Shown: positions 1 through 64,000 of the stretch, in pieces | Numbering within the stretch: the first letter of the stretch is position 1 | How the letters are laid out: each line of letters begins with the position of its first letter | Assembly (NCBI GenBank): GCA_965218295.1 | Contig: CBDCKN010000013.1 | Span: 320,001 to 384,000, forward strand | From: Longimicrobiales bacterium | GTDB taxonomy: Bacteria > Gemmatimonadota > Gemmatimonadetes > Longimicrobiales > Gaopeijiaceae | Length of the DNA: 64,000 nt | Reading direction: 5' to 3' | Translations under genes and position numbers: made by a program | Notes under the pieces: generated by a model | Seen by the model: the letters and a program-made list of their open reading frames with translations, nothing else | Databases searched by the model: none | What the model was told of the DNA's origin: nothing

Positions 1-57
1 CGTTGGCTGCTCCTCATGGAGAGGGAGTCCACCGCCTTCACCGACTCCTAGGGTCGC

Positions 58-1218
58 TCACGTCTGTGTGAACGCCTCTTTCACGCGGGACCACAGGCTC
101 CTTCGGGACTCTCCCTCGATCTGCTCGGGAGCGGGATCCTCCACGTCACGGAATGCCTGAAGCACCTCTTCCTGTTCCACGGTCAGACGGTCCGGCGTCC
201 ACACCACTATGCGGACGAGCTGGTCCCCCCTGCCCCGGCCGTTGAGCTCGGGAAGCCCACGTCCGCGAAGCCGCAGCACTTCGCCACTCTGGATTCCGGG
301 CGGAATCGTGAGCCGCACGGTGCCCTCCACCGTGGGAACCTCCATCTCGGCCCCCAGGGCCGCCTGTGAAAAGGTGATCGGCAGCTCGTAGCGGAGATGG
401 GGACCGTCCCTGACGAAGGGGGTGTCCTCCTCCACCTCGAGGAGGACGATGATGTCTCCCTGGGGGCCGCCCCTGGGCCCCAGATTGCCCTCGCTCCGGA
501 GGGTGAGGAAATTTTCGGACGTCACGCCGGCCGGGATCTCCACCTCGACCTCCCGTTGGGTGCGAGCCCGTCCGTCGCCGTTGCACTTGGGACACGGCTT
601 TTCGATCACGCGACCCTCGCCACCGCACGTCCGGCACGGCGCCACGCTGACGAACTGCCCGAATACGGAGCGCTGGACATGCCGCTCCTCACCCGATCCA
701 CCGCACGTCGAGCAGGTCACAGGCCCCGACCCCGCGGCCGCCCCGCTTCCACTGCAGCGATCACAGGCTCCCAGCACCGCCACACCGAGGGTCTTGGTGA
801 CTCCCGTTGCGACCTCGAGCAATGTCAGCGGAACCTTCACCTTAATCGTCTGGCCCTTGCGAGGCGCCTGCGACGGGCCCCGCTGCCGCCCACCGAAGAG
901 GTCTTCCAACCCGCCGAAGCCACCGAAGTCCCGCATGAAGATCTCGACGGCATCGGCGAAGTCGAAGCCGCCGAACCCCCCGGCCCCGCCGACACCTCGC
1001 TTCAGGCCCTGCTCCCCGTAGCGGTCGTAGACGGAGCGCTTCTCCGAGTCACGGAGAACCTCGTATGCCTCCGTCACTTCCTTGAAGCGCTCCTCCGTCT
1101 CTTTGGAGCCCTGGTTCCGATCCGGATGATACTTGAGGGCGAGCTTGCGATACGCCCTCTTGATGTCATCGGTGCTGGCGTTCCGGGGAACGTCCAGCAG
1201 GTCGTAGTAGTCGGCCAT
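58..1218 (-). CDS. dnaJ: Molecular chaperone DnaJ
   Basis: J-domain with HPD (KYHPD), G/F-rich region, four CxxCxGxG zinc-finger repeats. ATG at 1218 follows a GAGGT RBS; the ORF-track extension to 1266 lies inside a repeat element. Confidence 0.97.
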
Positions 1219-1232
1219 TACCTCGTGCAGGC

Positions 1233-1398
1233 TAGTGTTCCGTTTCCGAAGTTCGCGAGCCACCAAGAGGGCCGGGGCGCCGTGGGATCAAGGCGGGACG
1301 ACGCGGCGTAGCGCAAGCTACGGTAAGGAGTCCCAACGCCGAGGCCGCGGATGCACCGTGCCCTCGACTGGCCGAGACACTTCGGTAACGGGACACTA
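1233..1398. mobile_element. MITE-like element, family A, copy 1 (166 nt including both TA ends)
   Basis: Imperfect TIRs TAGTGTTCCGTTTCCGAAGT ... ACTTCGGTAACGGGACACTA, both in CTAG context. Its reverse complement aligns with 42083-42245 and 58567-58776. No transposase ORF. Confidence 0.85.
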
Positions 1399-2469
1399 GA
1401 CGCCGAGGACGCTGTTGACCAGCGTCGATGTGTAGTCAACGATGGCGATCACCTTCTCGTACGGCATGCGCGTGGGTCCGATGACCCCGATGACGCCCTT
1501 GAGGTCGCCGACACGGTATTCCGCCGTCACGAGGGTGAAGTCCCAGAGGGCCTCGGCATCGTTCTCGCCGCCGATCGTGATCTTGAGCCCGCCTTGGTGC
1601 TCCCGGCTGCCGAGGACCTGCGCGAGCAGATCTCGCTGCTCGGTGAGCTCGATGAGCCCCTTCAGTCGCTCACCGCTCGTGAACTCGGGCTGGGCCGCCA
1701 GCACACTCGTCTGACCCAGGTGCACTTCAGCCTCCGTCAGAGGCGACCAGTCGAAGAGCTCCGAGCTCGACTGCATGAAGATGTTCAGCAGCTCATCGGT
1801 GTCGGCCCGGTCGTCCAGCGAGGAGTCCCTGAGCCGCTCCGGCAACGTCTCACGAATGTCTTGCAAGGTCAGGCCGCCCAGCCGCTCGTTCAGGACCTGG
1901 GTCACGCTCGTCAGAATGTCCGGCTTCACCTCGCCGGGCAGGTCGACGTACACGGTGCGCACCAACCCACTCCGGATCGTCATGACCATGAGGATCTTCG
2001 CGCTCGACACCTGAATGAGCTCCAGGTGCTCGAGGGTCGCCTCCGCGAAGCTGGGCGCCACCGCCACGCCCAATTCCTTCGACAGGAGGCTCAAGGCTCG
2101 GATCGAGCGCTGAACCAGCCGCTCCACAGCGGAAGATCCCGAGGCATCGATCTCCTCGACCAGGCGCTCGCGCTCGGCGTCGGTCAGCGGCGTCGGCCGC
2201 ATGATGCGATCCACAAAGAAGCGATACGCGTGATCGGTGGGAATGCGACCCGCCGACGTGTGCGGGTGGAAGAGATACCCCTTGGACTCGAGGTCGCTCA
2301 TCGTATTCCGCACGGTAGCCGGCGACACCCCGAGGTCGAACCTCTTCGCCACGGTGCGGCTACCCGTCGGCTCCGCGAAGTCGACGTACGTGCGAACCAC
2401 CGCCTCGAGCACGTGGCGCTCGCGGTCGGAAAGCTCCTGGCCGACGGGATCCGTTCTCCTGAGGGTCAT
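1396..2469 (-). CDS. hrcA: Heat-inducible transcription repressor HrcA
   Basis: VSPATVRNTMSDLE and PHTSAGRIPT motifs, C-terminal GVIGPTRMPY, upstream of dnaJ. Confidence 0.97.
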   Translation of the reverse strand: MTLRRTDPVGQELSDRERHVLEAVVRTYVDFAEPTGSRTVAKRFDLGVSPATVRNTMSDLESKGYLFHPHTSAGRIPTDHAYRFFVDRIMRPTPLTDAERERLVEEIDASGSSAVERLVQRSIRALSLLSKELGVAVAPSFAEATLEHLELIQVSSAKILMVMTIRSGLVRTVYVDLPGEVKPDILTSVTQVLNERLGGLTLQDIRETLPERLRDSSLDDRADTDELLNIFMQSSSELFDWSPLTEAEVHLGQTSVLAAQPEFTSGERLKGLIELTEQRDLLAQVLGSREHQGGLKITIGGENDAEALWDFTLVTAEYRVGDLKGVIGVIGPTRMPYEKVIAIVDYTSTLVNSVLGV

Positions 2470-2532
2470 CTACTAGCTCGCTCTTGGCATTTAAACATCG
2501 CGTTAGAAGATCGAATTCCGTTCTTTACCTCG

Positions 2533-3723
2533 TCAACGGCCTGCTACGTCATCGTCGAGCTCGACGGTGAGGCGATCCATGACCAGCCATCCGCGAGGAG
2601 TCAGGCGGGCGGCCCCCCGCTCTGCCTCCGCCAGACCACCTTCGATCCAACGATTCACTCTTTCTCGGGCGGCGGGTGGGAGATCGGCCGTCGCCACCCC
2701 CCGGCGGGTGCGTAGGCCCAGCCAGATGCGCTCGAGCCGGACCTTGTCGGCATCGAGCTCTTCGTGATCGGCTACCGGAGGGGTCGCTCCCACCGCCTTA
2801 ACTCGATAGGCGTCCCAGTCCCGGAGGTTCCATCGGCGCACCGGGTACTGGTAGCTGTGAGCTCCGTTTCCGAGCCCCAGATAGGGATCTCCGGACCAGT
2901 ACACCATGTTGTGGCGTGAGGCCCGACGCGTTCGGGCGAAGTTCGACACTTCGTAGGCCTCGTAACCGGCGTCCGTCAGACGCTCTACGGCCGTGAGATA
3001 TTCCCACTCGTAGCGCTCCTCGGAGGCGACCGCCTCGCGCCCTTCGGCGACGGAGCGCCCCAGGGGCGTGCCCGATTCGACGCTGAGCCCGTACAGGCTC
3101 ACATGATCAGCGTCCAGCGAAAGAACTTGATGCAGATCCTCCTCAAAGTCCCGCCCCAGGTGTTCGGGCAACCCGAAGATCAGATCCACGCTGACGTTGT
3201 CGAAGCCCGCAGCCCGTGCGGTGCGGACCGCCTCCCGTGCGCCGGCGGCGCCGTGGAGCCGCCCCATCCAACGTAGAGAGGCTTCGTGGAAGCTCTGGAC
3301 CCCGAGGCTCACGCGGTTCACCCCAGCCCTCTTCCAGCCTTCGGCCACGTCTCTCGTGAAACTCTCGGGGTTCGCCTCGCTCGTCCATTCCAGATGCGCG
3401 CAGCCCAGGCGGGTCGGGCTCACCAGCCTTCGGATCCCCTCCATCGCTGCCGGACCCAAAAGGGACGGCGTCCCGCCGCCTATGTAGAGGGTGTCGAGAG
3501 AAGCGTCGAGCACGAAGGCTCCTTCCTCTTCCAAGGAGCGGAGCTCCCCACCGATCGCCTCGAGCCACTCCTCCGGGTCGCCCTGGGGCGCCACCTTGAC
3601 CGCGAAGTCACAGTAGAAGCAGCGGCGCGAGCAAAAAGGGGCGTGGATGTACAGCGAGCGGATTCGGTCGCCTTCGGTCGCCGGCTCGTCGAGCCGTACC
3701 GGGCGGGGCGCGTCGGTGGTCAT
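2533..3723 (-). CDS. hemW: Radical SAM heme chaperone HemW (HemN-like)
   Basis: LYIHAPFCSRRCFYCDF, GGGTPS, YEVSNFA and HNMVYW motifs; adjacent to hrcA. Confidence 0.92.
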   Translation of the reverse strand: MTTDAPRPVRLDEPATEGDRIRSLYIHAPFCSRRCFYCDFAVKVAPQGDPEEWLEAIGGELRSLEEEGAFVLDASLDTLYIGGGTPSLLGPAAMEGIRRLVSPTRLGCAHLEWTSEANPESFTRDVAEGWKRAGVNRVSLGVQSFHEASLRWMGRLHGAAGAREAVRTARAAGFDNVSVDLIFGLPEHLGRDFEEDLHQVLSLDADHVSLYGLSVESGTPLGRSVAEGREAVASEERYEWEYLTAVERLTDAGYEAYEVSNFARTRRASRHNMVYWSGDPYLGLGNGAHSYQYPVRRWNLRDWDAYRVKAVGATPPVADHEELDADKVRLERIWLGLRTRRGVATADLPPAARERVNRWIEGGLAEAERGAARLTPRGWLVMDRLTVELDDDVAGR

Positions 3724-4914
3724 TCAGGATGCCTTGCGGAAGCGCATCCCGGCGTCCTGGGCAACCCACCCGCCCAGCTCCAGCTCGGTGAGGACCGCCA
3801 GCACGCTGCCCGAGTCGAGCCGGGTGAGGTGCGCCAGCTTCTCGATCCCGACGGGCTGCTCGTCCAACACTCCCCAGACTCGACGCGCCACGGGGGTCAG
3901 GCGCCCCGGCTCCGCGGTCCGCCCAGAGGCCTCCGGCGAACCGGCCACCGGATCCGTGTCCCGTCGACCTTCGCCACGACCTTCGCCAGGCCCCTCGTCG
4001 CGATGACCCACACCGAGAAGGTCGAGCTCACGCGCGAAGTCCATCGCAGAGGTGACGACGTGGGCCCCTTGCTGGAGGAGGGTGTTGCACCCCCGGCTCT
4101 GGGGGGCGTCGACGGGTCCAGGCACGGCATACACGTCGCGACCCAGGTCGAGGGCGTGCTCCACCGTGATGAACGCTCCACTCCGCTCGCCGGCCTCCAC
4201 CACCACGACCACCGCGCCGAGAGCCGCGAGGATGCGATTCCTCCGGGGGAAGTGATGGCCCCGGGCGGGCTCGCCCGGAAGAAATTCCGACAGGAGGAGA
4301 CCCTCTCGGGCGATTCGGTGGCCCAGTGCGCGATGGGAGGACGGCTGAATCAGATCGACGCCGGAACCGAGCACGGCGATGGTGTCCCCCCCAAACTCCA
4401 GGGCGCCCCGGTGAGCGGCTCCATCGATCCCCAGCGCCAATCCGCTCACCACCACGACGCCCCGACCGGCCAGCTGCGCGGCCAGCCTCTCCGCTACCCT
4501 ACGGCCATACTGGGTGGAGCGGCGGGAACCCACAACGGTCACGGCGGGGCCGGACAGGAGCTCGAGATCGCCACGGCAGAAGAGAAGCGCAGGAGGATCG
4601 GTGAGGTGGCGCAGCCGCCCGGGGTATTCCCGGTCACGCCACGTGAGGACCCGCATCTCGGATGCGGTGCACCGCTGCCAGGCGCGCTCGACCCGCTCAT
4701 TCAGCTCCGGCGCTCTGAGGGCGGCGGCCGTGCGGAAGCCCGCCACGGCGTTCAGGTGAGAGGAGGGCGCCTCCAGCGCGGCGACGCCGGAGCCGAATCG
4801 CTCTAGAATCCGCCACAGGGTCCGGGTTCCCACGCGGGGAAGGCAGTGGAGTCGCATGACGGCCTCGACCTCACGAGCACGTTCCGGGGACCAGTTCTTC
4901 AGGGAGTCCACCAA
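3724..4914 (-). CDS. dprA: DNA-processing protein DprA
   Basis: VVSGLALGIDGAAHRGAL, HFPRRNRILAAL, VVEAGERSGAFIT, C-terminal winged helix (LTELELGG). Start is TTG 4914 or GTG 4911. Confidence 0.95.
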   Translation of the reverse strand: MVDSLKNWSPERAREVEAVMRLHCLPRVGTRTLWRILERFGSGVAALEAPSSHLNAVAGFRTAAALRAPELNERVERAWQRCTASEMRVLTWRDREYPGRLRHLTDPPALLFCRGDLELLSGPAVTVVGSRRSTQYGRRVAERLAAQLAGRGVVVVSGLALGIDGAAHRGALEFGGDTIAVLGSGVDLIQPSSHRALGHRIAREGLLLSEFLPGEPARGHHFPRRNRILAALGAVVVVVEAGERSGAFITVEHALDLGRDVYAVPGPVDAPQSRGCNTLLQQGAHVVTSAMDFARELDLLGVGHRDEGPGEGRGEGRRDTDPVAGSPEASGRTAEPGRLTPVARRVWGVLDEQPVGIEKLAHLTRLDSGSVLAVLTELELGGWVAQDAGMRFRKAS

Positions 4915-5924
4915 TCCTCGTCCTCATCCCCCTCGTCCTCTTGGATGGCTACCCACGTGCGCTCCCAAAGGCCCTCCAGGAGATCCGTGAGCCCGGATTG
5001 GGCTACGGACGATATCACCAAGGTCGCCCACGCTTCGGGGGCGTCGATCTCGGGCGGCGAATCTTCCGGGCCCAGGAGGTCGGCCTTGGTGAGCACCACG
5101 CAGTGCGGCCGTGCAGCCAACTCCGCGGAGTATGCCGCCAGCTCGTCCCGCAGCTCCCTGTACTCGGTCTGAGGGTCCGGTGAATCCACGGGAATCAACA
5201 ACGCCAGCGTTCGCGTCCGCTCGATGTGGCGTAGGAACTGGAGCCCCAGACCCTTCCCCTCGTGCGCCCCGTCGATGATCCCAGGAATGTCGGCGATGGC
5301 AAAGGTGCGGAAGTCCGAAAGCCCTACCACTCCGAGGTTCGGCTCCAGGGTCGTGAAGGGATAGTCCGCCACTTTGGGGCGTGCCCTGGATACCGTTGCC
5401 AGCAGCGTCGACTTGCCGGCGTTGGGCTCACCTACGAGACCGACGTCGGCGATCAGTTTGAGCTCCAGCTTGACCCGACGCTCCTCTCCCTGCTCGCCCG
5501 GCTCCCAGCGGATGGGCGTCTGGTTCGTCGACGTGGTAAAGTGGACGTTGCCCCGGCCCCCTCGCCCTCCTCGAGCCACCACCAGCCGGTCTTCGGCTTT
5601 CAGGAGCTCACCGAGGACCTCCTGCGTATCGGCGTCCTTCAGCACCGTTCCCGGCGGCACCCGGATGACGAGGTCCGTGCCGCTCTTGCCTGTCTTGTTC
5701 TTCCCCGAGCCGTGGAGACCCCGCTCGGCCCGGTGGTGCTGGCGGTAGCGGAGGTCCAGCAGCGTGGTGAGCTGCGGATCGGCCACCATGACCACGTCCC
5801 CCCCGTGGCCGCCGTCGCCACCGGCGGGTCCACCTCGGGGTACGCCCTTCTCACGACGGTACGCTTCGGATCCGGCGCCTCCCGCTCCTCCGTACACGTT
5901 GATGACGGTCCTGTCGACGAACAT
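4899..5924 (-). CDS. obgE: GTPase ObgE/CgtA
   Basis: MFVD start, glycine-rich Obg fold, GEPNAGKST, YPFTT and DIPG motifs; start overlaps the upstream stop. Confidence 0.97.
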   Translation of the reverse strand: MFVDRTVINVYGGAGGAGSEAYRREKGVPRGGPAGGDGGHGGDVVMVADPQLTTLLDLRYRQHHRAERGLHGSGKNKTGKSGTDLVIRVPPGTVLKDADTQEVLGELLKAEDRLVVARGGRGGRGNVHFTTSTNQTPIRWEPGEQGEERRVKLELKLIADVGLVGEPNAGKSTLLATVSRARPKVADYPFTTLEPNLGVVGLSDFRTFAIADIPGIIDGAHEGKGLGLQFLRHIERTRTLALLIPVDSPDPQTEYRELRDELAAYSAELAARPHCVVLTKADLLGPEDSPPEIDAPEAWATLVISSVAQSGLTDLLEGLWERTWVAIQEDEGDEDEDWWTP

Positions 5925-6526
5925 CAGGCGACGTGCCTTTCCTGGACCTTCTCCCACACCTTCATCGACTCGCGGCGCCCGTCCTCGTCGAGGTAGGGGT
6001 CGGCCTGAGCCAAGGCCTCTTCGACGTCCGACACATCGGCTCCGACGTTCAGCGCTCCGCGGAGGTGGGAGTAGAGCTGCTTCGGGGCCCCCAGCACCGC
6101 CAGGCTCGCAACGATGCACAGCTCTCGGATCGTCAGAGGCAGCCCCGGCCTTCCGAGAACCTTGCCGTACCCTTCCACCACCATCCACTGCTCGAGGTCC
6201 GGGTGCAGGGCCCGAACGGTCTCGCGCAGCTTCTCGTACTGGCCCGCGTACACCGAGCCGCAGACTTCGTGTCCCCGGTCCGCCCATCCAACCCAGTCCA
6301 GCTCCTGGGGCGCCGGCGGCACCGCGTGGGAAAACCGGCGCCACGCGGCCATGCCGTTCAGGGATGCCGGGAATCCGAGAAAGAGGTAGGATTGGAGGAG
6401 CACCTCCTCTACCTGGCGGCTGTCGGCCACCCCGCGAGCCCCTTCGAAGGCGGACCTCAAGGCTGCCTTGCCTCTGGAAGCGAGGGCCGCGCTAATGCGG
6501 ACCAGGGACCGCTCACCATCCGTCAT
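5924..6526 (-). CDS. Carboxymuconolactone decarboxylase (CMD/AhpD-like) family protein
   Basis: YGKVLGRPGL..RELCIVASLAVLG..QLYSHLRGALNVGA is CMD-like; no CxxC motif. Confidence 0.8.
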   Translation of the reverse strand: MTDGERSLVRISAALASRGKAALRSAFEGARGVADSRQVEEVLLQSYLFLGFPASLNGMAAWRRFSHAVPPAPQELDWVGWADRGHEVCGSVYAGQYEKLRETVRALHPDLEQWMVVEGYGKVLGRPGLPLTIRELCIVASLAVLGAPKQLYSHLRGALNVGADVSDVEEALAQADPYLDEDGRRESMKVWEKVQERHVA

Positions 6527-7507
6527 CCGTGCCGCTCCAGCTCGAACTCCGGTCGGATGTCGCCCACCTCCACTCCTCGGGTGTTGATCGTGGGCGGTGC
6601 ACGGAAGCGATCCAGCTCCTCGCTCTCGATCCCATCGAGCACGCCCAGCTCCCTCAGGATGTGAAGGACCGCCACGGGACTGGCCCTACTGCCGCCATCC
6701 TCCACCTTCACGGCCAGCCCGAACGATCCGTCGGTGGCACCCACCCCGAACACTCCCTCGGCTCCCGTCTTGCCGAACACGCGGTCTCCAACCGCCTCAC
6801 CAAGAGCCGTCCCGAAGCGGCCCGTCCCGGCGACCATAAACGGGTGGGCGGTCATGGCTCGCACGATCTCTGTTGGCGGCCCCTCCGTACCCCCCAACCT
6901 CGCGAAGCCGGAGGCAAGTCGCGAGACAGGGGTGGCGAAACAGACTACCCCACACCCGTCCTGCCCAAGTCCGATCTCCCCTTCGGCGAGTCCCGTCCAT
7001 CGAGCGATCTCGGCGAGCATCCTCCTCTGCACCGGGTGGTCGGGACGGATGTATCCCCGAGTGGGCCAGCAATGAGCCTTGGCCAGAGCCAACATGCCGG
7101 CGCTTGCCGCAGCAATTGTTGTGGATCGGCCTCGGCTCCTCACCGGCGCGTAGGAGCTGGTTCGCCGCACGCTCGTCGTACGGAAGATGCGGGCCACACT
7201 CCAGATCCCCTTCCACGAGGCCCGCCTTCTCCAAGATAGATCCAGCCGCTTCGATGTGCGCCGGCTCGCTGTTGTGGGAAGCGCAACAGAGCGCCAGCTC
7301 CTCCGTCGTGAACCCGAATCGCTCCACGACCCCGTCTTCCACCAGAGGCACGGCCTGGAAGGGTTTCGCGGCGGACCGGTAGACGACGACATGCTCGGGA
7401 TCTCCGACGCTGGCCGTCAGGCGACCGTCTCCGTCGACGACGGCGGCATGCACCCGATGGACCGCTTCGACGATTCCGCCGCGGCGAGCCACCACCACGG
7501 AGCTCAT
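6523..7507 (-). CDS. L-asparaginase II family protein (apparent frameshift at ~7102)
   Basis: N-terminal frame has RSAAKPFQA and CASHNSE. C-terminal frame has DGCGV, MTAHPFMVAG, KTGAEG and AVKVEDG. The NCSGKH motif reads NCCGK followed by a 2-nt loss. Confidence 0.85.
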
Positions 7508-7623
7508 GGTCGGCACACCTCGCGATGGCACGGAACGTGGAGAACGAGCATGTACTCTACCGGATGGGTCGGGGCCCTCGAAGGGCTCGATGGGTCGGCA
7601 CCGGCCGACTCCACACCCCTATG

Positions 7624-9306
7624 TCAGTTCGAGCCCGAAGCCCCGGACGGCACCGCTTCCGCAGCCGTCTCGCTGTCGGGACTCTGGGAGTCATCATCCG
7701 CGCGGAACAGCGTCTGTGGCGACTCGGAGTTCTTGAGAAGCTCGATGGCCTTGTTGAGCTGAACGTCCTTGTCCCGGATCTGCCGGAAGGCGTCCTCCCT
7801 GTCCCACGCCTGCACGGCGATCTGTCTCTCGAGCTGATACGTGACGAAGCGACTGGCCGTCTCATAGTCGGCCCGTTCCAACTCAACCTCGTGCTCGTCC
7901 ACCAGATAGCGGTAAAAGCGATCCAGGTCGGAGGCAGACGGGGTGAAGCCGATCTGCAGGTCGGGATGCTCCTGCACGTAGCTCACGGCGAAGTTGAAGA
8001 GCGCGGTAGCGAAGACCCCCGCGGAGCGGAAGACCCGCTGAACCGCAGCCTGCTCGGCGAGCGTCAGCGTGTCGGGCAACACGGTCAGATCGGGAGTGAT
8101 GCCCCCACCGGCGTAGAGAGTCCGCCCTCCCATGGACTGGGCCGTAGGTCGTCCCTCCGGATTATCCTTGAGCACCCGCTGGCCACTGCGGCCCAGGGTC
8201 GAGCTCTGAGGCGCCCGAGAAGCCTCCTGCTCCTCACGGGTCATGTGGATGGACCGGCCCATCGGTGTATACCACCGAGCCGTAGTCAGCCGGAGGACGT
8301 TGCCCCCGGTCAGACGGTAGAGGGTCTGTACCGAGCCCTTGCCGTAGCTCCGGCTGCCGATGACGAGGGCTCGATCGTGGTCCTGCAGCGCACCTGCCAC
8401 GATCTCCGAGGAGCTGGCGCTGTTCTGGTTCACCATGACGACCACGGGAAGGCCCGGGAGCAACTCCGGCCTGACGGCAGCGTAGCCCTTGTTCTGCCCG
8501 GCGGCACGTCCCCTCGTCTCCAGGATGGCAGCCGAGTTGGGCAAGAACATGTCGGCGACGACCACACCCTCGTCCAACAGCCCACCCGGATTGTTCCTGA
8601 GATCTAAGATGACAGAGGTCATCCCTTGAGCCTGGAGGCTCTCGATCGCCTCCCGCATCTCGCGACCCGAGGTCTCGCTGAACACCTGAAGCGGGATGTA
8701 GCCCACGCCGTCGTCCACCATCAGAGAGAAGGGCACAGACAGGAGCTCAATGACGTCCCGGGTGAGCTTGAATGGGATGGCCTCATCGACGCCGGGACGG
8801 CGGATCATCATCTCCACCTCGGTCCCAGGGGTACCGCGCAGCCGGTCGGCGGCACGATCGGTCTCCCAGTCCTGTGCCGACTCTCCTTCGACCTCGACGA
8901 TCTGATCGCCGGCGCGTATGCCGGCTCGAATGGCCGGCCCGCCGGGCAGCGGTGTGATGACGGTCACCCAGCCGTCCCTCTTCAGGATCTCGAGGCCCAC
9001 GCCTCCGTAGTCGGCGTCGGCGCCGCTCCGGAAGCGGAAGCTCTCCCATGTCGCGGCATCGATGAACGACGTGTGGGGGTCGCCCAGGTCTTCCAAAACA
9101 CCCTCGATGGCGGACTCGATGAGACCGGACCGATCCACGGGATCGACGAACTGCTCCGAGATGTGCTCGATGACCTCCTGGAACAGCCTCGCCTGCACGT
9201 AGACGTTGGCCTCCTGTCCCACGCCGCGCTGGAGGAACCAGCCCCCTGTGACGAGGGCGATGGCCAGCACGACCGCCGGGCCAAGGATCGATCTGGAATC
9301 TCTCAT
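7624..9306 (-). CDS. ctpA: C-terminal processing peptidase, S41A family (CtpA/Prc)
   Basis: N-terminal TM segment, PDZ domain (GGVGLEI), DLRNNPGG, SASSSEIVAGALQD and GKGSVQ. Confidence 0.93.
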   Translation of the reverse strand: MRDSRSILGPAVVLAIALVTGGWFLQRGVGQEANVYVQARLFQEVIEHISEQFVDPVDRSGLIESAIEGVLEDLGDPHTSFIDAATWESFRFRSGADADYGGVGLEILKRDGWVTVITPLPGGPAIRAGIRAGDQIVEVEGESAQDWETDRAADRLRGTPGTEVEMMIRRPGVDEAIPFKLTRDVIELLSVPFSLMVDDGVGYIPLQVFSETSGREMREAIESLQAQGMTSVILDLRNNPGGLLDEGVVVADMFLPNSAAILETRGRAAGQNKGYAAVRPELLPGLPVVVMVNQNSASSSEIVAGALQDHDRALVIGSRSYGKGSVQTLYRLTGGNVLRLTTARWYTPMGRSIHMTREEQEASRAPQSSTLGRSGQRVLKDNPEGRPTAQSMGGRTLYAGGGITPDLTVLPDTLTLAEQAAVQRVFRSAGVFATALFNFAVSYVQEHPDLQIGFTPSASDLDRFYRYLVDEHEVELERADYETASRFVTYQLERQIAVQAWDREDAFRQIRDKDVQLNKAIELLKNSESPQTLFRADDDSQSPDSETAAEAVPSGASGSN

Positions 9307-9350
9307 CTTTGCTCCAACCCACGAGTCCTTCCGCTCACCTTCCAAGAAAA

Positions 9351-10019
9351 CTACTCCTCGAGCAGGGCGAAAGTTGCGGGCATCTCACGTCGAAGCGCAG
9401 CCCTTACGCGAGTGTGCACCTCATTGGCCGTCCCGCGGGCGTCGATGAGGTGCGCCCGCCCGTCGCTCTCCACGAGCTCGTGATACCCCGCTCGAACCGC
9501 CTCCAGGAAGTCATTCCCGGCAAGCTCGAGGCGATCGTCCTCGTTGCCGCCGGCCTTCTGCCTGGCTCTGCCCGCTTCCACTGGGAGGTCGAACACGAGG
9601 TAGAGATCGGGGACGAGGCCATCCGTGGCGAAGCGGTCAAGGCGGCGCACCTCTTCCAGGTCCAGCCCCCTCCCGTACCCCTGATACGCGTACGTGGACA
9701 TGGAGAACCGGTCGGCGATGAAGAGCTCGCCGCGCTCGAGCACCGGACGGACGATCTCACGCACGAAAGCGGCCCGTGCCGCCAGATAGAGCAGGAGCTC
9801 GGTCTCGCGGGGGACCGTGAGATCGGGGCGGCCCTGCACCACGTGTCGGATCGCCTCGCCCACCTCGGTGCCGCCCGGCTCCCGGGCAAGCGTGAAGCTC
9901 ACCCTGCACGACTCTAGCCACTCGACCAGGAGGCGGGCCTGTGTGGTCTTCCCGGCCCCCTCCACGCCCTCCAGCACCAGAAAGGGCCCGCGCTCGGGTG
10001 GGTCTACCGGTGGCGACAC
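9351..10019 (-). CDS. tmk: Thymidylate kinase
   Basis: LEGVEGAGKTT P-loop, REPGGT, DRFSMSTYAYQG. Confidence 0.96.
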   Translation of the reverse strand: MSPPVDPPERGPFLVLEGVEGAGKTTQARLLVEWLESCRVSFTLAREPGGTEVGEAIRHVVQGRPDLTVPRETELLLYLAARAAFVREIVRPVLERGELFIADRFSMSTYAYQGYGRGLDLEEVRRLDRFATDGLVPDLYLVFDLPVEAGRARQKAGGNEDDRLELAGNDFLEAVRAGYHELVESDGRAHLIDARGTANEVHTRVRAALRREMPATFALLEE

Positions 10020-10040
10020 GTCGTCAGTCCGTTCCCTTGG

Positions 10041-11354
10041 CTACTCGTAGTACTCGCGACCCAAGTGCGTGATCTGCTCTTCCCCGGCGAGCCAGCGAAG
10101 CGTGTTCTTCAGCTTCCAGTGCTGGATGAACAGATCGTGCTCGGGGTAGAGGCCCGGAGCGCACTGGGGGCTCTTGAAGTAGAAGGAGAGCCACTCCTGG
10201 ATGCCCCCCAGCCCGGCCCGGCCCGCAAGGTCCATGAACAGGGCCAGATCCAGGACGATGGGCGCCGCCAGGATGGAGTCCTTGCAGAGGAAGTCGACCT
10301 TGATCTGCATGGGATAGCCCAGCCATCCGAAGATGTCGATGTTGTCCCACCCCTCCTTGTCGTCCCCGCGGGGCGGATAGTAGTTGATCCGTACCTTGTG
10401 GTAGATGTCGCCGTAGAGGTCCGGGTAGAGGTCGGGCTGCAGGATGTGGTCCATGACGCCCAGCTTCGACTCTTCCTTCGTCTTGAAGCTGGCCGGGTCG
10501 TCCAAGACGGCCCCGTCGCGGTTCCCGAGGATGTTGGTGCTGAACCAACCCCTGATCCCCAGCATGCGCGCCTTGAATCCGGGGGCCAGGATCGTCTTCA
10601 TGAGGGTCTGGCCCGTCTTGAAGTCCTTCCCCCCGATGGGGATGGCGTTCTCGTTGGAGTAGCTCTCGAAGGCGGGGAAGTCCGCGGACAGGTTCGGAGC
10701 GCCGTTGGCGTAGGGAATCCCCTCCATGAGGGCCGCGTACGCGTACAGCATGCTCGGGGCTATGGAGGCATCGTTCTCCTCCATTGCCTTCTCGAAGGAC
10801 TCCATCGTCTCGTGTGTCGGTCCCGGGCGGAGGAAGATCTCGGTGGATCCGCACCAGACCATGACCAGCCGGTCGCAGCCGTTCTCTTCCTTGAAGTTCC
10901 TGATGTCCTCGCGGATCTGCTCCGCGATCTCCCGCTTGTTGGCTCCGGTCTTCTTGTTGGGTCCGTCCAGTCGGGTCACATACTCGGGGTCGAAGGCCGC
11001 CGGCATGGGCTTGATAGCGGCGAGCTCGTCCTTGATAGGATCGAGGTGCTCCGAGCTCAGCACTCCGGCATTCACGGCGCTCTCGTAGGCGTTGTCCGGG
11101 ATGGGATCCCACCCGCCGAAGACGATCTGATCCAACTCCGCCAGATCGATGAAGTCCTTGATGAGCGGAGTGTGGTTGTCGGTACGCTGGCCCAACCGGA
11201 TGGCGTTCATCTGGGTGAGGCTTCCGATGGGCTTGGCCAGACCCTTCCGGGCGAGCAGGACGCCCGCGATGGTGGTGGTGGCCACGGCCCCCATGCCTGG
11301 AAGCAGGACGCCCAGCCACCCTTCAGCGGACCGGATCCCAGGGCGTTCTTTCAC
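10041..11354 (-). CDS. ino1: myo-inositol-1-phosphate synthase
   Basis: GMGAVATT, GKDFKTGQT, STNILGNRDG, DDKEGWD and DSILAAP motifs. Confidence 0.95.
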   Translation of the reverse strand: MKERPGIRSAEGWLGVLLPGMGAVATTTIAGVLLARKGLAKPIGSLTQMNAIRLGQRTDNHTPLIKDFIDLAELDQIVFGGWDPIPDNAYESAVNAGVLSSEHLDPIKDELAAIKPMPAAFDPEYVTRLDGPNKKTGANKREIAEQIREDIRNFKEENGCDRLVMVWCGSTEIFLRPGPTHETMESFEKAMEENDASIAPSMLYAYAALMEGIPYANGAPNLSADFPAFESYSNENAIPIGGKDFKTGQTLMKTILAPGFKARMLGIRGWFSTNILGNRDGAVLDDPASFKTKEESKLGVMDHILQPDLYPDLYGDIYHKVRINYYPPRGDDKEGWDNIDIFGWLGYPMQIKVDFLCKDSILAAPIVLDLALFMDLAGRAGLGGIQEWLSFYFKSPQCAPGLYPEHDLFIQHWKLKNTLRWLAGEEQITHLGREYYE

Positions 11355-11385
11355 TTGTATCTCCTTCGTTCGCGATGCGGGCTCG

Positions 11386-12018
11386 TCACCCGTCCAGGGG
11401 CACGCCCGCCGCTTGCTTGTAGACCCAAAGAATCCTTCTGACCGCCGTGTAATTAGTGAGAACGGCGAAGATCACGATCACCCCGCTGATGACGAGACCG
11501 TCCCAGCTGAGGCCGAAGATCAGCGATCCAACGCCTAGGAGGACTACCCGCTCGGCCCTCTGCATGAGCCCGACGGAGCAGTCGAGACCCAGTGTCTCGG
11601 CCTTGGCCCGTGTGTAGCTGATCATGAGAGAGCCCGCCATGGCCATCGCGATCAGGTAGATCATGCCGATGTTCAGGAGGGACACCTCGTATTGGTTGTA
11701 AAGCGAGATGAGGCCGATGTAGATGACTACCTCGCTGATCCTGTCGAGCACCGAGTCGTAGAACGCGCCGAACTTGGACTGGAGCCCCGACTCGCGGGCG
11801 ACCCGTCCGTCGAAGATGTCGTGGGCACCCCCAAGGAGGACGAAGAATCCCGCCGTGCGCACATGATCGGTCCCGTAGAGGAACCCCGCGAACACCGTCA
11901 CCACGAACCCGCTGGTGGTGATGAGGTTCGGATGCACGCGCTTCCTCACCAGCCACCGCGTGAGCGGATCGATGATCGGGTAGACCCGATCGCGGAGGTC
12001 GTCTAGGTTCTTTCCCAT
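11386..12018 (-). CDS. CDP-alcohol phosphatidyltransferase, PIP-synthase-like
   Basis: DIFDGRVAR...GAFYDSVLDR signature plus HPNLIT, SYTRAKAE and QRAER; directly upstream of ino1. Confidence 0.88.
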   Translation of the reverse strand: MGKNLDDLRDRVYPIIDPLTRWLVRKRVHPNLITTSGFVVTVFAGFLYGTDHVRTAGFFVLLGGAHDIFDGRVARESGLQSKFGAFYDSVLDRISEVVIYIGLISLYNQYEVSLLNIGMIYLIAMAMAGSLMISYTRAKAETLGLDCSVGLMQRAERVVLLGVGSLIFGLSWDGLVISGVIVIFAVLTNYTAVRRILWVYKQAAGVPLDG

Positions 12019-12035
12019 GTCTGCCTGGGCGCCTT

Positions 12036-12393
12036 CTACGGCATGATGATCCGGCTCTCGGCGCCCTCGGCGATCCCTTCCTGGATCGTCTGATTCACCT
12101 TGAGCAGAATCTTGTCGAAGTTCGCCTGAGCCGAGACGAGTCGCTGATAGGTGGAGCTCGCCTGGAGTCGGCTTACGGCGTCTTCATAGCTCGACTTGAG
12201 CTCGTCATCCGGCTCGCTTCCCGGCCTGGAGCGCCGTTTCGATCCGACGCTCGAGGCTTTCCAGCTCCGTACGCAGCTCGGCCATTTCCCGATCGTCGTC
12301 GGTCGATGCGACGGCGACTTTGAGGATCTGATACTCGTCGGTCCGAGCAAGGGCCCTGCCCATGTCCTTGGCCATCTCCATGATGCGCGACAT
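12036..12393 (-). CDS. YlbF/Com_YlbF-like helical protein (apparent +1 frameshift at ~12218)
   Basis: Joining ORFs 12205..12393 and 12036..12449 gives MSRIMEMAKDMGRALARTDEYQ...YQRLVSAQANFDKILLKVNQTI, a YlbF-like pattern. Confidence 0.65.
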
Positions 12394-12445
12394 TTAGCTT
12401 CCTGCCTCTGTGGTCCAGACCCCGCGTCTGGACTCGGGGGTTGTT

Positions 12446-13366
12446 TCATTCTCGGGTCCGTTCGGCCATCACGACTCGCGGGCGGCCGCTCAGATCTCGT
12501 CGGACCCGGGCCGGGCCGAACGCACCCGTCTCCTCGATCAACTCGACCACGCGGGACGCCTGTCCCGTTCCTATCTCCAGGGCCAGAAGCCCTCCGGGCA
12601 GCACCCGCTCACCGGCGCCGGTTACCAGAGGCCGGATCACGTCGAGCCCGTCCACCCCCGCGAACAGGGCTTCCCCCGGCTCACACTCGCTGACTTCGGG
12701 CTCCAGGTCCGGCCTCTGTCCCTCTTCCACGTAGGGCGGGTTCGAAACGATGACATCGAATCGCTCCTCTGCTCGGAGGGCCTCGAACAACTCTCCCTGG
12801 CGGAACTGCACCTTCGCGGCGGCACCGTGCCGTCGGGCGTTCTCCGCCGCAACCTCGAGCGCATCCGGCGAGACGTCCGTGGCAACGACACGGCCGCAGG
12901 GTCCTTCCACAGCCAGCGACAGAGCGATCGCGCCGCTCCCGGTTCCTACGTCCAGCACGATCCCCAGGCCTTCCGGCCGGTCGGCCGCCCAGCCCAGAAC
13001 CTCTTCCACCAGCACCTCGGTCTCGGGACGAGGAACCAGAACCCGCCCGTCGGTCACCAGCTCCAGCTCCCGGAAGGCCGTGCGACCGAGAATGTACTGT
13101 AGTGGCTCCCGGCCGGCCCGGCGACGGAGTAACGGCTTGAACGCTTCCCGCTCCTCCCGGCTCAGCGGCCGGTCGTACTGCAAGTACAGCTGCAGGCGGT
13201 CGACCCCGAGCGCGTCCGCCAGCAGCCACTCCGCATCCAGCCGCCCGTTCTCCACACCCTTTTCGGTAAGGTAGTCGGCGCTCCACAGGATCATCCGGAG
13301 AATCGTCCACGCCTCTTCGGGGCCAGCATTCTCCCTGATACGTGCGGCTCCTTCGGCGGCGCTCAC
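12446..13366 (-). CDS. prmC: Release factor glutamine methyltransferase PrmC
   Basis: EPLQYILG, VLVPRPETE, DVGTGSG and NPPY; downstream of prfA. Confidence 0.97.
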   Translation of the reverse strand: MSAAEGAARIRENAGPEEAWTILRMILWSADYLTEKGVENGRLDAEWLLADALGVDRLQLYLQYDRPLSREEREAFKPLLRRRAGREPLQYILGRTAFRELELVTDGRVLVPRPETEVLVEEVLGWAADRPEGLGIVLDVGTGSGAIALSLAVEGPCGRVVATDVSPDALEVAAENARRHGAAAKVQFRQGELFEALRAEERFDVIVSNPPYVEEGQRPDLEPEVSECEPGEALFAGVDGLDVIRPLVTGAGERVLPGGLLALEIGTGQASRVVELIEETGAFGPARVRRDLSGRPRVVMAERTRE

Positions 13367-14463
13367 TCTCCGACGCCTCGGAGGCGCTCTTCCTGATCGG
13401 CGAGCCGTAGTGCCGCGATCAGCTCGCTCAAGTCGCCGTCCAGTACCTGGTCCAGTGTGTAGAGGGAGAGCTTGATCCGGTGATCGGTCACGCGGCTCTG
13501 GGGGAAGTTGTACGTGCGGATCTTCGCGGACCGGTCCCCGGTGCCCACTTGAGCCTGCCTCTCCCGTGATCGTTCCGCCTCTTGCTCCGCGATCCTTTGG
13601 TCCAGCAGACGGCTCCGGAGAACCTTGAGCGCCTTCGCCTTGTTCTTGTGCTGCGACTTCTCATCCTGACACGAGACGACCAGCCCCGAGGGCACGTGCG
13701 TGATGCGCACCGCCGAATCCGTGGTGTTCACGGACTGGCCCCCTGGTCCCGAGGAGCGGAAGACGTCGATCCGTAGGTCCTTTGGATCGATGTCCAGATC
13801 GACCTCGTCGGCCTCCGGCAGCACGGCCACCGTCGCCGCCGAGGTGTGGATCCTGCCCTGGCTCTCGGTTTCCGGGACGCGCTGCACCCGATGTACGCCC
13901 GACTCGAATCGGAGGCGGCCGTAGACGCCCTTCCCTCGGACCGTGAAGATGGCCTCCTTGATCGAGCCCGGGATGCCCTCGGAAAGACTCATGAGCTCGA
14001 TGTCCCAGCCCTCGCGCTCCGCCGCCCTCTGGTACATGCGAAACAGGTCGTGGGCGAAGAGCCCGGCTTCGTCGCCCCCGGTGCCGGCGCGGATCTCCAC
14101 GACCGCCGCGCGGTCGTCCAGGGGATCCTTGGGGATGAGGAGCTTGCGCGCCTGCTCTCCCAAGGTCTCGATCTGCCCCTCGAGGAAAGCGATCTCGTCC
14201 TCGGCTAGGGAGCGCATCTCGGGGTCGTCGGCCTCAGAAAGCAACTCCCGGGCTCCCTGGTGCTCGTCCAGGAGATCCAGGAGTTGGTCTGCGACTTGGA
14301 TCACGGGCGCAAGCTCGGCCCGCTCCTGTCCCAGCGTCCGAAGCCGATCCAGGTTCTGGATGACCTCCGGGCTGGCCAGCTCGTCGTCCAGACCGCGGAA
14401 TCGCCCCTGAGCCTCACGAAGACGGTCGAGGAGCCGCTCATCGACTCCCCCGGGGTTACCCAT
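13363..14463 (-). CDS. prfA: Peptide chain release factor 1
   Basis: GVHRVQRVPET (PxT motif) and GGQ motif (GPGGQSVN). Confidence 0.98.
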   Translation of the reverse strand: MGNPGGVDERLLDRLREAQGRFRGLDDELASPEVIQNLDRLRTLGQERAELAPVIQVADQLLDLLDEHQGARELLSEADDPEMRSLAEDEIAFLEGQIETLGEQARKLLIPKDPLDDRAAVVEIRAGTGGDEAGLFAHDLFRMYQRAAEREGWDIELMSLSEGIPGSIKEAIFTVRGKGVYGRLRFESGVHRVQRVPETESQGRIHTSAATVAVLPEADEVDLDIDPKDLRIDVFRSSGPGGQSVNTTDSAVRITHVPSGLVVSCQDEKSQHKNKAKALKVLRSRLLDQRIAEQEAERSRERQAQVGTGDRSAKIRTYNFPQSRVTDHRIKLSLYTLDQVLDGDLSELIAALRLADQEERLRGVGE

Positions 14464-14487
14464 ACGCGAATCGGACCCGGTTTCGTC

Positions 14488-14694
14488 CTACTTGCTGGCC
14501 TTCTCGTACTTCTTCTTGAACCGCTCGACCCGCCCTGCCGTATCGACCAGGCGCTGCTTGCCCGTGTAAAGCGGGTGGCACACGGAGCAGATATCGGTGT
14601 GCACTCTGGCCTGGGTCGCCATGGTCTCGAACGTGTGTCCACACGCGCAGGTTACCATGGCCGGCACGTATTCGGGGTGGATACCCTCTTTCAT
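14488..14694 (-). CDS. rpmE: 50S ribosomal protein L31 (zinc-binding type)
   Basis: MKEGIHPEY..CACG..CSVCHPLYTG..GRVERF; ATG at 14694 with a GGAG RBS. Confidence 0.96.
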   Translation of the reverse strand: MKEGIHPEYVPAMVTCACGHTFETMATQARVHTDICSVCHPLYTGKQRLVDTAGRVERFKKKYEKASK

Positions 14695-14717
14695 GATCCA
14701 TCTCCGGTATTCAACAG

Positions 14718-14775
14718 AAAAGCGGGCCGGGGATCCCCGGCGAGAACGCCTCGCGGGAATCCGCGCCCGCTCTTT
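14718..14775 (-). promoter_or_regulatory. Structured 5' leader of rpmE (multi-stem junction)
   Basis: Outer stem AAGAGCGGGC/GCCCGCUUUU encloses hairpins GCGG-AUUC-CCGC, GGCG-UUCU-CGCC and CCGGGGAUCCCCGG. Confidence 0.55.
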
Positions 14776-14784
14776 AACCTGGGA

Positions 14785-14813
14785 AATATAGAAATCCGGA
14801 GAGGTCAGTTCAA
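14785..14813 (-). promoter_or_regulatory. sigma70-type promoter for rpmE-prfA-prmC
   Basis: TTGAAC-N17-TATATT on the minus strand, in an AT-rich patch of a GC-rich genome. Confidence 0.65.
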
Positions 14814-16412
14814 GCCGGTCTCCTATTGCGTCCCGCGCCCGCCAGCAACGCCAGCGTGACGACCAGCGCCACCGGGCCGGCAACATCTCCGGTGCGTGTG
14901 TAGAGGGTCGTGACGTCGCTCGTGTAGACGGTGGCTTCCAGTACCTCCGGCTGGAAGAGCCTGGTCCGCTCGTACACTCGCCCGCGGGGGTCCACGAAGA
15001 GCGAGACACCCGTGTTCGCGGCCCGGGCAACGCCGACCCGGTTCTCGATGGCGCGCATGACCAAGTGAGCGGGGTGCTGCCAGAGCGCCGTCGTCCGTGA
15101 ATACCACGGTTCCCGTCCGAACCATGCGTCGTTGGTGAGGTTCACCAGCACGTTCGCTCCCTCCCGGCGGAAGCGTCGAGCGTGCCCAGGATAGGCGGAC
15201 TCGAAGCAGACGAGCGTCCCCGAATCGAGCTCCGCTTCTCGTCGACCCCAGCGGCCAGTCCTCCCCTCGTCCGTACTGGCCGAATGCCTGCCCGCTCTCC
15301 ACCCACGTGGCGGGCACGAAGGGCACCCGCTCCACCAGGGGGACTAGGCGATGCTTGTCGTAGCGGAAGCCGGTGAGGACCCCGTCGGCCGACGTGAGGA
15401 AGGCCGAGTTGAACGGCACCGACTCCCGCGCTCCCTCGCTCCCCTGACCGATGGCCCCGAACAGAACCGGGGCGCCCCACCGCTCCGCAACCCCGAGCAC
15501 CCGCCGTCGCAGCTCTTCATCCACCTCGACCGGCCCTAGGATCGTGGCCTCGGGCCATATCACGAGCTCGGGAGGGGGCTCCCGTAGCGTCGGCCCCGAC
15601 CTTTGGACGCCCGGCGGGATCTCCTCCGGCTCGGGAGCTAGCCTTTCAAGCGCTGCCAGCGTGCTGTCGATCGCGCTTCTAGGGTCCAGCTTCACCGGCT
15701 CGGGAACATTAGGCTGCACCACGACGACGTGGCCGATGGCCCGTACCGGCAGCGTGGCCGCACGCCAGTAGCCCCACCCGGCCGGGACAGCCAGAACGAT
15801 GGAGAAGGCGGCGGCCCAGGCCAAGGCCTTGCGCGTGCCGCGCTCACCACGGGCGGCGAGGACCGCCTCGGCCAGCAGCCCGTTCAGCACCGCCAGCCAG
15901 AGGGTGACGCCGCGAGCCCCCACGAGCTCGGCCGACCCGACCAGCTCGGGATACGCCGTGAGCGAGGTCCCGAGACCCAGCCAGGGGAAGGCCAACCCAC
16001 CCGGTGCGTGCGCCCGCAGCCACTCCAGGGCCGTCCAGGCCAGCGGAAGGGCAAGCCACAATGGAATTCCACCCCGACGCACCATCCGGTGAAGTGCCCA
16101 GGCGAAGGAGCCGGCGCCCAACCCGAGAGCCGACACCACAGCCAGGTACGCGGGGATCGCCCACCAGGTGAACCACACGAGGGCGATGGCAATCCAGTGG
16201 AGGAGAAGCCCGAAGTACAGGAGACCGAACCAGACTCCACCTCGGAATGCCTCGCCCGGCGCACTCCCGTCGCTCCCGCGGTCGACGATCCAGACCGCGA
16301 GAGGGACGAGGGCCACGAACGACGGGATCAACAGATGGAGCGGTGGAAACGCGCTGACGAGGAGTACGGCGGAGACGGCGGGAACCAGGCGGTCCCCGGG
16401 CCCGGGGATCAC
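14810..16412 (-). CDS. lnt: Apolipoprotein N-acyltransferase Lnt (apparent +1 frameshift at C-run 15218-15221)
   Basis: FPWLGLG, VVQPNV, IWPEA and YDKHRLVP; after correction VCFESAYP and VNLTNDAWFG..RAANTG. GTG start overlaps the upstream TGA. Confidence 0.92.
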
Positions 16413-17701
16413 TCCCCCGCCGGTGGCCACGCCCTGAGCACTCCCCAGGCGAGCCCGAGGTGGGCAGGTAGTGCCAGGGCCAGAATCTCCCCGTTGACCT
16501 GATCCAGACCGGGGAGCACCTGCAGGGCGAGCCCGGCCACCGCCAGCGCGGCGACAGTGAGAGCGGCGCGCCCGGTCCACACGCGCCCCCTCCCCATGGC
16601 GGCCAGGAGGAGCAAAGCAGAGAGTACCAGAGACACCGGGTTGGCCTGGAAGGCGTTCTCGTTCAACCCCAAGAAGAAGTGATCCGTGAACAACCACGAG
16701 AGCAGCAGCGCCGAACCCAGGAGTCCAACGATGAGGCTCCATCCGCCGCCCGCCAGCGCCAGGAGCCATGCCGCCCACCGCTTGCCTCTTCCAGCCATCC
16801 ATCCGGAGAAGGCGAAGAGACCCCCGAGCACCGCCCCCGTCAGGAGGAACCCGACGAGCATGTTGGGGGTGCTGCCCGGAACGGGCCCCCGCCGGGCATC
16901 CACGACCTGCACGGCCGGCCCCAGAAGCGACACGTCCTCACCTTCGAACGTCGGTGCCCGCACCACCTCGAGGTGGCGCTGGAGCGGGAGGGGCAGGAAC
17001 ATCTCGTCCCACACCGAGATGGGCTCGTCCGCGCGGTTGCCCATGACGAACTGGATGCCCGCGTAGGCCGCCAGCACCGGCTCCAGCAGCCGGGTGGTGT
17101 GCCACCGGTAGGTAGTGCCCGTCTCCAGCCCCTCCGTCGCCGCCCGGATCCGTCCGCCCAAAACACGGTCGAGAGTATCCCGGACGCGGGTGGAGCAGTT
17201 GTCCCGATAGTAGTCGTATCCGTAGTAGCGGTTGGCCTCGGTATCGGTCTCGCGGACATGTGCCTGGAGCTCGAGTCGCTGGCCCGGGGTCAGGTTGACC
17301 CGTTGGAGCCAGACGCTGCGATTCACGCGGCGATAGGCCTCGATCATGTCTGCGGACCGGTACCCGGCCATCCAGTAGCGCATCCGGCCCCGGAGCAGGC
17401 GTGGGATGAAGTCCGACTGATTGAAGTCGAACATGCCCCAGTTGTAGGCGATCTCGGTCCCCGCCCGGTCGTCCCGGATGACTAGAGCGTTGTGGCTGAA
17501 GCGCTCCCAGATCGCGTCGCCGGGGCCCATGGTCATGAGGAACACTTCGAGATGCGAGCCCGGGACCGGCGCCGAGACGGAGTCACCCTCCGGTGGAGGG
17601 GTGATCTGAGCCCACAGGGGGGCCCCGAGGCCGGCCGAACACAGCGCCATCGCCAGGAGGATTGTGGAGAGGTGGCTTCGGGGCTCCTCAGCCTTCGCCA
17701 A
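16409..17701 (-). CDS. DUF4105-domain membrane protein (Lnb-like lipoprotein N-acyltransferase)
   Basis: Signal peptide; LMTMGPG..FSHNAL..YNWGMFDF..YDYYRDNCSTRVRD; about five C-terminal TM helices. Confidence 0.8.
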   Translation of the reverse strand: MAKAEEPRSHLSTILLAMALCSAGLGAPLWAQITPPPEGDSVSAPVPGSHLEVFLMTMGPGDAIWERFSHNALVIRDDRAGTEIAYNWGMFDFNQSDFIPRLLRGRMRYWMAGYRSADMIEAYRRVNRSVWLQRVNLTPGQRLELQAHVRETDTEANRYYGYDYYRDNCSTRVRDTLDRVLGGRIRAATEGLETGTTYRWHTTRLLEPVLAAYAGIQFVMGNRADEPISVWDEMFLPLPLQRHLEVVRAPTFEGEDVSLLGPAVQVVDARRGPVPGSTPNMLVGFLLTGAVLGGLFAFSGWMAGRGKRWAAWLLALAGGGWSLIVGLLGSALLLSWLFTDHFFLGLNENAFQANPVSLVLSALLLLAAMGRGRVWTGRAALTVAALAVAGLALQVLPGLDQVNGEILALALPAHLGLAWGVLRAWPPAGE

Positions 17702-18707
17702 GCCGCACCTCCTGCCCCTGCTCCGCCGACCGGTACGCGGCCTGCATGACCTCCATCAGATGGACCTGCTCCGTAGGGGACGGCAGGTCGCACTCACCCG
17801 CCACCGCCCGGACGAACTGATCCAGCAGCCTCCGGTAGGCGTTCGTGAAGGGATTCTCACCCCCCCTGGGCTTGGGCTGCCGCGGCGTCACGTCCATGGG
17901 CCGGCCGCCCAGCTGCTTCTGGATCTCCAGGGGAGGCAACGAGCCCGATCCGTCGGTCCCCATGGCCCGGGCGTAGTGGCGATCGGCATCGGCGAACAGG
18001 CTCCAGCTCGCCTCGACGCTGAAGACCGTGCCGGAGTCGGCCACGGCGAAGACGCTGGCCGCTTCCTCCACGGAGTCGTCTCCTTTCTGGAGCACGGCCG
18101 AGACTCTGGTGATTTGTGGATACCCCACCAGCCAGAATGCGAGATCCAGGATCTGGACGCCTAGGTCCATGAGTGCCCCACCCCCCTGCTCCGGCTTCTG
18201 GCGCCACGTCGAGCGAGGGGTCTTCCGGGTGAGGGAGCTCGCTCGAACTGTATAGATGTCGCCGAGCTCGCCGCCGGCCACGAAGGACGCCAGGGCGCCT
18301 GCGTCGGGGCGGAACCGGTGATTCATCCCTACGGCGAGACAGCGCCCCGCGGAGTCGGCCGCGTCCAGGACCCGCTGCACCCCCTCGGGAGTGAGCGCGA
18401 GGGGCCGCTCCACCAGGACGTGCTTCCCGGCCTCGAGAGCCGCGATGGCCAGCGTCTCGTGGAGGTGGTTGGGCGCGCATATCACGGCGGCCTGGATGTC
18501 CTCGTCCTGAACCAGCTCCCGGTCGGAGAGGACCTTCGGCACATCGAAGCGGTTGGCGAGGGTGTCGGCCTTGGGCCGGTCCGCGTCGGCGAGGGCCACG
18601 ACGTCCGCGTCTTCCCGCTCGGAGAGGATGGGGAGGTAGACGATCTGGCTGATGGCGCCGACGCCCAAGACTCCGACCTGGATCGGGTCGGGCTCCGATC
18701 CGGACAT
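17688..18707 (-). CDS. Gfo/Idh/MocA family oxidoreductase
   Basis: GVLGVGAI Rossmann motif, AGKHVLVERP, GGGALMDLG. Confidence 0.9.
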   Translation of the reverse strand: MSGSEPDPIQVGVLGVGAISQIVYLPILSEREDADVVALADADRPKADTLANRFDVPKVLSDRELVQDEDIQAAVICAPNHLHETLAIAALEAGKHVLVERPLALTPEGVQRVLDAADSAGRCLAVGMNHRFRPDAGALASFVAGGELGDIYTVRASSLTRKTPRSTWRQKPEQGGGALMDLGVQILDLAFWLVGYPQITRVSAVLQKGDDSVEEAASVFAVADSGTVFSVEASWSLFADADRHYARAMGTDGSGSLPPLEIQKQLGGRPMDVTPRQPKPRGGENPFTNAYRRLLDQFVRAVAGECDLPSPTEQVHLMEVMQAAYRSAEQGQEVRLGEG

Positions 18708-19381
18708 CAGCGTGCCTCACCCTGGACGAGCTCGCCCCAGATGTAGCTGAGGCCGAAGCGGAGCTCTACATAGCGCAGGTCTCCGAGCACCTCGAACTTG
18801 CTTCCCCCGTAGAGCCGGAATCGATCCGTGACAGGATACTCCAGGCCTCCATGCACGTTGAAGCCCGCCGAGACGGAGTCCAGGAGGTCCTCGACAAACG
18901 TGCCGTTCACAGCCGGCCCCGATCCGTTCAAGAAGTGGGCCGAGACGCCGACCCCGGTCCAGAGGAAGAGGTCGAGAGGCACAGACCACATGTATTGCCC
19001 GTCCACGCTGATGACCACGTCGTCCCGGTCGATGGGCCCGAGGTCGAACCCTCCCGGCGGAGCCGTGCCACCCTGGATGGTATTCAGCGCTGCGAGACGA
19101 ACCTCGAAATCGTCCACCTCGTCTTGGGCCATGCGAGACGTCCAGAAGGCCACACCGGGAATGACCCGGAAGCCCGGGCCGAGAAAGCCGAGATCGAACC
19201 GGAGCGCAAAGATCTCCGTGTTCTCCACGTTGTTGGCGAAGATGTAGCCGCCCTCGGCCAAAATCCCTCGGAAGGAGAGGTTCGCGTAGTCGTAGTCCGC
19301 CAGCTCCTGACTTCCCGCGCGCACGGGCGCGAGAATCACAACTGCTGCCAAAGCCAACTTCCACATCGCATCCGTCCTCAT
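18707..19381 (-). CDS. Exported hypothetical protein, possible outer-membrane beta-barrel
   Basis: Signal peptide, alternating aromatic beta-strand patterns, C-terminal LRFGLSYIW. Confidence 0.6.
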   Translation of the reverse strand: MRTDAMWKLALAAVVILAPVRAGSQELADYDYANLSFRGILAEGGYIFANNVENTEIFALRFDLGFLGPGFRVIPGVAFWTSRMAQDEVDDFEVRLAALNTIQGGTAPPGGFDLGPIDRDDVVISVDGQYMWSVPLDLFLWTGVGVSAHFLNGSGPAVNGTFVEDLLDSVSAGFNVHGGLEYPVTDRFRLYGGSKFEVLGDLRYVELRFGLSYIWGELVQGEAR

Positions 19382-19392
19382 CAGGACCTCAC

Positions 19393-19487
19393 CTCCTCGT
19401 CGTTCCTACTCTGAGCCTCACAAGACCGGGGCACCCGCGCCGAAGGCGTGGGTCGCGCGACCCACTGTACTCCTTCAATGGGCCTCT
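19393..19487. mobile_element. Truncated family B element (right arm) carrying a nested hairpin module
   Basis: TCGTCGTTCCTACTCTGAGCCTC.CAAGACC and GCGCGACCCACTGTACTCC.TC are near-identical to 34278-34340. Confidence 0.75.
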
Positions 19488-19490
19488 GCG

Positions 19491-20772
19491 TCAGCCGATT
19501 TCCAGCGCCGCCTCCCGAACCGCCTCCAGGGTCTCGTCGATGACGTCCGGCGTGTGGGCGGTGGACAGGAAGCCGGCTTCGAACGGGGATGGAGCAAGAA
19601 ACACGCCTCGATCGAGGCACGCCCGGTGGAAGAGTCGGAACTTGTCGGTATCCGCGCCTTGAGCGTCCTCGAAGGAGTGGACGGACTCCTCACGGAAGAA
19701 GATACCCCACATGGACCCCACGGAGCTTCCGGTGGCCGGTATTCCCGCCTCCTTCAGGGCCGATACCACACCCCTGGCCAGGCGACTCGCGGCGGCCTCC
19801 AGGTCCCGGAAGGGGTCGTGGGTCTCGAGGTATGCGAGCTGGGAGACGCCGGCCGCCGTGGCCAGGGGATTCCCTGAAAGAGTCCCGGCCTGATAGACGG
19901 GTCCGGCGGGAGCCACCTGCTCCATGATGTCGCGGCGGCCCCCGAACGCGCCCACGGGTAGGCCACCACCGATGACCTTACCCAGCGTGGTCAGGTCCGG
20001 CGTGACGTCATATCGCTCCTGCGCCCCCCCCAACGCGACTCGGAAGCCGGTCATGACTTCGTCGAAGACGAGGAGGGCGCCGTGTCGCTCCGTGATCGAG
20101 CGCAACCCCTCGAGGAATCCGTCCAGCGGGGGATCAGACCCGAGTTTCCCACGACGGGCTCGACGAACACGCTGGAGATCTCTCCGCCTCGGGCCGCGAA
20201 GAGCTCCTCCACCGCGGCCAGGTCGTTGAAGGGCAGCACCGCCGTATGGGACGTCGCCGCCTCGGGAACGCCGGTGAGTCGGGGAGGCCCAGTGTTGCCA
20301 CGCCGCTCCCCGCGGCCACCAGGAAGGCGTCGGCGTGGCCGTGGTAGCATCCGGAGAACTTGAGGACGACGTCCCGTCCGGTGGCGGCCCTGGCCAGGCG
20401 CAGGGCGCTCATGGTGGCTTCCGTGCCACTGTTCACCAGGCGCACCATCTCGACCCCGGGCACCAGACGCACGATTCGCTCCGCAAGCTCGACTTCGGCG
20501 GCCGTCGGGGCTCCGTACGAGGTGCCGCGGTGGAGCTGGTCGGCCACCGCTTCCATGACCACGGGATGGGCGTGTCCCAGGATGAGGGGCCCCCAGCTCA
20601 GGACGTAGTCCGTGTAGCGACGGCCCTCGGTGTCGAACAGGTAGGGGCCCTCGCCGCGTTCCACGAAGAACGGCGTGCTCCCGACCGAGCGGAAGGACCG
20701 GACCGGAGAGTTCACCCCCCCGGGGATCAGCTCCTGGGCGCACTGCCAGAGCGTGTCGGAATCGCCCGTCAC
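19491..20772 (-). CDS. hemL: Glutamate-1-semialdehyde 2,1-aminomutase (two apparent -1 frameshifts at ~20272 and ~20130)
   Basis: [43 protein letters not shown] and [10 protein letters not shown] spread across three frames. Confidence 0.93.
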
Positions 20773-22247
20773 GACGACACGGACCGACCGATGAGGTCGT
20801 AGTCCAGGGCGTCCACGATGTCCACGGTGACGAACTCACCCGGCTTCAGTCCCGGGTCCGGGTGCAGGTGGGTGACGCCGTCCACGTCGATGGCCTGCCC
20901 CACCGTGCGCGCGACCCCGACCGGTCGACCCCGGGCGGCATCACCCAGGGGACCCGGATCGTCCACGACGTCGTCGATCAGCGTCTGCATCCGGCGCCCC
21001 ACGAGCTCTGCGTTCCGCCCTGCAGAGATCATGCGCTGAAGATCCATGACCTCCTCCAGTCTCTCTCGCATGAGGGAATCGGGTACTTGATCGGGCATCT
21101 CGGCGGCGGGGGTGCCATCTTCCACGGAGTACGTGAACGCTCCGACCCGATCGAAGCGGATCTCCTCCAGAAGATCCAGCATCTCCCGAAAGTCGTCGTC
21201 CCTCTCCCCGGGGAATCCGACGATGACGGTCGTGCGGAGGGTGAGGTCGGGGACCGCGTCCCGGAGCCATGCCACGCGCTCCCGGATGACGCTCCGGCGC
21301 TCCGGCCTCCTCATGGCCTTCAAGATGCGATCGCTGCCGTGCTGGAGCGGCATGTCCAGGTACGGGAGGATGGCCTCCTCCTCCGCCATGAGCTCCACGA
21401 CCTCGGGGGTGATGCCGGACGGATACATGTAGAAGAGGCGATACCAGGGCACGTCGGTGTCGTCGACGAGGGCTCGGAGGAGCTCCGGAAGGAGCGGAGC
21501 GGAACGGTCCTTGCGCCACCGATCGCGTCCGTACCACGTGGTGTCCTGGGAGATGATGTTGAGCTCCTTCACGCCCTGGCGGGCGAGGGCCTGCGCCTCG
21601 GCCACCAGCTCCTCCAGCGGGGCCGAACGGTGAAGCCCTCGAAAGCTCGGGATGGCACAGAACGCGCACGTGTGGTCGCACCCTTCGCTGATCTTCAGGA
21701 ACGACGTGTGCGGCGTCTCGGTCGACAGGATCCTGAGAGGTCGTTCCATGTTGGGAACGGCCTCGGGCACCTCGGCGAGGAGGCCGCGGTCGCGTAGCTC
21801 CGGCACCAGGGAGGCCATCTCCGTGAGACCGAGGAAGAGGTCCACCTCGGGGATCTCCGACTGGAGCTCCTCCTTGTAGCGTTGCACCATGCATCCCACG
21901 GCCACCACCGCCCGTATGCTGCCCTCCTCCTTGAGCTGGCACGCCTCCAGAATGGTCTCGATGGACTGCTCCTTGGCCGCCTCGATGAACCCGCACGTGT
22001 TCACCACCACCACGTCGGAGCCCTCCACGTCCGAGGAGACCCGGGCGCCGTGTCCCACGAGCGCGGCCATCATCTTCTCGGAGTCCACGGTGTTCTTGTC
22101 GCACCCGAGAGTCACCAGGCCGATGCGCGGTCCGTCCTCGGGACCGACGGGATCGATGTCCAGGCGGACCGCCTCGACATCCGGCGCCACATCGGTCCGT
22201 ATGGGGTCCGGCGACAGAGGGAAGACCGGGAGGTCCCTCGTCCTCAT
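20769..22247 (-). CDS. rimO: Ribosomal protein S12 methylthiotransferase RimO
   Basis: [31 protein letters not shown] and a TRAM domain; ATGA overlap with lolA. Confidence 0.95.
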
Positions 22248-22987
22248 CGCGTCATCACCCGGGCGCCCGGCGGTGGCACGAAGCGGAACTCGTCGTCGGA
22301 CACCTCGACGTCCACCCGGATGTCCGTGAGGCGCACCCGCCGGATGGACTCGTTGGCGTCGTGGACGTCTACGCCCGTGATCAGGTCGCTCTCGGCATCG
22401 ATCCACACCACGGCCGAACGGAATCCCGCCGACTCCCGCGGGGTGACAGTGAGCTTGTGAGACGGCCTCCCGTCCATCTCCTCGATTCCCTGGTAGGTGG
22501 CCTCGAACCGGCCTCGCGGGTCCTCGAGGAGGTTCTTGAAGAAGTTGAAGCGACCTTCGGCACCCGTGGCCGCGAAGCGGAGGACCTGCTTGGCGTCCAT
22601 GCTCGGATAGAAGGTCCACAGGAACTCGCCGTCCACGACCACCAGGTCCCCCTCGGGGTCGCTGAACCTCATGGAGAACTCGCTGGGCTGGCGCTCGCAG
22701 ATCGTGCCCTCGCCGGACCGGGTCTTTCCGAGAAGCGTGACCTCGATCTCCTGGTGGAAGCGGGCACAGAGCGTCTCCAGCCCCCAGTAGCGCTCTGCCG
22801 CGGCCTCCAGGACCTCGTAGGCCCGCTCGTCCTGGGCGGGAAGCCCGACCGGCGCCGCGGCACCGACGGCCCCCCCCACGAGGAGCACGGGCAGGATGAT
22901 GTGCACGCGGTCTCGGCATCGGGCGGGACGATGGAGACGTGGTGAGAGGCGTGGCTTCGTCATGCGCCGTCCATACCCGTTGGGCAT
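22244..22987 (-). CDS. lolA: Outer-membrane lipoprotein carrier LolA
   Basis: ARFHQ..GTI..P..F....P....VVDG..LWTFYP, C-terminal FRFVPPPGA; downstream of ftsK. Start uncertain. Confidence 0.85.
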   Translation of the reverse strand: MPNGYGRRMTKPRLSPRLHRPARCRDRVHIILPVLLVGGAVGAAAPVGLPAQDERAYEVLEAAAERYWGLETLCARFHQEIEVTLLGKTRSGEGTICERQPSEFSMRFSDPEGDLVVVDGEFLWTFYPSMDAKQVLRFAATGAEGRFNFFKNLLEDPRGRFEATYQGIEEMDGRPSHKLTVTPRESAGFRSAVVWIDAESDLITGVDVHDANESIRRVRLTDIRVDVEVSDDEFRFVPPPGARVMTR

Positions 22988-23008
22988 CGGGGCCGTTCCT
23001 GGAGGCCT

Positions 23009-25333
23009 CTAGATCCCTTGGCTCGAGCAGATAGCGTCGAGCTCGTCGAGACCCACGAGGACCTCCCTCGCCTTGGAGCCCTCGGACGGTCCCAGGATCC
23101 CCGCGTCGTGAAGCTGATCCACGATCCTCGCAGCCCGGCCATAGCCGATCTTCAGGCGGCGCTGGAGGAGTGACGTGGAGCCCTGGTCATGCTGGATGCA
23201 CACCTCGCCGGCCGCCCGGAAGAGCTCGTCCCAATCCGACGGTCCGTCCCCCTCCACGGCCGACTCGGCGGCCTCCTCCAGCTCGTGGCTCCGGATCTGC
23301 TCGAGGACGTCCGACTCGTCCTCCCGCACGGCTTCGTCGAAGACCCGATTCCGAAGCTCCACCTGGTCCCGGTACCAGCGCATCATGCGATCCGTCTCGG
23401 GTGTGGATATGTAGGCTCCCTGGATGCGCACGGGCTCGTTGCTCCCCGGCGGCAGGAACAGCATGTCGCCGTTGCCGAGCAGGGCGTCCGCGCCGTTCTG
23501 GTCCAGAATCGTCCGGGAGTCCGTCTTGGATGCGACGCGGAAGGCGATCCGGGAGGGGAAGTTCGCCTTGATCAGGCCCGTGATGACGTTCACGCTGGGC
23601 CTCTGGGTCGCCACGATGAGGTGGATGCCGATGGCCCGGCCCTTCTGGGCTAGGGTCGTGAGCGGCTTCTCCACCTCGCTCTGGACGGTCATCATGAGGT
23701 CCGCAAGCTCGTCCACCACCACCACCACGTAGGGAAGCACCCCCTCCTGGTAGACCCAGCGGTCCGGGTCCTCCTCGGCTCCCCGGGCCTCGAAGCGCCG
23801 AAGGGTCACGCCCTCCCGGGCCCGCCCGTTGAACTCGCCGATAGAGCGCACGCCGTTCGCGCTCAGGAGACCGTAGCGGCGCTCCATCTCCAGAACGGCC
23901 CACTTGAGGAGCCCGGCCGCGTTCCGGGGGTCGGTGACCACCCTGTGGCGGAGATGCGGGAGCATCTTGTAGGTGGAGAGCTCCACCATCTTGGGGTCGA
24001 CCATGAGCAGCCGGAGCGTCTCCGGCGTGTGCCGGTAGACCAGGCTCGTAATGATGGTGTTAATGCAGATGGACTTGCCCGAGCCTGTGGTGCCCGCGAT
24101 GAGGACGTGGGGCATCTCGCACAGATCCGCCACGTAGGGCCTTCCGTTGAGGTCCTTGCCCAGGGCCACCGGCAGCTCGGCCCGGCTATTCCGGTAGGCC
24201 GGGGAATCCAGGATCTCCCGGAGCCGGACCACCTCGGGTTCGGGATTGGGGATCTCCACCCCCACGGCCCCCCTCCCCGGGATGGGCGCCACGATCCGGA
24301 TGCTTTTGGCCTTCATGGCCAGCGCGAGGTCGGCGTCGAGATTGGCGATCTTGTTGACCTTTACGCCCGGAGCTGGGATCACCTCGTACTGCGTGACCAC
24401 CGGACCCGTAGTCCGACCGCCGAGCTCGCTCTCGACGCTGAACGTCCGGAGCTTCTCCACCAGGACCTCGCCCAGGACGTCCAGCTCACGCTCCATGTCG
24501 CCCCGATCCTCGTCGTCTCTCGTGGTCATGAATTCCATGGGCGGGAGTCCCGTCTCGCTGAGCTCTCCCTTGGGGAGGGGGTCAGGCAAGACCTCGGCCG
24601 ACCCCTCGAGAGGCTCGTCGACGCCCTCGCCCTCCGGCCCGGACGCGGCCTCCTCGGCTGGCTCATCGCCGAATGCCTCACCCTCCAGATCGTCGTCGCT
24701 CGCCTCCTCTCCCTCCAAGAGCTCCATGGGCGGTGTCCGGTCGAGCCGCTCACGAGCGCGCTCGTCCCACCGGGCTTTGAGGCCCTCACCCCAGGACACG
24801 AGCGTGCCGGCACCCCGCGCCATGACGCCGCTCCCCTGGGCCATCCCGTAGGCCAAGGAGCGGAGCGGATTCCATCCCAGCGTGCCCACCGACAGCACGA
24901 CCAGGAGGAGCGTCAGGAAGAGGACCGCCCCCAGGAACCCCAGGGCCGTGGAGAGGGGTGGGCCTGCGAAGGTCCCCCAGCCGCCCACCGTCTCCTGCTC
25001 CTGGCCCAGCACCTGGAGTCCAACGGGAAGGATGAGCATGAGGCCCGAGGACAGGATCACCAGACGCGTGGTCCACCCCGGCGACAGCCAATCCCCCGCC
25101 CTCACACCCGCGATCAGGAGAAGGATCGGAACGAAGAACGCGGCGCCACCGAGCAGGCCGCCGAGGGCGTGCTGAGTCGTGCCCCCCACGAGGCCCATCA
25201 TGTTCCCCGAGGGGAACCACAGGGCCAGGCGGGGACCGAGGGCCACCACGGGCATCAGGGCCGCGACAATAAAGAGCGCCAGTGCCAGAAGCCCTGCCGC
25301 CAGGATGTCCCGTTGCTGCCCCCGCGACAACAT
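23009..25333 (-). CDS. ftsK: DNA translocase FtsK
   Basis: N-terminal TM segments, GTTGSGKS, DELADLM, ATQRPS, gamma domain LQRRLKIGYGRAAR. Confidence 0.97.
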   Translation of the reverse strand: MLSRGQQRDILAAGLLALALFIVAALMPVVALGPRLALWFPSGNMMGLVGGTTQHALGGLLGGAAFFVPILLLIAGVRAGDWLSPGWTTRLVILSSGLMLILPVGLQVLGQEQETVGGWGTFAGPPLSTALGFLGAVLFLTLLLVVLSVGTLGWNPLRSLAYGMAQGSGVMARGAGTLVSWGEGLKARWDERARERLDRTPPMELLEGEEASDDDLEGEAFGDEPAEEAASGPEGEGVDEPLEGSAEVLPDPLPKGELSETGLPPMEFMTTRDDEDRGDMERELDVLGEVLVEKLRTFSVESELGGRTTGPVVTQYEVIPAPGVKVNKIANLDADLALAMKAKSIRIVAPIPGRGAVGVEIPNPEPEVVRLREILDSPAYRNSRAELPVALGKDLNGRPYVADLCEMPHVLIAGTTGSGKSICINTIITSLVYRHTPETLRLLMVDPKMVELSTYKMLPHLRHRVVTDPRNAAGLLKWAVLEMERRYGLLSANGVRSIGEFNGRAREGVTLRRFEARGAEEDPDRWVYQEGVLPYVVVVVDELADLMMTVQSEVEKPLTTLAQKGRAIGIHLIVATQRPSVNVITGLIKANFPSRIAFRVASKTDSRTILDQNGADALLGNGDMLFLPPGSNEPVRIQGAYISTPETDRMMRWYRDQVELRNRVFDEAVREDESDVLEQIRSHELEEAAESAVEGDGPSDWDELFRAAGEVCIQHDQGSTSLLQRRLKIGYGRAARIVDQLHDAGILGPSEGSKAREVLVGLDELDAICSSQGI

Positions 25334-26082
25334 CAGCGGCTCGCCTCGGGGGCCCTCGGGCTCATGGAGGGAACGTGGATCACCCGCTCCTCCATTTCGG
25401 GAACGACGGCGTAGCGGTCCACCTGGGCGCAGAATCTCAAGTCGTCGCGGAACCCGATCTCGATGAGACTCTTGCCGGCGTCGGTCATGGCGAGGAAGTC
25501 GGCACCGACGCGGAACCTGTGTGAGAGCTCCAGGGCGGCGTACCCTGCATCGTTGAGCTCGATCTCCCGGTCGTGCTGTTCGCGAAGGCTATTGAGGAGG
25601 GTGCCCGCGCAGACCGCGTCATCCACGGAGAACCTGCCCTCCCTGCCAGCGCAAACCACCACCAACCGCTCCACTGCGGCCACCGCGTCGACGACGCCGC
25701 CGAGGTTCAGGAAGCAACATGCCAATACGCGATGGGCGTCTTCGGCCATCAGAAACGCCCGGGTCCCGTTGGTCGTGCTCATGACCAATCGCTTGTCCGC
25801 CACACGCTCCGCGACGAACTCACGGGGGGAATTCCCGAGATCGAACCCCTCGATCATGAGGCCCTTGGACTCACCACAGAGAAGTGTGTCCTCCGGGCTC
25901 AGGGAGGACGCCAGCCTGATGGCGTCCTCCCTGGACGAAGCGGGATACACGCCACGAGCCCCGTTCACCAGGGCCTCCACCATGGTGCTCGTGGCTCTCA
26001 GAACGTCGATGACCACGACGGTGCACTCCGCCATGTCGAGCGCCGCGGGCTCTCCGGCCTGGAAGAATAGATCGACCCTCAT
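25333..26082 (-). CDS. comB: 2-phosphosulfolactate phosphatase family protein
   Basis: VVIDVLRATST, GFDLGNSP, STTNGT, DDAVCAG. Confidence 0.9.
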   Translation of the reverse strand: MRVDLFFQAGEPAALDMAECTVVVIDVLRATSTMVEALVNGARGVYPASSREDAIRLASSLSPEDTLLCGESKGLMIEGFDLGNSPREFVAERVADKRLVMSTTNGTRAFLMAEDAHRVLACCFLNLGGVVDAVAAVERLVVVCAGREGRFSVDDAVCAGTLLNSLREQHDREIELNDAGYAALELSHRFRVGADFLAMTDAGKSLIEIGFRDDLRFCAQVDRYAVVPEMEERVIHVPSMSPRAPEASR

Positions 26083-27438
26083 CCCTGGCTCGATCGTTCG
26101 CTGAGGAATCGGTCCACGAATCCGGTGTCCACGTTCCCAGAGACGAAGTGCTCGTCCCGGGTGATCTCGGAGAGAAACGGAATGGTGGTCGTGATCCCCT
26201 CGATGACGAAGGACTCGAGCACGTGCCGCGCCCTCACGACGGCCTCCTCACGGTTGTTCCCGTGCACGATGAGCTTGGCCAGAAGAGAGTCGTAGTAGGG
26301 CGGCACCTGGTATCCACTGTAGATGTGGGTGTCGAGCCTCACTCCGGGCCCACCGGGTGGGTGGAAGGTGTGGATCGGCCCGGGCGAGGGCGCAAAGTTC
26401 CGCTCGGCGTCCTCGGCGTTCACCCGAAACTCGATGGCGTGCCCACGCAGGGTCACGTCCTCACACGGGAAGGTGAGCGGCTCGCCCGCCGCCACCCGGA
26501 TCTGCTCCTTCACCAGGTCCAGCCCGGTGGTCACCTCGGTAACGGGATGCTCCACCTGGATCCGGGTGTTCATCTCGATGAAGTAGAACGAGCCGTCGGC
26601 GTCCAGCAGGAACTCCACCGTCCCGGCCCCTACATAGCCGATCCCCTTCGCCGCCAGCACGGCAATTTCTCCCATCTGCCCGCGCATCTCCGGAGTGAGG
26701 GCAAGTGAGGGCGCCTCTTCGATGAGCTTCTGATGCCTGCGCTGGATGGAGCAGTCGCGCTCGCCGAGATGGACGACACGGCCGTGCTGATCCCCGAAGA
26801 TCTGGAACTCGATGTGCCGCGGCCGGACGATGCACCTCTCGAGGTAGATGGTGTCGTCACCGAAGGCGGCCTGGGCTTCCGTCTGAGCGGCCTGGAGAAG
26901 GCGTCCGAAGCTCTTCGCATCCGGGGCGATGCGCATCCCCTTCCCCCCACCGCCCGCCGAAGCCTTGATCATCACGGGGAAGCCGATCTCGTCGGCGATA
27001 CGCGCCGCCTCGGCGGGATCGGACACCACTCCGTCCGACCCGGGGGACCGTGGGAACGCCGAGCTCGTCCATGGTGCAGCGGGCGGTCGCCTTGTCGCCC
27101 ATGGACCGGATCTGGTCCGGTGTGGGCCCGATGAAGACGATGTCGGAGCGCTGGCAGATCTCGCTAAACTCGGCGTTCTCGGCCAGGAATCCGTAGCCGG
27201 GGTGGATGGCCTCGGCCCCCGTCACCTCTGCGGCCGCGATGATCTGCGGGACGTTGAGGTAGCTCTGCGCCGCGAGAGCCGGCCCAATGCAGACGTCCTC
27301 GTCGGCGAAGCGTACGTGGAGCGACTCCCGGTCCGCTTCGGAGTACACCGCCACGGCCTTCACGCCGAGCTCGTGACAGGCCCGGATGATCCGGAGAGCG
27401 ATCTCCCCTCGGTTGGCGATCAGGACCCTCTTGAACAC
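26079..27438 (-). CDS. accC: Acetyl-CoA carboxylase biotin carboxylase (apparent +1 frameshift at G-run 27042-27046)
   Basis: [44 protein letters not shown]. Confidence 0.96.
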
Positions 27439-27476
27439 TCAGCTACACCGCCCTGTGCCGATAGGAGAAGCCCGGC

Positions 27477-27977
27477 TCACGAAGGGGAGAGGCGGAACAG
27501 TACCTGCCCGAACTCTACCGGCTCCGCATTCTCGGCGCAGATCTCCTGGATCACCCCCGACACCTCCGACTCCAGCTCGTTCATGAGCTTCATGGCTTCG
27601 ATGATGCAGAGCGCGTCACCGGGGCTCACGCGGCGACCTACCTCGGCATAGGGCGGGGCATCCGGAGCGGGTGCGCGGAAGAAGGTGCCCACCATGGGAG
27701 ACTTGATCTCGAAGAGGTCCGATGCCGGTGGCGCCGCCTCAGGCTGACCATCCGTGGCAGCCACGAGAGCCGAAGCGACCGGCTCGGTCTCGGCGGCCGC
27801 AGGGGCCGCTACCGGCGGTGGTGGCGTCACGTGGTTCATTGGGGTGGCCACGACGACATCTGCCCCAGACGTCTTGGCCAGCCTGATGCGCGTGCCACCT
27901 CGCTCGATCTCGATGTAATCGAGGCCGCTGGCGTCGATGGCCTCGATGAGGCTCTGGAGGAAATCCAGATCGATCAT
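27477..27977 (-). CDS. accB: Biotin carboxyl carrier protein
   Basis: SPMVGTF and EAMKLMNE biotinyl motif. Confidence 0.97.
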   Translation of the reverse strand: MIDLDFLQSLIEAIDASGLDYIEIERGGTRIRLAKTSGADVVVATPMNHVTPPPPVAAPAAAETEPVASALVAATDGQPEAAPPASDLFEIKSPMVGTFFRAPAPDAPPYAEVGRRVSPGDALCIIEAMKLMNELESEVSGVIQEICAENAEPVEFGQVLFRLSPS

Positions 27978-28540
27978 GAAGAGACCCGAGTCAGATATTT
28001 GTCCTCGCGGCGGTCCACCTTGAGCACGTCCCCCTCTTCGATGAAAAGCGGTACCTGAACCACCGCCCCGGTCTCAAGCGTCGCGGGCTTGGTACCGCCC
28101 TGGGCCGTGTCACCCCGGACCCCGGGATCGGTCTCGGTCACAGTCAGCTCGACGAACTGGGGGAGCTCCACGCTGAGGACGTTCCCGTCGTGGACGAGCC
28201 CCTCACACTCCATGTTCTCTTTCAGGTACTTGAGCTGATCCCCTCCCAGGAGTTCGCCCGAGATGGGGATCATATCGTACGTCTGTTGGTCCATGAAGTG
28301 GTAGAGCTGGCCATCGGAGTAGCTGTAGGTGACGGGGCGGCGCTCGAGCCGGACGTCGATCACCTTCTCCCCCGCCCGATACGTCTTGTCGACAACGGCC
28401 CCCGTCAGGACGTTCTTGAGCTTCGTCCTCACGAACGCTCCACCCTTGCCGGGCTTTACATGCTGAAAATAAGCGATGGCCCAGAGTTGCCCGTCGATGT
28501 CCAAAACCATGCCGTTGCGAAAATCAGCAGTCGAAGCCAT
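27974..28540 (-). CDS. efp: Elongation factor P
   Basis: HVKPGKGGAFVR and KPATLETG. Confidence 0.98.
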   Translation of the reverse strand: MASTADFRNGMVLDIDGQLWAIAYFQHVKPGKGGAFVRTKLKNVLTGAVVDKTYRAGEKVIDVRLERRPVTYSYSDGQLYHFMDQQTYDMIPISGELLGGDQLKYLKENMECEGLVHDGNVLSVELPQFVELTVTETDPGVRGDTAQGGTKPATLETGAVVQVPLFIEEGDVLKVDRREDKYLTRVSS

Positions 28541-28572
28541 GACGCCTTGTCAGTCGATGGAACCCGCCGGAG

Positions 28573-29010
28573 CTACCGGCCGGCGATGTGGGCCACAAGG
28601 CCCCTGAGCGCTAGAAGATAGCTCTGCGATCCAAATCCAAGAACAACCCCCACGGCCACGGGGGCAAGGAATGAATGACGGCGAAATCTCTCTCGACCGG
28701 CCGTGTTGGAGAGGTGAACTTCCACGAAGGGCAGTCCGACACCCACGAGCCCGTCTCGCAACGCCACGCTGGTATGGGTCAGGCCACCCGGATTCACAAG
28801 AAAGCCGTCGACCCGACCGGCGGCCTCCTCAAGGAAGTCGAGAATGTCACCCTCCGAGTTGGACTGGAAGGTCTCGACCTCTACGCCCAGTTCCTCACCT
28901 AGGGATTGGGCAGCTCCATTGATGTCGTCCAAGCTGTCGGTGCCGTAGACGTCGGGCTCTCTCCGGCCGAGGAGGCGAAGGTTGGGTCCATGTATGATCG
29001 CGATCCGCAC
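28573..29010 (-). CDS. aroQ: Type II 3-dehydroquinate dehydratase
   Basis: HGPNLRLLGRREPDVYG, QSNSEG, NPGGLTHTS, EVHLSN. Confidence 0.96.
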   Translation of the reverse strand: MRIAIIHGPNLRLLGRREPDVYGTDSLDDINGAAQSLGEELGVEVETFQSNSEGDILDFLEEAAGRVDGFLVNPGGLTHTSVALRDGLVGVGLPFVEVHLSNTAGRERFRRHSFLAPVAVGVVLGFGSQSYLLALRGLVAHIAGR

Positions 29011-29031
29011 GGCGTTTCCTCCTAGAGGCCT

Positions 29032-30294
29032 CTAAAGCCGGTTCAGCCACGGGAACGGATCGTCGGGCTCGCCATCGGAGGGTCCGTCCGGAGCGAGGGA
29101 CTCGATGGGAACCACCGGACGATCGTCGTGAACGGAGGACGCATCCCCCGTCGCCAGGGATCCAACCGGCTCCAGATCGGCTACCGGTGGCTCCACCACC
29201 AGAGGCTCCGGATCCGGCGCGAGGTCCTCCACGGGAACCGCCGGCTCGGCTGCAACGGCCTCCGCCGGGTCCGGGTCCGGAGCCAAGGACTCGATGGGAA
29301 CCACCCGACGGTCGTCCGCGGCCGCCGCTTCCTCCTGTATCGCGACCGGCGCCTCGTCCATGGCAACAGGTGCTTCGGCGACCACCGGCTCCGGGTCAGG
29401 CGCCAGGGATTCGATGGGGACTAGGGGAGGATCGTCGGCTAGTTCTGTGTCGATACGCCAGGTCAGCTCGGCCACGCGGTGAAGGAATATCCCATTGTCG
29501 GGATCATCGGCCAGGAGCTTCCGGTAGACCTCCACCGCCTTGTCCACGGCGCCTTGCTTCGCGTAAAGCTCGGCTAGCGTCTGGGTGTAGATCTCCCCTT
29601 CATCCTCGGCCACGACCTCGTCCGGGGGCTCCACCTCCACGACAGGCTCCTCGAGCGCGACCTCGTCCGGGGGCTCCACCTCCACGACAGGCTCCTCGGC
29701 CACGTCCTCGGCCGGGGGCTCCACCTCCACGACAGGCTCCTCGAGCGCGACCTCGTCCGGGGCCGACACCTCCGCCGTCTCCAGCGGCGCCGCATCCTCC
29801 ACCGGAACCGCCTCCGCAAGCGCCTCCTCCACCACCGGCTCCTCCGGCGCCACCGCCTCGGTTCCGGCGGCCGTAGACGCTTCCGCCACCTCGGCCTGGA
29901 AGCTCTCCAGCGCAGCAAGCACCTCCGGATCGTCGGGCTCTAGCTCGACCAGCCTCTCCAAGTACGTCAGTCCCCGACTGGAATCTTCCACCAGCTCGGC
30001 CAGGGAGCGCAGAGCCACCCCGTTCTCGGCATCGAGCTCCAGGACTCGCTCCAACGCGCGGATCGCGCTGTCGTCCTCCCCCCGATCCCGGTACAGCCAC
30101 CCCGCCACCACGTGACCCGAAGCGGAATCGGGGTGGGCAACCAGTCCCTCCTGAAGCACGCTGAGAGCCCGGTCCAACTCGCCCAGCCGACGGTGAGCGT
30201 CGGCCAGGGGCACGAAGGCGCGACCGGTAGGATCCTTCTCGGAAAAGAAGATCTCCTGAAGCCGATCGATCTGCTGATTCAGCGGTTCGGGCAC
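29032..30294 (-). CDS. Tetratricopeptide-repeat protein with acidic repeat linker
   Basis: N-terminal TPRs (FVPLADAHRRLG), internal YTQTLAELYAKQG TPR; GTG start at 30294 after GGGGAG. Confidence 0.8.
   Translation of the reverse strand: MPEPLNQQIDRLQEIFFSEKDPTGRAFVPLADAHRRLGELDRALSVLQEGLVAHPDSASGHVVAGWLYRDRGEDDSAIRALERVLELDAENGVALRSLAELVEDSSRGLTYLERLVELEPDDPEVLAALESFQAEVAEASTAAGTEAVAPEEPVVEEALAEAVPVEDAAPLETAEVSAPDEVALEEPVVEVEPPAEDVAEEPVVEVEPPDEVALEEPVVEVEPPDEVVAEDEGEIYTQTLAELYAKQGAVDKAVEVYRKLLADDPDNGIFLHRVAELTWRIDTELADDPPLVPIESLAPDPEPVVAEAPVAMDEAPVAIQEEAAAADDRRVVPIESLAPDPDPAEAVAAEPAVPVEDLAPDPEPLVVEPPVADLEPVGSLATGDASSVHDDRPVVPIESLAPDGPSDGEPDDPFPWLNRL
29604..29762 (-). repeat. 45-nt coding tandem repeat (~3.5 copies; PDEVALEEPVVEVEP)
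   Basis: Direct repeats with period 45 starting at 29613, 29658, 29703 and 29748. Confidence 0.9.
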
Positions 30295-30356
30295 AGTGTA
30301 CTCCCCTGAAGAATTGGAAAATACTGGGCTGAGCTGAAGAAGGAGTGTACGGGGGC

Positions 30357-30386
30357 AAGATACTGATTCCGCCAAAAACGTGTCAA
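30357..30386 (-). promoter_or_regulatory. sigma70-type promoter for the TPR-aroQ-efp-acc operon
   Basis: TTGACA-N18-TATCTT in the AT-rich divergent intergenic region. Confidence 0.55.
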
Positions 30387-30494
30387 CGAAGGAGGTTGAG
30401 GGCCCCATAGGGTGCCGTTACTTTTCAAGGCCTTTTGCGTATGAAAAGGGACAAGTTTTCTTGACCGCCGCACACGCCGAGGAGTAGCCGGGTT

Positions 30495-32318
30495 ATGATG
30501 CGTCAGATGAGGGAGAACACGAAATGGATCATGCTTATCACAGCAATGGCCTTCGTGGGTCTCATGGTGTTCCAGTGGGGCATGGACATCACGGGGAGAA
30601 GTGGACTATCCGTCGGCGAGATCGGCAGCGTGAACGGCGTTCCCGTCAGCTATGAGGAGTACAACTCCACCTACAGCCGGCTCCTCGATCAGGTTCAGAA
30701 CTCCCAGGAGGATCCGGTCACAAGCCAGCAGATCAACGACATCGAGGACGCCGCCTGGGACGAAGCGGTCAATCAGGCCCTGATCCGTCAGGAACTGCGG
30801 AGACGCGGCATCGAGGTCACGGACGAGGAGATCCGCAACGCGGCACGTTTCAGCCCGCCCCCTGAGCTGCGCTTGAGCCCCGCGTTCCAAACCGACGGCG
30901 CATTCGACATCCAGAAGTACCACGACTTCCTCTCTTCGCCCACCATCGACGATCGGGTCCTGCTCCAGCTCGAGAACTACTACCGGGAGATCATTCCGCG
31001 GAATAAGCTGCTGAGGCAGGTATCCTCGGACGTCTACGTGAGCGACGCGGCCCTCTGGCAGGACTACAGGGACCGCAACGAGCGGATCTCGGTTCGCTAC
31101 ATCTCGCTGAACCCCGGCCAGCGGATCGCCGACTCTCTCGCAACCGTGGCGCCGGCTGAGGTGGAGGAGTACTACGACGAGAACCGCGACGAGTTCGCGA
31201 TCCCGGCCCAGGCTCCCGTGAAGGTGGTGGTCTTGGACAAGGCGCCGACGGCCGCCGACACAGCCGCGGCCGGGGAGACGGCGGCAGAGCTCCGACAGGA
31301 GATCCGGGACGGGGTCGACTTCGAGGAGATCCTGGCCAGGCCGCGAATCTCGACGGGATCGGGCGATCTCGGGTGGTTCACGGAGGATCGGATGGTTCCC
31401 GAGTTCTCCGCGGCGGCGTTCACGGCCGCCAAAGGGGACATCACTGAGCCGGTGAGAACGTCCTTCGGTTACCACATCATCGAGGTGCAGGACAAGGCCG
31501 CCGACAGCATCAAGGCCCGTCACATCCTCGTCCCCTTCGAGCGCACGGACGACTCGGAGCTCGAGCTTCTCACCCTGGCAGACTCGCTGGAAGGGCTGGG
31601 GGAGTCACGCACCTTCGAACAAGCCGTCGAGATTCTGGACCTCCAGATGGAGAACGCCACTTTGAGCCCGGACTTCGCCTTCGTGATCGGCGCCGGTCAG
31701 GTGGGCGAGGGCGCGGACTGGGCGTTCGAGGAGGCTCTGCCGGGAGACGTGAGCCCGGTATTCGAGACGAGACAGGCTTTCTACATGCTCGAGCTCATCG
31801 AAGTGCGCGAGGCGGGCTTCATCTCCCTGCAGGACGCTACGGCAGCCATCGAGCAGGAGGTCCGAACTCGCAAGAAGCTGGAGATGGCCAAGGCCGAAGG
31901 TGAAGAGGTGGTCGCAGAGATTCGGGAGGGAGCCTCCATGGACGATGTCGCAGAGCGTCGGGACCTGCAGATCCGTGACGCCGGCCCGTATGGCCGCTGG
32001 GACTTCGTCCCCGGTCTCGGCCGCTTGAATGCCGCGGTGGGAGCCGGATTCGGTCTCTACCAGGGCCAGGTCAGCAATGTGGTGGAAGCCAATAACAACG
32101 CCTTCATCCTCGCGCAGGTCGACTACATTGCGGCCGACACCACACTTTTCGAGGAGGAGCGGTTGGCGCAGCGGTTACAGATGGTGGCCAACGTTCAGCA
32201 GACGCGTCTCCAGGATTGGCTCCAGGGCCTGCGGGCCGCGGCTCGCATCGTGGACCGCCGCGACGAGGTCCTGAACGCCGACCCGGCGGATCAGCCGCTG
32301 ATCCCGCCGATCTTCTAG
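30495..32318 (+). CDS. ppiD: PpiD/SurA-like periplasmic peptidyl-prolyl isomerase
   Basis: N-terminal TM anchor, SurA N-terminal domain, parvulin motifs GDLGWF..MVPEF..PVRTSFGYHII. Confidence 0.85.
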   Translation: MMRQMRENTKWIMLITAMAFVGLMVFQWGMDITGRSGLSVGEIGSVNGVPVSYEEYNSTYSRLLDQVQNSQEDPVTSQQINDIEDAAWDEAVNQALIRQELRRRGIEVTDEEIRNAARFSPPPELRLSPAFQTDGAFDIQKYHDFLSSPTIDDRVLLQLENYYREIIPRNKLLRQVSSDVYVSDAALWQDYRDRNERISVRYISLNPGQRIADSLATVAPAEVEEYYDENRDEFAIPAQAPVKVVVLDKAPTAADTAAAGETAAELRQEIRDGVDFEEILARPRISTGSGDLGWFTEDRMVPEFSAAAFTAAKGDITEPVRTSFGYHIIEVQDKAADSIKARHILVPFERTDDSELELLTLADSLEGLGESRTFEQAVEILDLQMENATLSPDFAFVIGAGQVGEGADWAFEEALPGDVSPVFETRQAFYMLELIEVREAGFISLQDATAAIEQEVRTRKKLEMAKAEGEEVVAEIREGASMDDVAERRDLQIRDAGPYGRWDFVPGLGRLNAAVGAGFGLYQGQVSNVVEANNNAFILAQVDYIAADTTLFEEERLAQRLQMVANVQQTRLQDWLQGLRAAARIVDRRDEVLNADPADQPLIPPIF

Positions 32319-32342
32319 GAGCGCCCGCGTCCGGAGAGGCTC

Positions 32343-32630
32343 CTAGGGGTCGGAGCTCTCGTACTTCTCCACGTCTGGCGACGTGGTCAGCTTTCTCGGC
32401 TCCTGGTCCTGGTCCTCGTCATCCGCCGACGTGGAAGACGTTACCGATTCTTGCCGCGACTCATCCACAGCCTGGACCTCCCGTTCGATCTCTCGAATCG
32501 AGCCCTTGAACTCCCGAATGCCCTTCCCCAGGGATGATCCGATCTCCGGAAGCCGCTTGGCGCCGAAGAGGAGGAGGACGACCAGGAAGATCAGGAGCAT
32601 CTCCCACATGCCGAGTCCGCCGAGTCCCAT
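32343..32630 (-). CDS. tatA: Twin-arginine translocase TatA
   Basis: LLLFGAKRLPEIGSSLGKGIREFK. Confidence 0.95.
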   Translation of the reverse strand: MGLGGLGMWEMLLIFLVVLLLFGAKRLPEIGSSLGKGIREFKGSIREIEREVQAVDESRQESVTSSTSADDEDQDQEPRKLTTSPDVEKYESSDP

Positions 32631-32669
32631 GATATCAACCTCCGTTAGAGGTCCGTCCAGACCTTTGCC

Positions 32670-32948
32670 TCAGATCCAGGATCGGACGATAAATGCTACG
32701 ATCGAGATTCCAACGAGCGTCAGCACGTTCAGGCTCAATGTGAGTGGCCCGATCGTGAACGCAACAGCGACCAGATCGATGGACAGAGGCCCGATGGACG
32801 CTTCCACCGCAGTGCTGAGAAACGACTTGGCCGCGCTCTCCGGAAGGAACAGCTCGGACAACTTGGTGAGCAGTCCTCCCAACAGCAGCCCGAGCACCTG
32901 AGTCCAGGCCAGGCGCTTTACGTTCCGCCGATACGTATCAACTAGCAT
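32670..32948 (-). CDS. Small membrane protein (DUF4321-like)
   Basis: Hydrophobic protein with IDL..FTIG..LSLN pattern. Confidence 0.6.
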   Translation of the reverse strand: MLVDTYRRNVKRLAWTQVLGLLLGGLLTKLSELFLPESAAKSFLSTAVEASIGPLSIDLVAVAFTIGPLTLSLNVLTLVGISIVAFIVRSWI

Positions 32949-33017
32949 ACGGTCCGCAGGCGCGTCTGGTTCCCATTCTTCTGTGGATCACGGATGGTCG
33001 GAGCGTAGCCCCCGGCA

Positions 33018-34025
33018 TCAGCGGTCGCGGTCGATGGCGTACGCCACGGCGCTCCGGAGCGCCTCGACGGCAAGATCTTCCGGGATGTCGCGGAGCGCCT
33101 CGTCGGCGCGTTCGGCGTAGAAGTCCGCCTGGTCCCGGGCGTATAGGAGTCCCCCCCTGTCACGGACGATACCGATGACGCGCTGGATCTCCTCGTCGGA
33201 AGCCTCGACCAGGGTGAAGAAGTCCCGGATCTCTGCCATCTCGCCGCCCGATACGTTGGCCAGGGCCCCCACGAGGGGGAGCGTGACCTTGCGCTCCCTT
33301 AGGTCATGTCCCGAGGGCTTGCCGGTCACCGCCTCGGAGCCGGTGTAGTCCAGCAGGTCATCGGCGATCTGGAATGCCATCCCGAGATTGTGCCCGAAGA
33401 GAGCGAGGGGCTGGCGATACTCACGGGCTCCGTCCAGGGCACCCATCTCGCAGGCCGCCGACATGAGCGACGCAGTCTTCGCCGCGATGAGCCGGTAGTA
33501 ATCCTCCTCGGTGAACTCGAGGGCGTCGTAGGACGTCAACTGGCGCATCTCCCCGACGCTCATCTCGTTGGCCGCGACGGCGAGCACGGCCAACGCTTCG
33601 AGCTTGCCGAGGTGAGTGAGCTCCGTGATCGACCGGCTGTACAGATAGTCGCCCATGATGATGGCGATCTGATGGGTCCAGAGAGCGTTGACCGTGGGGG
33701 AGCCCCGGCGGAGGACGCTGTGATCGACGGCGTCGTCGTGAACCAGCGTAGCCAGGTGCACCAGCTCTACCACAGCCCCCAACGTCACGGCATCGTGCGA
33801 GGGCCTTCCCCCAACCTGATTTGCCAACAGCAGGAGTGTGGGGCGGAACAGCTTCCCCCTCATCAGCAGGAGGTACTCGTTGACCTCCTCGATCATGTCG
33901 AAGTCCGAAACGATGATGCGCTTCAGCTCCTCCTGCACGGACTCCAGCCGACCCCCCACCAGGGACTGCATCGCAGACAGCCCTGGGGGGGGGTCTCTCA
34001 GCAGCAAGCTCCGAGCCGCCTCCAT
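33018..34025 (-). CDS. Polyprenyl diphosphate synthase (IspB/HepT-like)
   Basis: GKLFRP, LVHDDAVD..RRG, KTASL and FQIADDLLD motifs. Start uncertain; the ORF-track extension runs into a repeat. Confidence 0.92.
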   Translation of the reverse strand: MEAARSLLLRDPPPGLSAMQSLVGGRLESVQEELKRIIVSDFDMIEEVNEYLLLMRGKLFRPTLLLLANQVGGRPSHDAVTLGAVVELVHLATLVHDDAVDHSVLRRGSPTVNALWTHQIAIIMGDYLYSRSITELTHLGKLEALAVLAVAANEMSVGEMRQLTSYDALEFTEEDYYRLIAAKTASLMSAACEMGALDGAREYRQPLALFGHNLGMAFQIADDLLDYTGSEAVTGKPSGHDLRERKVTLPLVGALANVSGGEMAEIRDFFTLVEASDEEIQRVIGIVRDRGGLLYARDQADFYAERADEALRDIPEDLAVEALRSAVAYAIDRDR

Positions 34026-34075
34026 CAGCGCACGGCCAGGTTCGACATTGTCATCGATCAGGAATTCGCCGGGTT

Positions 34076-34351
34076 TAGAAGGCTGTGGAGGGAGTACAGC
34101 GGGTCGCGTTAGGAGCGCCGAGGGTCCAGCGCGTAGGCGGCGCGACGACGCGATGCTGTAGTATCGGGGAGGAGCGCCAACACCGGCGATGGGCCCTCGC
34201 CGCCCTAACCCGAAGGGCACAGGGGGGTTGCGGTCTCATAGGTCGTCTCTTCTCCTCGCCGTAGCCCTGCTACGACTCGTCGTCGTTCCTACTCTGAGCC
34301 TCGCAAGACCCCTGTGCGCGACCCACTGTACTCCCTCCACAGCCTTCTCTA
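34076..34351. mobile_element. MITE-like element, family B (~275 nt)
   Basis: 32-nt TIR with one mismatch, AGAAGGCTGTGGAGGGAGTACAG(C/T)GGGTCGCG, at 34077-34108 and 34317-34348, in TTAG/CTAG contexts. Contains two oppositely oriented copies of the core also found in family A. Confidence 0.88.
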
Positions 34352-36213
34352 GTCCCGGAGGGCCCGCAAGCGCTCCGTAACGTCCGCGAAGTTGATGTCC
34401 AGAGAAAACACCCTGTCGTAAAACTCTAGGGCCTGGTCCTTGTTCCCAACAGCCTCGTAGGACTTGCCCAAGTAGTAGTAGATGCCCATGAGCTCGTCCT
34501 CGACCTCAAAAGGCGCGTCGAGGGCGCGGGTGAGAGATCGGAGGGCAGCCTCAGGCTCACCCTTCTGAGGAACGTCTGACCGAGCAGCTCGTAAGTGGCA
34601 AGGTGGTCTGCGGAGGCACGTAGCGCCTGTTGGTACTCGCCGATGGCTTCGTCAAGCAGGCCCATCTCCTTGAAGGCCGTACCCAGGTCATAATGTGCCG
34701 TGGCGTCGTCGGCTCCGATGTTCTCGGACACCTTCTCCCGGAACTGCGAGAGCATGCGCTGGAAGTCCGCCGACTCGTCTCCGGTGGGCTCCTCGTAGGC
34801 CACCACGAATCGGGTGGTCTTCTCTTCCTCGTCCCCGAGGAGCATAGAGCCCAGATCGACGTAGGATTCCGCCGAGGAGACCTCCTGAGCCGCCTCGGCC
34901 GCCGTCTCTCCCTCGAGCTGGCCCAACGCCGCCTTGGCCCGCTCGTTGGTGGGATCCGTCGACAGGGCCTGCTCGAACACGGCCTTGGCCCGCGTCTCCT
35001 GCCCGGCCCGCTGCAGACACTCGGCGAGACCCAGGTAGGCCTCTGCGAGGGCCCCCGAGTCGTTGGAGCGGAACGCGTACTCCACCATGCGCTGGTGATG
35101 GTTCTGGTCATCGGGCTCCGCCTCCACGACGGCGGAGAGCGCCTCGATAGCCTCCAGGAAATCTCCCGCGGAAGCCAGAGCCTCGTGATCTGAGACGGCA
35201 TCCTCCGCCTTGGCTTCGGCCACCGACTCTTCCACCGCCGCCTCGACGGCTTCTTCGGCGACAGACCCGTCATCCAGGCCCTCGAGCCCCACCTCGATCT
35301 CGGGACGCTCCTCGGCAGGCGCCTCGACGGCATCCTCTTCGTCATCGTCGAAGGACAAGAGAGGCAGGTCCATAACGGCCTCTTCTTCTTTCTCGTCCGC
35401 CGCTTCGACGTCGAGAGACAGGCCACCCGTGTCCACCTCTACGGCCTCCTCTTCGGCCTCTTCCTCGTCACCCCCGATCTCCAAGCCACCGGCCTCGATC
35501 TCCCCGGGCACGCCCGGCTCCCCGGCGGTGGGCTCCTCGAAGCCAACGTCTCCAAGGCCATCGTCGGCGCCGGAAGCGACGCCGGCCATGGGCGCGGCTT
35601 CGAGCGAAGCGGTGGGATCCATCTCCTGAATCTGGGCCTCGACCTGCGCGGCATCCTCTACCATCCCCTTCCCCATCATGATCTGATGGGCGCCGACCAG
35701 CTGCTGGACGGCCTCGCTCATCCGGTCGTGTTGCCCCAGCTGGGCCGCCAGGAGCTGTCGGATCTCGTAGTCGTCGGGCGCTAGGTCCACGAACTCGATG
35801 AGGGCCCGGAAGGCCTCGTCCATATCCCCGAAGGCCTGTACGCGCTCGGCGTAGGTGATGAAGCTGGCGCGGGCGTCGGTGATGAAGCCCTGTGCCGCCC
35901 GGATCTGGCCGATCTTCAAGTGGATCGTGTACCGATCCGGGAGATTGCGCATCACCTTCTTGCAGATGGCGATCGCGTTGTTGGGAAGCTCCGCCTCGAC
36001 GTAGTAGTCGACGGCCCTCTCGTAGAAGCTCACCGCCTGAGCAGAAGCGCCGGTCCGGGTCGCGAGGTCGCCGGCACGGTTGAACAGGCCGATGTCCGGG
36101 ACGTCCTCGTCGGACATCTGGTCGATGGCCTTGACATACAGGTTCAACGCCTTCTGCCACTCTTCCTTCTGCTCGTGACCCCGGGCCAGCTCTTTTATCG
36201 CTTCTACGCTCAT
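34349..36213 (-). CDS. Large TPR protein, SgmX-like architecture (apparent -1 frameshift at ~34568)
   Basis: N-terminal TPRs, acidic linker, DATAHYDLGTAFKEMGLLDEAI; corrected C-terminus ...IYYYLGKSYE...DINFADVTERLRALRD*. Confidence 0.8.
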
Positions 36214-36315
36214 GTACTCGCACTCGTACTTGAGTCTTCCCACCCCACCCGCAGGTGGAGAGCACTAATCTGCCTGCAAGAGCCGGGAGCACAAGGGGAA
36301 AGCCGCGAGAGCCGA

Positions 36316-36355
36316 CGCGACGCCCCCGATGACCGAAGCCATCGGGGGCGTCGCG
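36316..36355. terminator. 16-bp perfect GC hairpin downstream of the lipoprotein gene
   Basis: CGCGACGCCCCCGATG-ACCGAAGC-CATCGGGGGCGTCGCG; no strong U-tract. Confidence 0.55.
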
Positions 36356-36380
36356 CGGATTCAGGGGACGACGGAGGTGG

Positions 36381-37505
36381 TCAGCGACCCACCAGCTGTG
36401 GGTTTCCGGCCTGGAGCTGGTAGGCCCAGTCGAAGATCATGATCTCCACACCGGTCTGATCCGTTCCCAGCAGAGCAACGCGAATGGCGCCATAGTGAAG
36501 CTGACCATCGTCGCCCACCACACGCAGCATGTACGTGAGCTCCGGCTCCAGGAACACGTCTCCTCCCGTGAACCCCGAGGTCGGGGCGGTCGTCCAATCC
36601 TGGCACTGGGGATCCGCAGCGACGCCGCACTTGAGTGCGGTCGTGAAGGTCCCCTCTGGGAAGATGTCGGCCGAGGGTCCGGGCACCAGCCACCAGCCGA
36701 GGGCGTCGGTCTCCAGCCGGAAGTGCCTGGACGGCGACGATCCGCCGACGATGGGATCCAGCTCGTCGGACTCGGCGAACCGGAATCCGGAACGCGCCGG
36801 GTTGTCGGCGAACGAGACGACCAGCTCTCCCCGGAAGTCGGGCCGGGGCGTCCCCGGGCTCTCGAAGCTGTCCAGGCTCTCGTGGCCGTAGACGTCCACC
36901 GACGACACTACGTACGTGGACGTCACTCCGTTCCTGGCCAGCTCGTCCAGAAAGCCCTCCGAGTCGGTCTCCCCGAGAAGCGTCGCACCGCCGTCAGTCA
37001 GCAGATACACCCGGTAGTGCGAGAAATCGCTGGCGGAGCGGGCGTTGTCACTCCAGCGGATGTAGTTGGTGTCGTCCAGTGCCACCACGTCCATGCCCGA
37101 AGGCACCGGCGGCGGAATGAAAGACGGCACCGAAACCACGATCAGCGCATCCGAGTCGGTCTCCGCACCTGTATCGGGGTCCACCGACGACACGAAGTAC
37201 TCGTAGCTGACGGACTCGACAATGTTCGTGTCGGTGTACTCGCACGCCCCGTCGACACAGCTCGTCACTTCCGCGATCACCAGAAAGGAGGCGTCGCCCA
37301 CGCGCCGACCGTAGACCCGGAAGGACTCTCCGTTCCACTGGGCCCCCAGCAACCAGTGAAGCGTGATCGCGTGGTTGAAATACTCGCCTTCGAGCCCCTC
37401 AGGCGGGGCGGGAAAGTCGTCTACGGGAATGAAGACGGTGTTGTCGTTATCGCAAGCGCCCAGCAGCAGAGCCATCCCAACCACCGCAAAGAACCGTTTC
37501 CACAT
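36381..37505 (-). CDS. Lipoprotein with fibronectin type III-like domains
   Basis: Lipobox LLGAC; two FN3-like segments (P..L..W...YRVY...Y.VSSVD). Confidence 0.75.
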   Translation of the reverse strand: MWKRFFAVVGMALLLGACDNDNTVFIPVDDFPAPPEGLEGEYFNHAITLHWLLGAQWNGESFRVYGRRVGDASFLVIAEVTSCVDGACEYTDTNIVESVSYEYFVSSVDPDTGAETDSDALIVVSVPSFIPPPVPSGMDVVALDDTNYIRWSDNARSASDFSHYRVYLLTDGGATLLGETDSEGFLDELARNGVTSTYVVSSVDVYGHESLDSFESPGTPRPDFRGELVVSFADNPARSGFRFAESDELDPIVGGSSPSRHFRLETDALGWWLVPGPSADIFPEGTFTTALKCGVAADPQCQDWTTAPTSGFTGGDVFLEPELTYMLRVVGDDGQLHYGAIRVALLGTDQTGVEIMIFDWAYQLQAGNPQLVGR

Positions 37506-37575
37506 GATTCATCTACCTCACGCTGGGTTCAGCGCCGGGTCTCTCGGATCCCGGCGATCCTCGCCCTACACGTAT

Positions 37576-37591
37576 TGCACAACCGGTACCA
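37576..37591 (-). promoter_or_regulatory. Candidate sigma54 (-24/-12) promoter
   Basis: TGGTAC-CGGTT-GTGCA has the exact GG-N10-GC spacing, ~70 nt upstream of the lipoprotein ATG. Confidence 0.45.
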
Positions 37592-37712
37592 AAACTGAAA
37601 ACCGCATACATCAAAGGGTTTCCGTGATGATCGCAGCCAGATCGTCCTCTGGAGAGGACAGGGACCGGACCGCCGAAAGACATGGGCACGGCCATGGAGG
37701 GTGCCGACACTA

Positions 37713-37740
37713 TGTGTGGTGTCCCAGGAGTGTCTCGGCC
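37713..37740. mobile_element. Family A end remnant
   Basis: GTGTGGTGTCCCAGGAGTGTCTCGGCC matches 58569-58595 with one mismatch. Confidence 0.75.
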
Positions 37741-40736
37741 TAGAACCGGTCCCGGATGTCCGTGTTGCGCTGCTTGTAGTCGAACTTCAGGTCGCGGTTG
37801 TCGATGAGGGACACCTCGAAGCGGAAGGTCCAGTTCCCGGTGGCCGTCTGCAGGAAGTCGAAGTTGGCGTTCCACCGGTGGAGGTCCCTGGTGAGCCGGA
37901 TACGGTGGTCCGTGAAGCTCCGGACGTCGATGTCGTAGGACGTGCCCCAGGTCAGGCTCCAATTCTCGGTGGGACGGAGGCGGAGCCCTACCTGCAGGAG
38001 CTGGCTGGCGGGCAGGTTCTCGTCCCGGTTCCTGCGCAGGGAGTAGTTGAAGTTGGCCGACCATGTGCCCGCGGCTCCACGACGGCGGGCACGCCTCTGA
38101 GCGGCAGGGTCGGCAGAGCCCGAGCCCGGGACCACGACGGATTCGTCGGTCACCCCTATGTCGCCCAAGCCGCCCAGGAGGGGATCCAGATCGTCGGGAT
38201 CCTCGCCCAGGACGGGAACCGTGTCTCCCGGGGCCGCCGCCCGCTCCGCCGCCCGGGCAGCGGCAGCCTCTTCCTCGTCTCCGCCACCCAGGAGGCGCCC
38301 GAGGGCCCGGAGCACCCCCGAGGTATTGCTCATGGCGAAAGAGAAATTGAGCTGAGACATGAGGGGCGACAGGCTACGCTTCCCTTCCTCGCTCCGATCG
38401 AAGAGGTCGTGCTGCACCGACACCGTCAACCCACGGAGGAAGTCGGAGCTGATCTGGTTCTGGAGCCGCGTCGTGGTGAACCCCTCGAGGAAGTCGTCCT
38501 CGTCGCCGGCCCGGACGAAGTCGTAGGTGATCACGCTCGTACGGATGGCCAGAAGGTTCACGATCCTGGAGGCCGGAAGCCTTTGGGGACCGCCCTCCGC
38601 GTCTCGCTCCTGCCGGCGGAGGGCGAGCGCCTCGGCCTCCGCGGCCAGCGAGTCGGCCCTGGCCTCTTGAAGGGAGTCGGAGGCGAACGGATCGTCGAAC
38701 AAGTCGAAGGCGTCCGGGTCGTCCTCGGCCTCTTCCTCGGTCCGGTCCTCGGGCCGCTTGGCCTCGAACGTCTGGTTGAGCCCGAAGCTGAGAACGTTCC
38801 TGGCCTTGGATTCCCGCGCTCCGAACACCGTCTCCTGGATGGCCGAGGGCACGATCTCCGGCGCGTATGCGTACGTGAACGACGGCGAGATCTTGTGACG
38901 GATCGCCTCGAAGCCAGCAAAGCCACCGTAGAAGCCGTAGATGTCGCTCTTGAGCCGGGCGCCGAAGGAGATCCGCGTGGGCCCGGACACGAAGCTCGAG
39001 GCCTCGGGGATGTCGTCGGAGCGCTTCGAGGCGCCGGAGACGCTCAGATCCGGTGTCAGCGTAGTGGTTCCGATCAGCCGCTGCTGATAGTTGAACGCCA
39101 TGCTCCACGTGATGTCGGCTTTGCTCTTGTCCACAAAGCCGGTGGGCAGGGGACCCAGGGTATCCCCCGGGAAGGCCACCAGGGCCGGCACGTCCAGCAC
39201 GCTCGAGCCCGTGAAGCTCAGGCTCTGGTTCCACGAAAAGGCACCGAGGTTGAACGAGCTGCTTACGCTCCCCCTGGTGTTGCTCCCATCGGCCAGGTTC
39301 TCTGAGAAGGCCGAGTCCGCCTGCGCGGCTCGATCAACGGTGCTCTTGCTGTACCGGGCACTCCCCGACCAAGTCATGTTGTTGAAGAACTTGGCCCTGC
39401 TGTCGGGCGCCTTGAAGAGTGTGATGGTCTTGAGGGATAGGTTGGCCGTGGGCAGCGTCATCTCCACCCGATCGTCGCTCAGGAATTGTCGGCGGTTGGC
39501 GCTCAGGGACAGGCTACCCCAGTCGAAGCGCCGGCTCAGGCCTCCGTCGGAGTTGATGGACTGGGTGATCTCCCGTGGATCGAAGGAGTTCTCCCTCACG
39601 AACTGCGAGCTGGAGGCGTAGCGGGCGGAAACGCGGATGGAGGTCCGCTCGTCCATCTGCCAGTTGTGCCCGGTGTCGAAGGAGAGCTCCCTCCCGCCGT
39701 CTACCCTCCAGAAGCGCCGCACATTGGCCCGGCCGTCCAGAAACTTCCGGGTCACCCGGTAGTTGAACCCTCCGGTCAATGCCGTGAAGTTGTCGCTCCA
39801 CCAGTCCAGCGCCACGGTGGCGTCGGCGTAGTCGTTGATGGCCCAGAAGAACCCGACGTTGGACAACCTCCGGGTGTGGCCCCGGGAGCTGCGCACGATG
39901 TCGTTTACGCCGAAGCGTAGAGGCAGGATGCCGCTGCGCCTGCCCGTCTCCGTGCTCTGGAAGATGAAGGGGAGCCAGAACACAGGCACGTCGCCGAAGT
40001 TGAGCGTGACGTTGCGGGCGACGAGCCAGCTCCCGCCGATGGCCTTGAGCTCGCGGGCCGCGAAATGGTAGTGGGGCTCTTCCTCTTCGCACGACGTGAA
40101 GTTGATGTGGTGGCCGAAGACCGTGTCCGGGAGGATGGCCGGAAGATCCCCGTCCATGATCCACGTAGCACCCTCCATCAGCTTGGTCTGAGCGTCGAAG
40201 GCGGATCCCCTGCCCTGCCTCAGGTCATAGATGATGTTCGCGCTCTGCACCGGCTGCTCGCCGGGCCGTTCGGTGACGGTCTCACCAGCGGTCCAAACCA
40301 GGGAATCGGCCAGCGTGATGGTGTCCGCCGCCGTGATGGACTGCCGCTGCTGCGTGAGCTGCGCCGGCGATCCCTCGGCGCCGATGAGGATCAGGCGCTC
40401 CTCCACGGCGTCGAAGCGTGCCTCCGCCGCCTCGTACCGGGCCACGCTGTAGCCTGGAAGCTCCAGGAGCGCTGCCATGAAGCTGTCCGCCGCCGCCACG
40501 GGGGGCGTCTGGGGAGGCCGACGACCACTCAGGGAGTCCCGAAACAGGGTCGAGTCCACGCCAGGGGGCTTCGAGAGCAGCTGGAGCCGCTCCAGAATCC
40601 GGATCCGGGCCGAATCGACCTCCTCTTCCACCGCCTGAGCCGAGAGCGGGGCGGCCGCAGCCAATCCGGCACCGAGAACGCCAAAGGCAAAGAGCCAACG
40701 GGCGAGGCGACCGGCGGGTCGTGCCTCGAACATCAT
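37740..40736 (-). CDS. lptD: LPS-assembly protein LptD-like
   Basis: Signal peptide, FTSC....PHYHF.A motif, PVFWLPF, GRRSGIL, beta-barrel with RDLHRW near the C-terminus. Confidence 0.85.
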   Translation of the reverse strand: MMFEARPAGRLARWLFAFGVLGAGLAAAAPLSAQAVEEEVDSARIRILERLQLLSKPPGVDSTLFRDSLSGRRPPQTPPVAAADSFMAALLELPGYSVARYEAAEARFDAVEERLILIGAEGSPAQLTQQRQSITAADTITLADSLVWTAGETVTERPGEQPVQSANIIYDLRQGRGSAFDAQTKLMEGATWIMDGDLPAILPDTVFGHHINFTSCEEEEPHYHFAARELKAIGGSWLVARNVTLNFGDVPVFWLPFIFQSTETGRRSGILPLRFGVNDIVRSSRGHTRRLSNVGFFWAINDYADATVALDWWSDNFTALTGGFNYRVTRKFLDGRANVRRFWRVDGGRELSFDTGHNWQMDERTSIRVSARYASSSQFVRENSFDPREITQSINSDGGLSRRFDWGSLSLSANRRQFLSDDRVEMTLPTANLSLKTITLFKAPDSRAKFFNNMTWSGSARYSKSTVDRAAQADSAFSENLADGSNTRGSVSSSFNLGAFSWNQSLSFTGSSVLDVPALVAFPGDTLGPLPTGFVDKSKADITWSMAFNYQQRLIGTTTLTPDLSVSGASKRSDDIPEASSFVSGPTRISFGARLKSDIYGFYGGFAGFEAIRHKISPSFTYAYAPEIVPSAIQETVFGARESKARNVLSFGLNQTFEAKRPEDRTEEEAEDDPDAFDLFDDPFASDSLQEARADSLAAEAEALALRRQERDAEGGPQRLPASRIVNLLAIRTSVITYDFVRAGDEDDFLEGFTTTRLQNQISSDFLRGLTVSVQHDLFDRSEEGKRSLSPLMSQLNFSFAMSNTSGVLRALGRLLGGGDEEEAAAARAAERAAAPGDTVPVLGEDPDDLDPLLGGLGDIGVTDESVVVPGSGSADPAAQRRARRRGAAGTWSANFNYSLRRNRDENLPASQLLQVGLRLRPTENWSLTWGTSYDIDVRSFTDHRIRLTRDLHRWNANFDFLQTATGNWTFRFEVSLIDNRDLKFDYKQRNTDIRDRF

Positions 40737-41530
40737 CCAGCCTCAACCGCGCCCTCCGGCGGCTGGCCGCCGATCTGCCGCTCTTCCCGGCGGCGGTAGA
40801 TCAGGACCGAGAGGAGGATGCTGAACTCGTAGAGGAGCACGAGGGGAGCCATCATCATGACCGTTACCGTGACCACGTCGCCGGGGCTGAGGAAGCTGGC
40901 CAGGACCGTGATCATGACGATGGCGTGACGCCTCTTCTTCCGGAGGAAGGCGGGCGTTACCAGACCCAGAGCCGAGAGGATCATGATCACCACCGGCAGC
41001 TCGAATAGCACTCCAAAGGCCACCAGGAGCTTCGTCACGAAGCCCAGGTAGGGGCCGGCCTGGAGGATGGGGTCCCAGTACTCCTCGCCGAAGAAGAGGA
41101 GGAAGCGGAGGGTGACCGGAAGTGCGATCAGGTACGACATGGCGACGCCGGCCGCGAAGAGGACCAGACCCATGTAGAGGCTGGGGATGATGGCCTTCTT
41201 CTCGTGACGCTCCAACGCCGGAGACAGGAAGGCCCAGATCTGGTAGATGATGATGGGGGAGACCAGGATCACCCCGACCAGAACGCCTATCTTCAGGATC
41301 AGGAAGAAGGGCTCGGTGGGCGAGAAGAACTTGAGCCTCTCCCCCTCGCCCATCACCTGCTCGAGGGGCGCCAGCAGGATCTCCAGGACGCCGAACTGCA
41401 GGACGAGCACGAAGCCCGCGACGCTCCCCAGCACGATGGCAATAAGGCTCCACAAGATCCGCCACCGGAGTTCTTCCAGGTGGTCGAGGAAAGGCATTTC
41501 GCTCCGTGAATTTCGGATTCGCTTCAACAT
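40733..41530 (-). CDS. tatC: Twin-arginine translocase TatC
   Basis: MPFLDHLEELRWRI, YQIWAFLSPAL, FELPV, LYEFSI. Confidence 0.97.
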   Translation of the reverse strand: MLKRIRNSRSEMPFLDHLEELRWRILWSLIAIVLGSVAGFVLVLQFGVLEILLAPLEQVMGEGERLKFFSPTEPFFLILKIGVLVGVILVSPIIIYQIWAFLSPALERHEKKAIIPSLYMGLVLFAAGVAMSYLIALPVTLRFLLFFGEEYWDPILQAGPYLGFVTKLLVAFGVLFELPVVIMILSALGLVTPAFLRKKRRHAIVMITVLASFLSPGDVVTVTVMMMAPLVLLYEFSILLSVLIYRRREERQIGGQPPEGAVEAG

Positions 41531-41570
41531 TTCGTGTGCTTGCGTGCCGAAAAGGCGGACCCCGGACGGG

Positions 41571-42068
41571 TCAGAGCGGGAGCTCTTCCTGGTTCCGCGA
41601 CCGGACCCTCCGCTCCTCCTGGGTGTTCAGGTCCTGGACCACCTCTTGGAACTCGCCGATGTCCTGGAAGTTCCGGTAAACCGAGGCGAATCGGATGTAG
41701 GCGACCCGATCGAGGGGAGCGAGGCGCTCCATGACCATTTCACCGATGCGCGAGGCGGGAACCTCCGATCGTAGCTGCCCGGTCACATCATCCTCGATGG
41801 CGTCGACCAGGGCGTCGATGTCATCCTGGGTCACCGGGCGTTTGGCGGTGGCGATCGTGATGCTCCGGAACAGCTTGACCCGATCGAACTCCTCGGTCCG
41901 GCCGTCGTGCTTCAGAACGTGCAGGGGCCGCTTCTCGACGTGCTCGTAGGTGGTGAAGCGGGCACCGCACACCGCGCACTCGCGCCGGCGTCTCACGGCA
42001 CGTCCTCCCCGGCTGTCGCGGGTGTCCACGACCCGGTTCTCGGTCGCGTCGCACTCAGGGCAGCGCAT
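41571..42068 (-). CDS. nrdR: Transcriptional repressor NrdR
   Basis: MRCPEC..RRRRECAVC..RFTTYE, ATP-cone, AYIRFASVY. Confidence 0.97.
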   Translation of the reverse strand: MRCPECDATENRVVDTRDSRGGRAVRRRRECAVCGARFTTYEHVEKRPLHVLKHDGRTEEFDRVKLFRSITIATAKRPVTQDDIDALVDAIEDDVTGQLRSEVPASRIGEMVMERLAPLDRVAYIRFASVYRNFQDIGEFQEVVQDLNTQEERRVRSRNQEELPL

Positions 42069-42082
42069 GAGCGGCCGGGCCT

Positions 42083-42245
42083 TAGTGTCCCGTCCCAGAA
42101 GTGCGATGGCATTCGGGCACCGATGCATCCATCCTGGCGGCGTTGCTCCTCCTCGAAATAGCGGTGCTATTCCTCGTCGTCGCGCCTTGCCAGGACGGCG
42201 CCTCGGCACCCTCGGTGCGGACCGCTCTTCTGGGACGGAACACTA
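42083..42245. mobile_element. MITE-like element, family A, copy 2 (163 nt)
   Basis: TIRs TAGTGTCCCGTCCCAGAAG ... CTTCTGGGACGGAACACTA; internal hairpin AATAGC-GGT-GCTATT. Confidence 0.88.
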
Positions 42246-42247
42246 GC

Positions 42248-43078
42248 TCAGCGGATCTCCTGCAGCAGCTCCCGGGCCAGGTCCGCCGCGCCGCTGTCAG
42301 GGTAGGTGTTGACCACCGTCTCCAGGTAACGGACCGCCTCTTCCGTGTTGTCCTGGAGCGCGTAGATGGCTCCGGTCCGATAGAGCGCCTGAGGGACACG
42401 GTCGTCGGTGGGGTACAGCTCGGGAATGCGGAGGAACACCTCGACGGCCTCGTCCAGGCGGTTCTCCTGCTCGAAGACGTCGCCGAGGAAGAACTGGGCC
42501 GAGGGAGCGAGACGGTGGTCCGGATAGTCGGCGAGGAAGCCCTCGAAGGCTCGCCGCGCCGTGGTTAAGGAGCCCCGGCTGAGTTGGGCCATGGCCGCCT
42601 GGTAGGTGTCGTCGGCCGCCGCCGGATCGGCTCCCTCCACCTCTGGCGTGAGGACGCCCACGGAATCCGGATCACGCGGTCGGAGGGAGGGGATCACCCG
42701 GGCCGACTGGACGTCGATCCGATTTGACAGAAGCGTGACGTCGCGTTGGATCTGCCCCGTCAACGCTGTGAGGCGCGACAGCTGATCCTGTAAATTCCAG
42801 AGCTCCCTGGCGATACCGCCCCGGGTGTCCACCACCATGCCGGACTGGATCTCCAGCGTGTCCTGGATGGCCTGGATCTCGGCGGCCAGGTCCCTGAGCT
42901 GTTGGCCCTGCTGGGCCGTCTGCTCCTCCACCGCGTCCTGAAGGCTCCGGATGTCGCCTTTGGTGGCGCACGCTGGCACCAGAGCGAGGAGAACCAGCGA
43001 AAAAAGCACCCCTCCCCCACGGCCTCCTCGCCCGCGACGCAGCGCGGCGAAGGGGCCGGAGGGAGGGGTGAAGCTCAT
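42248..43078 (-). CDS. cpoB: Tol-Pal system protein CpoB/YbgF
   Basis: Lipobox-like VPAC, coiled coil, three C-terminal TPRs (YP...A); directly downstream of pal. Confidence 0.85.
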   Translation of the reverse strand: MSFTPPSGPFAALRRGRGGRGGGVLFSLVLLALVPACATKGDIRSLQDAVEEQTAQQGQQLRDLAAEIQAIQDTLEIQSGMVVDTRGGIARELWNLQDQLSRLTALTGQIQRDVTLLSNRIDVQSARVIPSLRPRDPDSVGVLTPEVEGADPAAADDTYQAAMAQLSRGSLTTARRAFEGFLADYPDHRLAPSAQFFLGDVFEQENRLDEAVEVFLRIPELYPTDDRVPQALYRTGAIYALQDNTEEAVRYLETVVNTYPDSGAADLARELLQEIR

Positions 43079-43118
43079 CTAGTGTCCTGAGTCAGAAGTT
43101 CGGCGCAGAACCGAGGGG
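43079..43118. mobile_element. Degenerate family A end remnant
   Basis: CTAGTGTCCTGAGTCAGAAGTTCG...ACCGAGGG aligns with the family A end at 1232-1271. Confidence 0.55.
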
Positions 43119-43144
43119 ACCGCAACTAACCTCCGACCGGAGCG

Positions 43145-43756
43145 TTACGGCCGATCCCGGTCGTCCTCGCTGACCACGATGGTGCCGCCCGTGATCACGA
43201 ACTCGACCCGGCGGTTCTGACCCCATGCCGCTTCGTCGCTGCGGTTGACCAGCGGACGGTCCTCGCCGAAGGACGTACTCGTGAAGCGGTCCCCGGAGAT
43301 GCCGAAGCCCGTGAGGAAGTCACGCACGCTCTCGGCGCGGCGGCTGCCCAGGGCCAGATTGTACTCCGTGGAGCCCCTCTCGTCGGCGTGGCCCTCCATC
43401 CGGATTCGGACGGTCCGGCTGTTCCGGAGGATCGGAATCTTCCGTCGCAGGATCCGCTCCGCTTCGTTGGTGATGGCGGACTCGTCGAACTCGAAGTTCA
43501 CCATCGCTTCGAGGGTTGAGCGGGCCTCCCGCTGCTCACGATTCTCCCGAGCACGCTCGCGGTCCGCGGCTTCTCGCTCCGCCCTACGACGGGCTGCCTC
43601 GGCGGCCTCGGCAGCGGCGATGGAGTCGGCGCGACGCTGCGCGAGTTCAGCGGCAGTCGCACCCGTGGGAGCCGGCGGCGGTGCTGGATCGCTGGAGCAG
43701 GCGCCAAGTACGAGTGCCGCGGCCAGACCCGGCACGAGTAGATCTTTGATCCTCAT
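43145..43756 (-). CDS. pal: Peptidoglycan-associated lipoprotein Pal
   Basis: Lipobox LGAC; EGHADERGSTEYNLALGSRRA and NRRVEF. Confidence 0.95.
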   Translation of the reverse strand: MRIKDLLVPGLAAALVLGACSSDPAPPPAPTGATAAELAQRRADSIAAAEAAEAARRRAEREAADRERARENREQREARSTLEAMVNFEFDESAITNEAERILRRKIPILRNSRTVRIRMEGHADERGSTEYNLALGSRRAESVRDFLTGFGISGDRFTSTSFGEDRPLVNRSDEAAWGQNRRVEFVITGGTIVVSEDDRDRP

Positions 43757-43884
43757 CCCCAATCCTGTCGTGGAGTGTCCATGTCACGAGGCTCGTCCAT
43801 ACTGGCGAGCCACTCCTCAAACGCTTGCGTTGACACGCGTTTCGGCCCCTGAGGGAGACCGAGCGGCCTTAGGCATATACCCAA

Positions 43885-45258
43885 TTACGGCCCTCCGCGC
43901 AATGACCCGGGTCCCGCCGTTCCGAGCGACGGAGACCAGTCCGGCACCCGAACGTCGAACCCACGCAGGAGCATGCGGTACTTGCCCGTGGCCGTGTCCA
44001 CCACCATGAGCCCCGTCCCCCAATCGCGCCTCCCGATGAACACCAGGTGTCGTCCGTCGGGCGCCCAGCTCGGATCCTCGTTGTTTCCCTCCCAGGTGAG
44101 CTGCCGGAGGCGGCGCCCCCGATCGGACACCTCGGCCACCAGAATCTGATACCAGCCCCGCCGGCTCACGCGTCCGTGGAAGGCCACGTAATCGCCCATC
44201 GGAGCCCATTCGGGCGAGGTGTAGTAACCCTCCTGGCCGTGGAGGTAGGGCGAGATGAGGTCGGCCTCGCCACCCGACGCAGGCATCACGTAGATCTGAG
44301 GATGGGCGGTGCCGAGACGGTTGGAGTTGAAAGCCATCCGGCTGCCGTCGGGGGAAAACGTGGGCGAGATGTCGTCCCAGCGTCCGCCGCTGATGTGGGT
44401 GAGGCAGCAGTTCCGCTCCAGATCGTAGCGGAAGATCCCGCTCCGGTTACCGCCGGTGACGGCGAACGCCAGCTCCCGGCCGTTCGGGTTGTAGGTCGGG
44501 GTGATGTGGTCACCGACCTGGTTCGGCTCGAGAACCCTCTCCTCCCCCGTCTCCAGGTTCAGCTCGTAGATCCTGGGCAAGCCGGTGTCTTTTCGGGACG
44601 TAAAGGCGATCCGCTTCCCGTCGGGAGACCAGGTGGGGCTCATGGTCAGGTCGCCGTAGTCCGTGAGGCGCCGAAAACTCTCCCCGTCGGAGTCGATGAG
44701 GTAGACCTCCTGGTTGCCGTCCACGGTCCTCCGCGAGAACGCGATCCGGCTGGCGGCCATGCCGGGCTCGTCGAAGATCCACTCCACGATGGCGTCCGAC
44801 GCAACGTGGACGGCCATCCGGAAGTCGTCCGACATGTCGGCGGGGATGGGAAAGCGCCCGCGCTGGCGGACCTCGCCATAGACGACGTCATGGAGCTCGA
44901 GGACCAGCACGAACCCCTCGCCGGCTCCTTCCAGCGCGCCCGAGAGGAGCCAGACGGCCCCCAGCTGATCCCAGAGCTGATAGTCGATCTCGTCGCCCAC
45001 CAGCGACTCCGGAAGGGAGTCCATGATCTCAAACCGGTCGCTGTAGCGCAGGTCTCGGGCCATGATGGCCTCGACCCTTGGCGCCGAGGCCTCACCCCCC
45101 AGCCGGCCCGAGAAGGGCTGGACGGCGAGAGCGGGTTGATACCCCCTCTCGTAGAGGAGCCCGAGCGTAACGCCCGGAATGGAGTCGGGCCCCTGGGCCG
45201 CCGCAAGCTCGAAGGGCAGAACCGTCGCCGCCAGGGCGAAGGCCAGCAGCCACCTCAC
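43885..45258 (-). CDS. tolB: Tol-Pal beta-propeller protein TolB
   Basis: TolB N-domain plus repeated P.WSPDG (PD40) units; GTG start overlaps the upstream TGA. Confidence 0.9.
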   Translation of the reverse strand: MRWLLAFALAATVLPFELAAAQGPDSIPGVTLGLLYERGYQPALAVQPFSGRLGGEASAPRVEAIMARDLRYSDRFEIMDSLPESLVGDEIDYQLWDQLGAVWLLSGALEGAGEGFVLVLELHDVVYGEVRQRGRFPIPADMSDDFRMAVHVASDAIVEWIFDEPGMAASRIAFSRRTVDGNQEVYLIDSDGESFRRLTDYGDLTMSPTWSPDGKRIAFTSRKDTGLPRIYELNLETGEERVLEPNQVGDHITPTYNPNGRELAFAVTGGNRSGIFRYDLERNCCLTHISGGRWDDISPTFSPDGSRMAFNSNRLGTAHPQIYVMPASGGEADLISPYLHGQEGYYTSPEWAPMGDYVAFHGRVSRRGWYQILVAEVSDRGRRLRQLTWEGNNEDPSWAPDGRHLVFIGRRDWGTGLMVVDTATGKYRMLLRGFDVRVPDWSPSLGTAGPGSLRGGP

Positions 45259-45992
45259 GTTGGCCCGCCCTTGGGGTCGATCTTGAAGACGACCGGCAGC
45301 CGATCGAAGGGAAGATCTTCGGGGAGCGGTCCCAGACGACCTCGGCTCCCAGCACACTCCGCGGCCCCCATGGCCTCTATGTCGAAGGGCGTGTTGTTAG
45401 AGGACTCCAGCACGTCGATGCCGGAAACCGTTCCGTCGCGATTGATGACGAAGTAGATGGTCGCCCGAAAGTCGTCGGATCCCCCCCACCGGAAGCACCG
45501 CTGCATCTGACGGATGATGTTGTTGTAATACTCCGGATAGTCCCGTCGGACCCCTTCCATGCGCACGTTCAGGTCCTCACCCGGCGTCTCTACGTCGGGG
45601 TCGGGGTCCGGGCTCGTGGGCGGCGCCGGGTCCTCTTCTGGCTCGGGCTCGGGAGGGGACGTCACCTCTTCGGGCTTCGCGTCCTCCTCGGGGGGAGGCT
45701 CGTCTTCGATGACGGGCGGCAGCGTCTCCTCCCGTGGCTCCGGCACCACCTCCTCGGGCGTCTCGATGACCAGCTCCTCGGGCGGCGGCGGCGTGGGATC
45801 CCCGAGCTCCGCCGCAGGAGGTGACACCAGCTCGATCTCGTACACGACGAAGTTGGGGACCACGCGCTCAATGGCCGACGTCCACCACGCCAGGAAAATG
45901 GCGATGATGTGGACCAGAGCCGAGCCCAGGACGGGGCCCCTGCCGACCTTCTCGTGCTGTCGCCGCCTGGGCGTCGCGACCGGGCCGGTCAT
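45255..45992 (-). CDS. TolA/TonB C-terminal domain protein
   Basis: SALVH TM motif, Pro/Glu-rich linker, TonB-C domain (F.I.RDG.V...SS....FD); located between tolR and tolB. Confidence 0.8.
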   Translation of the reverse strand: MTGPVATPRRRQHEKVGRGPVLGSALVHIIAIFLAWWTSAIERVVPNFVVYEIELVSPPAAELGDPTPPPPEELVIETPEEVVPEPREETLPPVIEDEPPPEEDAKPEEVTSPPEPEPEEDPAPPTSPDPDPDVETPGEDLNVRMEGVRRDYPEYYNNIIRQMQRCFRWGGSDDFRATIYFVINRDGTVSGIDVLESSNNTPFDIEAMGAAECAGSRGRLGPLPEDLPFDRLPVVFKIDPKGGPT

Positions 45993-46396
45993 CTCCGGGG
46001 ACGTTGTTGGGCCACCACGGCGAACGGGAGTCCGCTGTCCTTGACGGTCCCCATGATCTCGACCCCGATCCCCCAGGCGGCCAGGGAGTCCGCCTGGATC
46101 CAGACCTTCTCGATCCGGCCGCCGGAGACGAGCTGGCTGAAGGACTGGGCGAAGTCGGTCCGGTTCACGGGCGTCTCGGCCAGGTAGACCGTGCCCTCGC
46201 GGTCCACCGATACGATCAGCGTGTTGTCTTCAGCCGACAGGGCGGAGACCTCCGCCTCGGGGACCTCCACCTCGATACCACCCTGGAGGATGGGCGCCGT
46301 GATGATGAAGATGATGAGCAGTGTGAAGGCCACGTCCACCAGGCTGGTGACGTTGATGTCGGCCATGAGCTCCAGATCCCGAGCCTTCGATCGCAT
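45989..46396 (-). CDS. tolR: ExbD/TolR family protein
   Basis: ADINVTSLVDVAFTLLIIFIITAP. Confidence 0.88.
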   Translation of the reverse strand: MRSKARDLELMADINVTSLVDVAFTLLIIFIITAPILQGGIEVEVPEAEVSALSAEDNTLIVSVDREGTVYLAETPVNRTDFAQSFSQLVSGGRIEKVWIQADSLAAWGIGVEIMGTVKDSGLPFAVVAQQRPRR

Positions 46397-46418
46397 TATC
46401 CGGACTCGCGAATACGCA

Positions 46419-47138
46419 TCATATCCGGCCCTCCCGGGCCAGCGTCCCGATGAACTCGCTGGAGAAGCCCTCTAGCTCGCCACTCACCAGGTTCAGCCTC
46501 GCCACGAAGTGGTTGTAAGCGATGACCGCGGGAATGGCCACGGCCAGCCCCGCCACGGTGGTCACCAGTGCCTCGGCCACGCCGGGGGCCACCGCCCCGA
46601 TGTTGGTGGAGCCCGACGCCGTGATCCCAAGGAAGGTGTTGGTGATGCCGATGACCGTCCCCATGAGCCCCAAGAGGGGTGACACCGAGCCCATGACCGC
46701 GAGCCAGGTGAGGCCCCGGCCCAGCTCGTCCCTCTCCTCGGCCTCCTCCTTCTCGAGCACGAGCTTCAGGGCCTGGAGCTGGGTCAGTGACAGCCCGTCG
46801 CCGACGGGGGCGTCCTCCCGGAGGGCACCGGGCCTGAGCTCGCTGAAGAAGTTCACGCCCTGCCGGAACACACGGCCGTAGGGCGACTCGGGGAGGGCGA
46901 TGATGGCCTTGTAGGCGTCTTCCAGGCCCGTGGCGCGCTCCATCTGCTGGAGGAAGTGATTGCCCTGGTGCCGGACGGTCCTGAACTGCCTCGCCTTCCA
47001 GAAGATGAGGATCCAGGAGGCCGCCGAGGACACGGCGAGCACGAGCAGGACGAGCCTGGTCGCGAGACTCCCGCCGAACACCATGTCCCATGCGCTGGTC
47101 GGCGCGCCGACCTGCGCGAGGAGCGTGGAAAGCCCCAC
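46419..47138 (-). CDS. tolQ: MotA/TolQ/ExbB proton channel
   Basis: SPLLGLMGTVIGI and VAPGVAEALVTTVAGLAVAIPA. Confidence 0.9.
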   Translation of the reverse strand: MGLSTLLAQVGAPTSAWDMVFGGSLATRLVLLVLAVSSAASWILIFWKARQFRTVRHQGNHFLQQMERATGLEDAYKAIIALPESPYGRVFRQGVNFFSELRPGALREDAPVGDGLSLTQLQALKLVLEKEEAEERDELGRGLTWLAVMGSVSPLLGLMGTVIGITNTFLGITASGSTNIGAVAPGVAEALVTTVAGLAVAIPAVIAYNHFVARLNLVSGELEGFSSEFIGTLAREGRI

Positions 47139-48134
47139 TTAGGAGCCTCCCCGGGTTGCGGCCTCATGCGTTGTCACTCGTCGTCTCCGGCTTGCAATGA
47201 AGTTGAACGTCTCTCGCAGACCGTCCTTGAGCGTGTGGCGGGGCGCCCAGCCCCGATCCGCGAAGCGCGACACGTCTAGGGTGCTGTGGCGCAGCTCTCC
47301 CGGCCGCTCCGCGCGATAGATGCGGCCGGGAGGATCGACGGCGATGCTCTCGAGCAAGTCGGCGAGGCGGTTCACGCTAGTCCCCGTCCCCGTGCCCACG
47401 TTGAACGCCACCGAGTCGAGATCGGGCTCTCGGCTCAGCGTCATGTCCGAAGCCCTGAGGTTGGCGCTCACCACGTCCTTGACGTACACATAGTCACGGG
47501 TCTGCTCCCCGTCACCGAAGATAGTGAGCTCTTCGCCGGACTGCAGGCGGTCGCAGAAAATCGCTACCACACCCGCCTCCCCATGTGGATCCTGGCGTGG
47601 CCCGTAGACGTTGGCGTACCGCAAAGCCACGTATTCCAGGCCGTGAACCTCGCGATAGTAGTGGAGGTAGTGCTCCCCCGAGAGCTTCGTGACGCCGTAC
47701 GGCGAGAGGGGCAGCTTCGGCGCCGACTCGGGTGTGGGCACCTCCTCCGGCTCGCCGTAGACGACCCCCCCGCTGGACACGTAGATGACCCTCTTGGTGC
47801 CTGCCTCCCGTGCCCCTTCGAGGACGTTGATGAGTCCGAGGACGTTCACGCCGGCGTCTCTGGCCGGGTCGGCCACGGAGACGCGGACATCGATCTGCGC
47901 CGCGTGCTGGCTCACGAGGTCGAAAGGGACCTCCCGGAAGAGATCCCTGAGGGCCGGGTCGGCGATGTCCATCTCCATGAACTCGACCTCGGGGCCAACG
48001 TTGTCCCGGACCCCGCTGGAGAGATCGTCCACCACCCACACACGGTCACCACGCGCCACGTAGGCGTCGGCTACGTGGCTGCCGATGAACCCCGCACCAC
48101 CCGTCACGAGGACCTTCCTTGCCGAATCACTCAT
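47139..48134 (-). CDS. NAD-dependent epimerase/dehydratase (GalE-like)
   Basis: VTGGAGFIGSH, SPYGVTK (YxxxK), NVYGPRQ. Confidence 0.9.
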   Translation of the reverse strand: MSDSARKVLVTGGAGFIGSHVADAYVARGDRVWVVDDLSSGVRDNVGPEVEFMEMDIADPALRDLFREVPFDLVSQHAAQIDVRVSVADPARDAGVNVLGLINVLEGAREAGTKRVIYVSSGGVVYGEPEEVPTPESAPKLPLSPYGVTKLSGEHYLHYYREVHGLEYVALRYANVYGPRQDPHGEAGVVAIFCDRLQSGEELTIFGDGEQTRDYVYVKDVVSANLRASDMTLSREPDLDSVAFNVGTGTGTSVNRLADLLESIAVDPPGRIYRAERPGELRHSTLDVSRFADRGWAPRHTLKDGLRETFNFIASRRRRVTTHEAATRGGS

Positions 48135-49503
48135 CCGTGTCATTCCGATCCGACTGTTCAGCAAGTTCCGGTCCAGAGTCCGCGGGTGCCCGTGCCGGCT
48201 CCTCGGGATCCACGTCCGGCTCCGGGTCCTCGAAGGCGTGGAGATAGCGGATGGCGTCGATGAACTCGGCCCCCCGGCCGTCGGCGACACCCTCCTTCAG
48301 GCGGGTGGTGGGCTCGTGAAGTAGCTTGTTGAGCAGCCGCTTCGAGAACGACTCCACGACCTCCCGATCCTCGTCGGGTAGATGGGAGAGACGCTGCCAG
48401 AGCCACTCCAGCTCTCTCTCTCTCAGGTGGCCCCACCGATCCCGGAAACTCTTGATCAGGGGGACCACGTCGCGGGCATCGTGCCATTGGGCGAATGCCT
48501 TGGCGTGCTCCCGCACGATGGCCTCGGCGTCGGGCACGGAGGCCTGTCTCCGGACCAGGTTCCCGTCGACGATCTCGCGAAGGTCGTCCACGTTGTAGAG
48601 GAATACGTTGTCCTCACCGTCCAGCTCGGGCTCCACGTCTCTGGGGATGGCCAGATCCAGGATCAGGAGCGGCTTCTTGCGGCGCCCCCCTACAGCATGG
48701 CGGAAGCCGTCGAGGGTGACCAGGGCGTGGGGGGCCGCCGTGGACGCCACCAGAACGTCGGTCTGGGCCAGGGCGAAGGGCATCTCGTCGAAATGGACCG
48801 CTTTTCCGGCCAGTCGTGCGGCGAGGTTCCGGGCTCGGTCGTAGGTCCGGTTTGCCACGATGACGCCCAGGATGCGATCCCGCTTCAGGGCCTCCACGAC
48901 CAGCTCCGCCGTGGTGCCGGCACCCAGGATCATCACCTGACGACCCTCCAGGTCGCCGAAGATCTTCCGGGCCAGCTTCACGGCCACCGACGCCACGCTC
49001 GCCGCCCCCTCGCCGAGAGGAGTCTTGGACCGGATCTCGCCACCCACGGCAAAGGCCGTCTGGAAGAGTCGATGGAGCACGGGGCCGGCAACGGGCGGGT
49101 CAGCGGGCACGCGGCCGGCCAGCTCGTATGCGTTCTTCGCCTGTCCTTGGATCTCGGCCTCGCCCAGAATGAGAGAATCCAGCCCGGCCACGACACGGTA
49201 GAGGTGACGAACCGACTCCAGGCCCTGCCATCGATAGAGATACTGTGCCGTCCCTCCCACCAGACCACCGGCCTTCTCCGACAGGACGGCCTCCGCGGCC
49301 GCCAGAAGGTCAGGGTCCGACCCCGGGCAGAGGTACAGTTCCGTCCGGTTGCAGGTGGAGAGGAGGACGGCCTCCTTCATTCCGGCACGGTTGCGGAGCC
49401 CGCCCAGGGCCGCCACGACTTCGCTCTCGGTGAAGGCGAAGCGCTCCCGTATCTCCACGGGGGCCGTCCGATGGCTCACGCCCACGACCGCGATGGAGGT
49501 CAC
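48127..49503 (-). CDS. hemA: Glutamyl-tRNA reductase
   Basis: HRTAPVEIRE, LSTCNRTE, GLDSLILGE, DLAIPRDVE. Confidence 0.97.
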   Translation of the reverse strand: MTSIAVVGVSHRTAPVEIRERFAFTESEVVAALGGLRNRAGMKEAVLLSTCNRTELYLCPGSDPDLLAAAEAVLSEKAGGLVGGTAQYLYRWQGLESVRHLYRVVAGLDSLILGEAEIQGQAKNAYELAGRVPADPPVAGPVLHRLFQTAFAVGGEIRSKTPLGEGAASVASVAVKLARKIFGDLEGRQVMILGAGTTAELVVEALKRDRILGVIVANRTYDRARNLAARLAGKAVHFDEMPFALAQTDVLVASTAAPHALVTLDGFRHAVGGRRKKPLLILDLAIPRDVEPELDGEDNVFLYNVDDLREIVDGNLVRRQASVPDAEAIVREHAKAFAQWHDARDVVPLIKSFRDRWGHLRERELEWLWQRLSHLPDEDREVVESFSKRLLNKLLHEPTTRLKEGVADGRGAEFIDAIRYLHAFEDPEPDVDPEEPARAPADSGPELAEQSDRNDTDE

Positions 49504-50309
49504 AGGAAGAAGCCTCCGCCGGAGCTCACCAGTCGGAGCGTCAGGTACGACACGATGACGAAGGCGAAGCCCACCACGGTCGTCAGAGCGCTCCTACGCT
49601 CCTTGAGGCCTCCCCCCGCTCTCGACCCCAGTGCGGCCACGAAGACGAGCCAGCTCAGGACGGCCCAAACCACCTTGGGGTTGGATTGATCCAGGGAGTT
49701 CCGGAAGCTCACCGTCCACGCCCAACCCAAAACGAGAGCGAGCGTGAAGGCAGGAAAGCCGGCGACCAAGCCAACCCGAACGAGGCGATCCAGAGTGGCC
49801 AGAGGCGGGGTGAACTGGAAGAGTCGTCCCAGACGCTTGCTGTTAAGCTCTCGGAGCTGGACCAGGTAGAGGAGTCCCGCCGCGAAGGCCAGCGCCAGCC
49901 CACAGAGCCCGGCGAAGGCGAGGGTCACGTGAAAGACGAACCACGCTCCCTGAAAGTCCAAGACTTGGGAATTCGGCTCGAAGCCGAGGGAGACGGCGAT
50001 CCCCTGGAGAACGATCACGCCCGGGATGATGACGATCCCCACCCTCCGCCCTTCGCCCAGACCGAGAGTGGCGACGAGCCCGGCTCCGATCACCAGGGCC
50101 AGAGTGGAGAGCGAAGGAGCCAGTCCGACCAGGGGAAGCTGGCCATAGGTCGCCCTGAAGCCGACCAGCGCGACCGCGTGTACCAGGACTCCTGCGGTGG
50201 CCATGCCGAAGGCGAGGTGGGGTCCACGACCTCGCCCCCCGGTCAGGAGGGAACGAAACCACAGGATCAGAGATCCGATGTATAGAAGAAGGGCGACTAC
50301 GTGTGTCAA
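49500..50309 (-). CDS. ccsA: Cytochrome c assembly protein (CcsA/HemX-like)
   Basis: Multi-TM protein with WFVFHV, PPLATLD and PKVVW; overlaps the hemA start. Confidence 0.8.
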   Translation of the reverse strand: MTHVVALLLYIGSLILWFRSLLTGGRGRGPHLAFGMATAGVLVHAVALVGFRATYGQLPLVGLAPSLSTLALVIGAGLVATLGLGEGRRVGIVIIPGVIVLQGIAVSLGFEPNSQVLDFQGAWFVFHVTLAFAGLCGLALAFAAGLLYLVQLRELNSKRLGRLFQFTPPLATLDRLVRVGLVAGFPAFTLALVLGWAWTVSFRNSLDQSNPKVVWAVLSWLVFVAALGSRAGGGLKERRSALTTVVGFAFVIVSYLTLRLVSSGGGFFL

Positions 50310-50340
50310 CGGGCCGCGTCAGGGTGAAAAGGTCCGGACC

Positions 50341-51468
50341 CTACCTCATCTTGCGATCCAAGTGTACCGCGATCCCGGTGTGGAACACAGGCCCCTGTAA
50401 GGATACGATCCTCGCCGAAGACGTCTGGCTCTCCGTCGCCACCACCCGGAGCCGGCCCACCACCTCCTCGGTCGAGCCGTCACCCTCGAATGCGACGTAC
50501 TCGTCGCCGATTTCCACCCCGTGCTCCCCACCTCTGTCTAGAATAGCGACATCGCTAAGGCCGTACAGGGCGTGCCTGCCACCGAACTCGACGACGGTAG
50601 CGCTGGTGCGGTTCGTCACCACGTCCGGATACTGGCCCGCCTCTAGGTCGAAGTCCGGTGCCGGCCGGACCAAGTCACCCAGCAGCACCCGCCCGAAGGG
50701 CTGTAGCACCACACCCTCGGTACCCTCGCCATCGGCTCTGGTGATGGACAGCACCCCTGTGGGACGGATGATGGAGCCTACGCCCTCGACGGCCCGCACG
50801 GGCCGGAAGATCTGAAGGGCGTCGCCCGCGGCGACGCGGAAGCCGTCGTCGAGGGAGAGACGGACCCGCGTGAACGTAAAGGCGGTGCGGAGCTCACCCT
50901 GTGCGATGAACGACTCGATCTCGCCGTCGGACTCGACGTCGTCGGTGTTCTCGGGCCCTAGCCACTCGGCCGACCATACCGACGCTCGGCTCACGAACAT
51001 GTAGTCGGCCTCCTCGAGCCCTCGAACACCCGTTGAGGTCATCGGATCACGGTAGAAGACGGATCGCCGGTCCCGCTCGCTGTTCGCCTCCTCGGCCTCG
51101 GCGCCGCCCGGCGGGGCATCCGGGGCCTGCGGACGTGCCGCAACGACCTCCACGCCCCCTACGATCGCAGGCTCGTCCGCGGCGACCGCAGGCTCGTCCG
51201 CGGCGACCGCAGGCTCGTCCGCGGCGATTCCGAAAATCACGAACTCCTGGTCCGGATAGATGAGGTGCGGGTCCCCGATCTGGGGCCGATTCGCCTCGTA
51301 AATGCGTGGCCACTGGAACGGATCCTCGTAATAGCGCTGGGCCAGGGCCCAGAGGGTCTCTCCAGTCACAACCACGTGCGTCCGGGAAGCGGTCTGTGCG
51401 GGCTGCTGTGCAACCGCAAAACCGGGGAAAATTGACAAGGCCAGCACGGCTATGGCGGACCGGACCAT
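50341..51468 (-). CDS. LysM peptidoglycan-binding exported protein (TsaP-like)
   Basis: Signal peptide, HVVVTGETLWALAQRYYEDPFQWPRIY..PHLIYP, C-terminal ILDRG...G...GD. Confidence 0.82.
   Translation of the reverse strand: MVRSAIAVLALSIFPGFAVAQQPAQTASRTHVVVTGETLWALAQRYYEDPFQWPRIYEANRPQIGDPHLIYPDQEFVIFGIAADEPAVAADEPAVAADEPAIVGGVEVVAARPQAPDAPPGGAEAEEANSERDRRSVFYRDPMTSTGVRGLEEADYMFVSRASVWSAEWLGPENTDDVESDGEIESFIAQGELRTAFTFTRVRLSLDDGFRVAAGDALQIFRPVRAVEGVGSIIRPTGVLSITRADGEGTEGVVLQPFGRVLLGDLVRPAPDFDLEAGQYPDVVTNRTSATVVEFGGRHALYGLSDVAILDRGGEHGVEIGDEYVAFEGDGSTEEVVGRLRVVATESQTSSARIVSLQGPVFHTGIAVHLDRKMR
51166..51227 (-). repeat. 21-nt coding tandem repeat x3 (AADEPAV)
   Basis: CGCAGGCTCGTCCGCGGCGAC repeated three times. 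Confidence 0.92.
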
Positions 51469-51522
51469 GATCGCTTCCTTTTCCAGATGGGACGGGACTT
51501 TATGCTCCACTATCCATGCTCG

Positions 51523-51552
51523 AAGATAGGCCAATACGGCCCTGGTGGTCAA
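51523..51552 (-). promoter_or_regulatory. sigma70-type promoter upstream of the LysM gene
   Basis: TTGACC-N18-TATCTT, the same geometry as 30357-30386. Confidence 0.5.
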
Positions 51553-51595
51553 CGCGTTTTTTACCATTCAACTACAAACGTTTCCACAGAGATGC

Positions 51596-52083
51596 TCAGA
51601 AAACGTCGCCATCATCACCCGATCCCAGCGTCATTTTGAGCACGCGCGCGTCCTCCCGGGGCCGATCGTAGTATGCCCTCCGGACCCCGATCTCCTCGAA
51701 GCCACGACCCCTGTAGAGCCTCAGGGCACCCTCGTTCGACTCGTGAACCTCGAGGTAGAGGTTCCGCACTCCGGCCTTCTCCGCCACACCCAGCATCCAG
51801 TCGAGAAGCTCGGAGCCGATCCCCCGCCCCCCAGGTCGGCGCGCACCGCGATGTTCGCCAGCTCCCCCTCCTCGATGATGCACCAGAGGATTGCGTACGC
51901 AGCCACTTCCCCGTCCACCTCGGCGACCCAGAGGTCCGCGCCCGGTCGCTCCAGGAGTGAGTGAAAGGTGTCTTCCTTCCAGGGAGTGCTGAAGGTGGAC
52001 GCCTCCATGCCGGCCACGGCGGAGACGTCGCCGGCGGCCATGGGCCGCATGGTTGGACGGCGTATGGCGTCGCTCCCACTCAC
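51596..52083 (-). CDS. rimI: Ribosomal protein S18 acetyltransferase RimI (apparent -1 frameshift at C-runs 51820-51832)
   Basis: FSTPW, ELANIAV, then in the next frame GRGIG..LYLEV.ESN..ALRLY...GF....RRAYY..EDA; follows tsaB. Confidence 0.9.
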
Positions 52084-52844
52084 TGTGACGAACCGGAGAT
52101 GCGCTCCGCGGAGGACGGCCGGAGATACTCGGGCCCCCAACGGGCCACATCGGCGACGGGAGCTCGCTCGGGTCCATTCCTCAGAATCGTGAGAAGTCCA
52201 TCCCCCGTGGGCATTCCCAGGGGCGGCGGGAGCACCGGAAAGCCGGCGCCGCGGATCTCGTCCGCGTGGCGGTCGGCCCCGTCGCCGCCGAAGATGGAGA
52301 AGGGCACGCTATCCGAGAGGATCTCTCCGATGGTGGTCGAATGAGGCGGGATGAGCTCCTCGAGCCCCTGCTCGGTGGGGAGATAGCACGCGGCGTACAC
52401 GCGGTCGCTCCTGGCATCGAAGAGGATGTAGCGGGGCCACGTGCGTTCGTCGTCGGAAAGCTCGACCCGGGACTCGTCGGAAAGGGGGACCCAGGGTGCG
52501 TCCACGGCCGCAGCCCCCGCCTCCAGCGACGAGACAGCCCAAAGGGGGACGTCGAGGGCCTGAGCCAGCCCCTTGGCCGTGGCCGCCGCCACGCGGACCC
52601 CGGTGAAGGAGCCGGGCCCCGACCCGACTACGAGGCCGGACAGCTCCCCCAGGTCCACCCCTCCCCCCTCGAGCGTCTCCTGGATCTTGGGTATCAGATC
52701 CGACGAGTGGGCGCCCTGCCTTCTCAGAGCGCTCCGTGCCAGGACATCCGTGCCGGCGCCCACGGCTACCGACCCCAAGGGCGTGGACGTGTCGAAGGCC
52801 AAGTAGAAGCCTTGCGTCGATCGAGGGGAGACCGCGTCGCTCAT
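52080..52844 (-). CDS. tsaB: t6A biosynthesis protein TsaB
   Basis: LAFDTST, GPGSFTGVR, DAR..VY, PEYLR. Confidence 0.95.
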   Translation of the reverse strand: MSDAVSPRSTQGFYLAFDTSTPLGSVAVGAGTDVLARSALRRQGAHSSDLIPKIQETLEGGGVDLGELSGLVVGSGPGSFTGVRVAAATAKGLAQALDVPLWAVSSLEAGAAAVDAPWVPLSDESRVELSDDERTWPRYILFDARSDRVYAACYLPTEQGLEELIPPHSTTIGEILSDSVPFSIFGGDGADRHADEIRGAGFPVLPPPLGMPTGDGLLTILRNGPERAPVADVARWGPEYLRPSSAERISGSSQ

Positions 52845-53298
52845 GCGCTCAGCGAGACCGGAAAGCCGGGAAGGTGGGGTGGGCGACCGACACGACTCAC
52901 TTCGACGGTGCGGCTGTCCGGGTCCCCGTCGACGCGATCCAGTGCGACCTCCCAGCGATCGGGGGGGAGCAGCTCCTCGGCCCGCTCCGGCCACTCCACC
53001 AGGACGAGCTCGTCAGGCGCTCCCAACTCCTGCCAACCCAGCTCCCAGAGCTCCTCCGGCTCGGAGAGGCGGTACAAGTCCAGATGCACGACCTGGAGTC
53101 CCCGGGGCACCGGATAGCGAAAAACGAGGTTGAAGGTCGGAGAAGGGATCGGCCCTTCTACACCGGCCCCCCTGGCGATGGCGCGAGCCAGGACCGACTT
53201 ACCAGCTCCCAGCGGCCCCCGGAGCAGCACGAACATCGGGGAGTGCACTTCGGCACCTATGACCTCGCCCCAACGGACCAGCTCCGCCTCGCTGAGAT

Positions 53299-53302
<4 letters not shown>
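52841..53302 (-). CDS. tsaE: t6A biosynthesis ATPase TsaE
   Basis: [24 protein letters not shown]. Confidence 0.96.
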
Positions 53303-55287
<1,985 letters not shown>

Positions 55288-55330
55288 CGATGCGTCGGTG
55301 TCTCGAACGTTCTGCTCGACCGGTGTTCGG

Positions 55331-57535
55331 CTACTGGAGGTCGGACTCCTGGAAGGTCTCCCGCCGGTTCACCTCCAGCACGCCCTTCACGTGGCGGATC
55401 GACTTCATGACCCGGTTCAGGTGGGCCAGGTCCTGGACCTCCACGGAGAACCGGCCCATCATGCCCCTCTCGACACCCCTCATGTCGGCCTGGGCGATGT
55501 CGGTGCCGGTATCGGTGATGGCCTTGGCCACGTCCGACAGGAGGCCTCGCCGATCGGTCCCCTCCATGTACAGCTTCACGAAGAAGCGATCCCCCTTCTC
55601 CGCCGTCCACTCGATCTCCACGCGCCGGTCCTCGGAGAGGTTCAGGATGTTGGGGCAGTCCACGCGGTGGATGGAGACACCCCGCCCCCTGGTGATGTAG
55701 CCGATCACCTTGTCCCCCGGGACCGGCTGACAACACTGGGAGTAGCGGATCATGAGGCTGTCCATCCCCTGGATCCGCACTCCCCGGTTGGAGCGGCGAA
55801 TGCGGTCGGCGATGCGCTCGAGGGCACCCGGTGAGCGGTTGACGACCTCGTGGGGATCCTCGTCCGGGTAGAGGGCCCGGATGACGGCCGTGGGCCCCAC
55901 GTCCCCACGTCCCAGGGCCGACAGCACCTGATCGAACTCGGTGTAGCCGAGGCTCTCGGCGGCCTCCTTCCTCTGCGCGTTGGTGGGCTTCTCCCGCCGG
56001 GCCTTCCTCACCTCCCGCTCGAAGAAGTCCTTTCCGAGCTTGAGGGCCGACTCGTGCTCTTCCTTCCGGATCCACTGCCGGATGCGTCCCCGGGCTCGGG
56101 ACGTCTTTACGAACGCGAGCCAATCCCGGCTCGGACGCGTCCGGGAGTCGGTGATGATCTCCACCGTGTCGCCGCTCTTGAGCTCCCGGGAAAGGGGAGC
56201 GATCCGTCCGTTCACCCTCGCACCGGCACAGTGTTGCCCGACCTCGGTGTGGACTGAGTAGGCGAAGTCGATGGGCGTGGCACCCAGCGGCAGCGTCTTC
56301 ACGTCACCCCCGGGGGTGAAGATGAAGATCTCACCCTGGAACAGGTCCATGCGGAGGAATTCCATGAATTCCTCGGGCTCATCGGTGTCCTTCTGCCACT
56401 CCAGAACCTGACGGAACCAGGTCAGGGCCTCGTCGACCTCGTCGGGCTCCTGCTCCGGCTCCGGCTCGATGAGCCCTTCCTTGTAGCGCCAGTGCGCCGC
56501 GATCCCGTACTCGGCGGTGCGGTGCATCTCCTCGCTGCGGATCTGGATCTCGTACCTGCGCCCCCCGGGTCCGATGACCGTCGTATGGAGCGAGCGGTAC
56601 ATGTTGGACTTGGGCGTGGCGATGAAGTCGTGGAAGCGGTCTTGGACGGGGGTCCAGCGGTTGTGGATGACGCCGAGGGCCGCATAGCAGTTTTGGACGC
56701 TGTCGGTGAGCACCCGCATGGCCATGAGGTCGTAGATATCCGCGTAGGGCACGCCGCGATGGACCATCTTGCGGTAGATGGACCAGAGGTGCTTGGGACG
56801 GCCGGTCACCTCGGCCGGCACGCCGGCTTCCGCCAGCGCCTCATCGAGGGGGCGCTTCATCTCCAGGATCTGTCGCTCTCGCTCCTTGCGCCGCTGGCGG
56901 ACCTTCTTGCCCAGCTTCGCGTGGGCGTCGGGCTCCAGATACTTGAAGGCCAGATCCTCCAGCTCCCAGCGGATGGCGGCCATCCCCAGACGATGCGCCA
57001 GCGGGGCGTAGATCTCCCGCGTCTCGAGGGCGATCCGGCGCTGTTTCCCCGGCTTGAGGGCATCCAGGGTGCGCATGTTGTGCAGGCGGTCTGCCAGCTT
57101 GACCAGGATCACCCGGGCGTCCCGAGCCATGGAGAGGAGGAGCTTGCGGTAGGTGTCGACCTGCTGTTCGGTGTGGGAGCGGAACTCCACGCGACCGATC
57201 TTCGTGACCCCGTCCACGATGGTGGACACGCTCTCGCCGAAGCGCTTGTCGATGTCGGCCAGGGAGACGGTCGTGTCCTCGACAACGTCGTGGACCAGGC
57301 CCGACACCAGGGAATCGGTGTCGAGGCCCAGCAGAGCCAGGATGGTAGCTACCTCTACGGCGTGGCTGACGAACTCGTCGCCCGACGCCCGACGCTGGCC
57401 CGCGTGGGCCTCTTTGGCGAGCTCATAGGCGTCGCGCACCGCGTCGACGTCCAGTCGGTCGGCGTACGACTCCATGGCCCTGGCGAGAGGCCGGGGCAAG
57501 CCTCGAATCGTGCGGGTAGCTGTCGCGGTAGGCAT
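55331..57535 (-). CDS. relA: Bifunctional (p)ppGpp synthetase/hydrolase Rel/SpoT
   Basis: HD domain (HDVVED), [20 protein letters not shown], and TGS, ZFD and ACT domains. Confidence 0.96.
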
Positions 57536-57703
57536 CCTTCAGCTACCCCCACTTTCACACATCTGTTTCCCGATCTCTGGCCACCTCGGAAGCGGAAAAG
57601 AATCGCAGGGCGGCGTGCGGCAGGTGCAATTTGGAATAGACCGGTCACGTAGCCTATCGTAGCCCTCCTGGACGACCCACCCCTAGGGGAACTGAAGAAC
57701 CGC

Positions 57704-57897
57704 ATGAAATCTATGCGTCTACTCGCTTTCCTCGCCATCGGCGTCACTTCGTTGGTGCTCTCGTACACCGGCGGCGAATCCCCCACGGGGGACGGCTCGG
57801 GAGGCTGGATCCGGGGGAGACCGCCACCCTCACTGGAGTAGCGACCGTGGAGGCGTTCGCGGCAGGCGGGTTCGTGATCAGCAGAGTGATCTCATAA
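57704..57897 (+). pseudogene. Probable decayed lipoprotein gene fragment
   Basis: MKSMRLLAFLAIGVTSLVLSYTGGESPTG has signal-peptide shape with Tyr at the lipobox Cys position; a shifted frame continues LDPGETATLTGVATVE to an early stop. Confidence 0.4.
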
Positions 57898-58566
57898 CAA
57901 GCCCCCGTCCTCGGCAATGGACACGAAGCGGCCATCGCCCACCACCACGTGGTCGACGACCGGAATGCCCACCGCCGTACCGGCACGCGCAAGCTGGCTG
58001 GTCACTGCCCGGTCCTCCGCCGAGGGGGTCGGATCGCCCGACGGGTGGTTGTGGACGAGGATGATGCCGGCCGCGCTCCGGACGATTGCGGGCCTGAACA
58101 CCTCCCGGGGGTGGATGAGGGAGGCGTCCAAGATGCCACGCCTGATGAGAACCTCCCCGATCACGCGGTGCTGAGACGACAGCAGGAGCGCGTGGAACTC
58201 CTCCTGCTGCAGGTCGCGCAGGCGCGGCTCCATGCGGTCGAATACGTCCCTGGCGCCACGGATGCGCTCTCCCGGGTAGCGCTCCTCAGCGCTCGCCCTA
58301 CGCCCCAGCTCCAGGGCGGCCGAGATCCGGGCGGAGGTGGCCTCCCCTACCCCGCGGATGGCCGTAATCCCCAGCGGCGTAAGGGATCCCATTGCCCGGA
58401 GGGACCCGTTCACACCGGCCAGCACCGCCTCCGCGATCTCCAGCACCGAGGCCTCGCGGCCCCCACTCCCAATCGGAATCGCCAGCAGCTCGCGGCTCGA
58501 GAGGGCCCCGGGACCCAGCGTGATGAGGCGCTCGCGTGGGCGCTCCTCGGGGGGGAGACAGTGAAT
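57892..58566 (-). CDS. radC: RadC (JAB/MPN) family protein; start codon unresolved
   Basis: ERPRERL, HhH region, IHPREVF and HNHPSGDPTPSAED JAMM motif; no ATG/GTG between the repeat element and ERPRE. Confidence 0.9.
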   Translation of the reverse strand: MHCLPPEERPRERLITLGPGALSSRELLAIPIGSGGREASVLEIAEAVLAGVNGSLRAMGSLTPLGITAIRGVGEATSARISAALELGRRASAEERYPGERIRGARDVFDRMEPRLRDLQQEEFHALLLSSQHRVIGEVLIRRGILDASLIHPREVFRPAIVRSAAGIILVHNHPSGDPTPSAEDRAVTSQLARAGTAVGIPVVDHVVVGDGRFVSIAEDGGLL

Positions 58567-58776
58567 TAGTGTGGTGTCCCAGAAGTGTCTCGGCCATTCG
58601 AGCACCGATGCATCCGGCCCTGCGGCGTTCCTCCTCCTCGGACCACGGCCTTCGGCCGCGGTGCCCGCGTTGCTATTCCTCGTCGTCGCGCCCGACCCAC
58701 GCCTAACGGCGCGGGTACCCCGGATCCGGCGCCTCGGCACTCTCGGTGGCTCGCGAACTTCTGGGACACCACACTA
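58567..58776. mobile_element. MITE-like element, family A, copy 3 (210 nt, two nested hairpin modules)
   Basis: Perfect 20-nt TIR TAGTGTGGTGTCCCAGAAGT ... ACTTCTGGGACACCACACTA; colinear with copy 2 apart from two inserts. Confidence 0.9.
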
Positions 58777-59025
58777 CGCTGCCTTACCGTTCTCCGAATC
58801 CGGTACCATGGGAACGGCTTGTACGTCTTTGTCGCTGAGAGCCTCCAAGATGGCATCCGTATCGAGCATCTCTTCGAGCTCCTCCAGGGGAGACCGCACT
58901 TCCCAAGGTCTCAGCATGAACTCTCTTCCCGCTCGCTGACGAATCTTGACGTATCCCGTGATCCAGGCCTCATCCATCAGGGCTTCGAGATCGGCCATTG
59001 CCTCCGCGGAGTTGTAGACCTTCAT
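58774..59025 (-). CDS. Phd/YefM-like antitoxin (orphan)
   Basis: MKVYNSAEA..L.ALMDEA...G.V.I..R.G..F.L.P fits the Phd/YefM N-terminal pattern; acidic tail; GGAGG RBS. Confidence 0.6.
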   Translation of the reverse strand: MKVYNSAEAMADLEALMDEAWITGYVKIRQRAGREFMLRPWEVRSPLEELEEMLDTDAILEALSDKDVQAVPMVPDSENGKAA

Positions 59026-59240
59026 TGGCACCTCCGGTGATCGTTCCTCCAAGTGTCGGTCGGACCATGTAAGAAGCTATGCCCGGGTGGGCGGTTGAAT
59101 GGCTGGATGGGAACCCAACGCCCGCAGAGGGGACCACCCAATCGGGTGGCCGGCGCTCCTTCTTGTCCCACCCAGAGAATCGGTCATTATGGTGTTTTCA
59201 CAGAGGACTGCCGCATGTCTTTGGGAGCACGGAGCATTGA

Positions 59241-60167
59241 ATGACCGGGAGGGTGGGAAGTATGGTCCGGAGGGTAGGGAGTACGGTAGGGTGGCTCATC
59301 GGAGGCGCCTGGGAAGTCCTCCCCTTCAAACGTCCCTTCCTGGAGCCGCTCCGTCGATTGGGGTTCCTGCCGGAGAGCGTGTATCGACACCTCCACTTCC
59401 GGGGCGTCTTCTCCACCGAGGTGGGAGGGACGACCGTGACCCTGCGAAGTCACGGGAATCTCATCGAGAACGACATCTTCTGGAGCGGCTTCTTCGACGG
59501 CTGGGAGGCGGAATCCTTGAGGCTTTGGGCAGCTCTAGCCGAGCGGTCCGACGTCATCCTGGACGTTGGGGCGAACACCGGCATCTATGCGATGGTCGCC
59601 CAGGCCGTCAACGCGTCAGCCACCGTAGTCGCGTTCGAGCCCGTGGAGCGGGTGTACCTCCAGTTGCTCGAGAACGCGGAGCTCAATGGAGGAAGGGTGC
59701 GATGCGTCAACGCAGCCGTGTCGGACCGTTCCGGAGGTGTGACGATGTTCGAGCCCAACGTCGAGCACCCGTACGCGGCAAGTCTCGATCCAACAGTCTT
59801 CGGCCGGGACGTCGGGAAGGATTGGGTACAGGTCGAGGTGAAGGGCATTCGCCTGGACGACTTTCTGTCCGACGCGCAGCTGTCCCCCGACTTGTTAAAG
59901 GTCGACACGGAAGGGCATGAACCGGAAGTGCTGCGTGGCTTGGGCTCAATGCTCGCCGCGAATCGCCCTACACTCCTCCTCGAGGTGCTGACCGACCGTC
60001 ATTCAAGAGAGATCGAGGAGCTGGTACGAGGCTTGGCGTACCGTTCCTATCAGGTTGATGAAGAGGTCGGTCCGACGCTACTGACGGAGGGCGCCAATCC
60101 CTGTGTTGGCCGAAATGTGCTTCTGTGTAGCCCACACATAGCGGAAGGACTGGGCCTCGCGACTTGA
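59241..60167 (+). CDS. FkbM family methyltransferase
   Basis: LDVGANTGIY, VAFEP, LLKVDTEGHE, P.LLLEV. Confidence 0.9.
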   Translation: MTGRVGSMVRRVGSTVGWLIGGAWEVLPFKRPFLEPLRRLGFLPESVYRHLHFRGVFSTEVGGTTVTLRSHGNLIENDIFWSGFFDGWEAESLRLWAALAERSDVILDVGANTGIYAMVAQAVNASATVVAFEPVERVYLQLLENAELNGGRVRCVNAAVSDRSGGVTMFEPNVEHPYAASLDPTVFGRDVGKDWVQVEVKGIRLDDFLSDAQLSPDLLKVDTEGHEPEVLRGLGSMLAANRPTLLLEVLTDRHSREIEELVRGLAYRSYQVDEEVGPTLLTEGANPCVGRNVLLCSPHIAEGLGLAT

Positions 60168-60178
60168 TGGGAACGCCG

Positions 60179-63100
60179 CTACGCCCGCCCGTGGCACTTC
60201 TTGTACTTCATACCCGACCCGCACGGACACGGCTCGTTCCTCCCCGGTTCCTTCGTGGCCGTCACCGGCGCCCGGACCCGCTCCTCGCCGCGGTTGGTGA
60301 CGAGCTGCCTCGGGTCCTGGGGCGAGGGCACGCCGTCGACGGAGCCCAGGGGCACGGTCCGCCCTCCTCCACCATTTCCGTCCGCCCGCGCTGCACGGAC
60401 GACGCCTAGGTCGTCCACCCGGCCCTGGCCGCTGCCGGTCGTCTGCGTTGCCCGTTCCGCGGCCGCGGCCCGGGCGATGGCCCCCCCACCCACCACCTCC
60501 GACGGACCGGTGTACTGGAGTCTCTGAGGCTGTCGCACCTGCGGCTGAGGCTGACCGATCTGGGCCTTGAACGTCAGGTTCGAGACGGTCCCCCTCAGGT
60601 CGCCCATGAGGTCCACGAACATCTCGTAGGCCTCTTTCTTGTACTCGACGAGCGGATCCTTCTGACCCCACCCCCGGAAGCCGATGGACGCCTTCAGGTG
60701 GTCCAGGTCGTAGAGGTGATCCTTCCACTTCCCGTCGATTACGCTGAGCATGATGTAGCTGGTCACGCCCTCGACGTGTTCCCCGAAGCTCTCGATCTTG
60801 CGGCGGAACTGCTCGTGGACGCCGCTGACCGCCTTTTCCTGGATCTCGTGGCGCTCCCACTCGTGCTCGGGGTCGTTCTCGTCCGGGAGGTCGTGGACCA
60901 CGGTGAAGTAGTCGAGCATGAGCCGCTTCTTGAGCCCCGCCAGATCCCAGTCGTCGTCGTACTCGAAGTCCAGGTACTCGTCCACGGTGGACTCGACGGC
61001 GTACTCGATCATCTCCCACATCTCGCCCTTGAGGTCCTCCCCGCCCTCGAGGGCGAACAGGCGGCGATCGTAGATGACTTCGCGCTGCTGGTTCATGACG
61101 TCGTCGTAGTCCAGCAGGCGCTTCCTAGCCTCGAAGTTGTTGCCCTCCACGCGCTTCTGCGCGGTCTCGATGGAGCGCGTGACCAGGGGATGGGTGATGA
61201 CCTCACCCTCCTCGGCACCGAGCTTGTCCATGGCGTTGGCCAGGCGGTCTCCGACGAACAGGCGCATGAGGTCGTCCTCCACCGAGATGAAGAACTGGGT
61301 CGCCCCCGGATCGCCCTGCCTTCCCGAGCGGCCTCGAAGCTGGCGGTCGATCCGCCTTGACTCGTGGCGCTCGGAGCCCAGGATGTGGAGGCCGCCCCTC
61401 TCGATGAGGTAGTCGTCGGGCTTGCCCTCGAAGTCCATGTCCCGGGTCGGATCTACGGGAACGAGCTCGTCCAGATCGAGGTCTCGCTCCTTGGCCCAGC
61501 CCACCGTCCGGGCATCGGTGACGCCCTCGCCCAGCTTAATGTCGGTTCCGCGACCGGCCATGTTGGTGGCGATGGTCACGGCGCCGGCGCGGCCCGCCTC
61601 CGCCACGATCTCCGACTCCTGCTTGTGCTGCTTGGCATTCAGGACGTTGTGGACGACTCCGCGCCGCTTGAGCATCCGGGAGAGCGTCTCGGAGATCTCG
61701 ACGTTGGTCGTCCCCACCAGCACGGGGAGCTCCATCCTGTGCAGCCGCTCGATCTCGTCCATGAGCGCCTGGTACTTCTCGTGCTTGGTGCGGAAGATGA
61801 GGTCGTCCCGGTCGTCGCGGATGATGGGGCGATTCGTCGGGATCACGAAGACTTCCAGCTTGTAGATCTGGTGGAACTCGGTCTCCTCCGTCTCCGCCGT
61901 ACCCGTCATCCCGGCGAGCTTGTCGTACATCCGGAAGTAGTTCTGGATCGTGATCGTGGCGAGGGTCTGGGTCTCGCCCTTGATCTCCACCCCTTCCTTC
62001 GCCTCCACCGCCTGATGTAGCCCGTCGCTCCAACGCCGTCCGGCCATCTGACGACCGGTGAACTCGTCGACGATGACGATGGCCCCGTCCTCGCCGATGA
62101 TGTACTTCTCGTCCTTCTGGAAGAGCGTGTACGCCTTTAGGAGCTGGTGGATGACGTGGATCTTCTCGCTCTTCCCTGCGTACTCGGCCTCCAGTCTGGA
62201 CATCATCTCCCGCTTGGCGTCCACGGAGAGGGACTCGTCCTCCTGGATCTTGCCCATAGCCTCGGAGAGGTCCGGCACCACGAACGCCTCGGGGTCCCCG
62301 GGAGAGAGCTCGTCCAGGCCCGCATCCGAGAGGTGCACGGCGTGGCCCTTCTCGTCCATGGCGAAGAAGAGCATTTCGTCCACGTCGAAGAGGCGCTTCT
62401 CGCGCATATAGTCGGCCTCGACCTTCAGGACCAGTTTCTGCAGGCCGGGATCGTCGGCGAAGAGCTTCAGGAGCCTCTTGTTGCGCGGCCCTCCTCGCTT
62501 GGCGGCCAGCAGCTTCTCGCCCGCCTCGAACTCATTCCCCTGCTCCAACTCCTTCTCGGCCTCGGCGATGAGCTCGCTGACGGTGCGGGTCTGTTTCTTG
62601 TAGAGGCTTCCGACGAGCGTGTTGTACTTCTTGAAGGGCGTCGACGTATCGCGGCCCACGGGCCCGGAGATGATCAGGGGCGTACGGGCCTCGTCGATGA
62701 GGATGGAGTCCATCTCGTCGATGATGGCGTACCAGTGACGGCGCTGGACCCGCTGCTCCAGGGCGTGGACCATGTTGTCCCGGAGATAGTCGAAGCCGAA
62801 CTCGTTGTTGGTCCCGTACGTGATGTCCGCGGCGTACGCGGCGGTGCGCTCGGGGGAGTGAGGCTCGTACTTGTCGATGCAGTCCACGTTGAGGCCGAGG
62901 TAGTTGTAGATGTAGCCCATCCACTCGGCGTCACGCTGGGCCAGATAGGTGTTTACGGTGATCAGATGCGCGCCCCGCCCGGCGAGGGCGTTCAGGTAGA
63001 GCGGCATGGTGGCCACGAGAGTCTTCCCCTCCCCGGTGGCCATCTCGGCGACCCTGCCCCGGTGGAGGGCAATGGCGCCGACGAGCTGGACGTCGTAGGG

Positions 63101-63520
63101 GATCATCTCCCAGACCGACTTCTGGCCCGTGACGATCACCTCCCTGCCCATGAGGCGGCGGCAAGCTTCCTTCACAGTGGCGAAGGCCTCGGGGAGGATG
63201 TCCTCGAGGGCGTCCTCGATGATCTCGATAAGCTTCGCGTCGAGGTCGCTCAGCTCCTCCTGAAGCTCCTGGCGCCTCTCGGGATCCTCGGAGTGGCGCT
63301 TCTCCTCACCGAGGCTGTCGATCTCGGCCTCGACGGCCTCCGTGGCCGCCTTGATGCGGTCCTTGAAGTCGTCGGTCTTGGCCTTCAGCTCCTCGTCTGA
63401 GAGGGCCTCGTACTCCTCGTACAGCCCGTTGATCTCGTCGACCAACGGCTGGAGCTTCTTCGCCTCACGAATGTGCCGTGAGCCGAGGATCTTCTTGACG
63501 ACTGCCTTGAGCATGCTCAA
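60179..63520 (-). CDS. secA: Preprotein translocase SecA (long form with SEC-C motif)
   Basis: MATGEGKT, DEMDSILIDEAR, ATNMAGRGTDI, QLRGRSGRQGDPG, GRNEPCPCGSGMKYKKCH. Start is TTG 63520 or ATG 63514. Confidence 0.98.
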   Translation of the reverse strand: MSMLKAVVKKILGSRHIREAKKLQPLVDEINGLYEEYEALSDEELKAKTDDFKDRIKAATEAVEAEIDSLGEEKRHSEDPERRQELQEELSDLDAKLIEIIEDALEDILPEAFATVKEACRRLMGREVIVTGQKSVWEMIPYDVQLVGAIALHRGRVAEMATGEGKTLVATMPLYLNALAGRGAHLITVNTYLAQRDAEWMGYIYNYLGLNVDCIDKYEPHSPERTAAYAADITYGTNNEFGFDYLRDNMVHALEQRVQRRHWYAIIDEMDSILIDEARTPLIISGPVGRDTSTPFKKYNTLVGSLYKKQTRTVSELIAEAEKELEQGNEFEAGEKLLAAKRGGPRNKRLLKLFADDPGLQKLVLKVEADYMREKRLFDVDEMLFFAMDEKGHAVHLSDAGLDELSPGDPEAFVVPDLSEAMGKIQEDESLSVDAKREMMSRLEAEYAGKSEKIHVIHQLLKAYTLFQKDEKYIIGEDGAIVIVDEFTGRQMAGRRWSDGLHQAVEAKEGVEIKGETQTLATITIQNYFRMYDKLAGMTGTAETEETEFHQIYKLEVFVIPTNRPIIRDDRDDLIFRTKHEKYQALMDEIERLHRMELPVLVGTTNVEISETLSRMLKRRGVVHNVLNAKQHKQESEIVAEAGRAGAVTIATNMAGRGTDIKLGEGVTDARTVGWAKERDLDLDELVPVDPTRDMDFEGKPDDYLIERGGLHILGSERHESRRIDRQLRGRSGRQGDPGATQFFISVEDDLMRLFVGDRLANAMDKLGAEEGEVITHPLVTRSIETAQKRVEGNNFEARKRLLDYDDVMNQQREVIYDRRLFALEGGEDLKGEMWEMIEYAVESTVDEYLDFEYDDDWDLAGLKKRLMLDYFTVVHDLPDENDPEHEWERHEIQEKAVSGVHEQFRRKIESFGEHVEGVTSYIMLSVIDGKWKDHLYDLDHLKASIGFRGWGQKDPLVEYKKEAYEMFVDLMGDLRGTVSNLTFKAQIGQPQPQVRQPQRLQYTGPSEVVGGGAIARAAAAERATQTTGSGQGRVDDLGVVRAARADGNGGGGRTVPLGSVDGVPSPQDPRQLVTNRGEERVRAPVTATKEPGRNEPCPCGSGMKYKKCHGRA

Positions 63521-63564
63521 TGGGCTCTAATCCTTCTCAGGCATCCGGCAACGGACTCCAGGTC

Positions 63565-63783
63565 TCATTCGGGCTGGGCCACCACTACACCGAAGCGAAT
63601 AAACTTGTACCAAAAGCGTTCGTGCAGGTAGTAGAGGGCCAACTTCGTGACCACCTCGATGGCACCCACCTGCACGCCTACCTGCCAGTCACCCGTCACC
63701 CACCACGCGATGATGACGGTGTCAAAAGTCGCCAAGCATCTCCATGTGATCGCCTTCACGACGTGCCGTCTTCGTGAGATCAT
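63565..63783 (-). CDS. DUF2061-like small membrane protein
   Basis: KAITWR...DT......TG......E...K..LYYLHER.W pattern. Confidence 0.8.
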   Translation of the reverse strand: MISRRRHVVKAITWRCLATFDTVIIAWWVTGDWQVGVQVGAIEVVTKLALYYLHERFWYKFIRFGVVVAQPE

Positions 63784-63853
63784 ATTCGCTCCACCTAGGA
63801 ATGTGTTGTTCGTCCGCCGCGGCCCCATTGCTCGCACGGCCGACTCAGGGCCC

Positions 63854-64000
63854 TCAATCCCGGTAGAGCCCCTCTCGCTCGATGACCTCGGCCACTCCCT
63901 TGGGGACGAGGTGACGGAAGGGCTCGCCTTCCCGGATGCGCCGCCGGATCTCGGACGACGAAACGTCGACCCTCGATACGTGGGCCGACGTCCACTGTAC
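63854..64000 (-). CDS. nadD: Nicotinate-nucleotide adenylyltransferase, 3' end (partial)
   Basis: Manual translation ...VDVSSSEIRRRIREGEPFRHLVPKGVAEVIEREGLYRD* matches the NadD C-terminal SS..IR / VP..V..I...GLY pattern. Confidence 0.8.
   Translation of the reverse strand, partial: VQWTSAHVSRVDVSSSEIRRRIREGEPFRHLVPKGVAEVIEREGLYRD

Follow-up and report, generated by a model that had tools for sequence, protein, structure and literature searches.

The window, that is, the whole 64-kb stretch of DNA analysed here, comes from a genome of 3.57 Mb that is 90.7% complete (G000). It holds three short hairpin modules, at 58641-58666 and 58694-58721 on the plus strand and at 19428-19454 on the minus strand, where the strings reported in an earlier note on this DNA were located exactly. 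The first is a type-1 module of 26 nt (G-ACC...GGT-GCCC) and the second a type-2 module of 28 nt (G-ACCC...GGGT-ACCCC). Both lie within an IS630-type MITE of family A at 58569..58774, which has TA on both sides (58567-58568 and 58775-58776). The third, a type-2 module of 27 nt, lies in a partial copy of a second host family, B, at 19396..19489. Module-free host copies occur on the plus strand at 42085..42243 (family A) and 34076..34349 (family B, full length), and on the minus strand at 1235..1396 (subfamily A1), the sister copies of which carry a 22-nt module instead of CGTA. Sister copies of the family-B repeat at 34076..34349 bear modules at further positions. A RadC/JAB gene (57892-58557, minus strand) directly adjoins the 58.6-kb MITE, and this neighbourhood is probably due to chance, because the orthologues in the close relatives G001 and G002 have no MITE there. 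A contig from an RNA library spans 58610-58751, which is no demonstration of transcription, and Rfam gave no matches at gathering score within the window. Coding tandem repeats were also seen in low-complexity ORFs of the window at 29086-29875 (45-nt units), 35227-35470 (units of about 63 nt) and 51153-51227 (21-nt units).

The modules were aligned with module-free copies of their hosts, and each was found to stand in place of a short host tract. The module at 58641..58666 replaces AAATA, present in the 42-kb copy at 42156-42160, as the earlier note had claimed; the lost bases are the left arm of a host hairpin, the right arm of which, GCTATT, is retained. The module at 19428..19454 replaces ACAGG (CCTGT on the plus strand), and the 34-kb copy, with this tract at 34311-34315, bore out the corresponding claim. 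For the module at 58694..58721, a loss of about 5-6 nt had been proposed; the replacement was confirmed but not its length, since the closer module-free sister copies show TGCA (4 nt). Folding of all three agreed with the 9-bp stem described before, with one A.C mismatch on the GACC strand, while the GGG strand is fully paired with a G.T. The fold energies of the GGG strands were -9.1, -10.4, and -9.1 kcal/mol compared to -7.0, -7.7, and -7.0 kcal/mol for the GACC strands. The GGG strand folds better by 2.1-2.7 kcal/mol because the A.C becomes G.T.

The three window modules are not independent fresh events at these places, and other copies of the host repeats carry the same modules at the same host positions. 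G001 and G002 have an empty site with one TA at the position orthologous to the 58.6-kb MITE (loci L332 and L333), and contigs of two sequencing runs (X3 and X4) skip 208 nt there. Hence a MITE inserted recently at 58569-58774 and carried both modules in, and the module copies of the window are passengers that arrived inside a MITE host. At 19.4 kb, G001 and G002 share the right end of the orthologous site, but the inner tract ahead of it differs and holds no module, a pattern which points to an exchange between host copies.

The terminal inverted repeats of family A resemble those of IS630 elements of G001, G002, and G287 (ends at L247, L249, L250, and L255), and a duplicated TA was present on both sides in 16 of the 19 complete family-A copies matched. 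Family B has the same TA-bounded look. At the three module sites of family A, the states 000, 00M, 0MM, M0M, and MMM all occur, and therefore recombination or repeated gain is needed. Other host copies showed further variation: long family-A variants with an extra inner segment of about 60 nt (G000 C6:61967-62274, C14:149632-149941, and C6:51729-52004), and a family-B MITE with three modules that is interrupted by a multicopy IS of 1.4 kb with an ORF of 423 aa (G000 C3:343834-345627).

The genome was then scanned for the module unit, which is G-ACC-stem-loop-stem-GGT-RCCC (type 1) or G-ACCC...GGGT-RCCCC (type 2) and measures 22-31 nt. The strict scan of G000 gave 29 copies, well over the three first noticed, whereas each of three shuffles gave 0 and the reversed genome gave 1. 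The relaxed scan gave 40 copies, 37 of them in MITEs (33 assigned by script and 4 by eye), one in an IS91-like remnant, and two that are probably chance matches. The host MITEs cover about 0.45% of the genome. Altogether, 91 distinct module sequences were found among 294 occurrences in G000 and the fetched loci, and the loop was closed by C-G in 88 of the 91 and was of the T..C kind in 63, in a set that is partly ascertained because one search fixed TTC and that includes a few chance matches. Most stem mismatches (51 of 57) were A.C, or G.T on the other strand, so the two strands differ.

In the harvest by module ends only, 47 of 63 distinct 22-mers folded vs 1 of 7 in the reversed sequence, and C-G, A-T, T-A, and G-C pairs were swapped in the stems. 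All four TNC loops were recovered in this harvest (TTC 13, TGC 9, TCC 7, and TAC 4). The ends of the module are fixed while its stem is free but covarying, and the stem is thus under structural constraint. On the opposite (GGG) strand, the loops read G-N-A closed by C-G. A G-N-A triloop closed by C-G is an extra-stable DNA mini-hairpin. The conserved 3' end of the module also holds the palindrome GGYRCC, for example at 58660-58666 and 58713-58721 of the window, which is a restriction-site word.

The distribution of the module was wide and patchy. The loose pattern matched 33, 102, and 84 times in G000, G001, and G002 compared to 11 times in each of the controls, and 16 times in G003 (10 in the control), with clear folded variants. 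The counts in the other 37 relatives were near the control, and the exact 22-mer was found in none of 250 other sampled genomes of Gemmatimonadota; the unpublished genome G025 is one row in both tallies and enters no other result. The planctomycete genome G291 gave 124 matches vs 14 in its control. In another genome, G294, 42 modules showed a strand bias of 29:13, with long same-strand runs along contig C1.

A pattern scan of GTDB (10 of 64 parts) yielded 111 loci, and 41 of the 114 matches folded; about half of the matches are chance matches in coding sequence. By eye, the folded matches comprised 15 in MITEs, 9 in IS91-like genes, 7 in GGGACAGTCC palindromes, 2 in CCCTCTCC palindromes, and 8 others or chance matches. 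The records with modules belong to Gemmatimonadota, Planctomycetota, and Eisenbacteria, plus one alphaproteobacterial record, and none of the 111 GTDB loci listed was cyanobacterial. The host repeat occurred in records titled Longimicrobiales or Gemmatimonadota, which are possibly not independent of the same-genus genomes used. With a 24-mer pattern, 121 loci were obtained from 8 of the 64 parts of a metagenome collection, from which about 1000 stretches were estimated. Viral contigs gave two chance matches and then four loci, and the three inspected hold true modules in tRNA-like genes and REP-like repeats. The plasmid collection gave short weak matches only.

The targets of the module were MITEs, genes like those of IS91, IS3, and IS110, RT loci that resemble group II introns, REP-like palindromes, and tRNA arrays. 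The structured repeats of both host families, which the earlier note had taken for the target, are indeed hit, but they are only part of this range. The module interrupts ORFs of the IS3 family, an ORF which we take, from its motif, to be IS110-like, and tRNA genes of large arrays. A single IS91-like gene (L036) contained four modules within 1 kb, two per strand. One IS91-like motif was hit in at least three registers (L027, L036, L177, and L180), and one IS3 motif was hit in five loci with diverged flanks, the module being fixed by the search; it is unlikely that these five hits arose by spread of one frame-shifted IS with an unchanged insert. Modules also nest in their own loop several levels deep (L153, L286, and L324).

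The large syntenic tRNA arrays of planctomycete genomes and metagenome contigs were rich in modules (L327, L350, L369, L377, L383, and L451), and some of their genes hold two modules, with both orientations occurring. Among the 32 rows with a homologue, 22 modules were antisense and 10 sense, and they interrupted the D-arm, anticodon-arm, variable-loop, T-arm, and acceptor positions. After a clustering that over-merges, at least 46 distinct contexts remained. The flanks had C at -1 in 33/46, C at -3 in 27/46, and G at +1 in 28/46, with no fixed target word. Positions -1 and +1 were complementary in 33/45 of the metagenome set, which is partly due to the optional C and G of the unit. The replaced tracts had an unpaired probability of 0.55 compared to 0.41 in the flanks (p=0.04; p=0.08 on the other strand). 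Strict targeting of loops was rejected, with weak support and several targets that are stems.

Nearly all copies that survive are in DNA that is dispensable or mobile. Selection accounts for part of this confinement, but not a single copy lies in the ordinary intergenic DNA of G000. A module within a longer insertion at L120:250-400, in an ORF that by eye resembles a chemotaxis methylesterase/methyltransferase (Lacipirellulaceae record), is a possible case in an ordinary host gene.

Modules also mark rearrangement points of mobile elements. MITEs truncated at a module were found in G000 (C11:462 and C13:56-83), together with a chimera of MITE subfamilies joined at a module (C17:1768-1929), and in one IS91-like copy (L187:600-760) the left flank of one site is fused to the right flank belonging to a second site close to the gene's end.

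This range of contexts bears on whether the hairpin moves at all. It might instead be a useful binding or stabilising signal of few origins, for which host elements and recombination were the only means of spread. The structurally constrained stem would fit such a signal, as would the arrival of both 58.6-kb modules inside one MITE and the location of 37 of the 40 relaxed-scan copies in MITEs that make up so little of the genome. But a signal of this kind does not account for the 46 or more contexts, for tRNA and transposase genes that are broken, for different registers at one motif, or for self-nesting several levels deep (L153 and L286). We therefore consider it very unlikely, and this reading is disfavoured.

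The module is a derived insertion, which was gained and not lost. At module-free alleles, ORFs, tRNAs, and host hairpins are intact. For example, in the ORF matching Zn_Tnp_IS91 at L107, two modules replace AGAT and TAGGC of the module-free L135. A module-free allele was found for 58 of 172 flank keys, with a net loss of 3 nt (15), 4 nt (27), 5 nt (15), or 7 nt (1). At 30 non-redundant sites, which are 31 of 76 less one self-match (L285) and at which differing flank bases were counted as insert, the replaced tract was 4 nt (13), 5 nt (15), 3 nt (1), or 6 nt (1). The lengths were thus not random, with 4-5 nt at 28 of the 30, and no target-site duplication was seen at the junctions compared; replacement without duplication, as proposed before, was upheld. 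Extra terminal bases were present at some of these 30 sites (5' C at 6, and 3' C or G at 12).

In the tRNA arrays, a homologue was available for 32 of 57 rows, some of which repeat a site, and the net loss was 3 nt (16), 4 nt (13), or 5 nt (3). These rows mostly have C before and G after the core, and the replaced tract by hand count was 4 nt (6), 5 nt (16), or 6 nt (10). The idea that the module loop is taken from the replaced bases was rejected, because one site carries several loops and the loops mismatch the lost bases. Contigs of four runs, a type of data that drops rare variants, contained no excision or circle junction, and no module-only deletion was listed among the run contigs.

Since module-bearing and module-free host copies coexist, the module could in principle be ancestral and lost from the short copies, or an artefact of sequencing or assembly. 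The coding and tRNA targets fix the direction as a gain and refute an ancestral module, in line with the intact module-free alleles. Moreover, an orthologous copy has diverged between G000 and G001 (C3:132908 and L138), and the module sequence was found in contigs of runs from independent studies. Loss or artefact is thus hardly credible. The earlier proposal of an ultra-small, replace-type mobile unit stands as regards the derived state and the replacement of a short tract without duplication, but the copies in the window itself came inside a MITE.

Candidate partner enzymes were compared across genomes by Pfam domain. None of Y1, Y2, RT, Ku, and IS630 tracked the module, in that none was both necessary and specific; most genomes are incomplete and related genomes are not independent, which limits all of these counts. 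Y1 (PF01797) was absent from all four close genomes, G000-G003, of which G001 is one contig and 95% complete, and was present in 12 of 20 module-hit genomes (9/9 planctomycetes and 2/9 Gemmatimonadota). Y2 (PF04986) was present in 2 of the 4 close genomes and in 8 of the 20 (1/9 planctomycetes and 7/9 Gemmatimonadota). Three of the 20, as well as G000 and G002, had neither. Modules do not flank Y1 genes: one module was found in 95 kb around 30 Y1 genes of module-hit genomes, and it lies inside another repeat. The link to RAYT/Y1 suggested in the earlier note was therefore not supported. Module density differed between element types: Y2 loci contained 16 modules in 57 kb (a biased sample, as such hits had led to several of the genomes), RT loci 3 in 81 kb, and IS630 loci 0 in 33 kb.

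IS630 (PF13358) was present in 15/18 module genomes vs 5/15 module-free relatives. It was rejected as the partner, as its enrichment is confounded by element load; in G007 and G011, both one-contig genomes, IS630 copies are numerous but module counts are near the control. An autonomous element flanked by modules was also rejected, the close pairs in G001, G002, and G291 being, by eye, separate host copies around unrelated ORFs. The same pairs give no support to a solo-terminal-repeat model. When the 1459 ORFs around the 121 metagenome loci were clustered, every cluster was of the tRNA-array, IS91-like, IS3, or repeat-derived kind. Since insertions can predate their present hosts, the absence of an enzyme today does not exclude its past action.

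The RT counts raise the possibility of target-primed reverse transcription, in which a small module RNA would be copied at a nick, untemplated C or G would be added, and a few bases of the target would go missing. RT (PF00078) was present in 12/18 module genomes compared to 4/15 module-free relatives, and three modules lie in RT loci that by eye are group II intron-like (L263 and L278 in G291, and L260 in G287). Two of these are in the same upstream stem-loop with different 3' flanks, and one is in the N-terminal part of the ORF. The extra terminal C and G would fit such copying. Small target deletions are known for some retroelements, which also counts in its favor. On the other hand, the loops are G-N-A triloops of the DNA type and not tetraloops of the RNA type, RT is missing from 6 of the 18 genomes (incomplete ones), G001 has a fragment only, and no master copy was seen beside an RT. 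In addition, the two orientations in tRNA genes exclude the RNA of the target itself as the site of insertion, although a nick in DNA could still serve for priming. We regard reverse transcription as quite unlikely.

Repair without a dedicated enzyme is another explanation. A stalled 3' end, often terminating in C, in gap or break repair would switch template to a module copy or a released hairpin, copy it over its full length, and rejoin 4-6 nt downstream. The C-rich 5' flank that resembles the module tail, the ragged C and G at the ends, and the fact that no transposase tracks the module are consistent with this; host copies also exchange tracts (0MM, M0M, 00M, and MMM), and at 19.4 kb an entire inner tract distinguishes the site from its orthologues. 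However, generic repair leaves unexplained why the core ends are identical in three phyla. The patchy presence, with the exact 22-mer in 0/250 other sampled genomes of the phylum, argues against it too, and Ku (PF02735), which occurred in 8/18 module genomes vs 8/15 module-free relatives, does not track the module. Template switching is a serious contender, though on this evidence an unlikely one.

We prefer, at a probability of roughly 40%, the reading that the module, which has fixed ends, is derived, costs its target 4-6 nt without duplication, occurs in two orientations in one gene, nests, and spreads as a passenger, is a 22-31-nt hairpin transferred in single-stranded form into a short gap by a cut-and-join enzyme that acts in trans and is probably HUH-like. 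The working form would be the folded DNA hairpin, in view of the complete folding of the GGG strand and its G-N-A loops with C-G closure. The enzyme would read the foot of the stem and the RCCC tail, and the hairpin would be joined into a short gap in transiently single-stranded target DNA. Target choice may be loose, with a preference for a C-rich 5' flank similar to the tail of the module, much as target and element end are alike in IS91. The target would lose about half a helical turn, 4-6 bases, by a second cut or by trimming. Insertions would persist mainly in dispensable DNA. Later on, modules have spread as passengers of MITEs and of IS91-like elements. The clues to the active strand conflict: the fold favors the GGG strand, whereas the likeness of target and tail favors the GACC strand. 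The module is likely among the smallest mobile DNAs known.

A broader version can be put forward only tentatively. It holds that these cross-phylum micro-elements of 22-31 nt are true transposition substrates for which an undescribed replace-and-paste reaction of single strands fills a gap of five bases, and that they cluster in other mobile DNA, disable transposases and tRNA-array genes there, and seed deletions from which new non-autonomous elements arise, acting as a hyperparasite or as a host tagging system.

How repeats shorter than 30 nt spread, such as SDRs and REP singlets, is an old open question, and the dissemination of REPs is still described as unexplained in the accessible part of PMC8266576. 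In this family, alleles before and after insertion can be compared exactly in conserved genes and tRNAs, the loss is nearly constant at 4-6 nt, and distant phyla share identical units, so that the reaction can be specified and tested. A dedicated enzyme, if there is one, would place a short defined hairpin in DNA without duplication and with few sequence requirements. Furthermore, modules reshape other mobile elements, in which they break transposases and supply deletion end points.

REP and RAYT systems were compared through the available portions of PMC8266576, 10.1101/279083, PMC3116915, and PMC3733652. As these portions present REPs and REPINs, the module shares with them a short imperfect hairpin, a conserved tetranucleotide at the 5' foot of one strand (GGGY in the module), a high copy number, and insertion into other palindromes and transposase genes. 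Its stem is likewise imperfect and differs between strands. The foot on the better-folding strand is GGGC or GGGT, unlike the GT[AG]G given there for REPs. Unlike REPs served by TnpA_REP (RAYT, Y1 HUH), the module occurs in four closest genomes that lack Y1, and it does not flank Y1 genes. It stands as a singlet in place of host bases, and its targets include REPs with the GTAG tag; the GGGACAGTCC palindromes agree with the TIRYT consensus given in the accessible text of 10.1101/279083.

For IS91 (Y2 HUH, rolling circle), the consulted part of PMC13181058 describes transposition with no duplication, a single-strand intermediate, and related target and ter tetranucleotides. The module is similar in that it makes no target duplication, its target resembles the end of the element, and IS91-like genes are a frequent target. 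It differs from IS91, as portrayed in that part, by having no oriIS/terIS pair or ORF, by losing target bases, and by a loose C-S-C preference in place of a fixed tetranucleotide. A loss of target bases is not described in the available parts of the HUH papers cited. Unlike MITEs of the IS630 type (the RUP, NEMIS/Correia, and ERIC kind), the module has neither terminal repeats nor duplication, and the MITE is its host.

The closest known system appears to be the small dispersed repeats SDR1-8 of the Nostocaceae, a likeness drawn from their described features. Elhai and co-workers reportedly described these in 2008 as repeats of about 21-27 nt with a shared hairpin, present in minitransposons and heptamer repeats, self-nested, and judged mobile with the mechanism left open. 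The module resembles them in its size of 22-31 nt, its covarying hairpin, its presence in MITEs and in a heptamer-like tract (L082), and its self-nesting. SDRs are cited in PMC4390886, PMC5861425, and PMC2884548, and according to the accessible part of the first of these, SDR5 inserts precisely within HIP1. Unlike SDR5, the module has no fixed target word and removes 4-6 nt, although losses at SDR junctions may already be described, and unlike the SDRs of Nostocaceae it occurs in Gemmatimonadota, Planctomycetota, and Eisenbacteria. No description of this module family was found in the open literature, module strings included (subscription journals lie outside this coverage), so the view of the earlier note that the element is not a described one holds for the family, but its class resembles the cyanobacterial SDRs. 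These results indicate that the module is a real, derived, and repeatedly inserted SDR-like micro-element with a distinctive replace-five junction and a wide, patchy range.
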